From contig NC_043003.1 in assembly GCF_006345805.1 (NCBI RefSeq), positions 93,930,001 to 93,994,000 on the forward strand: DNA of 64,000 nucleotides, in the 5' to 3' direction. The notes under the pieces are model-generated. The model worked only from the letters and a program-made list of their open reading frames with translations. It was not told the DNA's origin and searched no databases. The stretch's first letter is position 1. Each line of letters opens with the position of its first letter. Shown in pieces: positions 1-64,000 of this stretch. The DNA is from Octopus sinensis (taxonomy: Eukaryota). The position numbers and the translations under genes were made by a program.

Positions 1-289
1 TTAAGCAACTGACAGGCAAATTTGTGGTATTGAGCAGAACATTTGCTGTAGCGGATCTCATTATTATTATTAGAGTCTCCTCTTGATCGATGTAAACCCC
101 ACCTGTTTTATGTGTTGTGTCTCTTCCTTTGGTATTGTTGTCAATGTCTTGCGTTTTTTGCTACCTATAAAAAAAATCATTATTATTATTGTTGTTGTTG
201 TTGGTGGTGTTGATGCTGCAACTGTTACTGAAGTTGTCGACGTCGCTGCCGTCATCGTCGTCGTTGTTGTTCTGCACTCTTAGTTTTAT

Positions 290-3100
290 TCAATGCTTTT
301 ACTGCATTATCTGTATGACTTTAGTATCTTCAACTTTTGGCTTTTGTTCATGTTGTATTGAAAGAATTTCATGTACAGTGTCCTGCAGTAATATTTTCTG
401 CATGTGTGCAAACTCAAGAATCCTTTGCGTTTTGGTTGTTTTCTCTGCACACTTTTCGATCTTTCCCAAAGCGCTTATTATTATAAGGAGTATTTCTCTT
501 TTCAGCCCCCTCATTGGAATTATCTCTATTTCCAAATCTTTGTATCTGTATAATATTTCTGTTTCATTGAGAGCTTCACTGTCATCTGATAATTTAGTTA
601 GGAGGCATTTATGTTCTTGGCGATTCTTGACAAAAATGTGGTCGTTTCCCTTGATCTTCATGTTTCTGTATATTGTCATATCCCAGGGTATAATTGTTTT
701 TTCATTCTCTAAACATTTTTCTGGTGTATGCTTATGCCAGCTCTTTTCTGTTGATAATTCAAACATTCTGGCATAATTTCCAGTGTAAGTCTCAACTATG
801 TCATGTAACTGTGGATGCATTCTTTCTTAGCTAAGACAAGAGATATCAGAGAAAATGTGTTAATTGTTCCTGCCCAATCTCCATATATTTTTGTAGTAAA
901 ATTAATGTCCTTTTTTTAATTATACGCTTTTTGTGATTAGTGATGCGTAAACTTTGATCCTGTGCCACTGCCAAAAATTCTTAGTCTCAGCATTTAGCCT
1001 CACGATTCTCATTGTTGTAATTTTTCTTTACCTACTTCTACCTCCTATTCTGTTTTTTTTTCAAGCGTTGCCACCGCATAGAGAGTTGTTTTATCATAGC
1101 ATATTGTAGTTCATTTAAAACTAACATGTTAACCACTTCATAATATTTGTTGTTGGTTCTCCATTTTCATTAAAAATATTTTCATTTAAACTTCTTTTGT
1201 ATTTGTTGGCTTCCTCGAATCCTTGAAGAGAAGAACAGTTTACTCCCTTTGTTCAAGCCTTGTAGCTATCTGTATTAATTTCCCTTTATTCGTTTCCTGG
1301 TATATTTATAGTCGTACGGTAGATATTGTATAATAGATCTCCAGTTACATAAGGCCCCTACCTACGTTGTTCGAAGTAAGGTGTATCAGATTTTATCTGC
1401 TGTTTTTCCAAATATTGTAATTATCTTCTAGTATTTATCAGTCTAGTTTATTTGTCATTCAGTTGAAAATGTTATAACTTATTACTTGGACAACTAAACT
1501 GTTGAAGCCAATGTCATTATCATTTTTAAAAAAATTGTATTTCGCTATATTTACGCTTTGTAATATTCTTTCATAATTTTTTTTTTTGATTTGTGTGTGT
1601 GTTGTGTATTGTCTAGTTCATTGATACCTATGTATTTGCATGTCAGTGTTTGGTTTAAATATGCTATCTCTCTTTATTCATCACGATTTAGGTGTTCTTA
1701 ATTTTCCTGTTTCCAAGGTTGCTTTGGAATATTTTCTTATCTAAATCTCAAATGATTTCTGAGGTAAATCCATGCAGTGTATGAAGTAAGAGTTTCTATT
1801 TGTTTTCATCATCAGCAACATACACCTTAAGGTCATCCATATACAAAAGATCTTTGATTGTCTTTCCTTCGAGTCTAGCCCTATTCAGCACGTTGGCTGA
1901 ACTTGTCAGTACCATAACGAAAAGGAATGGCGAAAGAGAGACTCCTTAGAATATTTTTCTTGTATCTATGGAAACAGCTTTAAGTTTTATAATTCTTTCT
2001 TTTACAAAATTGTTTGCCATTTTGTCATGGCATGCTTTATGCATCTTCCTTTTACTGGTGATGCTTTATTCATTGTTAGTTTTTCCTGAATCCATGTGTC
2101 AAAAGAAATCCATGTGGCAAAAAGTCATTCAGAACCTTTATTCTATTTTCGTAGTTTTAGTTATAGTTTTGTTGATCATTCATTGATCTAGATGTTTGTT
2201 TACACTCTGCGCCGTTATTGCAGTTAAAGCTATGTAAAATTGTTGGAAGGTATTTTATAGGTCTATACTTTTGGGTGTTGTAGCTTCTTTAGTTTCAGAA
2301 ATCAAAGATGATTTACCTCACACTTTGCCCAATAGGTGATGTCTCCTGCTTCGACAGCTATTCATTAAATGTCTCTGCTAGAATATTATGCGTCTTTGGT
2401 ACTTTATAATCGTTCGCTCTTTTAAAACTTCTAGTTATTCGTTTGTTCAGATGCTGTATTTGATGTTTGACCAGTATTTCCGTGGTGATTTCTTCGATTT
2501 CCCATATTTTTACCCAAATTGTTGTACTCTTCTAACTGTTGATGCTTCGTTGATTTCTTTATTTTTACCGAGTTTTTGAGAAAATTATTTTGAATTGGAT
2601 GTTTTTTTCCTCCTTTTTTCAAAGAACCGTTTAACATTTTTCATACCGACAGATTATTTGCCATTTAACAGGAATATTTCATTCTAAGAATCTCTTGATT
2701 CCGGGTATTTCATTTTATTATGTTATATTTTTGTAGTAGTTCTCTCTCTCTCTCTCTCTCTTTTTAGCTGTTTGTTTTGTGATTAATCTCATTAACGATT
2801 CTGAGATCTTTTCTTCCATTAAAGGTTTTTCTTATTTGATATTCCTCTTTCATTGAATCAGAGAGAATATCCATTTCTCTTTCTAACTCCAGAGGCTGCT
2901 GTATATATTATTTCATTCAGACTGCTAATATTGATTTTTGTATTTGTGATGGCCAACTGTGACAATTTTATTATTGTTACTATTTTATTGGGAAGCTTTA
3001 ACTTGGAAGGGACTTTCATCAGCCCATGGGAAGATCTGCTCTGTAATTCTTGAATCATATCAATATTTTAGAGAGTCTGGGACATAATTTCCATCTTCAC
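290..3100 (-). mobile_element. Heavily decayed R4/Dong-like RLE non-LTR retrotransposon
   Basis: ORF 299-820 resembles the RLE endonuclease C-terminus (WDMTIY...YKDLEIEI...IISALG...QK) seen in the intact copies at 5450 and 6644. The minus strand at ~1815-1850 reads LLYMDDLKVY (RT catalytic motif). Many stops and frameshifts; boundaries approximate. Confidence 0.75.
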
Positions 3101-4375
3101 AATTTTCTATTCTTAAATATTTCTCATATACCCCTTTATTTACATTTTTGTTTGATATTTTGTTTTATCTTGTAAACCATTGATGTTTACAAATCTGGTT
3201 TACAAATTAACTATGTTAGTAGTAAAAGACTACTTCAAATCTTTTATAATATTTTAAAAGAAAACACTTGTTGTTTACTTCTTGTTCAACATAACTTATT
3301 CTTAGAGGTACTGCTTAGAAGTGTGGCTGCAGAAAATACGCCTCTAGGAATCTCAATAAAAAGTTTTGAAAAGAATAACACAGTCTGAAAACATCGAACA
3401 GAAATAAATGAATACTGATCTAGTTGAAGGTACAAACATATATGACACTCTAACAAATAAAAATATACGAATATTTCTGATATTGTTAGATACAACAGGA
3501 ATGCTTTCTTTAGCATTGTTCGTCAGAGGACGGTGCCTGATTTTGGTTGGCTCCTGGAAATGGAAAACAAAACATGTAAGAGGAATAAGTCAAAGAACTG
3601 GAAGAAAAGATGAGTTACACCCATGCTTTACCATGAAGAATTAAGGACTCCATGTTCCTTCAAAGGAACAACTGGATGAAGCATTTACCGATATGTGGAA
3701 TGATATAGTTTTTGATCAACCAGAATAGAATGGACTGTGTGCTGGGTCTTTGAAACCAAACACTGGGCAGGCAACAAATGAGTTCATGTACTACACACCT
3801 CACAGGCTGGAGTCGAAATTGTCTTGCCATACTGTACTAATCAAAAGGTAGCGATGCAGTTGCATGCTGTACTTAAATACCTTTGATTGGCCTATATGTG
3901 ATAATGCTATAATTTTCATAACAATGACATCACTACTATGTTGTTCTTTTAAAACTGAACTTGTTTCGTTTAGTGTTTCTTGTCGTAAGCTACTATTGCT
4001 TATTATTATTGGTCAACATAGTCACTGACTTATGTAGCTCTTTCATTTATCAACGATATTATTGCAATATTTCAGCCCCCAAAAAATTAAACGTTCACAG
4101 GCCAACGACATTGATTGTAACATCAACCGTTGGCAAGTCGTCACTGCAGAAGCATAGTATGGAAACGTAGCAGGCACCGAAATGACTCAAAATAAGATAC
4201 GATCATATTTGTTTGAATATGCAAATCTGTATGACTCTCAACCACACATCATTTCTTTTTAAAGATGTACACCATTGTAAGAGAAGAATAGAAGGAAATG
4301 GCTTTGACGGTACAAGGCAGTTGTTGTACATGTGGACGTGAGGGTCACATAAGGAGGAACTGGAAAAGAACAAGA

Positions 4376-4455
4376 GCAGAGAGAGAGAGAGAAAGAAAGA
4401 GAAAGAGAGAGAGAGACAGAGATACAGACAGACAGAGGGAGAAAGACAGAGAGAT
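4376..4455. repeat. (GA)n/(GACA)n purine-rich microsatellite
   Basis: Directly visible repeat. Confidence 0.9.
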
Positions 4456-4821
4456 GCACAGTAGATTAAACAACAACATCAACACTAGCAGGTCCCAGAA
4501 ACAGCCGTCCCAAGATCACAACTGGTCGCAACCCAAAAGGTTGTTGCGAAAAACCATGCTCCTCTACCTGAGTATCAGAAGCGGACAACCAAGTAATCTA
4601 AGATTTTCTTCTAGGGGTACCACTCACGTTCTTGCAACGATAGGGAGGATAAAGAGACTGGAAAGAGAGAAAGAAGACACTGAAGAGGAAGGGCGAGTTA
4701 CACTACAGGCATCCAAGAAGCTTCAGAAGAAACCCAGTTTCCAGTTTACAATGCTTAGAAATGACGACGACCACAAATAGATATCTGAATAACTGAAATA
4801 AATCATCATCGTCAACGTTAT

Positions 4822-4879
<58 letters not shown>
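4822..4879. repeat. (TAC)n microsatellite
   Basis: Directly visible repeat. Confidence 0.95.
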
Positions 4880-5025
4880 GTTTGAGTTCAAATGCTGCCG
4901 AAGTGGACTTAGCCTTTTACCCTTTCGGGGTCGATAAGATAAGTTCCAGTTAAGCATCATGGTCGATTTAATTGACTGCCAAGCTCCCGCAAAGTTTCAG
5001 GTCTTGTGCCTACATTCAGAACAAT
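4880..5025 (+). mobile_element. SINE fragment (family A, Meta/MESC-like core)
   Basis: gagttcaaat...gccttttaccctttcggggtcgataag matches the copies at 8400, 35540, 52625 and 60412. Ends in an (ATT)n tail. Confidence 0.75.
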
Positions 5026-5036
5026 TATTATTATTA

Positions 5037-5077
<41 letters not shown>

Positions 5078-5119
5078 GGTGTTGTTGTTGTTGTTATTGT
5101 TGTTGTTGTTGTTGTTGTT

Positions 5120-5205
<86 letters not shown>

Positions 5206-5217
5206 TTCATCATCATC

Positions 5218-5291
<74 letters not shown>

Positions 5292-5295
5292 CATT
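5024..5295. repeat. Compound trinucleotide array (TTA)n-(TTG)n-(TCA)n-(TTA)n
   Basis: Directly visible; explains the poly-amino-acid ORFs in the track. Confidence 0.95.
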
Positions 5296-6406
<1,111 letters not shown>

Positions 6407-6407
<1 letters not shown>

Positions 6408-8298
6408 TATGTTTGACTTTTGCTTTATGTCTGTACAAGTTGGCTCCAAGTCTCACCCAGAGACCTCAAGAGACAACAGGTTTGAAGTTCTGTGCCATAT
6501 ATTTGGGTTTTTTTTTTTTTTGGTGTTGTACTAGTGAATGTCTAATACATAACAATAAAATTTTTAAAAAAATAAAATAAAATAAACTAAAATAAAATAG
6601 ATAAATAAATAAATTTCTTAAAAGTTTGTTTTAAACCTTGGGGTCACATAGAGAGTATTTTGCGTAGGATATGAGCAGTTCCCATGAGCACTATCTTTTG
6701 AATTTCTGCCATTTTGGGGTTTCCTGGTATCTGAGTTAGGTAGCAATTAGTCCCTTTCGCTATCATTCCCAGGGCACCTATGACAACAGGTATTGTTTTA
6801 GTCTTCAGCTTCCACATTTTGCTGATTTCTATTTCAAGATCTTTATATTTGCTCAGTTTTTGGTAGGTCTTGACAGATACGTTTATATCGATTGGGACAG
6901 TCATATCAATGAGGAGGCATGTTCTTTGTCTGAAGTCTTTCAATATGATGTGTTGCCTATTTGCATCTATCTTCCTGTCAGTTTGAATGGTGAAGTTCCA
7001 GAGGAGTGAGATGTGGTCATTTTCAAGCACTGGAGGTGGATTGTGTTCCCACCAGTTTTTTTCATGGGGCAAATCCAGGTTTTTGCAAATTACCCAGTGA
7101 ATATATTGTGCAGCTCTATCATGCCTGTTGAGGTACTCTGTAGGCGCTAGAAGACTGCATTTGGAGACAACATGATCAATGGTTTCATTTTGTTGTCGGT
7201 ATACACGACATGTTGGGCTACTGCCGTTCTTTAATATGTTGGCCTGGTAGTTTCTTGTTGGTAGGCATTGATTTTGAGCTGCTATGATAAACCCCTCTGT
7301 TTCAGATTTTAAGCTAGAGGCCATTAGCCATTGATGGGTCAGGGCTTTGTCAATATCTGCATTATTCGCTCTCTTTGGGTATTTGCCATAGAGAGGTTTT
7401 TCTTGCCATTTATTATTCAGAATATCTAAGGCCGCAGTTTTGGCACGGGTTTTCATGCGCTTAGCTTTTTCTGTACTTGTTTCTTGTATGTCTATCTCTA
7501 ATTCCGAAATTGGTTGTATTCGGAATTCACTTAGATATTCCTTTGCCAGTTTTGTGACTGAGTATGATGCTTTCTTGTTTTCATGTTTTGAGACAAGTTT
7601 TAACATCCAGTCCTCGGAGTTTTTCAGGTAGGTGTCTAGGCCAATTGTCGCAATCTTCATTGTTATTGCCAGTTGTAAAAGACCACGGCCTCCCTCTTTT
7701 CTTGGCAGATAGAGTCGTTCTGTATCTGCCTTAGGGTGGTGCATTCTATGCATTGTCAACAGTTTCCTTATTTTTCTGTCGAGCTGACATATTTCAGTAA
7801 TTGACCAGTTAACAATATTGAAACTGTAAGTCACGACTGGTATAACTAATGCATTGATCGCTTCGATCCTGTTTCTCGCATTCAGCTCTGTCTTGAGTAT
7901 TGCTCTCACTCTTCGATAGCATTCTCTCCTGATCCTTTCCTTTCTCTCTGAATGCCTTATTCCGTTCCCTTCAATTACCCCTAGGTACTTGTAGCTCTCC
8001 GCTGGGTCTAGTTCTTTTATGACATTCTGCTGGTCAAGGTTAATGTTAGATGTTTCTGTCATTTTTCCTTTGATAAAGGTAGCTTTTGCACATTTATCGA
8101 GGCCGAATTGCATTCTGATGTCGTCACTGAATTGTTTGACTATCGCTAGTAAGCCCTCGAGTTGTTGGTCATTTTTTGCAAAAAGCTTTAAATCATCCAT
8201 GTAAATGAGATGATTTATATTTTTATCAAACATTTTATACCCATACTGCGCATCATTGAGCAGCTTTGAGAGAGGTATTAAGGATAAACAAAAGATAT
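6407..8298 (-). mobile_element. 5'-truncated R4/Dong-like RLE retrotransposon, second subfamily (partial RT, knuckle, RLE)
   Basis: ORF 6644-8233 (529 aa) has HLIYMDDLKLF, FGLDKC, YKYLG, GGRGL, ETIDHVVSKC, RHD and KYKDL. TAA repeats lie on both flanks. Confidence 0.93.
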
Positions 8299-8397
8299 TA
8301 TTATTATATTATTATTATATTATTATTATTATTATTATAATCATCCTTTCCTCGTAATTACTGGCCTTGTGCCAAACTTTAAAATCATTATAATTAT

Positions 8398-8625
8398 TAT
8401 GGACGGGGAACTCGCAGAATCGTTAGTACGCCGAGCAAACTGTTTAGCAGCATTTCGTCTGTTTTTAAGTTCTGAGTTCAAATTCCACCCGGTTGACGTT
8501 GCATTTCATCCTTTCGGGGTCGATAAAAGAAGTACCAATTGAGCACTGAGATCGATGCAATCGACTTACCCCACCTCCAAAATGTCTGGCCTTGTGCTAA
8601 AATTTGAAATCATTATTATTATAAT
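8398..8625 (+). mobile_element. SINE family A, near full length
   Basis: Head with B-box-like gagttcaaattcc, core tttcatcctttcggggtcgataaa, tail ggccttgtgctaaaatttgaaatcattatta. Confidence 0.8.
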
Positions 8626-8799
8626 GATAACTCTCAGCTTATTTTGTTGGGTGTGATGGAAAATGTCAGCTGCCCACAGCCAGCAGACTAAGGTGACACT
8701 TGTTTCCTGATCATGCTTCAAGAATCCTGCAAAGAAATTTTGCAGTTCCAAGCAATGAGGATTTTTGTAGGAGTTCTATCTTTTGTAGTTCTATCTGGT

Positions 8800-8938
<139 letters not shown>

Positions 8939-9231
8939 AAAGAAAAATTGTTAATTTCCCTTTGTTGGGATTTGTTATTAATTTTTTGCTCTCCACTTTT
9001 TGCGATAGAAGAATCCATGATCCTACAAAAATGGGCTGTACCTTTGTTTGTATCCCTCTGGGACTATACTTTTAAAGAATAAAAAGGTTGTTAAGAAATA
9101 TGGCGACAGTATTAGACTGCCAGAGAATAAGAAAAAGAAATGGGAGGTGATTTAGCAGCGAGGAGGAGTTTCCCGCTCATAGACACTCCTTTACTAAGTC
9201 ATTCCTCTTTTCACAGCCATCGGTGTAAACA

Positions 9232-9570
9232 TACCACTATCACCGTCGCCACTGCTACCTCAACAATCACCTCGGCCACGGCCACCTCCACCACGACGTA
9301 GACCACCATGGCATCATCACCACCATCATCATCACCACCACCACCACCACCACCACAGCTATTAACACGACCATCACCACCAGGAACACTATGACCACCA
9401 CAATAACCATCATCACTTCACCACCACCACCACCACCACCACCACCACCACCACCATTACCACTACGGTTATTCCTCATCTAGACCGTCACCATCATGAC
9501 CATCACTATAGCAACGATTGCGACGACCATCACCATCACCACCACTACCACCACTACCACACCGTCATCC
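9232..9570. repeat. Degenerate (CAC/CAT)n low-complexity tract
   Basis: Directly visible repeat. Confidence 0.85.
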
Positions 9571-11540
9571 CAATTACGTGATTTTGTAAACAGAAAATCA
9601 AAACGATTGTGAAGTGATATTATCATTAGCCAAACACTGTCACTGACAAGAACCATGTCACCATCATCTAGGATACGATCATACACAGAGATAAGAAAAT
9701 GAACACCAGCAAACACTGTTGACGTTGCAATCGCTCTGTTGTACACGTTACAGGTAACCAAAATCACATAGGCGCACAAAAGTATATTCACAATTATGCA
9801 TTAACATAAGACACTCGCAGTGTACACACAAACAGCTTCTCATTCAAATTTAGGTATGTACTCATAAACACATGCCAGAATAGTTATGCATGTATCTGTG
9901 CGTACGTAAGTGTGTTTTGCTTTTTTACATGTCATTCGTCATCCTTAGCTCATTATACATTCCGTTCCATATTTGGGGGAAAAAAGTGATGAGTATGGTT
10001 TGTTAATAAACTAATTAACTTGTACGTTTCATACAAACTAATTAATCTATTAATAATTCAGTTTTAACCAGGGGAGCTGAAAAAATATATTTAGTATAGA
10101 ATATTGAATATTCAAGATATTTCATATAGAGCTAAGATACGACTAAATACTATGATAAATATGTGAATGTTTTGTAAACCACATAAAGGAAAAGTTTGCT
10201 CTTGGAAAGCTGGATATTCAGCATAGTCCATTACACGAAAGATTTAATTTTACTCCATATTTCTAACGGTTTAGAAATGGATGAATAGAAAGGCTCGTGG
10301 CTTTCAGCTGAACCTCTGAGTTTGATGATAGAAAAGAAAGACGAAACTATGACGAAACTATGACTATGCTTGCTGCATCTGGAAACAGTATATCAAGATA
10401 TTAAGTTGTTTCAGACTGGAGCCCTCACCAGAAAGCTTGCAATACAGTGTAATCCACGGACGGCATCAGCTGATGCTCTTGAACAGGCTGAAAGTTTGTG
10501 CCTACCTTCCAAGGTCTTACAGGCGTCTATACAGTTTCGATTTATCTATTTTTACTCGTGTGGCTTTGGTCGTCTCGAAGCTATGACAGAGGGCACTGCT
10601 CAAAATATCAGATAGAACTGATAGAATTGATGGAGATAGAATTCATAACCACGTGATTATTATGCAAACTTCTTAACCACACAACAGCGCTTAATGTTCA
10701 ATTGACAATTCTTGTGATCTGCTACTCTAGTACAATATTTATTCGATTAGTTCTAGATATTTTGCTAATTTCCAATAACTTTTTGATCAGTTTTTCATAA
10801 AAAAAACAAGCATATTTAATTTAGTGGAGAAGTTCAAAATGGTAAGTTGGAAGTACTCTATGTCACTAGACAGAATATGCAAATTGGATTGTCAATGCAC
10901 ATATTTCAGTTCAGACACTATGTAATTTAAGAAACAAATAAAACAAAAAATGATATTATCTGCAGTGAGCAGATCTTGATAAATTATTCAAAAATGCATA
11001 TATCGTAATTTCCATCGGCAAACGAATGAAGATTCACACAAGTTCAAAACAGCATTATTCATTTATCCATCACTGATTAGTGATCGTTATCTTTCGCTTG
11101 AACGAACTTAAATAAGTAGATATATGAGAAATTTTATGTAAATGATTCTAATAACTCGATAGATTCCATAAAATTTTATCTATCTTCATTTTTACCGGAT
11201 CTGTTTTCCTGTTAGATAAATGCAATAAACTAAATGGGGCCAATACGTTAGATTTTCTGTCATGGTGCAGATTTATCTTAGGATTTGTACTCAACAATGG
11301 GATACACAGGTGCATCAATAGTTGCATGGTTAAGGTCCCACTACACGTCACCTTCAGCGGATGCCACCTACCGTAGCTTCGTGCTAACTTAAGAAATTGT
11401 GAACAGAGAAGCGGTGTAAAAACCCCTCGTTTATAACATACATATATTTATTGAGATCTATATCTATGTATATCTTCCTTTCTGCCTTTACTATCTTCTC
11501 TCTCTTTTACATATGTATACACGCGTGTATATATATATAT

Positions 11541-11880
11541 AAAGGTAAAAACCCCCTTCGGTCATGAATGACCATGGGATTGCACCTAGAAAGTTACCCT
11601 CCTAGACACAAGTCCGGGAAAGGTTGTTTATGGAAGACCAGCAGTCGCCCATGCATACCAGCCTCCCCTCTCCACGCCACCAGTGTTATCCAAGGGAAAG
11701 ACAAAGGTCGATACAGCTTGGCACCAGTGACGTCGCAACCCATTTCTACAGCTGAGTGAACTGGAGCAACGTGAAATAAAGTGCCTTGCTCAAGAACACA
11801 ACACGCATCCCGGTCCGGGATTCGAGCTCACAACCTCACGATCGTAAGCTCGACGCTCTAACCACTGAGCCATGCGCCTT

Positions 11881-11883
<3 letters not shown>
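11541..11883 (-). mobile_element. tRNA-derived SINE (family C)
   Basis: Minus strand begins ggcgcatggctcagtggttagagcgtc...gagctcgaatccc (A/B boxes), followed by gttcttgagcaaggcactt and cactcagctgtagaaatggg core-like motifs. Flanked by (TA)n. Confidence 0.85.
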
Positions 11884-11932
<49 letters not shown>

Positions 11933-11979
11933 TATATGTATGTATGTATGCATGTATGCATGTATGTATGCATATATAT

Positions 11980-12021
<42 letters not shown>

Positions 12022-12024
<3 letters not shown>

Positions 12025-12335
12025 TTTACTCTTTTACTTGTTTCAGTCATTTGACTGCGGCCATGCTGGAGCACCGCCTTTAGTCGAGCAAATCGACCCC
12101 GGGACTTATTCTTTGTAAGCCCAGTACTTATTCTATCGGTCTCTTTTGCCGAACCGCTAAGTGACGGGGACGTAAACACACCACAGACACAGAAACATAT
12201 ACACACACACTTATATATATATACATATATACGACAGGCTTCTTTCAATTTCCGTCTACCAAATCCACTCACAAAGCTTTGGTCGGCCCGGGGCTATGGC
12301 AGAAGACACTTGCCCAAGATGCCACTCCTGCGCCT
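12022..12335 (-). mobile_element. SINE family B (CORE-like), internally deleted
   Basis: Reverse complement of the family at 26186-26570 (cttgggcaagtgtcttct...gactaaaggcggtgctccagcatggccgcagtcaaatgactgaaac). Confidence 0.9.
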
Positions 12336-12395
12336 ATATATATATATATATATATGCACACATACATACATCTGCATATAAACATACATATATGT

Positions 12396-13560
12396 ACAGG
12401 GTCCTGCAGATAAACTGAGGCAATTTTTACGATGCATGAAACTGTTTATAAATAACGTGAGTAGACAGATATGATTTTAATTTAATATTTATTACAACAA
12501 AAACATTTATTACTCAATATGGCAGCCGTTTTGGACAAATTACTTCCTCCAAACGAGAACTAAATTGTTTTGCAGCTGCTGCAACCTCCACCGTTTTGAT
12601 TTTGCGTGTCTCACGCACGATGCGGGTCTTCAAACTGTTGACACCCGAGTGTGGTGAAGCACTGGTCCTTGCTTAAAGTAATTGAGAAGGTTGAGATCTG
12701 GGCTATTACTGGGCAAAAAAATGGCACCTTCTCACCAAGGAAGGTCTGTGTTGCTTTTGACCTATGGCATGGTGCAAAATCCTGGATAAGCACCACATTG
12801 TCAAGCCCAAACCGTTGCTCCATCCAAAGTAACAGAGTTCTTCAGGATGTACAAATACTCCTTTGTGCCGATCTTCAAGCCAGAATCAATGAAGTAATGG
12901 TCCATGACACTTTTCTCACTCTCCACGGCTCCAAATACCATCACAGGTGCAAGATTCTTAGTCTCATACACAGTGGGGATGTCAAAAGGGTAGTATACAG
13001 TCATTCGAGAATTTCTGCGATTCACTGCAGCGTCCACAGTGAACTTCATCTCGTTCACAAACACGAGAGTTTTTTCTGCACGTTGATGCTTTAATGAATG
13101 AGAGAAGCTGAGAGTATCTCTTGGTTCTGGTCGCTTTGACATTGGCTGTTAGGAGGTGACGGCGTTGCTGAACATAGCTAGTCAGGCCAAGGTTCTTGTT
13201 TACAACTCTGGACACCGTGCGTTTCTTTGCAAGAGTTGAATGGATGAATTGGCTTCAACCGAGCGTTTGAGGCCAGCGAGAAACATTGGATTGTACTTGG
13301 ATCACACTTATGTTCTTCAATCTATCAATTTTCCCCTCATTTTGAATTGTTTATACACACGATAAACTACTGCTTTTGGAAGTTTCGTCAATTTAACAAT
13401 TTCATTGGCAGTATGCCCGGCAAGCACTTTGGCGGAACGATTCAGTTGTTTCATGACTTTCAGTTGTGGAATCAATTCGCTATTAACCGAAAAATGAAGG
13501 GGGATTAGTTTTTCAAGCAAGCAAGTTTTTGTCAAAAAATGGAAAAATTATATCCACTAA
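12396..13560 (-). mobile_element. Decayed Tc1/mariner-superfamily DNA transposon (maT/DD37D-like)
   Basis: TA+CAGGGTC terminus at 12396. Frameshifted fragments: HTH (GHTANEIVKLTKLPKAVVYRV), VFVNEMKFTV...NRRNSR, VMVFGAV, QDFAPCHRSKATQ. The other TIR was not found. Confidence 0.8.
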
Positions 13561-13574
13561 GTCAACTGCTTAAC

Positions 13575-13785
13575 TGTTTGACGATAGCAAGTGTGACAGC
13601 ATAGCTAGTCCACCAACTTTAAAACACTATGTCAATCAATGCCGTTCTCGCAAGTTTCATAAGGCTGAATACCATGGAAGGCTTGCAATAGATATATTTA
13701 TCCTGTTCTCCACGAATGTTAATCAGCAGAAAAAGTGGAACATTGTCATCGTCTCTAAAGAATAACTATTCACCCTTTTCCAATT
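13575..13785 (+). mobile_element. Tc1 transposase fragment, inverted copy of 17940-18145
   Basis: Aligns by eye to the reverse complement of 17940-18145 (gacgatagcaagtgtgacagca...cagcagaaaaagtgg...tattcacc). Confidence 0.8.
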
Positions 13786-14709
13786 TTGGCATGAGTTTAT
13801 GTCTAGCTTTAACCTCCCCATTCTTATAAACACCAAGTAGCTATTTAACTCCCTACGTGAACGTGTGTGCACCAAACCACACGTGTGAGTATGCTTACAT
13901 CTTCGTGGATGCTTGTATGAGCGAGTGTATATACATCCATATCCGTTAAGCGTTTTGTTGTAAAGCGTCCTTTTGCCACTGTTGTACCTGACAGATATTG
14001 TTATATTCCAAAGTCGTCGATAGAATGGTTCTATCTAGCACTGTACGACCCCCGGTCGTACAGTGTTATCATCCTCAAAAAATTGGATCGTTATAACGTC
14101 CACTCAGTATAGTTACTATATCGGCACAGACACGACTATCAACACAGTCTACTCGTACTTTCGACCTTCCTGATCTTTTCTGACGACCGGCTACTGGTCT
14201 ATTTATAGTGGTTTCCTACTACCACTTTTTACTGGAGGGGGTGTACATTTTCACTAAACAATACCTTTATCCGTTAACAGTTATTTTAAATATTCTGTAG
14301 TTTTTGGGGAGACAAATCCTAAAGCGAAACTATTTTAAATACTTTTCTCGCTGTATTGCATGCTCGTTTCTTTTCTGCATCTGTTATTTTAGTATAGATC
14401 TTCTACATAAATGAATATACATAATTTACTTTGCTGCTTTTCTTTACACTAAATGAGGAAATAAACTGCCATTTTAACGAGTTATATCTATTTATCTCCA
14501 GAAGAAACACATCTGCACCGTCGGGTGCTCCTGAACCAGTTGCTAAGTATCCCACTCGTGAGGGATCGATGCTAGATGTGTCGAAACAATTGTAGTGATT
14601 AACAAAAATTCTCGTATTTTCCATCTTCCGTCTTTCGATTGTCATATATATATATATATATAGCCTATTAAACACACGAACTAAATACATACATACATAT
14701 GTATGCATC

Positions 14710-14711
14710 TG

Positions 14712-14806
<95 letters not shown>

Positions 14807-14807
14807 G

Positions 14808-14860
<53 letters not shown>

Positions 14861-14902
14861 GCATATATACATGTATGCATACACACACACACACACATAC
14901 AC

Positions 14903-14951
<49 letters not shown>

Positions 14952-15042
14952 CACACACACATATATGCTTGTGTCTGTGTGTGCGTTCGTGCGTGTGCGT
15001 ATATGTTGTGAACGTGTTAGTGTGTGCGTGTGTGTGTGTGTG
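14710..15042. repeat. (TCTA)n plus (CA)n/(TA)n/(TG)n microsatellite cluster
   Basis: Directly visible repeat. Confidence 0.95.
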
Positions 15043-15857
15043 AGTATACTCGTATTATCCCGTATCTGATTTTCAATTTACACTGGTTTTATAACCAGTA
15101 TTGTTTATCTTGTATCGATAAAACAAATACGGTACAGCAATAAGAACTGGCGTGGGGATACCATACAGGTATTTTCTAAAATCGAAATTCTTTCTACAGC
15201 TGACATATAGTTGTAAAAGTCTGTATTTACACCTAAGTAGAAACGGTCACTCGGTGAAATACATATATTTATGTTTGGGAATATATATATATCCATTCTG
15301 AAATATGTTGAGGAGTATTCGCGCGCAGTGATACGCACACATGCTATTCATACCGAGACACAAACACACACGCACACACACATATTGACACCCACACAGA
15401 TATTTATATAAAGCAAAGTGTTTGCTGAACAAATATAATCGTAAAAGCATTGTTTCCCAGTAGAAATGAAAACTAGTCGGTATTAATCTAACTGAAGTAG
15501 GACCTAAGACATTATTAATAACATGCATGTTGCATGGTGCTCTGGCAAAATACTGAATTTAATTAAACCAGAGCCTCGAATACACCAGGGGACATTTAAT
15601 TGTGATCTAGTATTCAGCACGACAGGGTTATACTAAGCTTTGAAATTTGGAAACGTGAAAACAATTCTTGATTCTTTTACGTAATTTCTCATTGAATTTC
15701 CTTCGCTCCTGGCTTAGGTGCTTCAGATATTATATATCACTTATATTGATTTCTGTCAGAGAACAAAATATCAATATACGAAATTTATTCCCACAAGCGA
15801 TTTCGAATGATCTCAAGTGTTTTTGTACATACGTTCATATACATTCACATATACACT

Positions 15858-15918
<61 letters not shown>

Positions 15919-16564
15919 TGTATGCATGTATGTATGTATGTGTGTATACACACATATATACACACACATAGCGACATATATGTATATATACATATAAGTT
16001 TACACAATACACATACACACACATAGGTACGTTTAGCTTAACAAATGAGGGATGAGAGGGGAGAGAGAGAGTGAGAGATAATATGCAATTCAGAGGCTAT
16101 TGGTTGACAGGCTATTGGTTGCCAGAAGATTAATTCAAGGGACTAGAGTCTTAGTTACCGTAAACTCTTAAAACACTCTCGATGTCAGCTTACAGACATA
16201 CAGACACACACACACACATACACACACACGCATCATACACACACATACACAGAAGTGCGCAAGCAAGCAAGCACATGCGAACGTATGTACAGACGTACAT
16301 ACATACATACGTGCAACTTCTCTCAGACAGCACTTGCTAAATAACAGGAGCAAAAATAAATAAGTATAACTTAGTACTGAAAAGTGAAGAGATCAATATA
16401 ATTTTACTTCCCGATAGAGAGCTCCTCATGAAGAACACTCTTCCTGATGACTTCCTATATTCCAGAACAGCCTGAATAACATACGTCAAAGAATACTTGA
16501 ATGTGAAACGGTTAGTATTCAAAAAGAAAAAAGAAAGAAAGAAAGAAAGAAAGAAAGAAATCAA

Positions 16565-17380
16565 AAGTAAAGACTATTCATAGGTATGTTACCGAAAGAC
16601 TTGAAGAAGAGTAATTTTGACACGAAGCGAATCCTCCCATTGGACACATAACGGCTACATCACACTCCAAAGGTTATGCCTTTAATCAACAAAAGAGACA
16701 GTAAAGCCTTTGGAGCTCCAAGGTGCATCCAAAAATGTAGATTATATCATATTTCTGCAGAAGACATCACACATGTGATTAGCAGCTGCCTATAAATGTC
16801 ATCAAGTTACTACTTCCCTATGAGACATGACGTTGTTGCATAAACAATAGACAATGCCATTCGGGAAAAAAACTGTTCTGGAATAAATATGGAGAACCTC
16901 CTTATTGAATATATGCACAAACGTCAACACAAACAATACTGGCGGAACATTCTCATCAAAACATCTGTCGAATGTAAAGGTAACAGCCCGGATATTGTTG
17001 CGCGAGGACAGACAGGAAAACGTATTTACCGTTATGGAGGTCAGCTGTCTTGCTGATGTGAATATCTCTTTGAAAATCAAAGAGAAGATAAATACGGACA
17101 ACTGCTTCCAGACTTCCAACTTTTATTTGCAGTTTATAAATGTACGTTTATGCCAATAATTGGAGCAGTTGGCTTTGTGAGTAAAAGCCTCACCGACAAT
17201 TTGGTAGTGCTCAGAAAATAGAATCAACCAACTTATTCGTCCATTACAAATACAATCTGTACGTGAGATTTTCTTCAAGTTTAAAAGATCACTTTGTTTT
17301 CGTTATCTACATACCAACAAAGGAACATTGTATCTTTGTTAGAAACCAGCTCCTTCTTCAGAGGAAGAATTTAAGCAATT
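16565..17380 (+). mobile_element. Decayed 3' part of an RLE-type (R4/Dong-like) LINE
   Basis: Translates as KCRLYHISAEDITHVISSCL...MRHDVV, then RPDIV...MEVSC...PIIGAVG. Same family as 46290-48705. Confidence 0.7.
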
Positions 17381-17419
17381 TAAGTCAGAAGGAATAATTG
17401 ATGCATCAAGTTAAATAGA

Positions 17420-18350
17420 AGTTTTATTATTTACTACTCAGTCGGATTCTACCTTTTGCATTACTACAACGAGGAATTAACCCGTACGGGTTCTGAATGG
17501 TTGTCGATGGAATTTTTAGTCATTCTTCAAGTAAAATCTGCGTTTGTTGTTTTAGTAACGCGACTCCTTACTTGCTGTTTCAAAATGCACCACAAATGAT
17601 TGATTATATGAAGATTCAGTGATTGCGAAGACAAGTTTAAGTAGTCTATATCCCTTTTGTGATATTCGTATAAATTTTGAATAACACTACATGAATCAGC
17701 AGGATTGCGCTCAAATTAGGAAACTATATACATCATAGAATGGACATGATCAGTTAAAATATACAGATAATACTTGACACTAACTCTATCTTGTATGTGA
17801 ACTAAAGATCCAAGCAACTTCCGTAATATAGCTGCCCAAATCATCAAAGATCTACCTCCATGTTTTACTGTAGGGAGTCAAAGAGTCAATGTTGAGGGCA
17901 TCTTTAGGCTATCACTAGACATAAACTCATGCCAAAATAAGAAAAAGGTGAATAGTTATTCATTAGAGACGATGACGTCCCACTTTTTCTGCTGATTAAC
18001 GTTCATGGAGAACAGGATAAATTTATCTATAGAAAGCCTTCCACGGTATTCAGCCTTATGGAACTTGCGAGAAACAGTACTGATTGACATAGGGTTTGAA
18101 AGGTGGTGGACTAGCTTTGCTGTCACACTTGCTATCGTCGTTTGATGGCATTTAAACACAATGCCTCTCAGTATTCTGCAGACTTTTTCTGTAAGCTTTA
18201 CTTTCTGTTCATAATTATGCTTGCTTGAGCTTGTATTTTGGATTTGAAATGCCAGCATGTTTTTATAGACGGTACTTCCCGAAAAATCAAATAATTCAGC
18301 AGGTTTAGTGACTGAAGCTCTAACTTTGGAACTCAGTTATGTCACTCATT
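17420..18350 (-). mobile_element. Decayed Tc1-like transposon
   Basis: ORF 17956-18258 is an HTH-like N-terminus (KLTEKVCRILRGIV...SISTVSRKFHKAEYRGR). Near 17580-17630 the minus strand reads SQSLNLHIINHLWCILKQQV, similar to SPDLNPIENLW..LK. Confidence 0.7.
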
Positions 18351-18979
18351 TTAACTAATTTAAATGTGAATACAAAAAATGAAAAAGAAAAAGGAAAAAC
18401 AGAATGTTATAGACTGAAGCATAAGGCATACATAATGCACATAATCACATATATACTGACTAGAACAATTCTGAATTCGACACAATGCCAACAGAAATAA
18501 TAGATAAAAAGTGGTGTTTCCAACATATACCAACATCACACACACATACACACACTCTCTCCTCTCTCTCACACACATAAATACACACGCACGCACGCAT
18601 GACACATACTCACACACACAGTATGCAATTGTATATTTACAAATCAACAAATCAATGCAAATAAAGAAATCTAGCTCATCAGATCACCAGAATGGTTGTT
18701 GGTGTAACTATAATGTTCTGGTGAAGTGATGAGATAACTTCCGTTAGTTGCATTGATTTGCAAATATAGAATTTCATAGTGTAACACAATACAATGCCGA
18801 CCATACAGATTACTGCGATCATAGAAGCACAATATTTTCCACACTTAAATTATTACTAGATGATGGCTACGAAACGGCCGTAACCCTAAGCATGTTAAGT
18901 GGTTAAGCATATTCCCCTCTCATACCTCCTGAAATGTTATGGTTTATACATACACACACACATATATACATACATACAT

Positions 18980-19096
<117 letters not shown>

Positions 19097-19977
19097 TTTT
19101 TTCGGAAGAATAGTTGAAAATATTAGGTGGGGCTCTACTATAAACTTTCCTCTGAAAGATATATAATATATGATTATTTCTCACTAATAGCCTAATTTCC
19201 TGTACTTGTCTGTTTTGACTCACTAATAATATGATAGGCACGAAAATTGGTGCTGTGCTTTAAAAACATTTATTATTCGTTTGTCACGTGACAGGCTTTC
19301 TGTAGTTAATTTTACTCAAAACAAATTTGCAGCTTTAGAAATACTATAATAGCCATCATTTCTAGTTCAAAGAAATATATCTATAAAATATTAAGTAATA
19401 TTGCCAAATAAATAAATATATAGATAAATTAATAAACTCGTTGATATCAGGAACAAAGAATATAACTTAAGGTTAACAATTAACGGCTTTCTTCAGTGTA
19501 TTATATACATAATTGCACAGGAATATTTTTCATTAAATTTATTTCATTAGATTTTAACTAAAACTTGCCATATATACAAGAACGATGTCACCATCATATA
19601 TTCATATAATAATTAAGAATACTTGAATTTATGAAATTATATTATACCTTCTAGGTGTTATAGAATTAATGTTAAATTGCATAAGTCTTTTCGAACACAA
19701 TGGGCTTGTTAATTAATGAGTGCTGAGATGTATGTAATATTAGATTATATTACAAATAGCAGATACTCACAGAAACACACGCAGGAAATAAAACACGCCA
19801 TATACATAAGCATACAGACACACACCACACTCAGATGTTTGGTCGAATAGAGAGAAGAAATACATAAATATAATTTTTATTTTAATCGATAGAAAGTTAA
19901 AAAAGTGACTTCGGGGCTGCAAGTTTCGCGCATAGCACTCATTAAGTTCCATGCAAAAAACTATGCCCCCCCCTCAG

Positions 19978-20014
<37 letters not shown>

Positions 20015-20061
20015 TGAATTTTAATTTTCAACTAATACCACAAATTTTCAATGGGGTTCAA

Positions 20062-20400
20062 GTCAGGTGACTGGCTTGGTCATTCCAATCGAAGTCGGAT
20101 GTAGAGGATTCGTTAGACCCAGTATGAGGTGACCGTTGTTATCGTTAGGTCTAGCTAATCGTACAGCAAATACTACCATGAGCGATATCCAGACTATAGT
20201 GGAAAAGGCAGGCCACTGGACTGGGTTATAAAGAAACGATGAGCAATGGCTAGGCGAATATTGAGCTAAATCTGATAACCAGTTGATCTAGCAAGCGGAG
20301 CCCTCATTTCAGTGAGGATGGGGTAGGTGTGAAATGGGGTAGGTGTGAAATGAGGACGTCGAGAGGTAGGTCCCGAAACGGCGCATATTCTCTCCTGATG
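20062..20400 (+). mobile_element. 3' fragment of a HERO/NeSL-like RLE retrotransposon
   Basis: Translates VIPIEVGCRGFV...IQTIVEKAGHW...RNDEQW. The (V/I)EVGCRGF motif is typical of the HERO-type RLE C-terminus. Confidence 0.6.
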
Positions 20401-20484
20401 ACCCCATAAACTTGCTAGCATCTGGAACGTGGAGCTTTCAACTAGTTGCACTTGCATCTGCAAGTTGTTTGCAAAACGTATATA

Positions 20485-20830
20485 TTGGGTTCACTTCCAT
20501 TGCGTGATACCTTGAGCAAAGTGTCTTCTACAATAGCCTCGGGCCGACCGAAGCCTCGTGTGTGGACTTGGTAGACGGAAACTGAAAGAAGCTCGTGACA
20601 TATATGTGTATGTGTGCGTCTTTGTGTCTGTGTTCGTACTCAACCAAAGCTTGACAACCGGTGTTGGTGTATTTATGTCTCTGTAATTTAGTGGTTCGGC
20701 AATGAGAGCAATAGAATAAGTGCGACGCTTTAAAAAATCAGACCTGGGGTCGATTTGTTTGACTAAAACACCTTAAGGCGGTGCCACGACATGGCCACAG
20801 TCAAATGACCGAAACAAGTAAAAGATTAAA
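20485..20830 (+). mobile_element. SINE family B
   Basis: ccttgagcaaagtgtcttctacaatagcctcgggccgacc...catggccacagtcaaatgaccgaaacaagtaaaag. Confidence 0.85.
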
Positions 20831-21227
20831 GAAATAACGATAAAAATAAAAGATATACATGCACATACACAGAAACGCACATTCTCTTTCATCGATTCGG
20901 CATATGACCCTCGGGGTCAATCTGCTCATTGGTGAACCAACCAATTGATCAAGTTGCTCACTAAATTAGCGTAGCTAAGTATTCCACTGAAAGGCATATC
21001 TTTAAAATAAGGCATAGGTGTGTCAAGGTCGAATCTCTGAATTACGGATGTAGATCTATTCACAGAGGCACTACATGGTTTCCGCCCACCCAAATCCATC
21101 CAGACGGCTTCGGTTGAGGCAACCGTAAATATACTTACTTAAGATGGTACAGATTAGGATCGAACAAGGGATTTCCATGGTTACGAAGAGCGAACTTCTT
21201 AAATACACAGCCAAGCCTGCACACATA

Positions 21228-21259
21228 TGTCTGTCTGTCTGCCTGTCTGTCTGTCTGCC

Positions 21260-21326
<67 letters not shown>

Positions 21327-21516
21327 ATGTATGTATGTGCGTATGCCTCTGTGTATGTACGTACATATGTATATATATATATATATATATATGTAAATGT
21401 ATGTAAAAATGCAAACTTTTGTGAGAGTATCTATGTTAATATATACATGAACACATATCCGCATATGCCTATTACATATATAAATATATAAATGCATGCA
21501 TATACATTCTTATACG

Positions 21517-21564
<48 letters not shown>

Positions 21565-21580
21565 AACATACATACATACA

Positions 21581-21610
<30 letters not shown>
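21228..21610. repeat. (TGTC)n, (TA)n and (CATA)n microsatellites
   Basis: Directly visible repeats. Confidence 0.9.
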
Positions 21611-21613
<3 letters not shown>

Positions 21614-22311
21614 CATTGCATACATTTAATTACACATATATTTTCCTGAAAATATTTATTTGAATAAAAATTGTAATAATTTGCTTTTCAATTAACTTGC
21701 AATTTCTAACATTAATCATAAAGATAGAAAAGATGTAAATAGAAATAAGAATGATTTAATTTCTAAAATGAATAAACGCAGAATCATTTCTCTATATCTA
21801 AAATTGACTTTGATTTTCAATTTCCTTATTTTGACAATCTGAAGTACCAACTATTTATGACAGCAGATTTTCTGTCTGAATTCTGTTTAGAGGAAAGCTG
21901 ATAAATTGATTTGCAACAAATGTTTTTAAGTGGCTCTAAGCTTCCACTACAATCTCTGAGCTAAATTATTAGATTTCTAATGACAAAATATAAAGCTGAA
22001 AACCTACCAGTTGATAAACACATATCCTTAGAGTGTAATTACTTTCTATGTACGATACAAAATGAAAATATAATTTTTCATGAAATCAAATATAAATGCT
22101 GATGCATTTTGCGTCCGGTGACACTATTACACACTGTGGTTACGGGATGTACGTTCAAATATCCCAAAGCCTCTATTTGCAAGTAAGTGAACATCATCAA
22201 ATGAACGTTAAATAACCGATTTCCTTGCCCCAGACATCTGCTACAGATTTCAGCAAAGAATTTCAACAATGATGAAACTATTAGTAGAGAAAAGAATAAG
22301 AACGGCAATAA

Positions 22312-23877
22312 TATTGGTTTTAAACCTTGGCACAGGGCCAGCAATTTCGTGGCAAGGAGCTTGTCGATTACATCAACTCTAATGTTCAAGCCAAAGCCAA
22401 CCTCGGTGGAATTTGACCTCAGATCGGAATAAATGCCGCTACGCATTTTGTCCGGCATGCTAACAATTACGCCAGCTCACTGCATTTGATAATTGTAACA
22501 AATTTTGACACAAGGTCAGCAATTTTAGAATGTGGCAGTTAGTTGCTATTGTAGCGAGTCAGGAAAGATCTATTTTTTCGTCGTGGCAAAATTCAGTTGT
22601 GCCGTTAAAGAATCCAGCCAATCAGGGCTGGAGGCATATGAATACAAACGACAGTGATCTGCCTTAGTAGTGAAGCAGCTGTTTCAAATTAGTTGTTGAA
22701 AAGACGGCCTTGAAGTAAGATCTCTTCTTTTACCATGCCTCAGTTTTTGTGTTCACCACCAACTTCACGCAAGTCACTTGAATGATATCAGTTATAAGTC
22801 TGCCTCAAACGAGTGGTACATTTTTGTTCTATATAACCCATCTGTGTAAAAAGTAAGTTATAAGAGTTTTCCCGTCTCGCATACACATATTGATGATTCG
22901 CATACACATGCAGATTAATCATTTTTACTATTTGCCCGCACTCGTTTTATTTAAATAAAGTTTGCAATGTTTCGTTGTAAATGAACTGCCTTCTGACATT
23001 CTTTATAAACGCTTGTCAAAAGCACACTAAAATGGATTCTGTCACGGATAATCTTCATACATTAAATCAAAGAACATTCACTCTAAATTAGTGACCATAC
23101 ACACTAAGATAACGTCAACCCCAGTGTACACTTGGTACTTATTTTATCGCCACATGAGGCTGAATGGCAAAGTCGATCCCGGCAGAATTTGAACTCAGAA
23201 CCTAAAAACGGACGAAATACAGCTAAGCTTTACCCCGGCACGCTAGCAATTCTGTCAGTTTGCTGAGTTTACAATAATTCTTTCTATAATAGTCACAAAA
23301 CCCGAAATTTAAGGAAAGGAGTTAGTCCATTACATAGTGAAGAAATGGTATTTACTTTATCCACACCTAAAGGATGAATGACAAAGTAAAACTCGGTGCC
23401 ATTTGAACTTAGACCGCAAAGAGCCAGAAGAAATCCAGCTACGCATTACTGTCGGCGTACAAAGATTCTGCCAGTTTACCGCCTTTACAACAACAACAAT
23501 AGTTCTTTCTACAATGAGCACAAGGCTTGAAATTTGGGGATGGGAGTAAGTCAATTACATCGACTTCAGTGCTCAACTAATGCTTGTTTAATCGGTCTCA
23601 AAAGAATGGAAGACAAAGACGACCTCCACGAGATTTGAACGCAAAGACCGACTAACCGCTGCTAAGCATTTTGTCCGGCGTGCTAACGATTCTTTCTACT
23701 ATAGGCACAAGGCCTGAACTTTTTGAGGAAGGTATCTAGTCGAGTGCATCGACCCCAGTGTTTCACTGGTACTTATTTTACCGAACCCGAAAGGATGAAA
23801 GACAAAGTCGACATCGGCGGAATTTGAACTCAACGAAGCGACGGGCGAAATACTGCTAAGTATTTCCTTCAGCGTGC

Positions 23878-23880
<3 letters not shown>
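22312..23880 (-). mobile_element. Head-to-tail cluster of about five SINE family A copies, one interrupted
   Basis: The unit 'cacaagg...tcgac...gaaaggatgaa..gacaaagtcgac.tcggcggaatttgaactc...ctaagcattt' recurs at ~22312, 22500/23102, 23280, 23505 and 23695. Confidence 0.8.
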
Positions 23881-23927
<47 letters not shown>

Positions 23928-24179
23928 GAATGTAAACGACGTATCCCCTCCCCCAAAATTGCTGGCCTTGTGCCAAAATTTGAAGCCAATAAGTAGTAAT
24001 AACGCAGTAAATTTTATCGCAGCAGATATTGATTTATTCCATAGAGACAAGATAATTTATAGAAGCAGCGAAAAGATCAAGAATGAATGTTTGAAATTAT
24101 AAATTGAATAAACATCAACAGCCAGTTCTGTTCTTGTCATGCCAAATATTATCATCGTCTCACCAACTTTTATGTGATA

Positions 24180-24413
24180 CAGTAATCCCTCGCCATATCG
24201 CGGTTCACCTATTGCGTACTCTGTACATCGTAATTCACCTATCGTGCGCTCAGTACATCGCGATTTTTCTGGCTAATATATGTAAATTTATATGATGGAC
24301 TCCTCAGTATATCCGGATCTCTGCGGCCGGTAGGTATTTATATTTTTTTAGATTTTAATTATTTCTGTGGGAGGTTTTGGAAAGTAAGACCCGCGATAGT
24401 CGAGGGATTACTA
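24180..24413. mobile_element. pogo/Tigger-type MITE
   Basis: TIRs cagtaatccctcgccatatcgcgg and ccgcgatagtcgagggattacta, with TA on both sides. Confidence 0.85.
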
Positions 24414-25300
24414 TATTTCTGCCCATTTTCATTTCAATAAGTCAACCCAAAATTTCAGACTACAAACTAAATAATTTACGCAATCCTTATAATGATAATA
24501 ATGTTAGAAGTTATAAGGAGCACTAATTGTACTAATTTACATGTCCCACCTGAGAGCATTAGTAGTGTTTACTGATTTGAACTGTGAAGTAACCTCGTAC
24601 ACAATTCCTTGTACCACGGCACTCATATTCATTTTTAACGCAGGAACAAAGTCATATATTTTCAGAGAAAAGGAATCGATTTAGCCATCGAGTACAGTAC
24701 TTCATGAATAGATATGTCACATTGATCTGTATGAAGGAAAAGGGAAGTTGACCCCGATCGATATGAACATGGAATGTAAACACACTAAATACAACTAGTC
24801 TGAAGCGCTATCCACGCTACCATACCGCAACACTAATCCCTAAGATAGACAGAAGGTAACAAAAGTGAGTGGATGGGTTTAAATCGAATAAACTGGCTTC
24901 AGTACATAACGATGAAATATGAAGTCGGCTTAGAGGAGATATGAACTCAGAACTTAAAGAAAGGTTACTAAATATCGCACGTTTTGTGGATTCTGCGACC
25001 TACAGATTTGAGTGCGCCTAAAAAGACCATGAGCGCGCCTAAGAGAACATCAGTGCGTCTTATCAAAAACATGAGCGAAAGGGACACGAAAACTGAGATT
25101 GGATTGATATTCTGCAGAACAAAGTATTAATGCAATTCTAGTTTGTTTAGTAATATAGATATGTTTCGTGGGCAATTGACGAATAAAATTGCAGAATAGT
25201 AAGTAATAAAGGCATCCAATATTTATTATACAGCTAAATTCATTTAAATATACCAACAGGGTTAACGAACACGACATTGTTTATATGATATATATATATA

Positions 25301-25399
25301 TAGCGTTATATATATGGGCAAGTGTCTTGTACTGTAGCCTAAGGCCAACTAAAGCCTTGTGAGTGGATTTCGTAGACGAAAACTGAAAAATAACCCGTC

Positions 25400-25434
<35 letters not shown>

Positions 25435-25554
25435 TATTTGTGCATATATATATATACGACAGGTTCTTTTTCAGTTTCCGTCTACGAAATCCACTCACAA
25501 GGCTTTAGTTGGCCTTAGGCTACAGTACAAGACACTTGCCCATATATATAACGC

Positions 25555-25556
<2 letters not shown>
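25301..25556. repeat. Near-perfect inverted duplication of a SINE B fragment
   Basis: The arm tagcgttatatatatgggcaagtgtcttgtactgtagcc...gtcgta is reverse-complemented at 25455-25556, with about 3 mismatches and a TA-rich spacer. Confidence 0.95.
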
Positions 25557-25585
<29 letters not shown>

Positions 25586-25607
25586 TATATATATATAATA
25601 TATATAA

Positions 25608-25945
25608 TTAAGGTTCAGCAAAATTGCTTTACCACACACCGAACTTTTAGAAATAGCAGCCAAAGAATTTTGCTATTTCCTCTACTTTAAGAAGACCCTC
25701 CCAGATAATGTATACTCAAAAACTTTACACGTAGGTATAGGGGGAAAAATAACGAAATTTCACTCGAAAGACTGATTACTTCTCAACGCGTTTCTGGGTT
25801 AGTTAGATATAGAGATGCTAGAAATACACCCCTATTCCAACATTCCTTTCATTAGCACAAAATTTCATTAAATTTAAATTTGAGGACACTAAAAATCGAA
25901 CTTAGCCATCTGATTTGAGTAACCTCAGACGAACCAGCCTCGACA
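25608..25945 (-). mobile_element. Diverged relative of the 38.2-39.5 kb HHR element
   Basis: ggttcagcaaaattgctttaccacacaccgaacttttagaaatagcagccaaagaattttgctatttcctctact matches 38232-38307. The minus strand retains GAAACGCGTT (HHR GAAA plus palindromic stem III). Confidence 0.6.
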
Positions 25946-26185
25946 TACATACATACACACATACAAAGATAAATTGATAGATACAACTGATTGTGCAAAC
26001 AAAAATATGAGATACAGCCTAGTGCTTTTTTATGTTGATTAGCTTGGTACTTATTCTATTAGTTTGTTCTTGTGAAACCAGTAAGTTATGTGGGTTTAAA
26101 TAAATGAACAGCAGTTATGAAGCAGTGATGAGGGCGAAACACAGAGACAAAGACACACACATACACTTACATATATACATCCATA

Positions 26186-26570
26186 TAGGCGCAGGAGTGG
26201 CTGTGTGGTAAGTAGCTCATGGTTCCGGGTTCAGTCCCACTGCGTGGCACCTTGGGCAAGTGTCTTCTACTATAGCATCGGGCCGACCAAAGCCTTGTCA
26301 GTGGATTTGGTAGACGGAAACTGAAAGAAGCCCGTCGTATATATGTATATACATATATGTGTGTGTTTGTGTGTCTGTGTTTGTACCCCCAAAATCGCTT
26401 GACAACCGATGCTGGTATGTTTATGTCCCCGTAACTTAGCGGTTCGGCAAAAGAGACCGATAGAATTAGTACTAGGCTTACAAAGAATAAGTCCTGGGGT
26501 CGATTTGCTCGACTAAAGGCGGTGCTCCAGCATGGCCGCAATCAAATGACTGAAACAAATAACAGAGTAA
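26186..26570 (+). mobile_element. SINE family B (tRNA head, CORE-like domain), near full length
   Basis: ggcgcaggagtggctgtgtggtaag...gggttcagtccc head, ccttgggcaagtgtcttct core and conserved 3' end. Many copies in the window. Confidence 0.92.
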
Positions 26571-26611
26571 AACTGATTTGTTTCAGTTCCTATCTAGGAA
26601 ATCCATATGTA

Positions 26612-29302
26612 TTATTGTTGGCATTCTTTTTGTTTCGGGAGACAATGGAGTTGCGCGTAAAACAATCTAGCCCGGCTTTTGCATTTCATGTCCTAATACA
26701 TCTCCTGCTGTGGCTGTGTAGTCCTATCCTGGACAAACACTCCCTCTGGCAGGTGCCGCAAATGTAGCAAAGACTTTGCCTGGCTGGTTGTAATGTCATA
26801 GTTTCTTGTTGACGTCTTTTCTTATCTTTCCATTTCTCCTCTCTCCCTCTATGTCACTCCTTTGTGTTCCCTCTTTTACGGTACGTCGCCAATCTCCCAG
26901 TTGGTAATATTGATGTTGCTGGCATTCATGTCCCTTTTGCAAACATCCTTGTATCGTAAGAACAGACTTCCCACAGTCCTAGTGCCCCTAGCAAGCTCTC
27001 CGTAGAATATGTCCTTAGGGATTCTGCTATCTTCCATACGGCTAACATGTCCAAGACATCTCATACGTCTTTGTGTGAGGAGTGCAAACATGCTTGGTAT
27101 TCCTGCTTGCTTGAGGACATCTTTGTTGGGGACAGGATTCTGCCATTTGATGCGAAAGATTTTCTGAAGGCGGCGCAGGTGAAAGATATTTAGGCGACGC
27201 TCTTGGCGTGTGTATGGCGACCAAGTCTCACTTCCAAACAGTAGAGTGCTAAGTACACATGCCTGGTAAATCTTTATTTTTGTGGTCATGGTCAGCTTAT
27301 TGTTGTCAAATGCCCTTTTGGAGAGTTGGGCCATCTCAGCAGCTGCCTTGCCAATGCGTATATTGAGCTCAGCATCAAGGGATAGGTTGTAGGTGACAGT
27401 AGAGCCAAGATAGGTAAACTTCTCCACCTCCTATAGTCTGTGGTCTCCAATATATATGTTTGGGATGTCTGATGTAGCCCGACCCATGATGTTGGTCTTC
27501 TTGAGGCTGATAACTAAGCCAAAGTCGCTACATGCTTGCTCAAAACAGTTGATGAACCTTTGTAGGGCTTCTTCTGTGTCTGATACCAGAGCGACATCAT
27601 CAGCAAATAGCATCTCTTCGATCAGGACGCTTCTGATTTTGGTCTTGGCACGCAGATGCGAGAGATTGAACAGTTTCCCGTCACTTCTACTGTCTCATCA
27701 TCTGCTGTCTCAAAGGCATGTGACAGCAGCAGCGAGAAGAAGATGCCAAATAATATAGGAGCAAGGACACAACCTTGCTTTACCCCGTTTTATTTGGAAG
27801 GAGGATGATGTTGAACCATTGTGTTGTATGGTGCCTTGCATATCATCATGGAAAGATTTGATGATCCTCACCAGCTTTGGTGGACATCCGATTTTTTGGA
27901 GCAGGATGAAAAGGCCTTTTCTACTTACCAAGTCAAAGGCCTTTGTCGATCAATGAAGGCTATATATAATGGCATTTTCTGCTCTCTGGACTTCTCCTGA
28001 AGTTGGCGTATGGAGAGTATCATGTTAATAGTTGATCTACTTCTTCTAAAGCCACACTGCGATTCTGGATAAATTCGAGAAGCAAGCAGTTGTAGCCTGA
28101 ACAGGATAACGCGAGCAAAGGTCTTTCCATCAGTGCTTAGAAGAGATATTCCACGGTAATTGTTACAATCACCACGGTCACCTTTGTTTTTGTAAAGCGT
28201 AATAATGTTAGCATTCCGCATATCCCGAGGGACTGTACCCTCTTCCCAGCACTGACACAGAAGCTCATGAACATGCCGAAGCAGGATGGTGTTTTTGCCG
28301 GTTTTGATGATCTCTAAGGGGATGCCGTCTTTTCCCGGAGCCTTGTTACGTACTAGGGAGTCAATAGCCTTGGTGAGCTCTGCTATAGATGGCAGACTGT
28401 CAAGCTCGCACATGACTGGCAAGATCTTGACACCCTCGATTGCAGCCTCAGCTACCGTGGTCTCCCGTGAGTAGAGATCCTGGTAGTTCTCCACCCATCT
28501 ATTCATTTGCTTGCTTTAGTCCTTGATGAGATCTCCAGTAGTTCAGAGGGGCTGACTTGGTTGCGGATGGACCGAGGGCCTTCTTCAAACCGGCATACAT
28601 CCCACGGGTGTCGCCACTGTCAGCAGCTGACTGGATACTCTGACAGATTTCCTGCCAATAGCTATTTGCACAGCGTCTGGCAGTTAGTTGGGTTTTATTT
28701 CTTGCCTTTCTTAATTCTTCGAGTGACTTTGTAGAAGAATCACTCTTTTATTGCATTAGAGCTGCACGTTTTGCTTCAATAACTGTTTCCAGCTCTGAGA
28801 GCCCAGCACTGAACCAATCTGGGTTTTGCCTTTCTCTCATGCCGAAAGTATCTATTGGTGTGATATACAAAGCTTCCCTGATATAATTCCACCAACTTTC
28901 AGCAGATGAGGTCGGACAGCTACTGGGGGCAACCTTGATAGAAACAGCAAAACATTTTCGCAGTGTAGGGTCCGAGGTTCTGGCAGTGTTAATGCGTGGT
29001 CGGCCCATTTTCTTGGAGTGATGGGCTTTTTAGGCAGAATCCTCACCCTGCTTCTTATTAGTGAATGATCTGTGTCACAATCCGCGCTGTGGTAATAACG
29101 GGTCAGTTGAACAGATTTCAGAAAGGATCTTCGTGTAATGATGAGATCCATCTGTTGCCAGTGGTGAGATCTTGGATGTCTCCAAGATGCCTTGTGGGAT
29201 GTCTTGTTGGCAAAGAATGTGTTGGTGATGCACGGGTTATGGTATATGCAGAATTCAAGTAGTCTCTGACCATTGTCATTCATGTTGCCAATACCAAAAC
29301 AC
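26612..29302 (-). mobile_element. RTE-clade LINE, 5'-truncated and frameshifted
   Basis: APE end (NDNGQRLLEFC...TNTFF...SWRHPRSHHW...ADCDTDHSLI), RT (KAPGKDGI, YKNKGDRGDCNNYRGISLL, PESQCGFR, LFADD, FTYLGS) and a C-terminal C2H2-like motif near 26700-26760. Confidence 0.92.
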
Positions 29303-29483
29303 ATATACTTACATATATATACGATTGATTTGTTTCAGTTCCTGTCTACGAAATCCACCCCCCACACATATATATGTATTTATACACACACACACACACA
29401 CACACAAAGATAAATTTATAGATACAACTGAGTGGGCAAACAAAAATATGAGACACTGCGTATTGCGTTTTTATATTTTGATA

Positions 29484-29782
29484 AGCCTGGTACTTATTCG
29501 TCTTGTGAGACCAGTAAGTTATGGAGATGTAAATAAACGAACACCAATTGTGAAGCAGTGATGAGGGAGAAACACAAAGACATACACATAGACTTACATA
29601 TATACATACATATACATACAATTCATTTCTTTCAGTTTCTGTCTACAAAATCCACTGACAAGGCTTTGGTTGGTCTGAGGCTATAGCAGAAGACACATGC
29701 CAAGTAACCACATAGTGGGACTGAACTGAGGACCATGTGTTTTGGAACCAAGTTTGTTACCACACAGCCACACCTGCACCTA
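29484..29782 (-). mobile_element. Old SINE family B copy
   Basis: Reverse-complement match including the head (cacacagccacacctgcacct). Confidence 0.75.
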
Positions 29783-29875
29783 TGTATGTGTGTGTGAGGG
29801 GGTGTACGTGTGTATGGGTGTATATATGTATGCATGTATATGTGTGTATATATATGTGTACATATTACATGTACA

Positions 29876-29877
<2 letters not shown>

Positions 29878-29932
<55 letters not shown>

Positions 29933-30035
29933 CTAGACATACATATATACATATACATGTATATCTATAGAAATACATCTATACATATACAGTTATACAT
30001 ATACATATATACATATATATCTATATATATACATG

Positions 30036-30112
<77 letters not shown>

Positions 30113-30113
30113 G

Positions 30114-30145
<32 letters not shown>
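29878..30145. repeat. (TA)n and (TCTA)n microsatellites
   Basis: Directly visible repeats. Confidence 0.9.
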
Positions 30146-30184
30146 CATCCATATACATCCATATACATGCAATAGAGAGATGTT

Positions 30185-30432
30185 TTTGTTTCACTTTTAA
30201 CACGTAATACTGAAATAGTGGAGAAGATATGATATTGCTGTGGGCTCACCCTAGGCCAGAGATTAAATATTCTTTTTTGCCCATGACACTACATGGACCC
30301 TAAGTAAGGCATGTGTAAAATTTGAATGAAATTGGTTGTGTAGTTCTCAAGTTTTAGGGATTCACGCAGACAGACAGACAGACAGACAGATAGACAGACA
30401 GACACATATTCTCAGTTTTATATATATAGATA
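30185..30432 (-). mobile_element. Non-autonomous Helitron-like fragment with internal (GACA)n
   Basis: aaaatttgaatgaaattggttgtgtagtt...(cagA)n...ttttatatatatagat has the layout of Lep1-type non-autonomous Helitrons. The minus strand starts a|TCtatatatataaaa. Confidence 0.5.
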
Positions 30433-30578
30433 TATATATATTTGTCTGCGTGTCTGTGATTGTCCCCCCACCATCACTTGACAACCGATGCTGATGTGTT
30501 TACGTCCCCGTAACATAGTGTAAGTACTAGGCTCCAGCATGGCCGCAGTCAGTGGCTGAAACAAACAAAAGGATATAA

Positions 30579-30620
<42 letters not shown>

Positions 30621-32886
30621 AATATCCTTTTAGGAAATAGAAGACAATGTCAATAAAAAGATTCAAGATTCGTTAGCCATCAAATATGATAATAATATAC
30701 ATCGTATTTATTAAAAACATATACGATAAGTTCGTATACAGTGATATAGATGACCATCTATAACGAATAATTTTATTTTGAATCATAGTTACATTTTTAT
30801 TTATGTTCGTACATTAATATGTAAATATATGTATGTGTATTCCATTGTAATGGATTATGAAAACCACAAGCCGAGGCGAAATTTGAGTAGTGACCATAAT
30901 GGAACAACCATTACCTTTAATGAAATGTATATTTATAGACAGCGCATTCTCAGTAATATGACTTATTTACTTAACACAACTTTGCACATTTTGTATGCAT
31001 TTGGAAACAAGCATTAACATGTACTTTTGTTTTCACACAAAGAATGAGGTTTCACTCCGTCACTATTCCAGTTGCTTGATTATTTGCATGTTATTCTTGT
31101 TGTAAGAAAACAATTTTTTTGTGAGCTTTAACACGGAATTGATAAATAGCGATTTTGTTTCTTGAAGAAAGTGAGAGCAAATATGCAACTCAGTATTGAG
31201 GCGGGGTGAATATTCCGATTTGTATAAGCACGTACGTTCATACATACATACATGCATACATACATAGATACATACATACATTCATACATACATGCATACA
31301 AACATTTGTACGTACATACGTACGTACGTACATATACACACACACATACATACATATATACATTCATGGAAATACTCGGTTTCACAGAGAAAGAAAGAAG
31401 CTGAGGTGGATTCTCCAAATCCAATCTATTAGTGGCACAGTGAAGATTTGTAAGACATTCCCAAAATACTCCATCTGAGATTCTTATGTGAACATATGCA
31501 ATCCGTTAGGTGTATACATCGACAGTTCAACGAACAGACCAACTAAATGTATTTACAACCGGCTTGAACTCTCCCAAGAATTTTAATGAAACTCACAGAA
31601 AAATCACACATATATACACAGGCAAACACACATGTCTACACAAACACACGAAGACAGACAAACTTTGTAGCCTATATTGCACAATATCTTAAAGACACTA
31701 CAATATCATTAATTGCTTTCGATAACTTCATACTGGAGTTCACCTTTGCGCTTACACCATTTGCGTATCACAACCAATGAGGTTTTGACAATGATAAATT
31801 CATACTCTAATTACGAATCCATAAACTTAACTCTGTACCATGAAACTTTCTCTATCAAACGACATCATGTAGTACCATCTGATTTTCTCCTCCTTGAATA
31901 ATTCCCACCTGCTGTGCTGTTTGTTGCGTGTTGCCTTGATATAACGTCTATCGTATCTCGTATCATCAATTAATCAATTATTAATTCATTAAGCAATTAT
32001 TATTAATCATTAAGCAAATGTTTAACTTTATAATTATGTTAACTAACAATTTATTCAAATAAGTGTTTACTGAAACTATCTATTTAGCTATTTAATCGAA
32101 TATTTATTTGTTTAGCTTGTAAATTACGCTTTGAATTCTCAATTTAAACGATAATATATGAAATAAAGATATAAATAATTTTCAAATACAAAACTGTAAT
32201 GATTCTCTCAAGACCATTTGTATTGGTCAAACACTTCCCATGGCATCTTATTTTTATTCTATTCCATATTAAAACTGTATCTATTTCTTTCATATGCTAA
32301 TTTATATCTGGTCCGCTCAGTGTCAGTTATATCTGTTTGGTGGTCATCTGATTGTTTCCCTTGACCCAGTGCATTAAAGAAGGTTTTTCTTTTGTTGCTT
32401 AATCTAATTTTACACGTTAAAAGCTGGAGGACTTATTTAACCAAGGGATGTGATCTTTCATTGCAATGTTGTATTTGTTTTCTATAGTTACCATCTGAAG
32501 AAACGTTTTCGAATGCGGAAATCCGCGTGCAACGATTTATAGTTCCAGCCAAATAAAATAATTATACACTACTTATATTAAATATTTCTTTCACCGTTCA
32601 TTGCTACCGATTTATTACACACAGGCGCGTGGGCGTGTAGATTTATATACGCACACATATACGCATATGTATGCATGTATGAATATACGTGCAATATTAC
32701 GATTATGCAAGCATATGTGCACAACATGAACATATATGTGCGTTGTGTGTGTGTGTGTCTATGTAGACACATATAAATATACCGATGACGCACTATAAAA
32801 TATAGCTATAGAATTTTAAACAGATATTATGTTCTGATATATGTTTATAGTGCGTTTATTTACACACGCGCATATGCACACACATA

Positions 32887-32927
<41 letters not shown>

Positions 32928-32949
32928 TATATATATTATATATATATAT

Positions 32950-33540
32950 ATGCCTTGTTAATTTTTCTCTATAAATGTGATGTCTATTACAATAACTTAA
33001 TTAACCTATGATATTGTCTATGAAGTTTCTGGTAGAAACAAGACTAAAACATTTTATGTGCTTATGAATTTTTCTTATTTTCTATATTTCTTTATTAGAG
33101 GAGGAAGGGGACTTTTTCAGGTTCTCTGGGGCAGGAGATTACCTTCAGATCAATCACAAACCTAGCCCAAATTCTTACAACAGCGTAGGCCCCGTAAAAT
33201 ACACTCACGTCGACGTAGTGGTGTCAAACAGGGTTATAGATTAAGGCTACCAATATAAGGAGTGACCATTCTTGCAGAGTTCCACTCAGCTCTCATGAGG
33301 CTTGTTAAGGTTATCTCCACAGATTTTCTATAGAAATTATACCCAATACTGATTTTGCTAAAACTTTTCGTATCCTTGACGCCAGATATAAACAAACAAT
33401 GAGAGCGCAGATGCAAAATGGGTAATGTGTGTGCATGACACGTTTCAGGAGTTTTTGCTCCCTCATCAGCATCATCCAATCCATTAATCATCCACTAACT
33501 CATTGCTTAAATAGCCACTAAATATAGGGGTGTAACATTA
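32950..33540 (-). mobile_element. PLE terminal-repeat-like fragment with a degenerate HHR
   Basis: Minus strand at 33432-33475 reads CTGATGA GGGAG caaaaa CTCCT GAAA cgtgtc. The element abuts (TA)n. Confidence 0.5.
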
Positions 33541-35374
33541 TTCATGAAGCATATTTTGCACGAAAGCTTTTGGTCGAGAAGACACTTGTTTAAGGTGCCG
33601 TACTGTGGGAATGAACGGGGAACCATGTAATTACGAAACGAAATTTTACTTGCATAGTCATACCTTTACTAGTATAACTGATTAAAAATTACGAGTAAAA
33701 TATTTCAACAGCTTGGCAATTTATGCATTTCACACGTCGAAGGAATTACTTGTTTTGTTTTTTTAAACTACTTTATTTCATTTCGGAGGTATACTTCTCA
33801 GGTAAGTGATTTGATATGAGACCGTGTGTTAAAACTAAGGCAATGACAGCTTGGAAGGCTCATACAAGTCATAAGCCATCCCAAAGTACACTAAATTTTT
33901 CTTTCTATTATAGGCATAAGGTTCGAAATTTTATGGGGGATGCCAGTCAAGCACTAGTCCCAGTGTTGAGTGATACTTATTTCATCGAACCTAAATGGAC
34001 GAAGGGAAAAGTTTGGCGAAATTTCAACTGAGAACGTAAAAACAGGTGAAATGCTGTTAAACATTTTGTACGGATTGCTAAAGAAACCCACCAAATTTTA
34101 TGTGAAGTTAACACTATATTTGAATGGCCAATATATCATCAGCGCTGTAACTTTTACTTAATTTTTTTATAAATTTGGACTCAGAACAGGTGATTCTTTA
34201 TTTTTTATTTCGGACTCAGAATAGGGAGACAGAAGAAATGCTGCTAAGCATTTTGCCAGTGTGCTAACGATTCTGTCAGTTTGTCGTCCTTCTCAGCTTA
34301 AATGTTAAACCAAGCTTAAACGTTAGGTTCCTCTCGGCTTTACACCATAGAAACTTATCCAATCTCACGAATTTCACTCTATGCAATGAAACATACACAC
34401 AATTACACGCAATTTTCTATTTCTTATTGTTGTTTAGTCCCAAGTCACGTGCAGTTGAGTAGATCTATGATAATAGACATTTTATTTCTGACAACCTAGT
34501 CCTATATTTTCCAGACAGTGTGCAACATTATCCGATACGTTCTTCCTTTTTAAGATAAAAGGTCGTAATTTTGAGGGTGACCATTTAAAGTCTCTTCAGT
34601 TCACTTATTTTTTGTTTTTCTTTTACTTCACTTTATAATATAAAATTATGCTCGTATTTCTAAAAATATTTTCTTGTTGGTTTTCTAAACGTTAGAATTC
34701 CCCTGTGATTTTTGACTTCTTTATCGATAAATCAAGCAGAAATGGCAATTTTATGATCAATTAGATTTATATTGTCTGTTAGTTGCTCAATTATAGGTTG
34801 TAAATTATTAATGGCTGTCAGAAATCGTCGATGCATCTTTCTAACATCTCTTTATAATAAAGGCAACGTAATATATTCTTCCCTTTACTTTTTAGTTATC
34901 AGTGTATGTAAAAATCTTATGTTGTGCAACTTTTTCCTAAAACAAACCTAAGTACGCACTAAATGTATAATTATAGATTAGTACATTATTTTTTAAAGCA
35001 GCTAACGTGTGCACAGATTAATTTCGTTTGCGAGCTGGTTGTAAATGGCTTCGTAGCGCCTACGCGTGCAACCTAGGGTGTGCAGTGCTGGCAATTGTGT
35101 TAACGATAGAATGAATTTTAAATCAATAATCGCACTTGAAACAACATTAGATTAAAATAATGATGTGCATAAATTTATATGGTGCATACAAATGTAGAAC
35201 GCCTCCAGTTGTAATACGACAACTAACGTCGCTCTATGATTATAGAAGTAAGTTTGATTATATGTATATCTTCTTTACAGCAGTTAAAGTAACGTTAAAT
35301 TTCATAGCGGATGCGAACCAACCGTCAAGGATTTTGGACGTGCATCGAGTCATTAGGCATAATCCTCTATGCTG

Positions 35375-35733
35375 TAGACATAAGAAATGGAAGTTGTGTA
35401 GAAGGGGATACTCGACAACATCGACCCCAGTACTTTCCTGGTACTTAATTTATCGTCATTGAAAGGATGAAAAGCAAAGTCGACCTCAGTGGAATTTGAA
35501 CTCAGAACGTAAAGACGGACGAAATACCTATATATTTTCTACCCACAAGGGGCTAAACACAAAGGGGACAAACAAGGACAGACAAACGGATTAAGTCGAT
35601 TACATCGACCCCAGTGCGTAACTGGTATTTAATTTATCGACCCCGGAAGGATGAAAGGCAAAGTCGACCTCGGCGGAATTTGAACTCAGAACGTAACGGC
35701 AGACGAAATACTGCTAAGCATTTCGCCCGGCGA
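35375..35733 (-). mobile_element. Two adjacent SINE family A copies
   Basis: gaaggatgaaaggcaaagtcgacctcggcggaatttgaactcagaacgtaa occurs twice. Confidence 0.88.
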
Positions 35734-35983
35734 CTGCTTGAATAGCGATTTATTTTATTGATGTTGAGAGTGGAGAGAGAGAGAGAGACAATGGAATTTA
35801 CTGGGATTTTAACTCAGAACGTGAAAGGCCATAACAATATCAGAAATAATTACTCCTGCCAATCTACAGATTATTATTTATTCTTTTAGAACAGATGGTT
35901 TCGAAGCAGATGATTATAGATATGAGTGAAAATATTGGCTTAAAATACCCAGTGTATATATATATACATATATATATATATAT

Positions 35984-36370
35984 ACGCGTAGGAGTGGCTG
36001 TGTGGTAAGTAGCTTGCTTACAGACCACATGGTTGAGGGTTCAGTCCCACTACGTGGCACCTTGGGCAAGTGTCGTCTACTATAGCCTCGGGCCGACCAA
36101 AGCCTTGTGAGTGGATTTGATAGACGGAAACTGAAAGAAGCCCGTCGTATATATGTACATATATGTATGTGTGTGTCTGTGTTTGTCCTCCCAACATCGC
36201 TGGACAACCGATGCTGGTATGTTTACGTCCACGTAACTTAGCGGTTCGGCAAAAGAGACCGATAGAATAAGTACTAGCCTTACAAAGAATAAGTCCTGGG
36301 GTCGATTTGCTCGACTAAAGGTGGTGCTCCAGCATGGCCACATTCAAATGACTGAAACAAGTAAAAGAGA
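35984..36370 (+). mobile_element. SINE family B, full length
   Basis: Highly similar to 26186-26570. Confidence 0.92.
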
Positions 36371-36383
36371 TATATATAATCAC

Positions 36384-37146
36384 TGTTATTTCTAAGTCTC
36401 TCAATGAGAGATATTCAGTAACAGTACTCTAAAGTAAAGATTATTTGCCAACATAATGTGGCAGTCTCGATTGGGACGTATGTTACTGTTATCGACTGCT
36501 GTTGGCTATACGACACACGATCTGTGTCCTTATATTTTCGAACAGGGGAGCTTAGCATCCTCACTCATCAGGGGTTTCGTAGCGCCAAGTCTAGCCGAAC
36601 AGTTATTCTGAGCAGAGGAAGAGAAATAACCCAGAAAACGCGGCCCACAGGTATTGCTTTGTGTTGAGTAAGGATGCTAAACTCCCCTGTTCGAAAATAT
36701 AAGGACACAGGTAATGTCTCGTATAGCCGGCTGGAGACGATGTTTCCTGAGGCTAAATAACCATAACATTCGTCCCAGCCAGGACTTCCACATTATGTTG
36801 GCAAATAATCTTTACTTTAGAGCAATGTTGCTGAATGCCTCTCGTTGAGAGATTTAGAAATAATAATGCTTCTGTGTATTAGATCAGAAATATGTGTAAT
36901 TTTTTTGGCGTCACCATCTCTAGCCGAGCAGTTTTTCTGTGCCGAGGAAGAGAAATAACCCAGAAACCAAGGTCCACAGATATTGCTTTGTGCTGAGTGG
37001 GGATTGCTAAACTCCCCTATTTGAAAATATTAGGACACAAATAGTGTGTCGCATGGCCAGCTAGAGACGATGTTTCCTTGGGCTAAATAACAGTAACATT
37101 CGTCCCAACCGGGACTGCCATATTATGTTGTCAAATAGTTTTTACT
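36384..37146 (+). mobile_element. Decayed retrozyme-like element: inverted arm plus ~329-nt tandem monomers
   Basis: 36384-36566 is an inverted copy of ~36666-36866, and 36590-36815 repeats at 36919-37146. HHR-like motifs lie at 36607-36650 and 36936-36980. Confidence 0.75.
36936..36980 (+). ncRNA. Degenerate type I hammerhead ribozyme
   Basis: tctgtg-CCGAGGA-agagaaataaccca-GAAA-ccaagg-TC-cacaga. Stem I is a perfect 6 bp; the core has a U4C change and stem II is weak. Confidence 0.6.
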
Positions 37147-37479
37147 ATATATATAGTAAAACACACACACACACATATATATAAACACACACACACACAC
37201 ATATATATATAGAATAAATTAAAAAAGGAAAATATACACACTTTACATAGTTTTAATATAATTTTTAATATATCGATCGGCTTCGCTTTCGCTATTCATG
37301 AAATTTTTGTGTATGTTGTGTATGATGATATTTACGAGTGAATGATTTCAAGTAGAAAATAAGGGGAAGTAATTGGCTATCGTTATTATTGTTATTGTTG
37401 TGGGCAAGGGGGATAACTGTTCAGCTTTCGGTAACGGGAGGGTAATATATATATATATATATATATATATAATAATAAT

Positions 37480-38200
37480 ATTAGGGAATAAATCCAAACT
37501 TACAGGGAAAAATTAGATTTAGCATTAAATCCAATTTTATAGTATAAATATATTATATTATATTATATTATATTAAATTAGAGATAAAACCACTATTAGG
37601 CAAATCAAACAGTGAAAACATAAGCCAATACATAAAATTAATTTTAAAATATAAAAGTTAAAAATAAAAAAAATATTAAAATAATTTAAACTAATAAATT
37701 TTATATATATATATATTATATTAAATTAGAGATAAAACCACTATTAGGCAAATCAAACAGTGAAAACATAAGCCAATACATAAAATTAATTTTAAAATAT
37801 AAAAGTTAAAAATAAAAAAAATATTAAAATAATTTAAACTAATAAATTTTATATATATATACAAATATATATATATGTATGTATGTAAATTTTTATATTT
37901 ATATATTATTTTATTTATTAATTAATTAATTTATTAATTAATTATTTTTTTAAATAAATATCAAAAGTATTAAAAGTTTAATAAAGATAAAGTGTAAAAC
38001 TTTTAATACATTTGCTTTTTAGAATAAATAAATAAAAAAATAAATAAATAAATTAATTAATTAATAAAATAATATAAAAATATACATACATATATATATA
38101 TATATATTTGTATATATATATAAAATTTATCAGTTTAAATAATCTTTTATTTTTAACTTTTATATTCTCTAATTTAATATAATATAATATATATATATAT
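37480..38200. repeat. Extremely AT-rich block with a ~146-bp direct duplication and inverted copies
   Basis: tattatattaaattagagataaaaccactattagg...aaattttatat occurs at ~37566 and ~37713. 38050-38190 is largely the reverse complement of parts of 37560-37930. Confidence 0.85.
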
Positions 38201-38559
38201 ATATATATATAAGTAATACTAAGCAATAAAGGGTTTAGCAACGAATTGCCTTACCACATACCGAATTTAGAAATAGCAGTCAAAGAGTTATAGCTATTTC
38301 TTCTACTAAAAAGGGAGATCTCAGTAAAAACAGCAATTGGAAGGCAGACACAAACAGGTAAGAGAGAATGAATTGACGGCAATCTATCATACAATTTTAA
38401 GTTATCTACGGACGCACGTTTCGAAATCAAGTTTTTAGGAAAGCATAAGAATTAAATATTAAATAATTCTACCTTACCAAAACTCGCTCTGATACTGAGT
38501 TGAGTTGGTGCCTTCTAGTATCTCAAAATTCAATATATAATCATTTATGATTATAGTAT

Positions 38560-38659
38560 TCTACGCTGAAGAGAAAAGAAGTTTTGGTAAGGTAGAATTA
38601 TTTAATATTTAATTCTTATGCTTTCCTAAAAACTTGATTTCGAAACGTGCGTCCGTAGA
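38560..38659 (+). ncRNA. Type I hammerhead ribozyme with long helix II (copy 1)
   Basis: tctacg-CTGAAGA-gaaa[~60 nt]tttc-GAAA-cgtgcg-TC|cgtaga. All core nucleotides are present, stem I is 6 bp and the triplet is GUC. Predicted cleavage after 38653. Confidence 0.85.
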
Positions 38660-39152
38660 TAACTTAAAATTGTATGATAGATTGCCGTCAATTCATTCTC
38701 TCCTACCTGTTTGTGTCTGCCTTCCAATTGCTGTTTTTACTGAGATCTCCCTTTTTAGTAGAAGAAATAGCTATAACTCTTTGACTGCTATTTCTAAATT
38801 CGGTATGTGGTAAGACAATTCGTTGCTAAACCCTTTATTGCTTAGTATTACTTAAATTTTCCTCGAATGAGGCTTTTACATGCCGAAGACTACTTGGTGT
38901 AATTGATAATTATTCCAAATTAATTAATTTCACCCTTCATTATTACGGATAACCATATTTTATCTCAGTAGATGACCACAGCATCTTGTTTTGGCTACAC
39001 GCGGGTGGGAAGGGGCTGGTGACACAATCTTTTCATTCACACATTGAATTTGGTGATACTAGTTGCGGGTTCTAGCTCGCTCTGATACTGAGTTGAGTTG
39101 GTGCCTTCTAGTATCTCAAAATTCAATATATAATCATTTATGATTATAGTAT

Positions 39153-39252
39153 TCTACGCTGAAGAGAAAAGAAGTTTTGGTAAGGTAGAATTATTTAATA
39201 TTTAATTCTTATGCTTTCCTAAAAACTTGATTTCGAAACGTGCGTCCGTAGA
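39153..39252 (+). ncRNA. Type I hammerhead ribozyme with long helix II (copy 2)
   Basis: Identical to copy 1, 593 nt downstream. Predicted cleavage after 39246. Confidence 0.85.
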
Positions 39253-39537
39253 TAACTTAAAATTGTATGATAGATTGCCGTCAATTCATTCTCTCTTACC
39301 TGTTTGTGTCTGCCTTCCAATTGCTGTTTTTACTGAGATCTCCCTTTTTAGTAGAATAAATAGCTATAACTCTTTGACTGCTATTTCTAAATTCGGTATG
39401 TGGTAAGGCAATTCGTTGCTAAACCCTTTATTGCTTAGTATTACTTAAATTTTCCTCGAATGAGGCTTTTACATGCCGAAGACTACTTGGTGTAATTGAT
39501 AATTATTCCAAATTAATTAATTTCACCCTTCATTATT

Positions 39538-39612
<75 letters not shown>

Positions 39613-40705
39613 TATATATATACACACAAACAAAAGAGTTTATAGTTTCGAGGGGATTTATGTACACGATTATGTAATTGTGAATTGAAATATGTAAAAA
39701 GATAAAAGTTGGTTATGAAAAAAGTTTCTTTATTTAAACGTTCTTGTGGAGAAATTGTAAAAGGGGAAGACTTTGAAATATGATTTGATGTTATCTGCTC
39801 ATTTTTCTATATGTTCACTGATAGGAATTTGCCTGTATTGCGTAAACGAATTTGCTCTTTATTTAGAGTGGGTCTCCGTCTCAAGGTCATACTCGTTTGT
39901 CCAATATAGTTGTGTCCACAATCCTAGAAGGTTATTACATAAATTAGGTTCTCAGAGGCACAAGTGAAACTAGTTTTAATTGTGAACCTCTCTCCTTGTT
40001 TGAAAAGGAAATCCGAGCCTTCAAATAAGTTAGGACAGGTTCCATAGTTTGGGTGCCCATATTTTTTAACCGTTGGATTAGTAGTTGTTTTGTAAAACTT
40101 CGCATTTGTTAGCAGTCAATTTAGCGATGTGTGCTGCTTTTTGCATTTGATGAGTTTGTGCGGTTTCAGGATGTCGTTCATTTTGGGATCTCTAGTTAGT
40201 AAAGGAAGATTTTGCACAATAGCGTTGAATGCCTCACTGTTTCTGGGGTTGTGTGTTGATATAAACAGTAGTGTTTTGAGATAAGTTGTGGTGTTATATT
40301 TTGTTGTTCTTAGTGTTTTTGCGTATAATTTTTTGGCACGTTTAATTCCCTCGTCTATAAATGAGGGTGGATATTGTTTTTCACTAAGCGTTGTTTTGAG
40401 GTCTTGAAGATGTCTTGAAGTAATTCTATCAGACACTAATGTGCAAATCCTCTTGCCAAATTAAAGGGGATATTTATTTTGATGTGTTTTGGGTGGCATG
40501 CGCTAAAGAGGAGATATTGTTTCAAGTCCGTTGGTTTATAATAGATGTCAGTTATAATTTGATTGTTGGCTTTTTTTTATCATGATGTCTAAAAATGAGA
40601 GCTGTTCTTTGTTATATTCATTGTGAATTAAATGTTACTATTTATATCATTTAGTGTTGATTTGAAGTCCAAACGTTTGTCGATGGTCTCCTTCCAAATG
40701 ATAAA

Positions 40706-43352
40706 TACCGTCCAGCGGTATTCTACCCACTAATGCTCAACCTACAACGAAATTCGATGCCGTCTATTGCAAGCTGAGCCTATCCGAGTTTTGCCTGCCC
40801 GTGTTAGCTGTCTACAGGCCGCCTCTTGCCGACCCCCAGGACGATGCTCATTTACTCGAAGCGATAAGATTCGTTTCAGCTTCGTATGACTGTTTGGTAC
40901 TAGGAGACTTCAACGCTCCCACGATCGATTGACCCGCATCAATTTGTACAACATCTTCCCGGTTCGGCCAGGCCCTTCTTGACGTGGCTGAAGATTGTTT
41001 TCTATCGCAACATGTTGAATATCCGACAAGGCATCGGTCTGGGCAGCAGCCATCTATGCTGGATCTGGTATTCTCCCGCTATCCAAGATCAGTGTCAGAC
41101 GTATCTGTGTGCGCCCCTCTTGCCAAGAGTGATCATGCGGTCCTGAAGTTCGTCATGCACACAACTTTTTCTACGCCCACGACTACTTCGCTGCCACGTA
41201 GAGTCTTCTCTGCAATTAATCTTGAAATTCTAACCGAGGCTTCCGCGCTTCTGGACTGGCGATCCCTGATGACGTTGTCCTCAGTTGACGAACTATGGTC
41301 ATCCCTCAAAGCATATGTAATCTGGTTGACTGACCAGGCAGTTCCCGTTGGGCTTCCCAAGAAGAAGCACAAGCCCTGGGTGACGAAGAAGGTTAAATGA
41401 GAACGTCGACTCAGAGATATTGCTTGGGCTGAATTAAAAAATCTGGATTCGACTGCAGCTTTTGAGGTGTACAAAACTCAACGAGACCGAGCCGTGAAAA
41501 TTGAAAAGGGAGAACGCTTCAGTTATGAATACAAATTCGCGGCAAATGCCAGTAGCAATCCAAAAACCTTCTTTGCCCATCTCCAACGGAATTCCCGCTT
41601 GAACAACAGATTGCAACGTTGGTAGACTCAACAGGCGTATCGATTGGGGACCCTTATCAACAGAGTCAATTATTTGCCGAGGCTTTTTCAACTATTTTCA
41701 AACAAGATGATGGTCGTGAACCCCCTCCATTTGATAGATCGGTACCTCCAATGCCTAGATTGGTCATCACGCGGGACGAAGTCAAACGTGTTATTCAAGG
41801 CCTCGATGTCAACAAGGGTCACGGCCCTGACGGCATACACCCACGGGTTATCAAAGCGTTGGCTCCGGTCATCTGCGAGCCCTTAACACGTCTATTCAAT
41901 ATGTCATTGGCGATGGGTGTTATACCTGCGGACTGGAGAACAGTGATAATCTGCCCAATTTTCAAGAAAGGGAGCCGCGAAGACCCGCTTAACTACCGAC
42001 CGGTTTCCCTTACATCAATAATCAGCAAGATGTTCGAAACCATCCTTAAGAAAAGTATGATGCTCCACCTCCAAAACACAGCCTCTATCTCTGATTCCCA
42101 ACACGGCTTCGTGCCAAAGAGATCATGCTTGACCAACTTACTGGTAGTGGAAGAATTAGTGACGCGCATCCTCGATGATAGTGATGCTGTTGACATCGTT
42201 TTATTGGACTTTGCCAAAGCTTTTGACTCGGTAAACCACCGCCTATTACTTGTCAAGCTTCAAGCATATAGTTTCCATCCGGATATTGTACGTTGGGTTG
42301 GTCCCCTCCTCTCAGATCGCTCCTTCCAAGTCCAAGTTAATGGTTCGCGGTCCGACGTCTCCAGTGCGAGCAGTGGCGTGCCTCAAGGTTCAGTGCTTGG
42401 GCCCTTATTGTTCTTAGTCTTCATAAATGACTTGCCCGACGACCTCACGCAACACACCCTTCTATTTGCCGACGATATCAAACTGGCCGCTCCTCGCGGT
42501 GATACAGAGGATCTTCGTCGATGCCTCCACCAAATTTGGAAGTGGTCTAACGAATGGGACCTGTGTCTGAACGTGTCAAAGTGCTGTCATCTGCCTGTTG
42601 GCTCTCCTTCTGCAACTCAACTTGATTTCGAGCCGGGTCGTCTGCTGCTGGAGAGGACCGATCAGGTAAAGGACCTGGGTATCTTGGTGGATTCCTCCTT
42701 TTCGCCTTCGGCCCAGTACGTCCATGCTGCCAACAAAGCACGCGGAATTCTGTTCTTGATTCGACGGTCATTCGGAATGCTCACAGCAGCCATATTCCTA
42801 CCACTCTATGTCACGCTGGTGAGACCCATATTGGAGTACGGGATTCAAGCCTCTTCTCCTTATCTCCTCAAAGACATACAGCATCTCGAAAGAGTCCAGA
42901 AGCTGGCTACCCGCATGGTTCATGGTCTCAAAAATTTGTTCTATGAAGAAAGGCTGAGGACGCTCGACCTTTATTCTCTTGAAAAACGCCGCCGCCGTGG
43001 TGATCTCATTCTCGCCCACAACATCATAAGCGGAAAGTGTAACCTCTCGAAAGAGCTGTTCTTCACTCCTGCTCCAGAGCGTCGGCTGCGGGGTCATTCC
43101 GAAAAGCTCTACCTGCGACGATTTCATCTCAATCGAAGGAGAGGAGCTTTCTCCGTCCGGGTTGCGGATCCGTGGAACAAGCTGCCAGACGAGATGGTGA
43201 AGATGCCGACGACCGCTTTGTTCAAAGCCTCCCTTGACCTCAAGTGGCCTGAACTCTTTACATGAACACCACCCTGTACTTAACTCCATGTCCCCCTACA
43301 TGGCCTTGCTATTTGCTTTTGAGCCAAATTAACTAACTAACTAACTAACTAA
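40706..43352 (+). mobile_element. CR1-group LINE (APE plus RT), 5'-truncated, with (CTAA)n tail
   Basis: APE motifs YRPP, LVLGDFN, LDLVFS and SDH. ORF 41619-43265 has NYRPVSLTS, QHGF, DFAKAFDSVNH, SGVPQGSVLGP, LFADDIK, LVRPILEY and LERVQ. Tail is taactaactaac. Confidence 0.95.
41619..43265 (+). CDS. Reverse transcriptase portion of LINE ORF2 (548 aa open frame)
   Basis: Uninterrupted RT domain with FADD. The upstream endonuclease part has stops or a frameshift, so the copy is probably non-functional as a whole. Confidence 0.8.
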   Translation: MVDSTGVSIGDPYQQSQLFAEAFSTIFKQDDGREPPPFDRSVPPMPRLVITRDEVKRVIQGLDVNKGHGPDGIHPRVIKALAPVICEPLTRLFNMSLAMGVIPADWRTVIICPIFKKGSREDPLNYRPVSLTSIISKMFETILKKSMMLHLQNTASISDSQHGFVPKRSCLTNLLVVEELVTRILDDSDAVDIVLLDFAKAFDSVNHRLLLVKLQAYSFHPDIVRWVGPLLSDRSFQVQVNGSRSDVSSASSGVPQGSVLGPLLFLVFINDLPDDLTQHTLLFADDIKLAAPRGDTEDLRRCLHQIWKWSNEWDLCLNVSKCCHLPVGSPSATQLDFEPGRLLLERTDQVKDLGILVDSSFSPSAQYVHAANKARGILFLIRRSFGMLTAAIFLPLYVTLVRPILEYGIQASSPYLLKDIQHLERVQKLATRMVHGLKNLFYEERLRTLDLYSLEKRRRRGDLILAHNIISGKCNLSKELFFTPAPERRLRGHSEKLYLRRFHLNRRRGAFSVRVADPWNKLPDEMVKMPTTALFKASLDLKWPELFT

Positions 43353-45275
43353 AACAATCAACCAAGTATCTTTTCCAGTTCTCTCTTATATAATGGTAAA
43401 ATGGGTAACCATATTTTTGAAGTGATACTTCATTATTAGGTTCGCAAGAACAGGGACTGCTTTCGTCCTCATCGCAATTACGCATTTTTAACGATAGTAT
43501 GTGTCATCAAATAGGAAATAGTTGTTCTGAAGTATAAGTTTTAAAGAACCATTAATAAAATTCTGATTTATGAGTTCCGGGTGTACTGTGGGGGTACTTT
43601 TCCAACCAGATTTTGATTGCTTCTATTCCATAGTCATGTGGGATGTTGGTGTAAAGATTGATAACATCGAAGGTAACCAATATTGCCTCTACATTAATTG
43701 TTTTTGGTAGGTATTCTAGCATGTTTAAATCATCTCTAATGAAACTTTTGATTATTTTAGCAAGGTTTTCATTAGGATGTCTAGAAAATTGCTCAGGTGG
43801 TGGGTCAACTACAATGAGTCTTAAAGTTAAGTCTTCTGGTGTTTGGATATTTATGTATTTGCCTGGTGATTGTTTGCAGGCTTCATTGATTATCTTGCTC
43901 TTGTGTATTTTAGGAAGGCCGTAAAAAAGACTGGGTTTACATTTGAAGTTCGTGATGTAGTCCGTTTCTTTTCCTTGTTTTTTTTGTTGTTTATAGTTTA
44001 TAACATTTTCGTAGAAGACCTCGTTTTCTAGTATGGATAATACTAGGTTTTTATAGTGTGTTCTGTGTCAATCAGGACTACAGCACTTCCTTTGTCTGCT
44101 TCTTTGTCAGGTCTTTGTCGTTTTGTAGTTCAATTAGATTTTTCTATTCTAGATTGTTGAGGTTCGAATTATTTTTTCGTTTAATGGAGGTATGTGGGAA
44201 ATTTTTGATATGGTCGTAGAAGTCATCCAGTGTTTTATTCCTACCCTTATGTGGAAGGTAATTACTGCTGTGTTGTTGCAGTCAGTTAGTGCTTCTGCGA
44301 GTCGTAGTTTTCTGCAGAATTCCGAAATATTGTCTTTAATTTCATTATGGTTAGACCTTCGTGGGGTTTGAAGTAAACTTTAAACCTTTGGCTAGTATAT
44401 TGATTTTTATTATGGATAGAGTTTTCTTTGATAAGTTAATGACTTTGGGTTTCTCCCGGTACGTTTTGTTCCAACGTGTGTCCCTGTTTCTTTCCACTCG
44501 GTCTAAAAAATGTTTATTGCAGTTTGGTTGCTAGAAGATATCATTGGAGATATTGTTATTAATTAAATCAGTATTATTATTTATCTTGGGATTGCTGGGA
44601 GGTTGGTGTTGCTGCGTGGGTAAACTGGCTGGGAGCACGTGGCTTGGGTTTCTTCGTTGGAATGAATTGTTGGGGTGCCTAATTATATTTGGAATGCTGG
44701 GGAGCTGGTTGTGTTGTCTGGGTAAATACGATGAGGTTCCGTAGGTTGAGTTTCTTCGTTGAGGAGTAAAGGGGGACTCTTGGATGTTTCTCGTTTCTGA
44801 GAGAAAAAATTACTCCTAACTCTATGTTGGTTTCTTCTAGTGTTTCTAATTGGTGAGTTGTCCCTGTTATTAGATCGAGAATGGTTTTCTTTTAGACGAT
44901 GGGTCAGTTTTGTGTGTTTGTGTTCTTTTGGATGTTGATTGTTTGATCTAGGTGGACATGTATTTATTCCTGTAGAGATTTTTGTGTCCAGATGTTTTTT
45001 AGTAAGGGGTTATCTGAAGTGTAGTCTCTTTTAAACTGAGCTTCATAACTAGCTATATTAGCTATATCAAATCACTGATAGAGAGGTAAACAGTAACAGA
45101 ACGGAATCGTAAAATATATTTGCCAACTAAATGTGGTAGTCCCGCAGAGGACGATGTTACTGTTGTTTTAAGCCCCATGAAGACATCTTCTACAATTGGT
45201 TAACGACAGACTCTCTCTGTCCGATTAATATTTGCGAGTTGAGGTCATCGCTCCCATCTCTAGACTTACGTGATT

Positions 45276-45320
45276 CACACAGACCTGGGTTTCTGGGTAG
45301 TTATCCGTCTTCAGCTAGTG
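45276..45320 (-). ncRNA. Type I hammerhead ribozyme (inverted copy, stem I damaged)
   Basis: Minus strand reads CTGAAGA-cggataactaccca-GAAA-cccagg-TC-tgtgtg. Confidence 0.6.
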
Positions 45321-45609
45321 ATGAACACTCATTCCACTTACAAAATACTATATGCTTTTTCCATCGATCTCGAAAAAGGAGAAAAAGCTACATCAAATCT
45401 CTGAGCAACAGTAACATCGTCCTCTATGAGACCACCACATTTAGTTGACGAATATATTTTATGATTCCGCACTGTTACTGTTTACCTGTCGCCCAGAAAT
45501 TTCATATAGCTTATTTCTCCTTTCTCGAGATTAGCGACATTTTGTCGCTGGAAAAAAGCATATAGTATTTAGCGAGTGGGAGGAGTTTCCATCACTGGCT
45601 GGTAATTAT

Positions 45610-45654
45610 CACACACTGAAGACGGGTAACTAATCAGAAACCCGGGTCTGTGTG
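45610..45654 (+). ncRNA. Minimal type I hammerhead ribozyme
   Basis: cacaca-CTGAAGA-cgggtaactaatca-GAAA-cccggg-TC|tgtgtg. Stem I is 6 bp and stem III is the perfect palindrome acccgggt. Confidence 0.8.
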
Positions 45655-45859
45655 TATCACGTAAGGCTAGAGATGGGAGCGATGACCTCCCTTCGCAAAT
45701 ACTAATCGGACAGACAGTGTGTCGTTACTCAGCTGGAGGAAATGTCTTCCTGGGGCGAAAAACAACAGTAACATTGTCCTCTATGGGTCCGCCACATTTA
45801 GTTCGCAAATATATTTTACGATATATATAAAGCAATAATCGGTGTTTCGGCGTTCCTGG

Positions 45860-46165
45860 CAAAGCAGACGAAGAACTCGGGTTTGGCATAGTGGCCAAAC
45901 AACTATTAAAATAAAAGCAGGGGTTGAACATAATTTTTCGAGATAGTGTCTTTGTTTTTCGATGCACATTTTCCAGCGCTTTACAAGCTTATTCATTCCA
46001 TTGGAAAATGTTTACAGCTTGTCACTCAGACATTTATGAACCACTTCCTATACTTCTTCATCTGTAGTAAATCGACGATCTTGTAAAGAATATTTGGGCA
46101 CTCAAAGAGGTGATAGGCGGAAGGAGCAAGACCTGGACTGTATGCCGGATGTCCCCGCAACTGGA
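45860..46165 (-). mobile_element. mariner transposase C-terminal fragment
   Basis: GMNKLVKRWKMCIEKQRHYLEK is a typical mariner C-terminus, with a PAYSPGLAP-like motif upstream. Confidence 0.7.
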
Positions 46166-46289
46166 AACATACATACATACATGTATTTTTATATCAATGT
46201 ATGTACGTATGTATATAGGCATGTATGTACTACGTACGTATGTATGTTTGTATGTATGTATGAGAGTGTGTTTATGAATGAATGAATAT

Positions 46290-48705
46290 ATGTATGTATG
46301 TATGTTATTAATAAGTTTATTTCAAGATTTCTTGACAATAGAGAAAGAACCAGTTTCTAACCCAGATCCAAGGCTCTTTCATTGGAATTTCAACATCAAC
46401 AATGGGATATTTTTGTTTGTTTGTTTGTATGTATGTATGTATGTATATATGTATGTATATGCACACTTGTATATTTTATGTATGTATTCTCATGCATATA
46501 GTTGCATATCTAGACATGCACATATATATTTAAATGATAAACTGGAAAGTTTTACTGATTTTCACAGTTCCAGTGATGGATTAGATGTGTAGTCTTCAAA
46601 TTAGCTTTCTCCTTTCTGGTTTTGAGAAGCTTAATTTCTCAAGGCTGGTATTTAGGCAGTGTGTTACATATCACAGGGCTCCAATAATTACAGGCATAAA
46701 CCTGAACTTGTAATCTGGATAGACTCTATCCGATAGAGTAACTGCAGCTTTCTCAATAGTTCAGCATAGGTGTTTTTCTTTTATATGTTATCCGCTGGGC
46801 AGCTAATTTCCACAACTGTGCACAGTTTCTCTTCTTTATCCCAAATCATTACACCAGGTCTGTTTTGCTTACATTTTATTGCGGTCTTCACTGATATATT
46901 CCACCAGTATTCGTTTATATTATGAGCGGCTATGGGTTTTACCATATTGTGGGTTCTTATTTCTTTGTCCTCGGGATTAACCTTCCGACGGATTTCGTTA
47001 TAGCGTGTCCTAATTACAACAGTGATACCGTGATGACATTTTCAGACAACTGCTTATGGTATGGGTGATATCTTCAGTATGAACTCCACAAAGTCTGCAT
47101 CGGTTGTTACATTTTACTGATTTTTCTGAAACTGTATCCCTTTTATGCACCAGGTACTTGGTTGATATTTCCTGTTCCTGGATTGCAAATGCATACCCTT
47201 TCAAAGTGGGAGGTAGTAATCTGGCTATTGGTCCATAATAAACTGCTTTGATGATCGATGTTACTATTATCACAGAGCTTTGTACTGACATGTCTATGCA
47301 TAGTCTTCTGTTCATATTGACTCATCTTTTCATCTGATGATACGTTGCGGTAGTCATGCGACTTCTTTGGGCATGTATAATATTTTATGAGAGTGTCGCA
47401 CAAGGAGCTGCCTTCCAAGTTTTATGATGTTATCAGCCTCATGTATGCAAAATTGGTCAAGGGATGCACTTGGACACTTAGTGGTTAAAATATGTTGTCG
47501 AAGGGATATGACGCGACATTCGAAGGAATTTTGGACCGATGTTAAGCCTCTGCCGCATTGTTTTCGTTTTAGGTGGAAGCGGTCTACGTCACTGTTTATG
47601 TGGAAATTATGTATGCTTGTTAGTATTTTGGGGGGTTTTCACTTCAATGGCTCGGATCTCACCAAGCGTCCAACCAAGCAGCCCAAATGTTAGTATGAGT
47701 ACTGGCACTGCAAACACATTGTGGGCCACTGTTTTGTTGAATGCAGAGAGTTGTGAGGTCCAAATTTTCTTTATTCGGCTGTAATATTCCTTAGTGGAAA
47801 GTGTTTTGTTATAAGTGCCATTATAAGATATATTTTCGTCCACCCCTAGACACCTGTAACATTCCTCGTCAGATACAGGGAAACAGTCACTAATGGAAAT
47901 GTTACTTGTCTGGTTTGTAGTCTTCCCATTTTCACAGCCATTTATCCTGACCAAACTCCAATCCTACAGGGCTCTTTTTCATCTCATGCATATTCTTTGC
48001 ATAAAGTTTTAAGTCATCCACAAAGAAACAGCGTTCAATTTTGATATTTCTGATTCCTTGTGAACCAATGAGATATCCTTCAGATTCCCTTAACATGAAT
48101 GACAAGGGGTTTACAGAAAGTATTAACAACATCTGAGAGAGGCTATCTCCTTGTGATATGCCTTTGCGATACTGTATTTTATCGGTGATAATACAGTTAC
48201 CTTTAGTGTTTAATCTCAATATTGTGGCCCGCAATGAAATCAGGTGAGCTATGGCTTTTACTATTATCAGTGGAACTTTTGTTATTTGAAGGGCTTCTAT
48301 CATCCATGAGTGGGGAACAGAGTCAAAGGTTTTCTCGTCAGATTGAAAGTAGGTTCGTCCTATGGTCTTGCACCCCTGACATCACAGTTTTGCTGATTAT
48401 CAATTGCTCGGCACATCCCCAGACTCCCTTTTTCCCAGCTGCTTGTTATGCTGTGATAATGTAATTGGTTTCATAACGGTCTTGGAGGAAGAGGTTTCAA
48501 TATGCTGTATCTTATACATTAAGTTCTGGCATGCAATTGCCCGGTAGTATTTTGTCATGTTGGTGGTTCTGCATTTGGGGATAAATGCCAGAGCTAACCA
48601 GTGTGGTATGCTACTGTTCCCAATGAAAGCTTGCTGGTACAGACTGATAAAGTATAGTCGGTTGAAAGTTAGCTTCTTGTACCAATATCCAGTAATGAAG
48701 TCTCT
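46290..48705 (-). mobile_element. Decayed RLE-type (R4/Dong-like) LINE
   Basis: Fragments YRAIACQNLMYK, KGISQGDSLS, FFVDDLKLY, YRCLGVDE, FAIQEQEISTKY and CRLCGVHTEDITHTISSC. Confidence 0.85.
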
Positions 48706-48739
48706 TGAATGCATGTATGTATGTATGTATGTATATATG

Positions 48740-48962
48740 TCTTCTTCTTCTTCTTACAGCATTCACCCGGGGTGGATTGAGCTGGCTTCATTCATCCTCA
48801 ATGCTGCATCTCTCACTAACGCCGACCAGGCCTGGCGATTTGAGGCTAACGACCGCGTGATCTCCAACCACTCCTTATTCCAGCGGCGAACGCCGTAGAT
48901 ATGGGGGCCTAGGTAGGGTTCCAGATCAGCCTTGACTGTCATCAGCCAGGATTTTCGTTGTC
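48740..48962 (-). mobile_element. RTE 3' fragment with (GAA)n tail
   Basis: Minus strand reads WLMTVKADLEPYLGPHIYGVRRWNKEWLEITRSLASNRQAWSALVRDAA followed by a gaagaagaag tail. Inserted in a (TATG)n array. Confidence 0.75.
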
Positions 48963-49072
48963 CATGTATGTATGTATGTATGTATGTATGTATGTATGTA
49001 TGTATGTATATTGTATGTATGTATGTATGTATGTATGTATGTATGTATGTATGTATGTATGTATGTATGTAT
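48963..49072. repeat. (TATG)n microsatellite
   Basis: Directly visible repeat. Confidence 0.95.
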
Positions 49073-51910
49073 GAATGGATAGATGTTAGACAAAGCGAGA
49101 GAATGAAGGAGCATGGAAGCTATCTAAAGAAAATAAACCTCAGTGAGATTTGTATTCAGAACATAAAGGGGCGTAACTCCCTTCACTCCTGTGAATCTGC
49201 CCTTCCTTGTAATTTTAATAAAATCTGAGGTCTTAAGTTTCTGATTCAGTTGGTAATTTGGATTGAAATTAAATCTGCATAATATTACGGGTTGAGTTGT
49301 ACTTTCAACATGTAGCTCCAAAACAAAACGTCTCCGAGTATTTAATGATACCAACTGATTGACATTAGATTTCACTATATTAATGAAATTAATATCTTGA
49401 CGTCTTTATATATATATATATAAAACTTGTCAACGGCATCCATCCTGGGAAATTACCCTTTATCCATCTCTTTTAATGACTAATTAAATATTTTATTTAG
49501 AGGGAAAACTTAAAACTTCATTATACTTAGAGAGAAAGACGGCGTAAAAATATGGTTGCTAAGTAACTGTAAGCTCGAAAGAGGAGAGTAGATGTAGTTT
49601 TCATTTTATTATTCTTGCTTTGCTTTCATTTTGTATATGTACTTTTTACAGAATAAATTTTCATCAATGTTTAATCAGATCAAGTTGTTGTTTGGCAACT
49701 GAACATAAAACATTAAAGATGTTTACGTTTATTTTTGTAACATCTTAAGAAGACAATATTACCGAGGGATAAAAAAAAAGCTATCGGAATTTAGTTTCGT
49801 TCCTCTATTCACTACGTTCTAACCTACTGGAGTTCAAATCTCTCTGTAGATTTAATGAACTATGCTCCTAGTCTAAAATGGCGTCCATTTATTTATTCAT
49901 AATACTGTGTCCTGTAAAGTACGAAGCTATATACCACTGCATAAAATCGTCGTTATGTGTTCTATAAGAGAATGTTGAGACGTCAGAAACAGTGGGTCGC
50001 CAGACAATATGTCTTAATTTTGTGCCATCATACTCCCAGTTAAAATATAGGAAAAGTGATCTTACTATCATTTCGTAGTCGATAAGAAAGTACAGGTAAA
50101 GTACAGTGTCGGTTAAATATAAAATACTGCCTTCTTATTGAAATAATTGGTCCTGTCTCTTATTAAACGAAGTCAATTAAAATATGCTTTATGAAGAGAA
50201 AATTCAATCTTTTTAGTATTATGTATTTAGTTATACAAAACTGAGAGATAATGATTGAGATAATCCGCACTAGATACTAGGAAATACTAACTGAATTATA
50301 CAAATAGTATTTGACAACACACGCATACAAACAAAATCAAACAGGAAACATGTTTAAATACCCCCACCACTACAAAACTCGCACAGACACATACAGATAG
50401 ATAGATAAACACACAGACAGACAGACAGATAGAGAGAGAAGAGGGAGAGGGGAAGAGAGGCATATTCGTTATTTGTATGCGTAAAAATATTGTACCCAAA
50501 TACAATAAAAGAAAATCTTAACTAATCAATAATGTAAGAAGAATAAACCAATAATCTAATTAAGCTTAACTGTTTTATACTATCTTTTCTGCACGAAATA
50601 TAACCACATTGAGGAAGTTTGTATGTGGTCTCTGGTCATTTGAACTCTAAAACAAATCACTTAAATTTCAACCGAATCACGTTTTACTGGTTTTAAAGTA
50701 ACACAGCAAATGTCGCCCTGAGTGTGCGATACCTGAAATGAGGACAGAATTGTCAGAGTTGACACCCACGTAGCTTGATCGGAGCTGTTCTTAGACCATA
50801 GCAATAACCCCAACACTGCAAACAAATGATATTTTCACATATTTTTCAATAGAAATATGTATGCCATGTATTTCCAGCATTAGTTTCTGGTTGTATAACG
50901 GCGACAAGCATTGCAGAGCAGCGCTAAGCGTCGAACTATTCGGATCACCGATTTGATTTTGATTATCTTCTGCCAATCTTTTTGCTGAATTTATGACGCT
51001 AGAATTGTCTCCAGTAAAAGCTGAAAAGTCGCAATTCCAAGTTACTTTGATTTTTATTTCATAGCATTAGATTATATGTGTGACTGGAGACGTCAAATAG
51101 AAGCTAGTAAGTCGTTTAAACTAGATGGATTACAGCTAGTGACGGATACTTCACCATCGTGTAATATATCTAGAACATGTCCACTTGTAGGAACGCATCT
51201 TGGACAAGCGAAATTCATAAGAGTATTTCAGCTCAGACTGCACATTCATGAAGCTATAGCAATCTTTATTTATGTAGTTTTTTTGTATTCTCTACTCGTC
51301 CTGCCAAATCTCCAGAAATTACAATACATCTTCGTTTTCTACTCTTTTTCTTTTTTGCTATTGTTGACAACCACCGACAGAAAGGAGAACTGAGACATTT
51401 GAGTATTAAGTGTATTGACCACGAACTTAGCGTGTAGCCGTAGACATAAAAACCACCAATACTATCCAACATACACATAAATACGCAATATAATGAGAAT
51501 TACTCTAGTGTAATTTTACTGGTTCATTATGACAGTATCAATGTAACTGGATCCATAAAACGGATATGGAAATAATAATTAAGTGAAATGATTTTGCCTG
51601 CTTAGAATGGTATAAATCACGTTCTCCATTGATAATCTATAATAAAGAGAAATATTACATAAATTGATTTAATATGTTAATTTTAAATCAAAATAATAAT
51701 CTAAAAGTATAAGAATAATGCATTTCGATTCGGCCATAGAATAAATATTCTAGTATGCCGGAAGTCCTGTTGTTAACCGGATTATAATGAATCTTATAGC
51801 TTGCATAATTCTGATTATTATTGAAATAAATGATTGAGAGGAAACAAAACGTTAGAAATTCACATATATTTCCAAGATTTCATTGTTATTTTAACAAAGC
51901 CTTCAATAGT

Positions 51911-51912
<2 letters not shown>

Positions 51913-51986
<74 letters not shown>

Positions 51987-51988
51987 CA
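51913..51988. repeat. (TTA)n microsatellite
   Basis: Directly visible repeat. Confidence 0.95.
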
Positions 51989-52624
51989 TTTGATATACAT
52001 TAGTTAATTGAATAGTTGTGAGGCTGTATGAAGATTCTAAATGACACGGCTAAATTAGATTACTTCGATCTAAAACGGTTATATTTTTGTTTCAAATTTT
52101 GTGTACTGCTATTATTGCTATATATTTTGTTTCTGATAATAACATCACAAATATAATAATTGTAAAGATTTATAGGCTGCGTTATAATGTTTATTAATAC
52201 TAGACATCTGTGCATATTTCATACTTTTATATTTGATATAATTATTGATATTTCAAAGAAGTGAACTACTGGAAAATTTTTCCGGATATATACATATAAT
52301 TTATTTGATAAATCATTATGCTCTACCTTGGCTTCAATTAGTTTCTCTTTCGTTCATCAATTGTAACACACACGCGCACGCGCACACGATCATGCGCATC
52401 CGTGCGCTGGCGCACACATACAAATATGTATATAACAACAGCAGCAATAGTAATGATGATGATGATGATAATGATGATGATGATGATGATGGGTATATTG
52501 GGTTTCGAATATTTGTGCCCCAGTGTCTTTTTGATGGTATTGATTGCTTTCCCACTTACTACTACTACTACTACTACTACTAATAATAATAATAATAATG
52601 GTAATAATAATGATAATAGTAATA

Positions 52625-52840
52625 ATTTTTTACTAAAGGCAAAAAATCTGGAATTTTGTGGGAGGGTAGTGGTCGATTACATCGACCCCAGTACTCAACG
52701 AGTACTTAATTTATTGACCCCGAAAGGATGAAAGGCAAAGTTGACCTCGGCGGAATCTGAACTCAGAAAATGCAGACAGACGCAAAGCAGTTAAGCATTT
52801 CTCCCGGCGAGCTAACGATTCTGCCAGCTCACTGCCTTCA
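52625..52840 (-). mobile_element. SINE family A
   Basis: cccgaaaggatgaaaggcaaagttgacctcggcggaatctgaactcag...ctaacgattctgccagctc. Confidence 0.88.
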
Positions 52841-52949
52841 ATAACAACAACAGCAATAATAATCGTTTATCCACCAACGATTGTCAAAACGATTGCAACA
52901 ACTTACTATCTTGCTAATCCAATTTCTGGATTGTTGACACGCAGGGATT

Positions 52950-53142
52950 ATTATTCCAGTACCCGGGGCCCTGCATATAGATCCTATATAGGTCGACCGT
53001 GCAGATCACAAATTTGTGGTCTGTGTAGCCGACGACTTTGAACTGTGGACAACCTATGCTACTTCTATCTATTGGCCTAAAGAATATCCTATCTAAATAC
53101 GACCTGGAAGACCCGGTGCTGTTTGCCCATGTCCACATTGGC
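52950..53142 (-). mobile_element. L1/Tx1-like APE endonuclease fragment
   Basis: WTWAN...RSYLDRIFF...YTDHKFV...GPGYW matches the end of L1/Tx1 APE domains. Confidence 0.65.
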
Positions 53143-53143
<1 letters not shown>

Positions 53144-53181
<38 letters not shown>

Positions 53182-53203
53182 CAACAACAACAACAACAAC
53201 AAC

Positions 53204-53294
<91 letters not shown>

Positions 53295-53300
53295 GTAGTA
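53144..53300. repeat. Compound (AAT)n-(AAC)n-(GAT)n array
   Basis: Directly visible repeat. Confidence 0.95.
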
Positions 53301-55042
53301 GAAGTAGCAACATACAAAATAAATTCTTGATTTTTAAAAAATTATCTCCACTTCAAGAGGGTATAGAACAACCACTCTGTGGTAATTGGTATCAAGTCCA
53401 AACGAGAAAAGTAATTTCTCTCAAAAATCAAGGATTCTCAAAACTTATATTCTATTAAGGAAAAGGCTGTCTGATTGTCTGAAGAGAAGAAGACGATTGT
53501 GGACCTGTGTGTCTGCTACTGTAGGGGTCACCAGCAAAGCAATTCTCTTACCTTATGTTCGACAGAGGGGGACACTTATACATACAAAAAAGAGTAGAAC
53601 ACATTTTTGGTCTACATAATTTGCATTAATGAGAGATAATAAACAAAACAGCAAAGATCAGCGTGGAAAGACAGCAGTAAACTTTAATAACAAATTTCAA
53701 TATCTCAGTTATATACAATACAGTTTACTCACAGAATATTTTCTATCAGAATTTTCGACAATTTTCTTTACGAGACAAATATTATTTCCTTAGACTTAAT
53801 ATTTTATAGTTTTTGGTTGTTTTCTTTCAAACATGTTGTTTTGTCAAAAGTCACACAGACTTATATTTCATCGAGTTTCTGCAAGCAATTTGTTTGGGAA
53901 TTTAATGATTTTGGATTATAAATATTCATAAATAAATTTCAATGTATTTTTTAACTTGATATAAGAAAGTCCATTGCAGCAAGTTCAAAGGATGAGAGTA
54001 GATTTATTACTTAAACGAGCAGTATTGTCTGGAAAGTCGGTATCGATTAAGTGGGTGACGTCAAATTCATGGCAGGGATGGCAAGTTCAATGTGAACGAG
54101 GTTGATTTCTACTGTGGGCAGGGAAATTGTGGAGCAGAAACGCAGAAGTGGCATCTTCATCAGCAAGTATAGTTTGGTAGTGGTGGTGGTGGTGGTGGCT
54201 GTGTCGGCTTCGGTAGCACATATCTTTGCTGTTTTGGATACCAAATTCTAATTCATCGTTGTATGAGGGGAAAAAGTATTCGAATGACCAGTGTGTTATT
54301 AAGAAGCTGACAAAATCGTTTTAAATTACAAAGTCACCCATCATTTCCTGTTTCTGGGTTATAATTCGTTCATTCAAATATAGACCCTGAATTGAGCTGA
54401 TAATTGTTTTTAGTGGAGATAAGATACTGACAAAGTTAATTGTGAAAATCATTCTTTCAGAATCCAATATTGAAAAAAAAAAAAAAAAGAAAGGGAACGA
54501 TTTCCCAAATATCGAAATCAAAGCCTATGATTGGATTAGAAATCCATTATGGACTCAAGGCGGAAATTAACCGAAGTGAAAAAATGAAATCGTTTATTAG
54601 TGTTATAATAGCCTTAAAATACCTCTCCAGTGTTTCTACTACTTAAACTTCTGTTGGATTTTCAACAATGACAAATTTGAAAACACGGTAGCTTAAAAAT
54701 GTTCGACGATGACAAGCCGGTTTTTCTTTCAAGCATTCCAACAAATATTCAAGAATTAAGCACTTCATATGAAGCCTAGATACCTAATTGAAATAGTAAG
54801 CACAGCTGCTATTTTGTTCAACTAAGTGAAATTAATATAATGTAATTACTATCTTCAGAATATCGTCTCCAGATAAACCATCTTGAACGTTGTTAGTAAC
54901 TGTTATATTGATACAGCTGTATGGTTAACGTTTGTTATGCATGCATATAAGCATACGTCTTCTGCTAGAGTTCAGAACTTTGTGAGTACATTTGGTACAT
55001 GAAACTGTGTGGAAGCCTGTCGTGTATTTATTTATATCTATG

Positions 55043-55126
<84 letters not shown>
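55043..55126. repeat. (TATC)n microsatellite
   Basis: Directly visible repeat. Confidence 0.95.
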
Positions 55127-55129
<3 letters not shown>

Positions 55130-55307
55130 ATGCCTGTCTGCTTGTCTATCTATAGAAATATATCTACATATCTATATCATTATGTGTGTGTGTATAGTAT
55201 AATTCGGGTAAAAAGTTCACTTGTGAGTTCTTATGTTGTTATCTGACTATCTCATGTTGTGATCTACTATTTAAACTTGATATCATCCATCCGCGAGTTA
55301 TTTTAGT

Positions 55308-55378
<71 letters not shown>

Positions 55379-56057
55379 ATAATATATATATACACATATA
55401 TATACATATACATACACACACACACACATATATATAAAAGAAAAAAAAAGACGGGTCATTTGTGGCCTTCTTTCCTCAGTCAAGTACCAGAAGTCACAAC
55501 TGTTTCGAGCAGTTACACTTGAGACGGTTCGATGTGGCTGTCCCCCAAAAAGTCTAATCTAAGAGCATTAGAACCCTTTGAAAGAAAGGTAGCGAATACG
55601 TACGGCGACAAAGACAAAAAACGGAAAACATGGTACACAATTACGAATACAAACAACAAGAAAATAACAACAAGTCTCTTTCGACTGAGAACGAATCCAA
55701 GTGAGGTGGCGCGTAAAAGCCTAATGGCAGGAAAATAGGAGATGGGTATAAAAGGTGTTGGCACTCGGTAGTCAGGTCAAGAAAGAAAGATCACGACTGG
55801 CCGGACACCGGTCACGTGGAAGAAGGAGAGATGGGTAGGGGGCAGAAACAAAGAGAAAGGTACAGGAGAGATAAACGAGTGGGAGTTAAAGGAAGAGAGG
55901 GCCAATAAATGTGAGAGAGTGGGGGAGCGAGAAAAAGAAAATCGGAAGAAGTAAAAGGGGGAATAAAAAATAGAGTAAGAGTCGTACAAAATTTAGATAC
56001 ATACCTACTTTTAGATGAGCACAAGTGTGTACGTACGCCGCTATATATATATATATA

Positions 56058-56594
56058 TGACACATGGGAAGACATAGCTATTGATTGTAGCAGGTGGAGA
56101 AGGATTGTGCATGAGGGGACAGCCACTTTTGAGAAATCTTGAGTTGCACATATGAAAGTAAGGAGGGATGTCAGGAAGGGCATAGCTGTTACACTTCCAG
56201 AATGGAAGGGTCTTCCTTTGATGCTGACATGCAATGTCTGTGTAAGACCCTGCCTCAGTGAAGCTGAACTCAAGAGTCATCTTCGTAGTCATAAAACGAG
56301 ACAGATGAGTGACAACCTGGCCACTGGTGGTGGTGTAACACACCATACTAATCATATCTGTCGGGCATGTGGAAGAGAGTGTAATTCGGCAGGAGGACTT
56401 AAACGACATGCAAAGGTACATGAAGCCCAGTTGCAACTACAGCCGGCTATTACCAGTAAAGGTTTTAGTTGCCAATTTTGTACAAGACATTGTAGATCTT
56501 TAGCTGGGCTAAAAAGTCACATTCGATCACAGCATAAGTAACAGTTAAGCTTCGTGCAATGGCCATACTCGATAACGAGGGGGCAGCCATAATA
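56058..56594 (+). mobile_element. RTE 3' end encoding three C2H2 zinc fingers
   Basis: TWEDIAIDCSRWRRIVHEG (RTE C-terminus) followed by CNVC..LKSHLRSH, CRAC..LKRHAKVH and CQFC..LKSHIRSQH. The 3' UTR atggccatactcgataacgaggggcagccat is an RTE-type end. Flanked by (TA)n. Confidence 0.8.
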
Positions 56595-56794
56595 TGTATA
56601 TATATATATAAATTGAACAAAAACGCAATAGAGGACAATAAAATATTCGGACAGATAGACGATACAAAGGCGGAGAAGAGAAACAACAATTAGAGGGATA
56701 AGCAAAAATAGACAGGTCATTCGTGGCCTTTTTTTCCTCAGTCAAGTACCCAGAAGTCATGACCGTTTTGGGCAGTTGCACTTGGCGGTTCGAG

Positions 56795-56954
56795 ACAGGA
56801 ATAGTTGTGCGGTAAGAGACTTGCTTCCCAACCACATGGTTTTGGGTTTAGTCCCACTACGTGGCACCTTTGGTCAGATGTCTAATACTATAGCCTTGAA
56901 TCGTACAAAGCCTTGTCAGTGAATTTGGTAGATAGAAACCGAAAGAAGCCCGTC

Positions 56955-57013
<59 letters not shown>

Positions 57014-57250
57014 TGTGTGTACGTATATATATAATGTATGTGTGTGTCTATGAGTATGTTTGTCCCCCAGCAATGCTTGACAACCGGTGTTAATGTGTTT
57101 ACGTCCCCATAATTTAGCAGTTCACCAAAAGGAACCGATAGAGTAAGTACCAGGCTTTAAAAAGTACTGGTGTCAATTCATTCGACTAAAAGTTTGCAGG
57201 GTGGTGCCCTAGCATGACTGCAGTCTAATAACTGAAACAAGAAAAAGAAA
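56795..57250 (+). mobile_element. SINE family B with expanded internal microsatellite
   Basis: Family head, core and 3' end are all present. Confidence 0.85.
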
Positions 57251-57719
57251 AAAAAAAGAATAAAAGTATAAACATGCGTGTGTGCGATTGTGTGTATGTT
57301 CGTATGTTTGTTTATGCATGTGTGTTTATATACGTATGTGATTTTGTTTAACACTTGAAAGATGACAACCTTCATATTCCACCAAACTCAGAGTTTAACT
57401 TCTTCGTGTGTGGCCCTGTTTCGGGGATCGATTCTTCTATCTCTGGATGCTAACCAGTATCGTTCTTGTTGGATAAGATTGTAAAGAACTCATTTTTTTC
57501 ATCACTTGCTTTGATTCTGCCCAGGAAATATTCGATAGAAAATCTATTCCTCATTGACGAGGAGAGAATAATTCATTGATTAAACTGGAAAGCAGTCAGA
57601 TGTTAAGGGGCAGACTGACCAAATTTAGATACATTTCCTCGTTCATTGGTGTGTTTTCTGAAGTATGACTTGAAGTGAAGTGTTTTGTTAATTCTCAGCT
57701 ACAGGATCTTTGGAGAGTG

Positions 57720-58080
57720 AAGAATAGGACCTTCACGACGGCAATGCATCCTGTCACCATACTCTCCTCACTCATGAGTTTATCACCAAAAACAACGTGG
57801 TATTGCTCCCGCACCCACTCTACTCACCAGATTTAAAAAGTCACCGTTTTAACACCGTTGTCGAGATCCAGAGCGAATCGCAGATGGTCATCTAATCGCT
57901 TACGGAAAACGACTTTCAGACCGCATTCCAAAAGTGGCAGGAATGCTGGAACCGGTGTACTGCTGCGCAAGTTGACTATTTCGAAGGGAATGTTGTTAAA
58001 ACTTAGGTAAATAAGTTTTTTTATTAAACATAACTACTTCTGGAACTTTTTCATATGAACTTTTTGATGCCACCTCATAC
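57720..58080 (+). mobile_element. mariner 3' part with right TIR
   Basis: LHDGNASCH, PHPLYSPDL, FQKWQECWNRCTAAQVDYFEG and the terminus aactttttgatgccacctcata. Confidence 0.8.
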
Positions 58081-58717
58081 GATGGCCACAACTCGATTTC
58101 GAGCAATGTAATCTCATGATGGTTCTTTTAAACATAGTAAACACGGATGTGGCTTTTCAGACCTGCTTGGGACCTGCATTATTTCACACATATCTGGTAA
58201 CTATGAGCACATTTTACAAAAGGTATTCTAAGAGCTTATCAGTCACACTGTCAAATTCTTTCGTTCCATCAAGGAAGTTTTTATCGAGTGATTTGTCTTT
58301 TTCGAATAGGGCTAGCCATAATATGTAACACATAACAAAGATATCAAAAGTCAAGTGATACTGGTACCTGAAATTCTTAAACGTGAAGAAGGGCCTTGCT
58401 ACGGTCAACCTACTCTCTGAACAACGAATGTAGTTGCCTGAAAAGGACTAACCTACATCATTTGATACAATCGAGGTCACAAGTATTTCGTTAGTAATTT
58501 TCTTGTTGGAAAATGTCTAAATAAAGCTTAGTGGGCCTCTCTTTCTCTGCTGTTGACTCCTACTTAGTCCAATTGCCCTTTGAAAGTTTTGGTTTTCATC
58601 CCACAGGGCGTTCAACTACCCTTTTACCAAACATTCTTCGTAAGGTTGTCGGTTTTATCGCCGACTGTTCCTCATGCGACAAGTTGTACTGGATCACTTG
58701 TTACAAGTACCAACAAT

Positions 58718-58797
58718 GACATACAAACACATATACATACAAGCATACACACATACAAATACATATACACATGCATATACATACATACATACATACA

Positions 58798-58877
<80 letters not shown>
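58718..58877. repeat. (CATA)n/(TA)n microsatellite
   Basis: Directly visible repeat. Confidence 0.95.
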
Positions 58878-58879
<2 letters not shown>

Positions 58880-59056
58880 ATAATTCACAAAAAATCAAAA
58901 GACGAAGTCAGGTGGTGTAGACAACAAACAGATGTATTAGTTTAACGCGCGTGAAGTGAAAAAGTCTTTAACGTCTCGGGACTACGCTCTTCCACAGAAA
59001 GGAACACAGAAAGAAACACAGAAAGAAACAAGGAGAGAAGAAAAAGAATGTGTAGT

Positions 59057-59096
<40 letters not shown>

Positions 59097-60411
59097 TATA
59101 TATATTACGGGCTGTATAGTTAGCTCAGCTGTCCACAATACCAAAGTCACATATATTTTGTCAGATAAGGGAAGTGAAAGGTAACTGTATTGGCCTGTGC
59201 GGAATTGACTTAAAAAAAGATACACCCGCCAGCATTCTTCTTTCTAGCACAAAGAAGAAAAGAACAGTTGCTTTCAGTGAAATACACTCACAAAAAAAGT
59301 GTTGAGCAGTGGAACTGAACCAAAAACTTCGGGGTTGTAAAGCGAACTCCCTAAACACATAGCTATGCCTATGCCCATGCATATCTACTATGTATTTGAC
59401 AAAGTTTGTGTGCATATGTCTATTTTCTCTTTAACTTCTTTCATTTGTATGTAGCTTATTCGTTCTTTGCTTCCACGATAGTGCTGAATCTATTTTCCTC
59501 ATAGAAACCATCTCTAGTTTCCCTTTACCGTCACATCTAGCCACCCTCTCTCTCTCTCTCTCTCTGTCATTATTTATTTCTCTTTATCTTTCGCACTCTC
59601 TCTGATGATATCCTTTTCTCTTTCTGTCGTGTTCTATTTCTAAGCTCTCACATCAACTAATTTTTAATTAATTTAATCAGGAAGTTAAAGTTTTGTGGAT
59701 GCTGGTACAAAGTGCTGTCACGAGGAAATATAATCTTTCATGCTACAATCTATTATATATTTGCGAAAGTCCGTGTTTTGTTTTTGCATGTGTATGTCTA
59801 TGTGTGTTTCTAACTATTTCCATCTTCTTTTCTTTTTGTATGTAGTTATCACAACATTTCGCTTCCCACGCTGTTGGAACTCTATGATTAACAACACCAT
59901 TCCGTCTGGTACACCTTGAAAGCTCTATCATTTCGAGTCTTTCGTTTCCTCTCCCCCATCCCCTCTCTCTCTCTCTCTCTCTCTTTCTATTTCTGTTTCC
60001 CTTGCATGCTCTCTTTTTCGTAATCTATTTCTGTTGTGTAGCAAGGTTATAAGTTTAGCGGAACATATGATTATTGTCGAAATACTGCTTATTTTAATGA
60101 TAGGTGCATCATAACAACTACTTTTGTTTAACATAAGCAGGATGTCAAATCGGACCAACAATAGACTTTTATGCCACAGTTTTCCTTAAATTATAAAGCT
60201 TACGTATGCTATGTAGATTCCTCTAAATTATATTTCTGTTACTAAACCTAAGGTGAAAATAACAACAAAGAAAGAGGGTTAATACATATCTACATTTTGA
60301 TCTGATTAACAAAAAAGATTCACCTCAATGAAAATGATTCCATTATACTTGCAAATCTTCCAAACTACATAAGAAGTAAGAGAACTTCGGTATTTTAAAA
60401 ACCCATATTAA

Positions 60412-60628
60412 AGTGGCGAGTTGGCACAATCGTTAGCACGACGGGCGAAATTCTGAGCGGTATCTTGTCTGCCACTACATTCTGAGTTCAAATTCCGCCG
60501 AGGTTGACTCTGCCTTTTATCCGTTTGGGGTCGATAACTTAAGTGCCAGTTGAGTACTGGGGCCGATGTAATCGACTATCCCCCTCCCCTAAAATTTCAG
60601 GCTTTTTGCTTATAGTAGAAAGAATTGT
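60412..60628 (+). mobile_element. SINE family A, full length
   Basis: ggcgagttggcacaatcgttagcacg...ctgagttcaaattccgccgaggttgactctgccttttatccgtttggggtcgata. Confidence 0.88.
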
Positions 60629-60679
60629 TTAAGCACAGAAGGTGTATGCTCTCTGAGGTGGCATCAACAAGAATTGACT

Positions 60680-63000
60680 TTGCATAAAAGACAATAAATG
60701 CACCAAATGGTTCAACACAGCATTACATTAACACGTTAGGACGATATTGGATGCTAAAATCCTGGATGCATCTTTCGACAAGTCGAACGAACATATTGAA
60801 GAATATTACCTGACAAGCAAATAATTTTCTCTCCTACAACATTTAACTTATCATTTCCATTTTAGATATTTCAGAGAAGTATGAGATTTATTAATTCTAA
60901 GAGGTATTTCTGCCTAGTTAGGAAGTCTTTGAGTTTGTTGAGTCGGATTTGACGTATTTTGGGATCAATCATTATAGTACAGATACGTTTTGCCATGCTG
61001 TACGGGATGTTCCTTTCGATGGCAAGAGTAGAATATTGGTGCGTGTCCGTTTTTTTTTTGTAAAATATGTCTGTTGTGACTGTGAAGTTGTGTATTTTTT
61101 ATGTGAATATTCAGGAACGGTAATTCATTGCAACTGGATTCTGTCGTGAATTTGATCGATGGGTGAAGTGTTTTGAGGATATTAATAAATATTTGTAGGT
61201 CCTCATTTGATCTGTCCCAAAAGATGAAGCAGTCATCGAAGAAGCGTTTCCACTTTTTATTACGTATTTCTACCAATTCTGATTAAAAGCTCTTTCTACT
61301 TCCTCATAAAGCTTTTCTTCCAAGAATCCCATGACTAGGTTAGCAGAGGAGGGTACAAGCCGCATCCCGATATGTATTATTATCGAATCTAAAGGTGTTT
61401 TCTTCTAGTACCAGGCGTGTGGCTTTGGTGATGAAATCAGTTTTGAAGCGTTCATATATCCGTCCTCTATGCTTCTCTACTCAGTGTTTGTTTCCAGGCC
61501 CAAAGTGCGAGGTATAATAGTACAGAGATTGGTGACATGAAAGCTTGTAAGTATAGTACCTTCTGGGAGAGTGGATGGAATGTGCTAGAGGAAATCTATG
61601 CCGTCCCATATATAGTTGGGTATTAATGAACATAAAGATTTTAGGAGTATGTCCAAGAAATGACTCAGGTGTCGTGTTGGTGCTTGAGGTCCAGCAACTG
61701 TTGGTCTCAGTTTGAGGTCAGTAGGTCTTAGTATTTCTATGTATTAGTTCCTCTGTTCATTTATGGCTTTCTGGAATTAGGGGCTTTTGAGGATTTGGGG
61801 TAATCCGTAGAAATTGCTCCGTTTGATTACAGAGTTGCATAAATAATCTTTCTCCTTGTCTGTGAAGTAATCTTTAATTAGTGTTTTGATTTTATCCATT
61901 ATTGCTTCTTCCGGCTGTTTTGGTTCTTTGTTGTAGTAGGTTTTGTCTGGTACAATTTCCAATATTTTATCTTTATAGTAGTCTTTGTCCATGATTACTA
62001 TCGCCTCTCCCGTATCGGCTTCTTTTAGGAGGATTGAATTGTCATTCTTCAGTATTAGTAAGGCTTCCATTTCTTCTTCACGAAGGTTTTGTTTGTATTT
62101 TCGGGTACTTAGGGGAAATTTCGAAATTGTGTCTATTCCCTTTCAAGCGGGTGAAGTGGGTTTTATCTCTGGCAATTGATTCCTCATTTATATCCTTATT
62201 GCCAAAGAATTCAATAATCCGGAGGTGGCGGTTAAAATGCTCAATATCAGCGTTTAGTTCAATGAGATTAGGGGTTGGCGTCGGGGTAAATTTGAAACAT
62301 TTCAATAGGAGATTCATCTCATTCTTGTTGAGGCTTCTATTTGACAAATTTATGACCTTCGGGTTTATGTGTTTTGTGTGCTCATTAAAATTTCCTCTTG
62401 CACCGGATATTTTCTCCCTAAAAAGGATATTGTATTATTGTGTTTCCATTTTTTTGCTGTTTTCAGGTTCTAGTTCTCTCGTAGATGAGGGGATGGTTCA
62501 TGTTCTTTATACGTACTTTGTTGTCTATAACTTCTGTCTTCTTCCCATCTTTTATGCTTGTTGAGCCACTCACGATGTATGGGATTGTTGGTAGGGAATC
62601 GTGAGATTCTTGAGTTTCCATGATGATTATTCATATTATGGTTTCTGTATTGTCTGTATATTACTTGTATTTCTTTCCATGTATTTATCCATCTAGGTTA
62701 CTTGGTATTATGGGTTAGTGGTTGTCTGCATGTTTCTTGTCTTTTCTATTTTTTCCCCGTGTATTCATCCATCTTGGGTGTTTGATATTATGGGTTGATG
62801 ATTGTCTTCTATATTCCATGAGTTTGTTTATTGCAGTATTATGTTTTTGTATTGCAGAATATGGGTTTCTAGTCAGCAGTTGGGGTGAGCTGGAGGTCGT
62901 CTCCTCATATGTTCTTGGATAACTAGTGATTGATACCTTAGTTTGGTTCATCTGGGTTCGGTGTCTATGTTTGTTTTTCATTTCCTTGCATTTTTTGTTG
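60680..63000 (-). mobile_element. Decayed Penelope-like element
   Basis: ORFs contain NLSNRSLNKNEMNLLLKCFKFTPTP, KEADTGEAIVIMDKDYY, FYGLPQILKS, LRPTVAGP and KWKRFFDDCFIFW...LHPSIKFT...LPFL, all Penelope RT signatures. Confidence 0.85.
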
Positions 63001-64000
63001 TAGTTTCGCTTTCATAATGGATATTTCTCTCTCTTTCCCTTTTTCCAAAACAACTAAAACAATATACTCCTCTTCTAAACAAATCAAAAAAGCATCCGAT
63101 TCATGTAAATGAACAACGAAACTTTCTGTTTTTACCACTTTGATTTCGTCTTGACGAGTTCAATAAACGAACGAAAGCGCTAATAAAGAATTATCCAACA
63201 TTCTGACTGCCTCCATTTTCTCAATATACAATATCTGTACACCATTTCAAACATTCTATACATATATATATACATACGTACGTACATACATACATACATA
63301 CATACATACACAGGTAAATACACACACACATATATATATTCCTTTAACAAATGAAGGAATTATATGTGAGTTCTATGTTCAGAGGGTGCAGTAATTGGAC
63401 TTGCTATGCCTACTCTACACGATTCAATAATAGTCCAGATCAAATAACATGGCTACTCAGTGAGGAAATGCAAGGAAAATGTGAACATATCATGAGAAAA
63501 ACGAAAGTAAAAGAGGAATAGAAAAGAGGGATAAAAATTGCGCTACATTAAGAGAGCCGACTTAAAATCTGTTTTGGAGGAAAAGAGGTCAGAGATCCAA
63601 TTTATAATATTAGCCCCTTCCCCCATTACCTTTACCACCACTCTCATAGCCAATGACCGATAGAAGATAGAGAGTACTATCTGAAACAAACAAGAATCAT
63701 GACTAAAATTAAACCTAGGAAACTTTATATGGTTCACCCTTCCCTCTCTCTTTTGACTGTTAGGAAACATGTAGATAAATAGTTACCTGATAACCATAAA
63801 AATAAGTCTTCAATAGGCGTTTCGTGTACGTTTTTTACAGCTGCAGCCCTACTCTGAATAGTTTCTTTTCACGTAAGCCACACAAGACACTCCAAACGTC
63901 AACTTCAGGAACCCAGACATTTAACCACCAGGCAAGTCATGTATATTTAGCTCAGCCGTCTACAATACCAAAGTCACATATATTTTTCAAGTCAAAAAAT

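What the first reader, a model, noticed from the sequence alone, without database searches (positions are those of the whole stretch)
45084..45825. Second HHR family: ~357-nt permuted monomer with an inverted copy beside a Penelope 5' end
Seen in sequence: a segment at 45406 recurs at 45763 (period 357) and the unit contains a canonical minimal HHR (45610-45654) with a perfect palindromic stem III. A diverged inverted copy of almost the whole unit lies at 45084-45404, with its own HHR on the minus strand. Inference: this is a non-LTR retrozyme of the usual animal size, copied from a circular template, since the two orientations start at different points of the unit. Alternative: the minus-strand copy sits just upstream of the minus-strand Penelope ORF and could be that element's own terminal repeat.
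Basis: partly seen in the sequence, partly recalled or inferred. Interest (0 to 1): 0.75.

Follow-up and report, generated by a model that had tools for sequence, protein, structure and literature searches.

The report
Worn retrozyme pasted in Penelope-style
This is one worn copy of a 357-base, protein-free repeat scattered across this genome that carries a predicted self-cutting RNA motif and was likely pasted in by the enzyme of a Penelope-type jumping gene; it is a new member of the known animal 'retrozymes', not the end piece of the Penelope element beside it.

Summary
The period-357 repeat, the type I hammerhead (45610-45654) and the inverted copy are real. The inverted arm's hammerhead lacks one strand of stem I. 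The unit is not the terminal repeat of the adjacent Neptune-type Penelope: that copy is 5'-truncated about 715 nt inside its ORF, and none of 58 other loci of that family carries the unit. It is an old (about 8-9% diverged), dispersed, ORF-less family. In 84 loci, arms end at two fixed sites about 48 nt apart, mostly in microsatellites; 27 of 28 classifiable head-to-head pairs use one of each. The neighbouring Neptune family is as old and has the same two-site geometry. Best reading: a non-LTR retrozyme copied in trans by Penelope machinery. Arms read through the cut site, so the template was a circle or an uncut multimer; the data do not separate these. No long arrays, no arm with two intact cores, no autonomous parent and no RNA circle were found. 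This scan already reported the same kind and footprint for other families on other DNA of this genome.

The parts
45407..45822 (+). Plus arm, 1.17 units; 5' end at unit position 1, 3' end at site A (position 59), followed by ATATATA
   Evidence: 92% to the family majority
45057..45406 (-). Minus arm, 1.07 units; 5' end at unit position 85, 3' end at site B (position 108, with the ~48-nt tail)
   Evidence: 83% BLAST identity including two deletions, 91.5% at aligned non-CpG sites
45610..45654 (+). Type I hammerhead, core intact, stem I 5/5, stem II 3/4, palindromic stem III; predicted cut after 45648; predicted to need a dimer
45276..45314 (-). Remnant hammerhead of the minus arm: core intact, 5' strand of stem I deleted
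45407..45415 (.). Head-to-head junction; these 9 nt are the reverse complement of unit positions 70-78 (closing stem of the 3' cloverleaf), a likely microhomology, with 6 nt of the unit skipped
   Evidence: interpretation inferred
43351..45051 (-). Neptune-type Penelope (family X), 5'-truncated about 715 nt into its ORF; N-terminal and RT part, broken by stops and frameshifts; neighbour, not part of the unit
40706..43350 (+). LINE with APE and RT domains inserted into the Neptune ORF (CR1-like is my recalled label)
39650..40705 (-). Neptune X: RT end, CxxxxCxxC linker and GIY-YIG endonuclease
37205..37457 (-). Rest of the Neptune X 3' UTR, split off by later insertions; no hammerhead found
36369..37145 (.). 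Sister retrozyme family (349-nt majority): plus arm 1.7 units ending at site A, minus arm 0.6 unit ending at site B; hammerhead cores degenerate

Best explanation
This is one decayed insertion of a dispersed, ORF-less 357-nt repeat carrying a predicted type I hammerhead ribozyme (a non-LTR retrozyme), likely copied into the genome in trans by the reverse transcriptase and endonuclease of a Penelope-like element. Shown: the unit, the hammerhead motif, two fixed 3' ends about 48 nt apart, scattered 5' truncations, microsatellite flanks, head-to-head arms pairing one end of each kind, and read-through beyond one unit. Inferred: a Penelope-type protein nicks both strands of a short TA tract; each nick primes cDNA internally on the same kind of RNA, one at site A and one at site B; the two cDNAs stop at random and are joined, here through a 9-nt microhomology. 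Inferred and less sure: the template was a hammerhead-cut, re-ligated circle (about 55%) rather than an uncut multimeric transcript (about 45%). A Neptune family of the same age, such as the neighbour, is the likeliest helper; this is not shown. This locus has one complete hammerhead and is unlikely to release a monomer now.
For: 2361 first-look candidates, 40 scored, on many contigs. Copies are 87-94% identical to a 357-nt majority with stops in all three sense frames. 101 of 134 arms in 84 loci end at positions 46-60 or 97-113, 9% of the unit. Of 46 head-to-head pairs, 28 have both ends in these windows: 27 A+B, 1 A+A, 0 B+B, p about 1e-7; 20 of 20 in the three samples drawn after the windows were set. 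Microsatellite within 30 nt of 61 of 79 such ends against 309 of 1517 background positions. In the two short-query samples 31 of 62 arms cross the cut site and 9 of 62 exceed one unit; no pile-up of 5' ends there (5 seen, 3.8 expected). Segments of one locus share 30% of their differences from the majority, different loci 11%. Two majority hammerheads co-fold as a double hammerhead. All 6 stem I pairs are swapped in the sister family. Neptune X ends at two sites about 50 nt apart (23 and 13 of 37 ends) and is equally diverged (93% against 92%). PAc cuts and extends both strands and starts at two internal sites (PMC11167929).
Against: No cleavage, circle or transposition was measured. No autonomous element with this terminal repeat was found, so descent from a pLTR is not shown; only three Neptune families were checked. 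The unit has no significant similarity to Neptune X (best E 0.6). No long arrays: apart from a recent local duplication (L009, 98% identical units, cut site mutated) the longest arm is 1.77 units; 0 of 7 arms with two hammerhead sites keep both cores. 33 of 134 arms end elsewhere and 18 of 46 pairs could not be classed. The monomer's lowest-energy fold is not the hammerhead, and Rfam does not detect it. Samples are the best matches to this copy, not random.
Confidence: 0.8

Rival explanations
1. The unit is the pseudo-LTR of the adjacent minus-strand Penelope.
For: The minus arm abuts the Neptune copy in the same orientation with about 5 nt between them, and an inverted arm lies upstream, as in textbook PLE insertions (PMC8557442 passages).
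Against: 23 of 23 other copies continue upstream with Neptune ORF sequence; the start codon lies about 715 nt further 5'. Family X makes its pLTR from its own 3' UTR, with no hammerhead found. Profile search: 0 of 58 loci hit by this family.
Confidence: 0.02
2. The copies are 5'-truncated ends or partial tandems of another, unsampled autonomous Penelope family whose pLTR is this unit; there is no free retrozyme RNA.
For: All insertion signatures are those of PLEs; PLE hammerheads occur mostly as solo or opposite-strand pairs 100-700 bp apart (PMC4209133, section 5). Only about 90 of thousands of candidate places were read.
Against: 43 of 134 arms wrap past one full unit without leaving the unit. 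Among 91 loci a PLE ORF was near only two: this one and L101, where 200 nt of microsatellite intervene. No 3' attachment in Neptune Y (0 of 24); in Neptune Z only sporadic insertions.
Confidence: 0.1
3. Same element, but the join to the Neptune copy is one event: the RT finished a truncated Neptune X cDNA and jumped to the retrozyme RNA at site B, which would make X the helper.
For: No real microsatellite between the two; the tail end is repeated for 9 nt at the join; equal age; one seamless head-to-head join of a family arm and a truncated Neptune Z at L226.
Against: The two arms already form a complete A+B insertion, and the flanks rejoin to a (TA)5 tract (read). 16 of 54 X 5' ends have a microsatellite beside them and none of the 54 has this unit. 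The sister family sits in the microsatellite at the other end. At L226 both partners end with a tail, against the A+B rule.
Confidence: 0.2
4. A satellite-type repeat spread by DNA-level duplication and inversion; the hammerhead is a fossil passenger.
For: L009 is a local duplication; five loci are one fragment carried by a MITE-like element.
Against: The two arms here share 0 of 52 differences from the majority over 324 nt; fixed 3' ends, random 5' ends and A+B pairing are not expected from recombination.
Confidence: 0.03

Closest known systems
Metazoan non-LTR retrozymes (Cervera and de la Pena 2020, PMC7229834; passages and part 3 of 6 read: mussel 350-390 bp, axolotl 330 and 350 bp)
   Same: ORF-less unit of that size, type I hammerhead with short palindromic helix III, a mismatch at the base of stem II as in HHR_Amex2, coexistence with PLEs.
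   Different: Dispersed partial and head-to-head copies rather than arrays; old and decayed; no circle or cleavage shown.
Retrozymes as non-autonomous PLE derivatives (Li, Clavereau and Pollet, bioRxiv 10.64898/2026.07.22.740005; parts 1-3 of 5 read; supplements closed)
   Same: Proposed helper relation; monomer-rich families are described there.
   Different: Their evidence is co-occurrence and pLTR similarity in vertebrates. Here the evidence is insertion ends, and no related pLTR was found. Their 'active' criterion (two consecutive complete hammerheads) is not met.
Penelope-like element insertions (Craig et al. 2021, PMC8557442, passages; Frangieh et al. 2024, PMC11167929, parts 1-2 of 4)
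   Same: 5' truncation, inverted 5'-truncated copy, tail often at one end only, microsatellite targets, two internal RT start sites, both strands cut and extended.
   Different: No ORF; tail about 48 nt rather than 30-40; the unit wraps onto itself; near-strict A+B pairing is counted here and was not given as a count in the passages I saw.
[quoted passage not shown]
   Same: Extra base after A9, G-C first pair of stem II, palindromic helix III, opposite-strand pairs a few hundred bases apart.
   Different: A further unpaired A before GAAA; no associated ORF.

Membership tests
Non-LTR retrozyme | Type I hammerhead motif in the unit | tested here: met
   core and three stems in the majority and the plus arm; core intact in 18 of 36 and 2 of 12 segments of the two samples not selected for the core
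Non-LTR retrozyme | Non-coding unit of about 170-400 nt | tested here: met
   357 nt, stops in all three sense frames
Non-LTR retrozyme | Head-to-tail tandem organisation | tested here: inconclusive
   43 of 134 arms exceed one unit, 5 exceed 1.5, none is a long array
Non-LTR retrozyme | Two consecutive complete hammerheads (the 'active' criterion of Li et al.) | tested here: not met
   One complete motif here; 0 of 7 two-site arms keep both cores. This argues against present activity, not against the kind
Non-LTR retrozyme | Self-cleavage and circular RNA in vivo | not testable with these tools
   Only assembled contigs of runs guessed to be RNA
pLTR of the adjacent Neptune element | Same repeat at 5' and 3' ends of family copies | tested here: not met
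   0 of 58 loci; junction lies inside the ORF
pLTR of any autonomous PLE | Unit continuous with a GIY-YIG ORF end | tested here: inconclusive
   None in 91 family loci or in three Neptune families; other families not sampled
PLE-type insertion | Fixed 3' ends with an optional tail, variable 5' truncation | tested here: met
PLE-type insertion | Inverted 5'-truncated copy at the 5' end | tested here: met
   46 head-to-head pairs in 84 loci
PLE-type insertion | Microsatellite target bias | tested here: met
   61 of 79 against 309 of 1517
PLE-type insertion | Mobilisation by a PLE protein | not testable with these tools
   Inferred from the footprint

The most novel reading that the evidence does not exclude
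These insertions are fossils of a Neptune dimer priming both cut strands on a circular ribozyme RNA, one subunit at each of two start sites, and the seamless retrozyme-Neptune joins (this window; L226) are single events in which one enzyme copied its own mRNA and a retrozyme RNA, naming the helper of an animal retrozyme directly.
Probability: 0.25. Interest if true: 0.65.

Novelty: new member of a known kind. Interest (0 to 1): 0.32.

Why it matters
How animal retrozymes get back into the genome is proposed but not shown. This family adds insertion-end evidence for Penelope machinery and shows that a Neptune family of the same age in the same genome has the same two-site geometry, which gives a concrete in vitro test. 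The value is limited: the kind is published, the family is old and decayed, and the scan has younger families with the same footprint in this genome that are better experimental material.

Tried and rejected
Rfam scan: no hammerhead hit. RNA: no RNA holder listed on record. Contigs of five runs guessed to be RNA hold family pieces, mostly under 95% alike, with a depth profile like the probable DNA run X6; contigs cannot show a circle, so no weight either way. One 357-nt go-back joint at depth 3.5 is expected from any permuted genomic copy. Pile-up of 5' ends at the cut site as a sign of cleaved linear templates: 3 against 1.1 expected in one sample (P 0.1), 5 against 3.8 overall; rejected. Search for a parent in Neptune X, Y and Z: none. 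Five loci with a shared 3' flank looked like a parent but are a MITE-like element with a captured fragment. Rows dropped before the count: 9 and 8 repeated or overlapping loci, the 5 MITE loci and 2 loci with duplicated flanks. The hammerhead census had an indexing error; one search replaces it. A Pfam family route to sample all PLEs was not available. Sequence look-up in earlier findings returned nothing. Literature searches; none listed a paper on this family or on cephalopod retrozymes, within the held library only. Supplements were not read; those of the bioRxiv preprint could list related families.

Full report
Observation. The repeat at 45406-45465 recurs 357 nt later at 87% identity, and inverted matches link 45057-45360 to 45406-45822. 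A strict scan finds one type I hammerhead in the window, at 45610-45654; 3 of 100 shuffled windows give a hit. Rfam lists none. On the family majority the locus is two head-to-head arms: minus 45057-45406 (1.07 units, positions 85 to 108) and plus 45407-45822 (1.17 units, positions 1 to 59). The minus arm's hammerhead has lost the 5' strand of stem I; the plus arm keeps core, stem I and palindrome but only 3 of 4 stem II pairs.

The neighbour. Translation shows a broken Penelope ORF on the minus strand with RT motifs, a CxxxxCxxC linker and GIY-YIG; the linker marks the Neptune and Nematis clades (PMC8557442, passages), and I call it Neptune X. It runs from 45051 to about 37205, split by a LINE and a young repeat. 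All 23 other copies that reach this point continue upstream with Neptune sequence; the longest reach a start codon about 715 nt further 5', preceded by the element's own 3' UTR. A profile of the unit hits 0 of 58 other X loci, two pairs of which overlap one insertion. The unit is therefore not this element's terminal repeat.

The family. The genome search gave 2361 first-look candidates, of which 40 were scored. I drew four samples: whole unit, hammerhead pattern (18 exact matches, 0 in the control), a 65-nt 3' piece and a 101-nt middle piece. After dropping repeats, five MITE-borne fragments and two duplicated flanks, 84 loci with 134 arms remain. The majority unit is 357 nt, copies 87-94% identical to it. 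All samples are best matches, so numbers are not genome rates.

Footprint. 54 arms end at positions 46-60 (site A), 47 at 97-113 (site B), 33 elsewhere. Of 46 head-to-head pairs, 27 are A+B, 1 A+A, 0 B+B and 18 unclassed. The windows were set on the first sample; the later three give 20 of 20. Microsatellites follow 61 of 79 A or B ends against 309 of 1517 background positions (first three samples). 5' ends are scattered, with no excess at the cut site. This matches PLE insertions: inverted truncated copy, tail often at one end, microsatellite bias (PMC8557442, passages), and two internal RT starts with both strands cut and extended (PMC11167929, parts 1-2). Neptune X has two 3' ends about 50 nt apart (23 and 13 of 37 ends); its three pairs with both ends in view are two mixed and one not. 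X and the unit are equally old (93% and 92% non-CpG identity to their majorities) but share no significant sequence.

Template. In the two short-query samples 31 of 62 arms cross the cut site and 9 of 62 exceed one unit. A cut linear monomer would cap arms at about 175 or 220 nt, so the template was a re-ligated circle or an uncut multimer (inference). Segments of one locus share subfamily variants more often than different loci do (30% against 11%), which fits one event from one kind of RNA. The two arms here share none of 52 differences, so they decayed separately after insertion. Against a circle: no long arrays, and no arm with two intact cores (0 of 7); PAc uses uncut RNA in vitro (PMC11167929). 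Two majority hammerheads co-fold as a double hammerhead, while a monomer folds otherwise, as described for palindromic helix III motifs (PMC4209133, passages).

Sister family. The repeat at 36369-37145 has a 349-nt majority, colinear with this unit (70-76% in the best stretches). All six stem I pairs are swapped between the two (12 sequences chosen by me, essentially one family split). It is also an A+B pair of arms, in the microsatellite at the other end of the same Neptune copy.

Helper. No ORF runs into the unit in 91 loci, nor in 24 loci each of Neptune Y and Z. Neighbouring Neptune pieces at L101, L250 and L120 are separated by microsatellite. One exception, L226, has a diverged family arm joined head-to-head to a truncated Neptune Z through a 3-nt overlap, 1 of 21 Z 5' ends; both partners carry tails, so a deletion could also explain it. 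For this window, the flanks rejoin to a five-unit TA tract 2 nt from the truncated X end (read), and 16 of 54 X 5' ends lie beside microsatellite, so shared targeting is the simpler reading; a template jump is not excluded.

Expression. Not decided.

Known work and earlier notes. The kind is published (PMC7229834), and its PLE origin is proposed (bioRxiv 10.64898/2026.07.22.740005). I saw the two end sites; earlier notes of this scan report the same two-armed footprint for many other families in this genome, and I took the wording 'two-armed' and the push to count pairs from them. They call the genome an octopus; I did not test that. They are unchecked AI notes and add no support.

Verdict. 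Real; a new, old and decayed member of the animal non-LTR retrozymes with a Penelope-type footprint. Interest 0.32.

Noticed in passing
L226:1181-1540 (G000:C3:88351983-88352342): A diverged family arm is joined head-to-head, without spacer, to a 5'-truncated Neptune Z through a 3-nt overlap; possible hybrid insertion naming a helper, or a deletion.
   Followed up: partly
window 36369-37145: Sister retrozyme family, also an A+B pair of arms, 2606 first-look candidates in the genome.
   Followed up: partly
window 38207-39544: Young ORF-less repeat (period 593, copies elsewhere 95-97% identical) with direct and inverted arms, inserted in a TA tract of the Neptune 3' UTR; has a CTGAAGA and a stem but no GAAA core in this copy.
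   Followed up: no
L154, L158, L170, L171, L174: MITE-like element with terminal inverted repeats that carries an 80-nt captured 3' fragment of the unit (positions 337-58).
   Followed up: partly
L221:932-1256: About one unit of a third related hammerhead family (palindrome ATGCAT) inserted in a Neptune Z 3' UTR with an apparent duplication of about 17 nt.
   Followed up: no
L009:1089-1848: Dimer whose units are 98% identical and share a mutated cut site: local duplication after decay, not a rolling copy.
   Followed up: yes
L177-L201: Young abundant Neptune family Y (22270 first-look candidates, many 96-97% identical, open frames up to about 1000 aa), with a CTGTTGAAGAGC...TCGAAACGTTA hammerhead-like stretch near its 3' end that I did not test.
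   Followed up: no
L032, L072, L158 (single hits): A further dispersed minimal hammerhead family (CTGAWGAAGGCTG...GAAAYGTT) appears in flanks.
   Followed up: no
window 61492-61986: Fragment of another Penelope-like RT on the minus strand, 33% identical to Neptune X.
   Followed up: no
window 44578-44761: 102-nt internal duplication in the Neptune X N-terminal coding region, shared by other copies.
   Followed up: no
window 25276-25580: 305-nt near-perfect inverted repeat of a SINE-like repeat around a TA tract.
   Followed up: no
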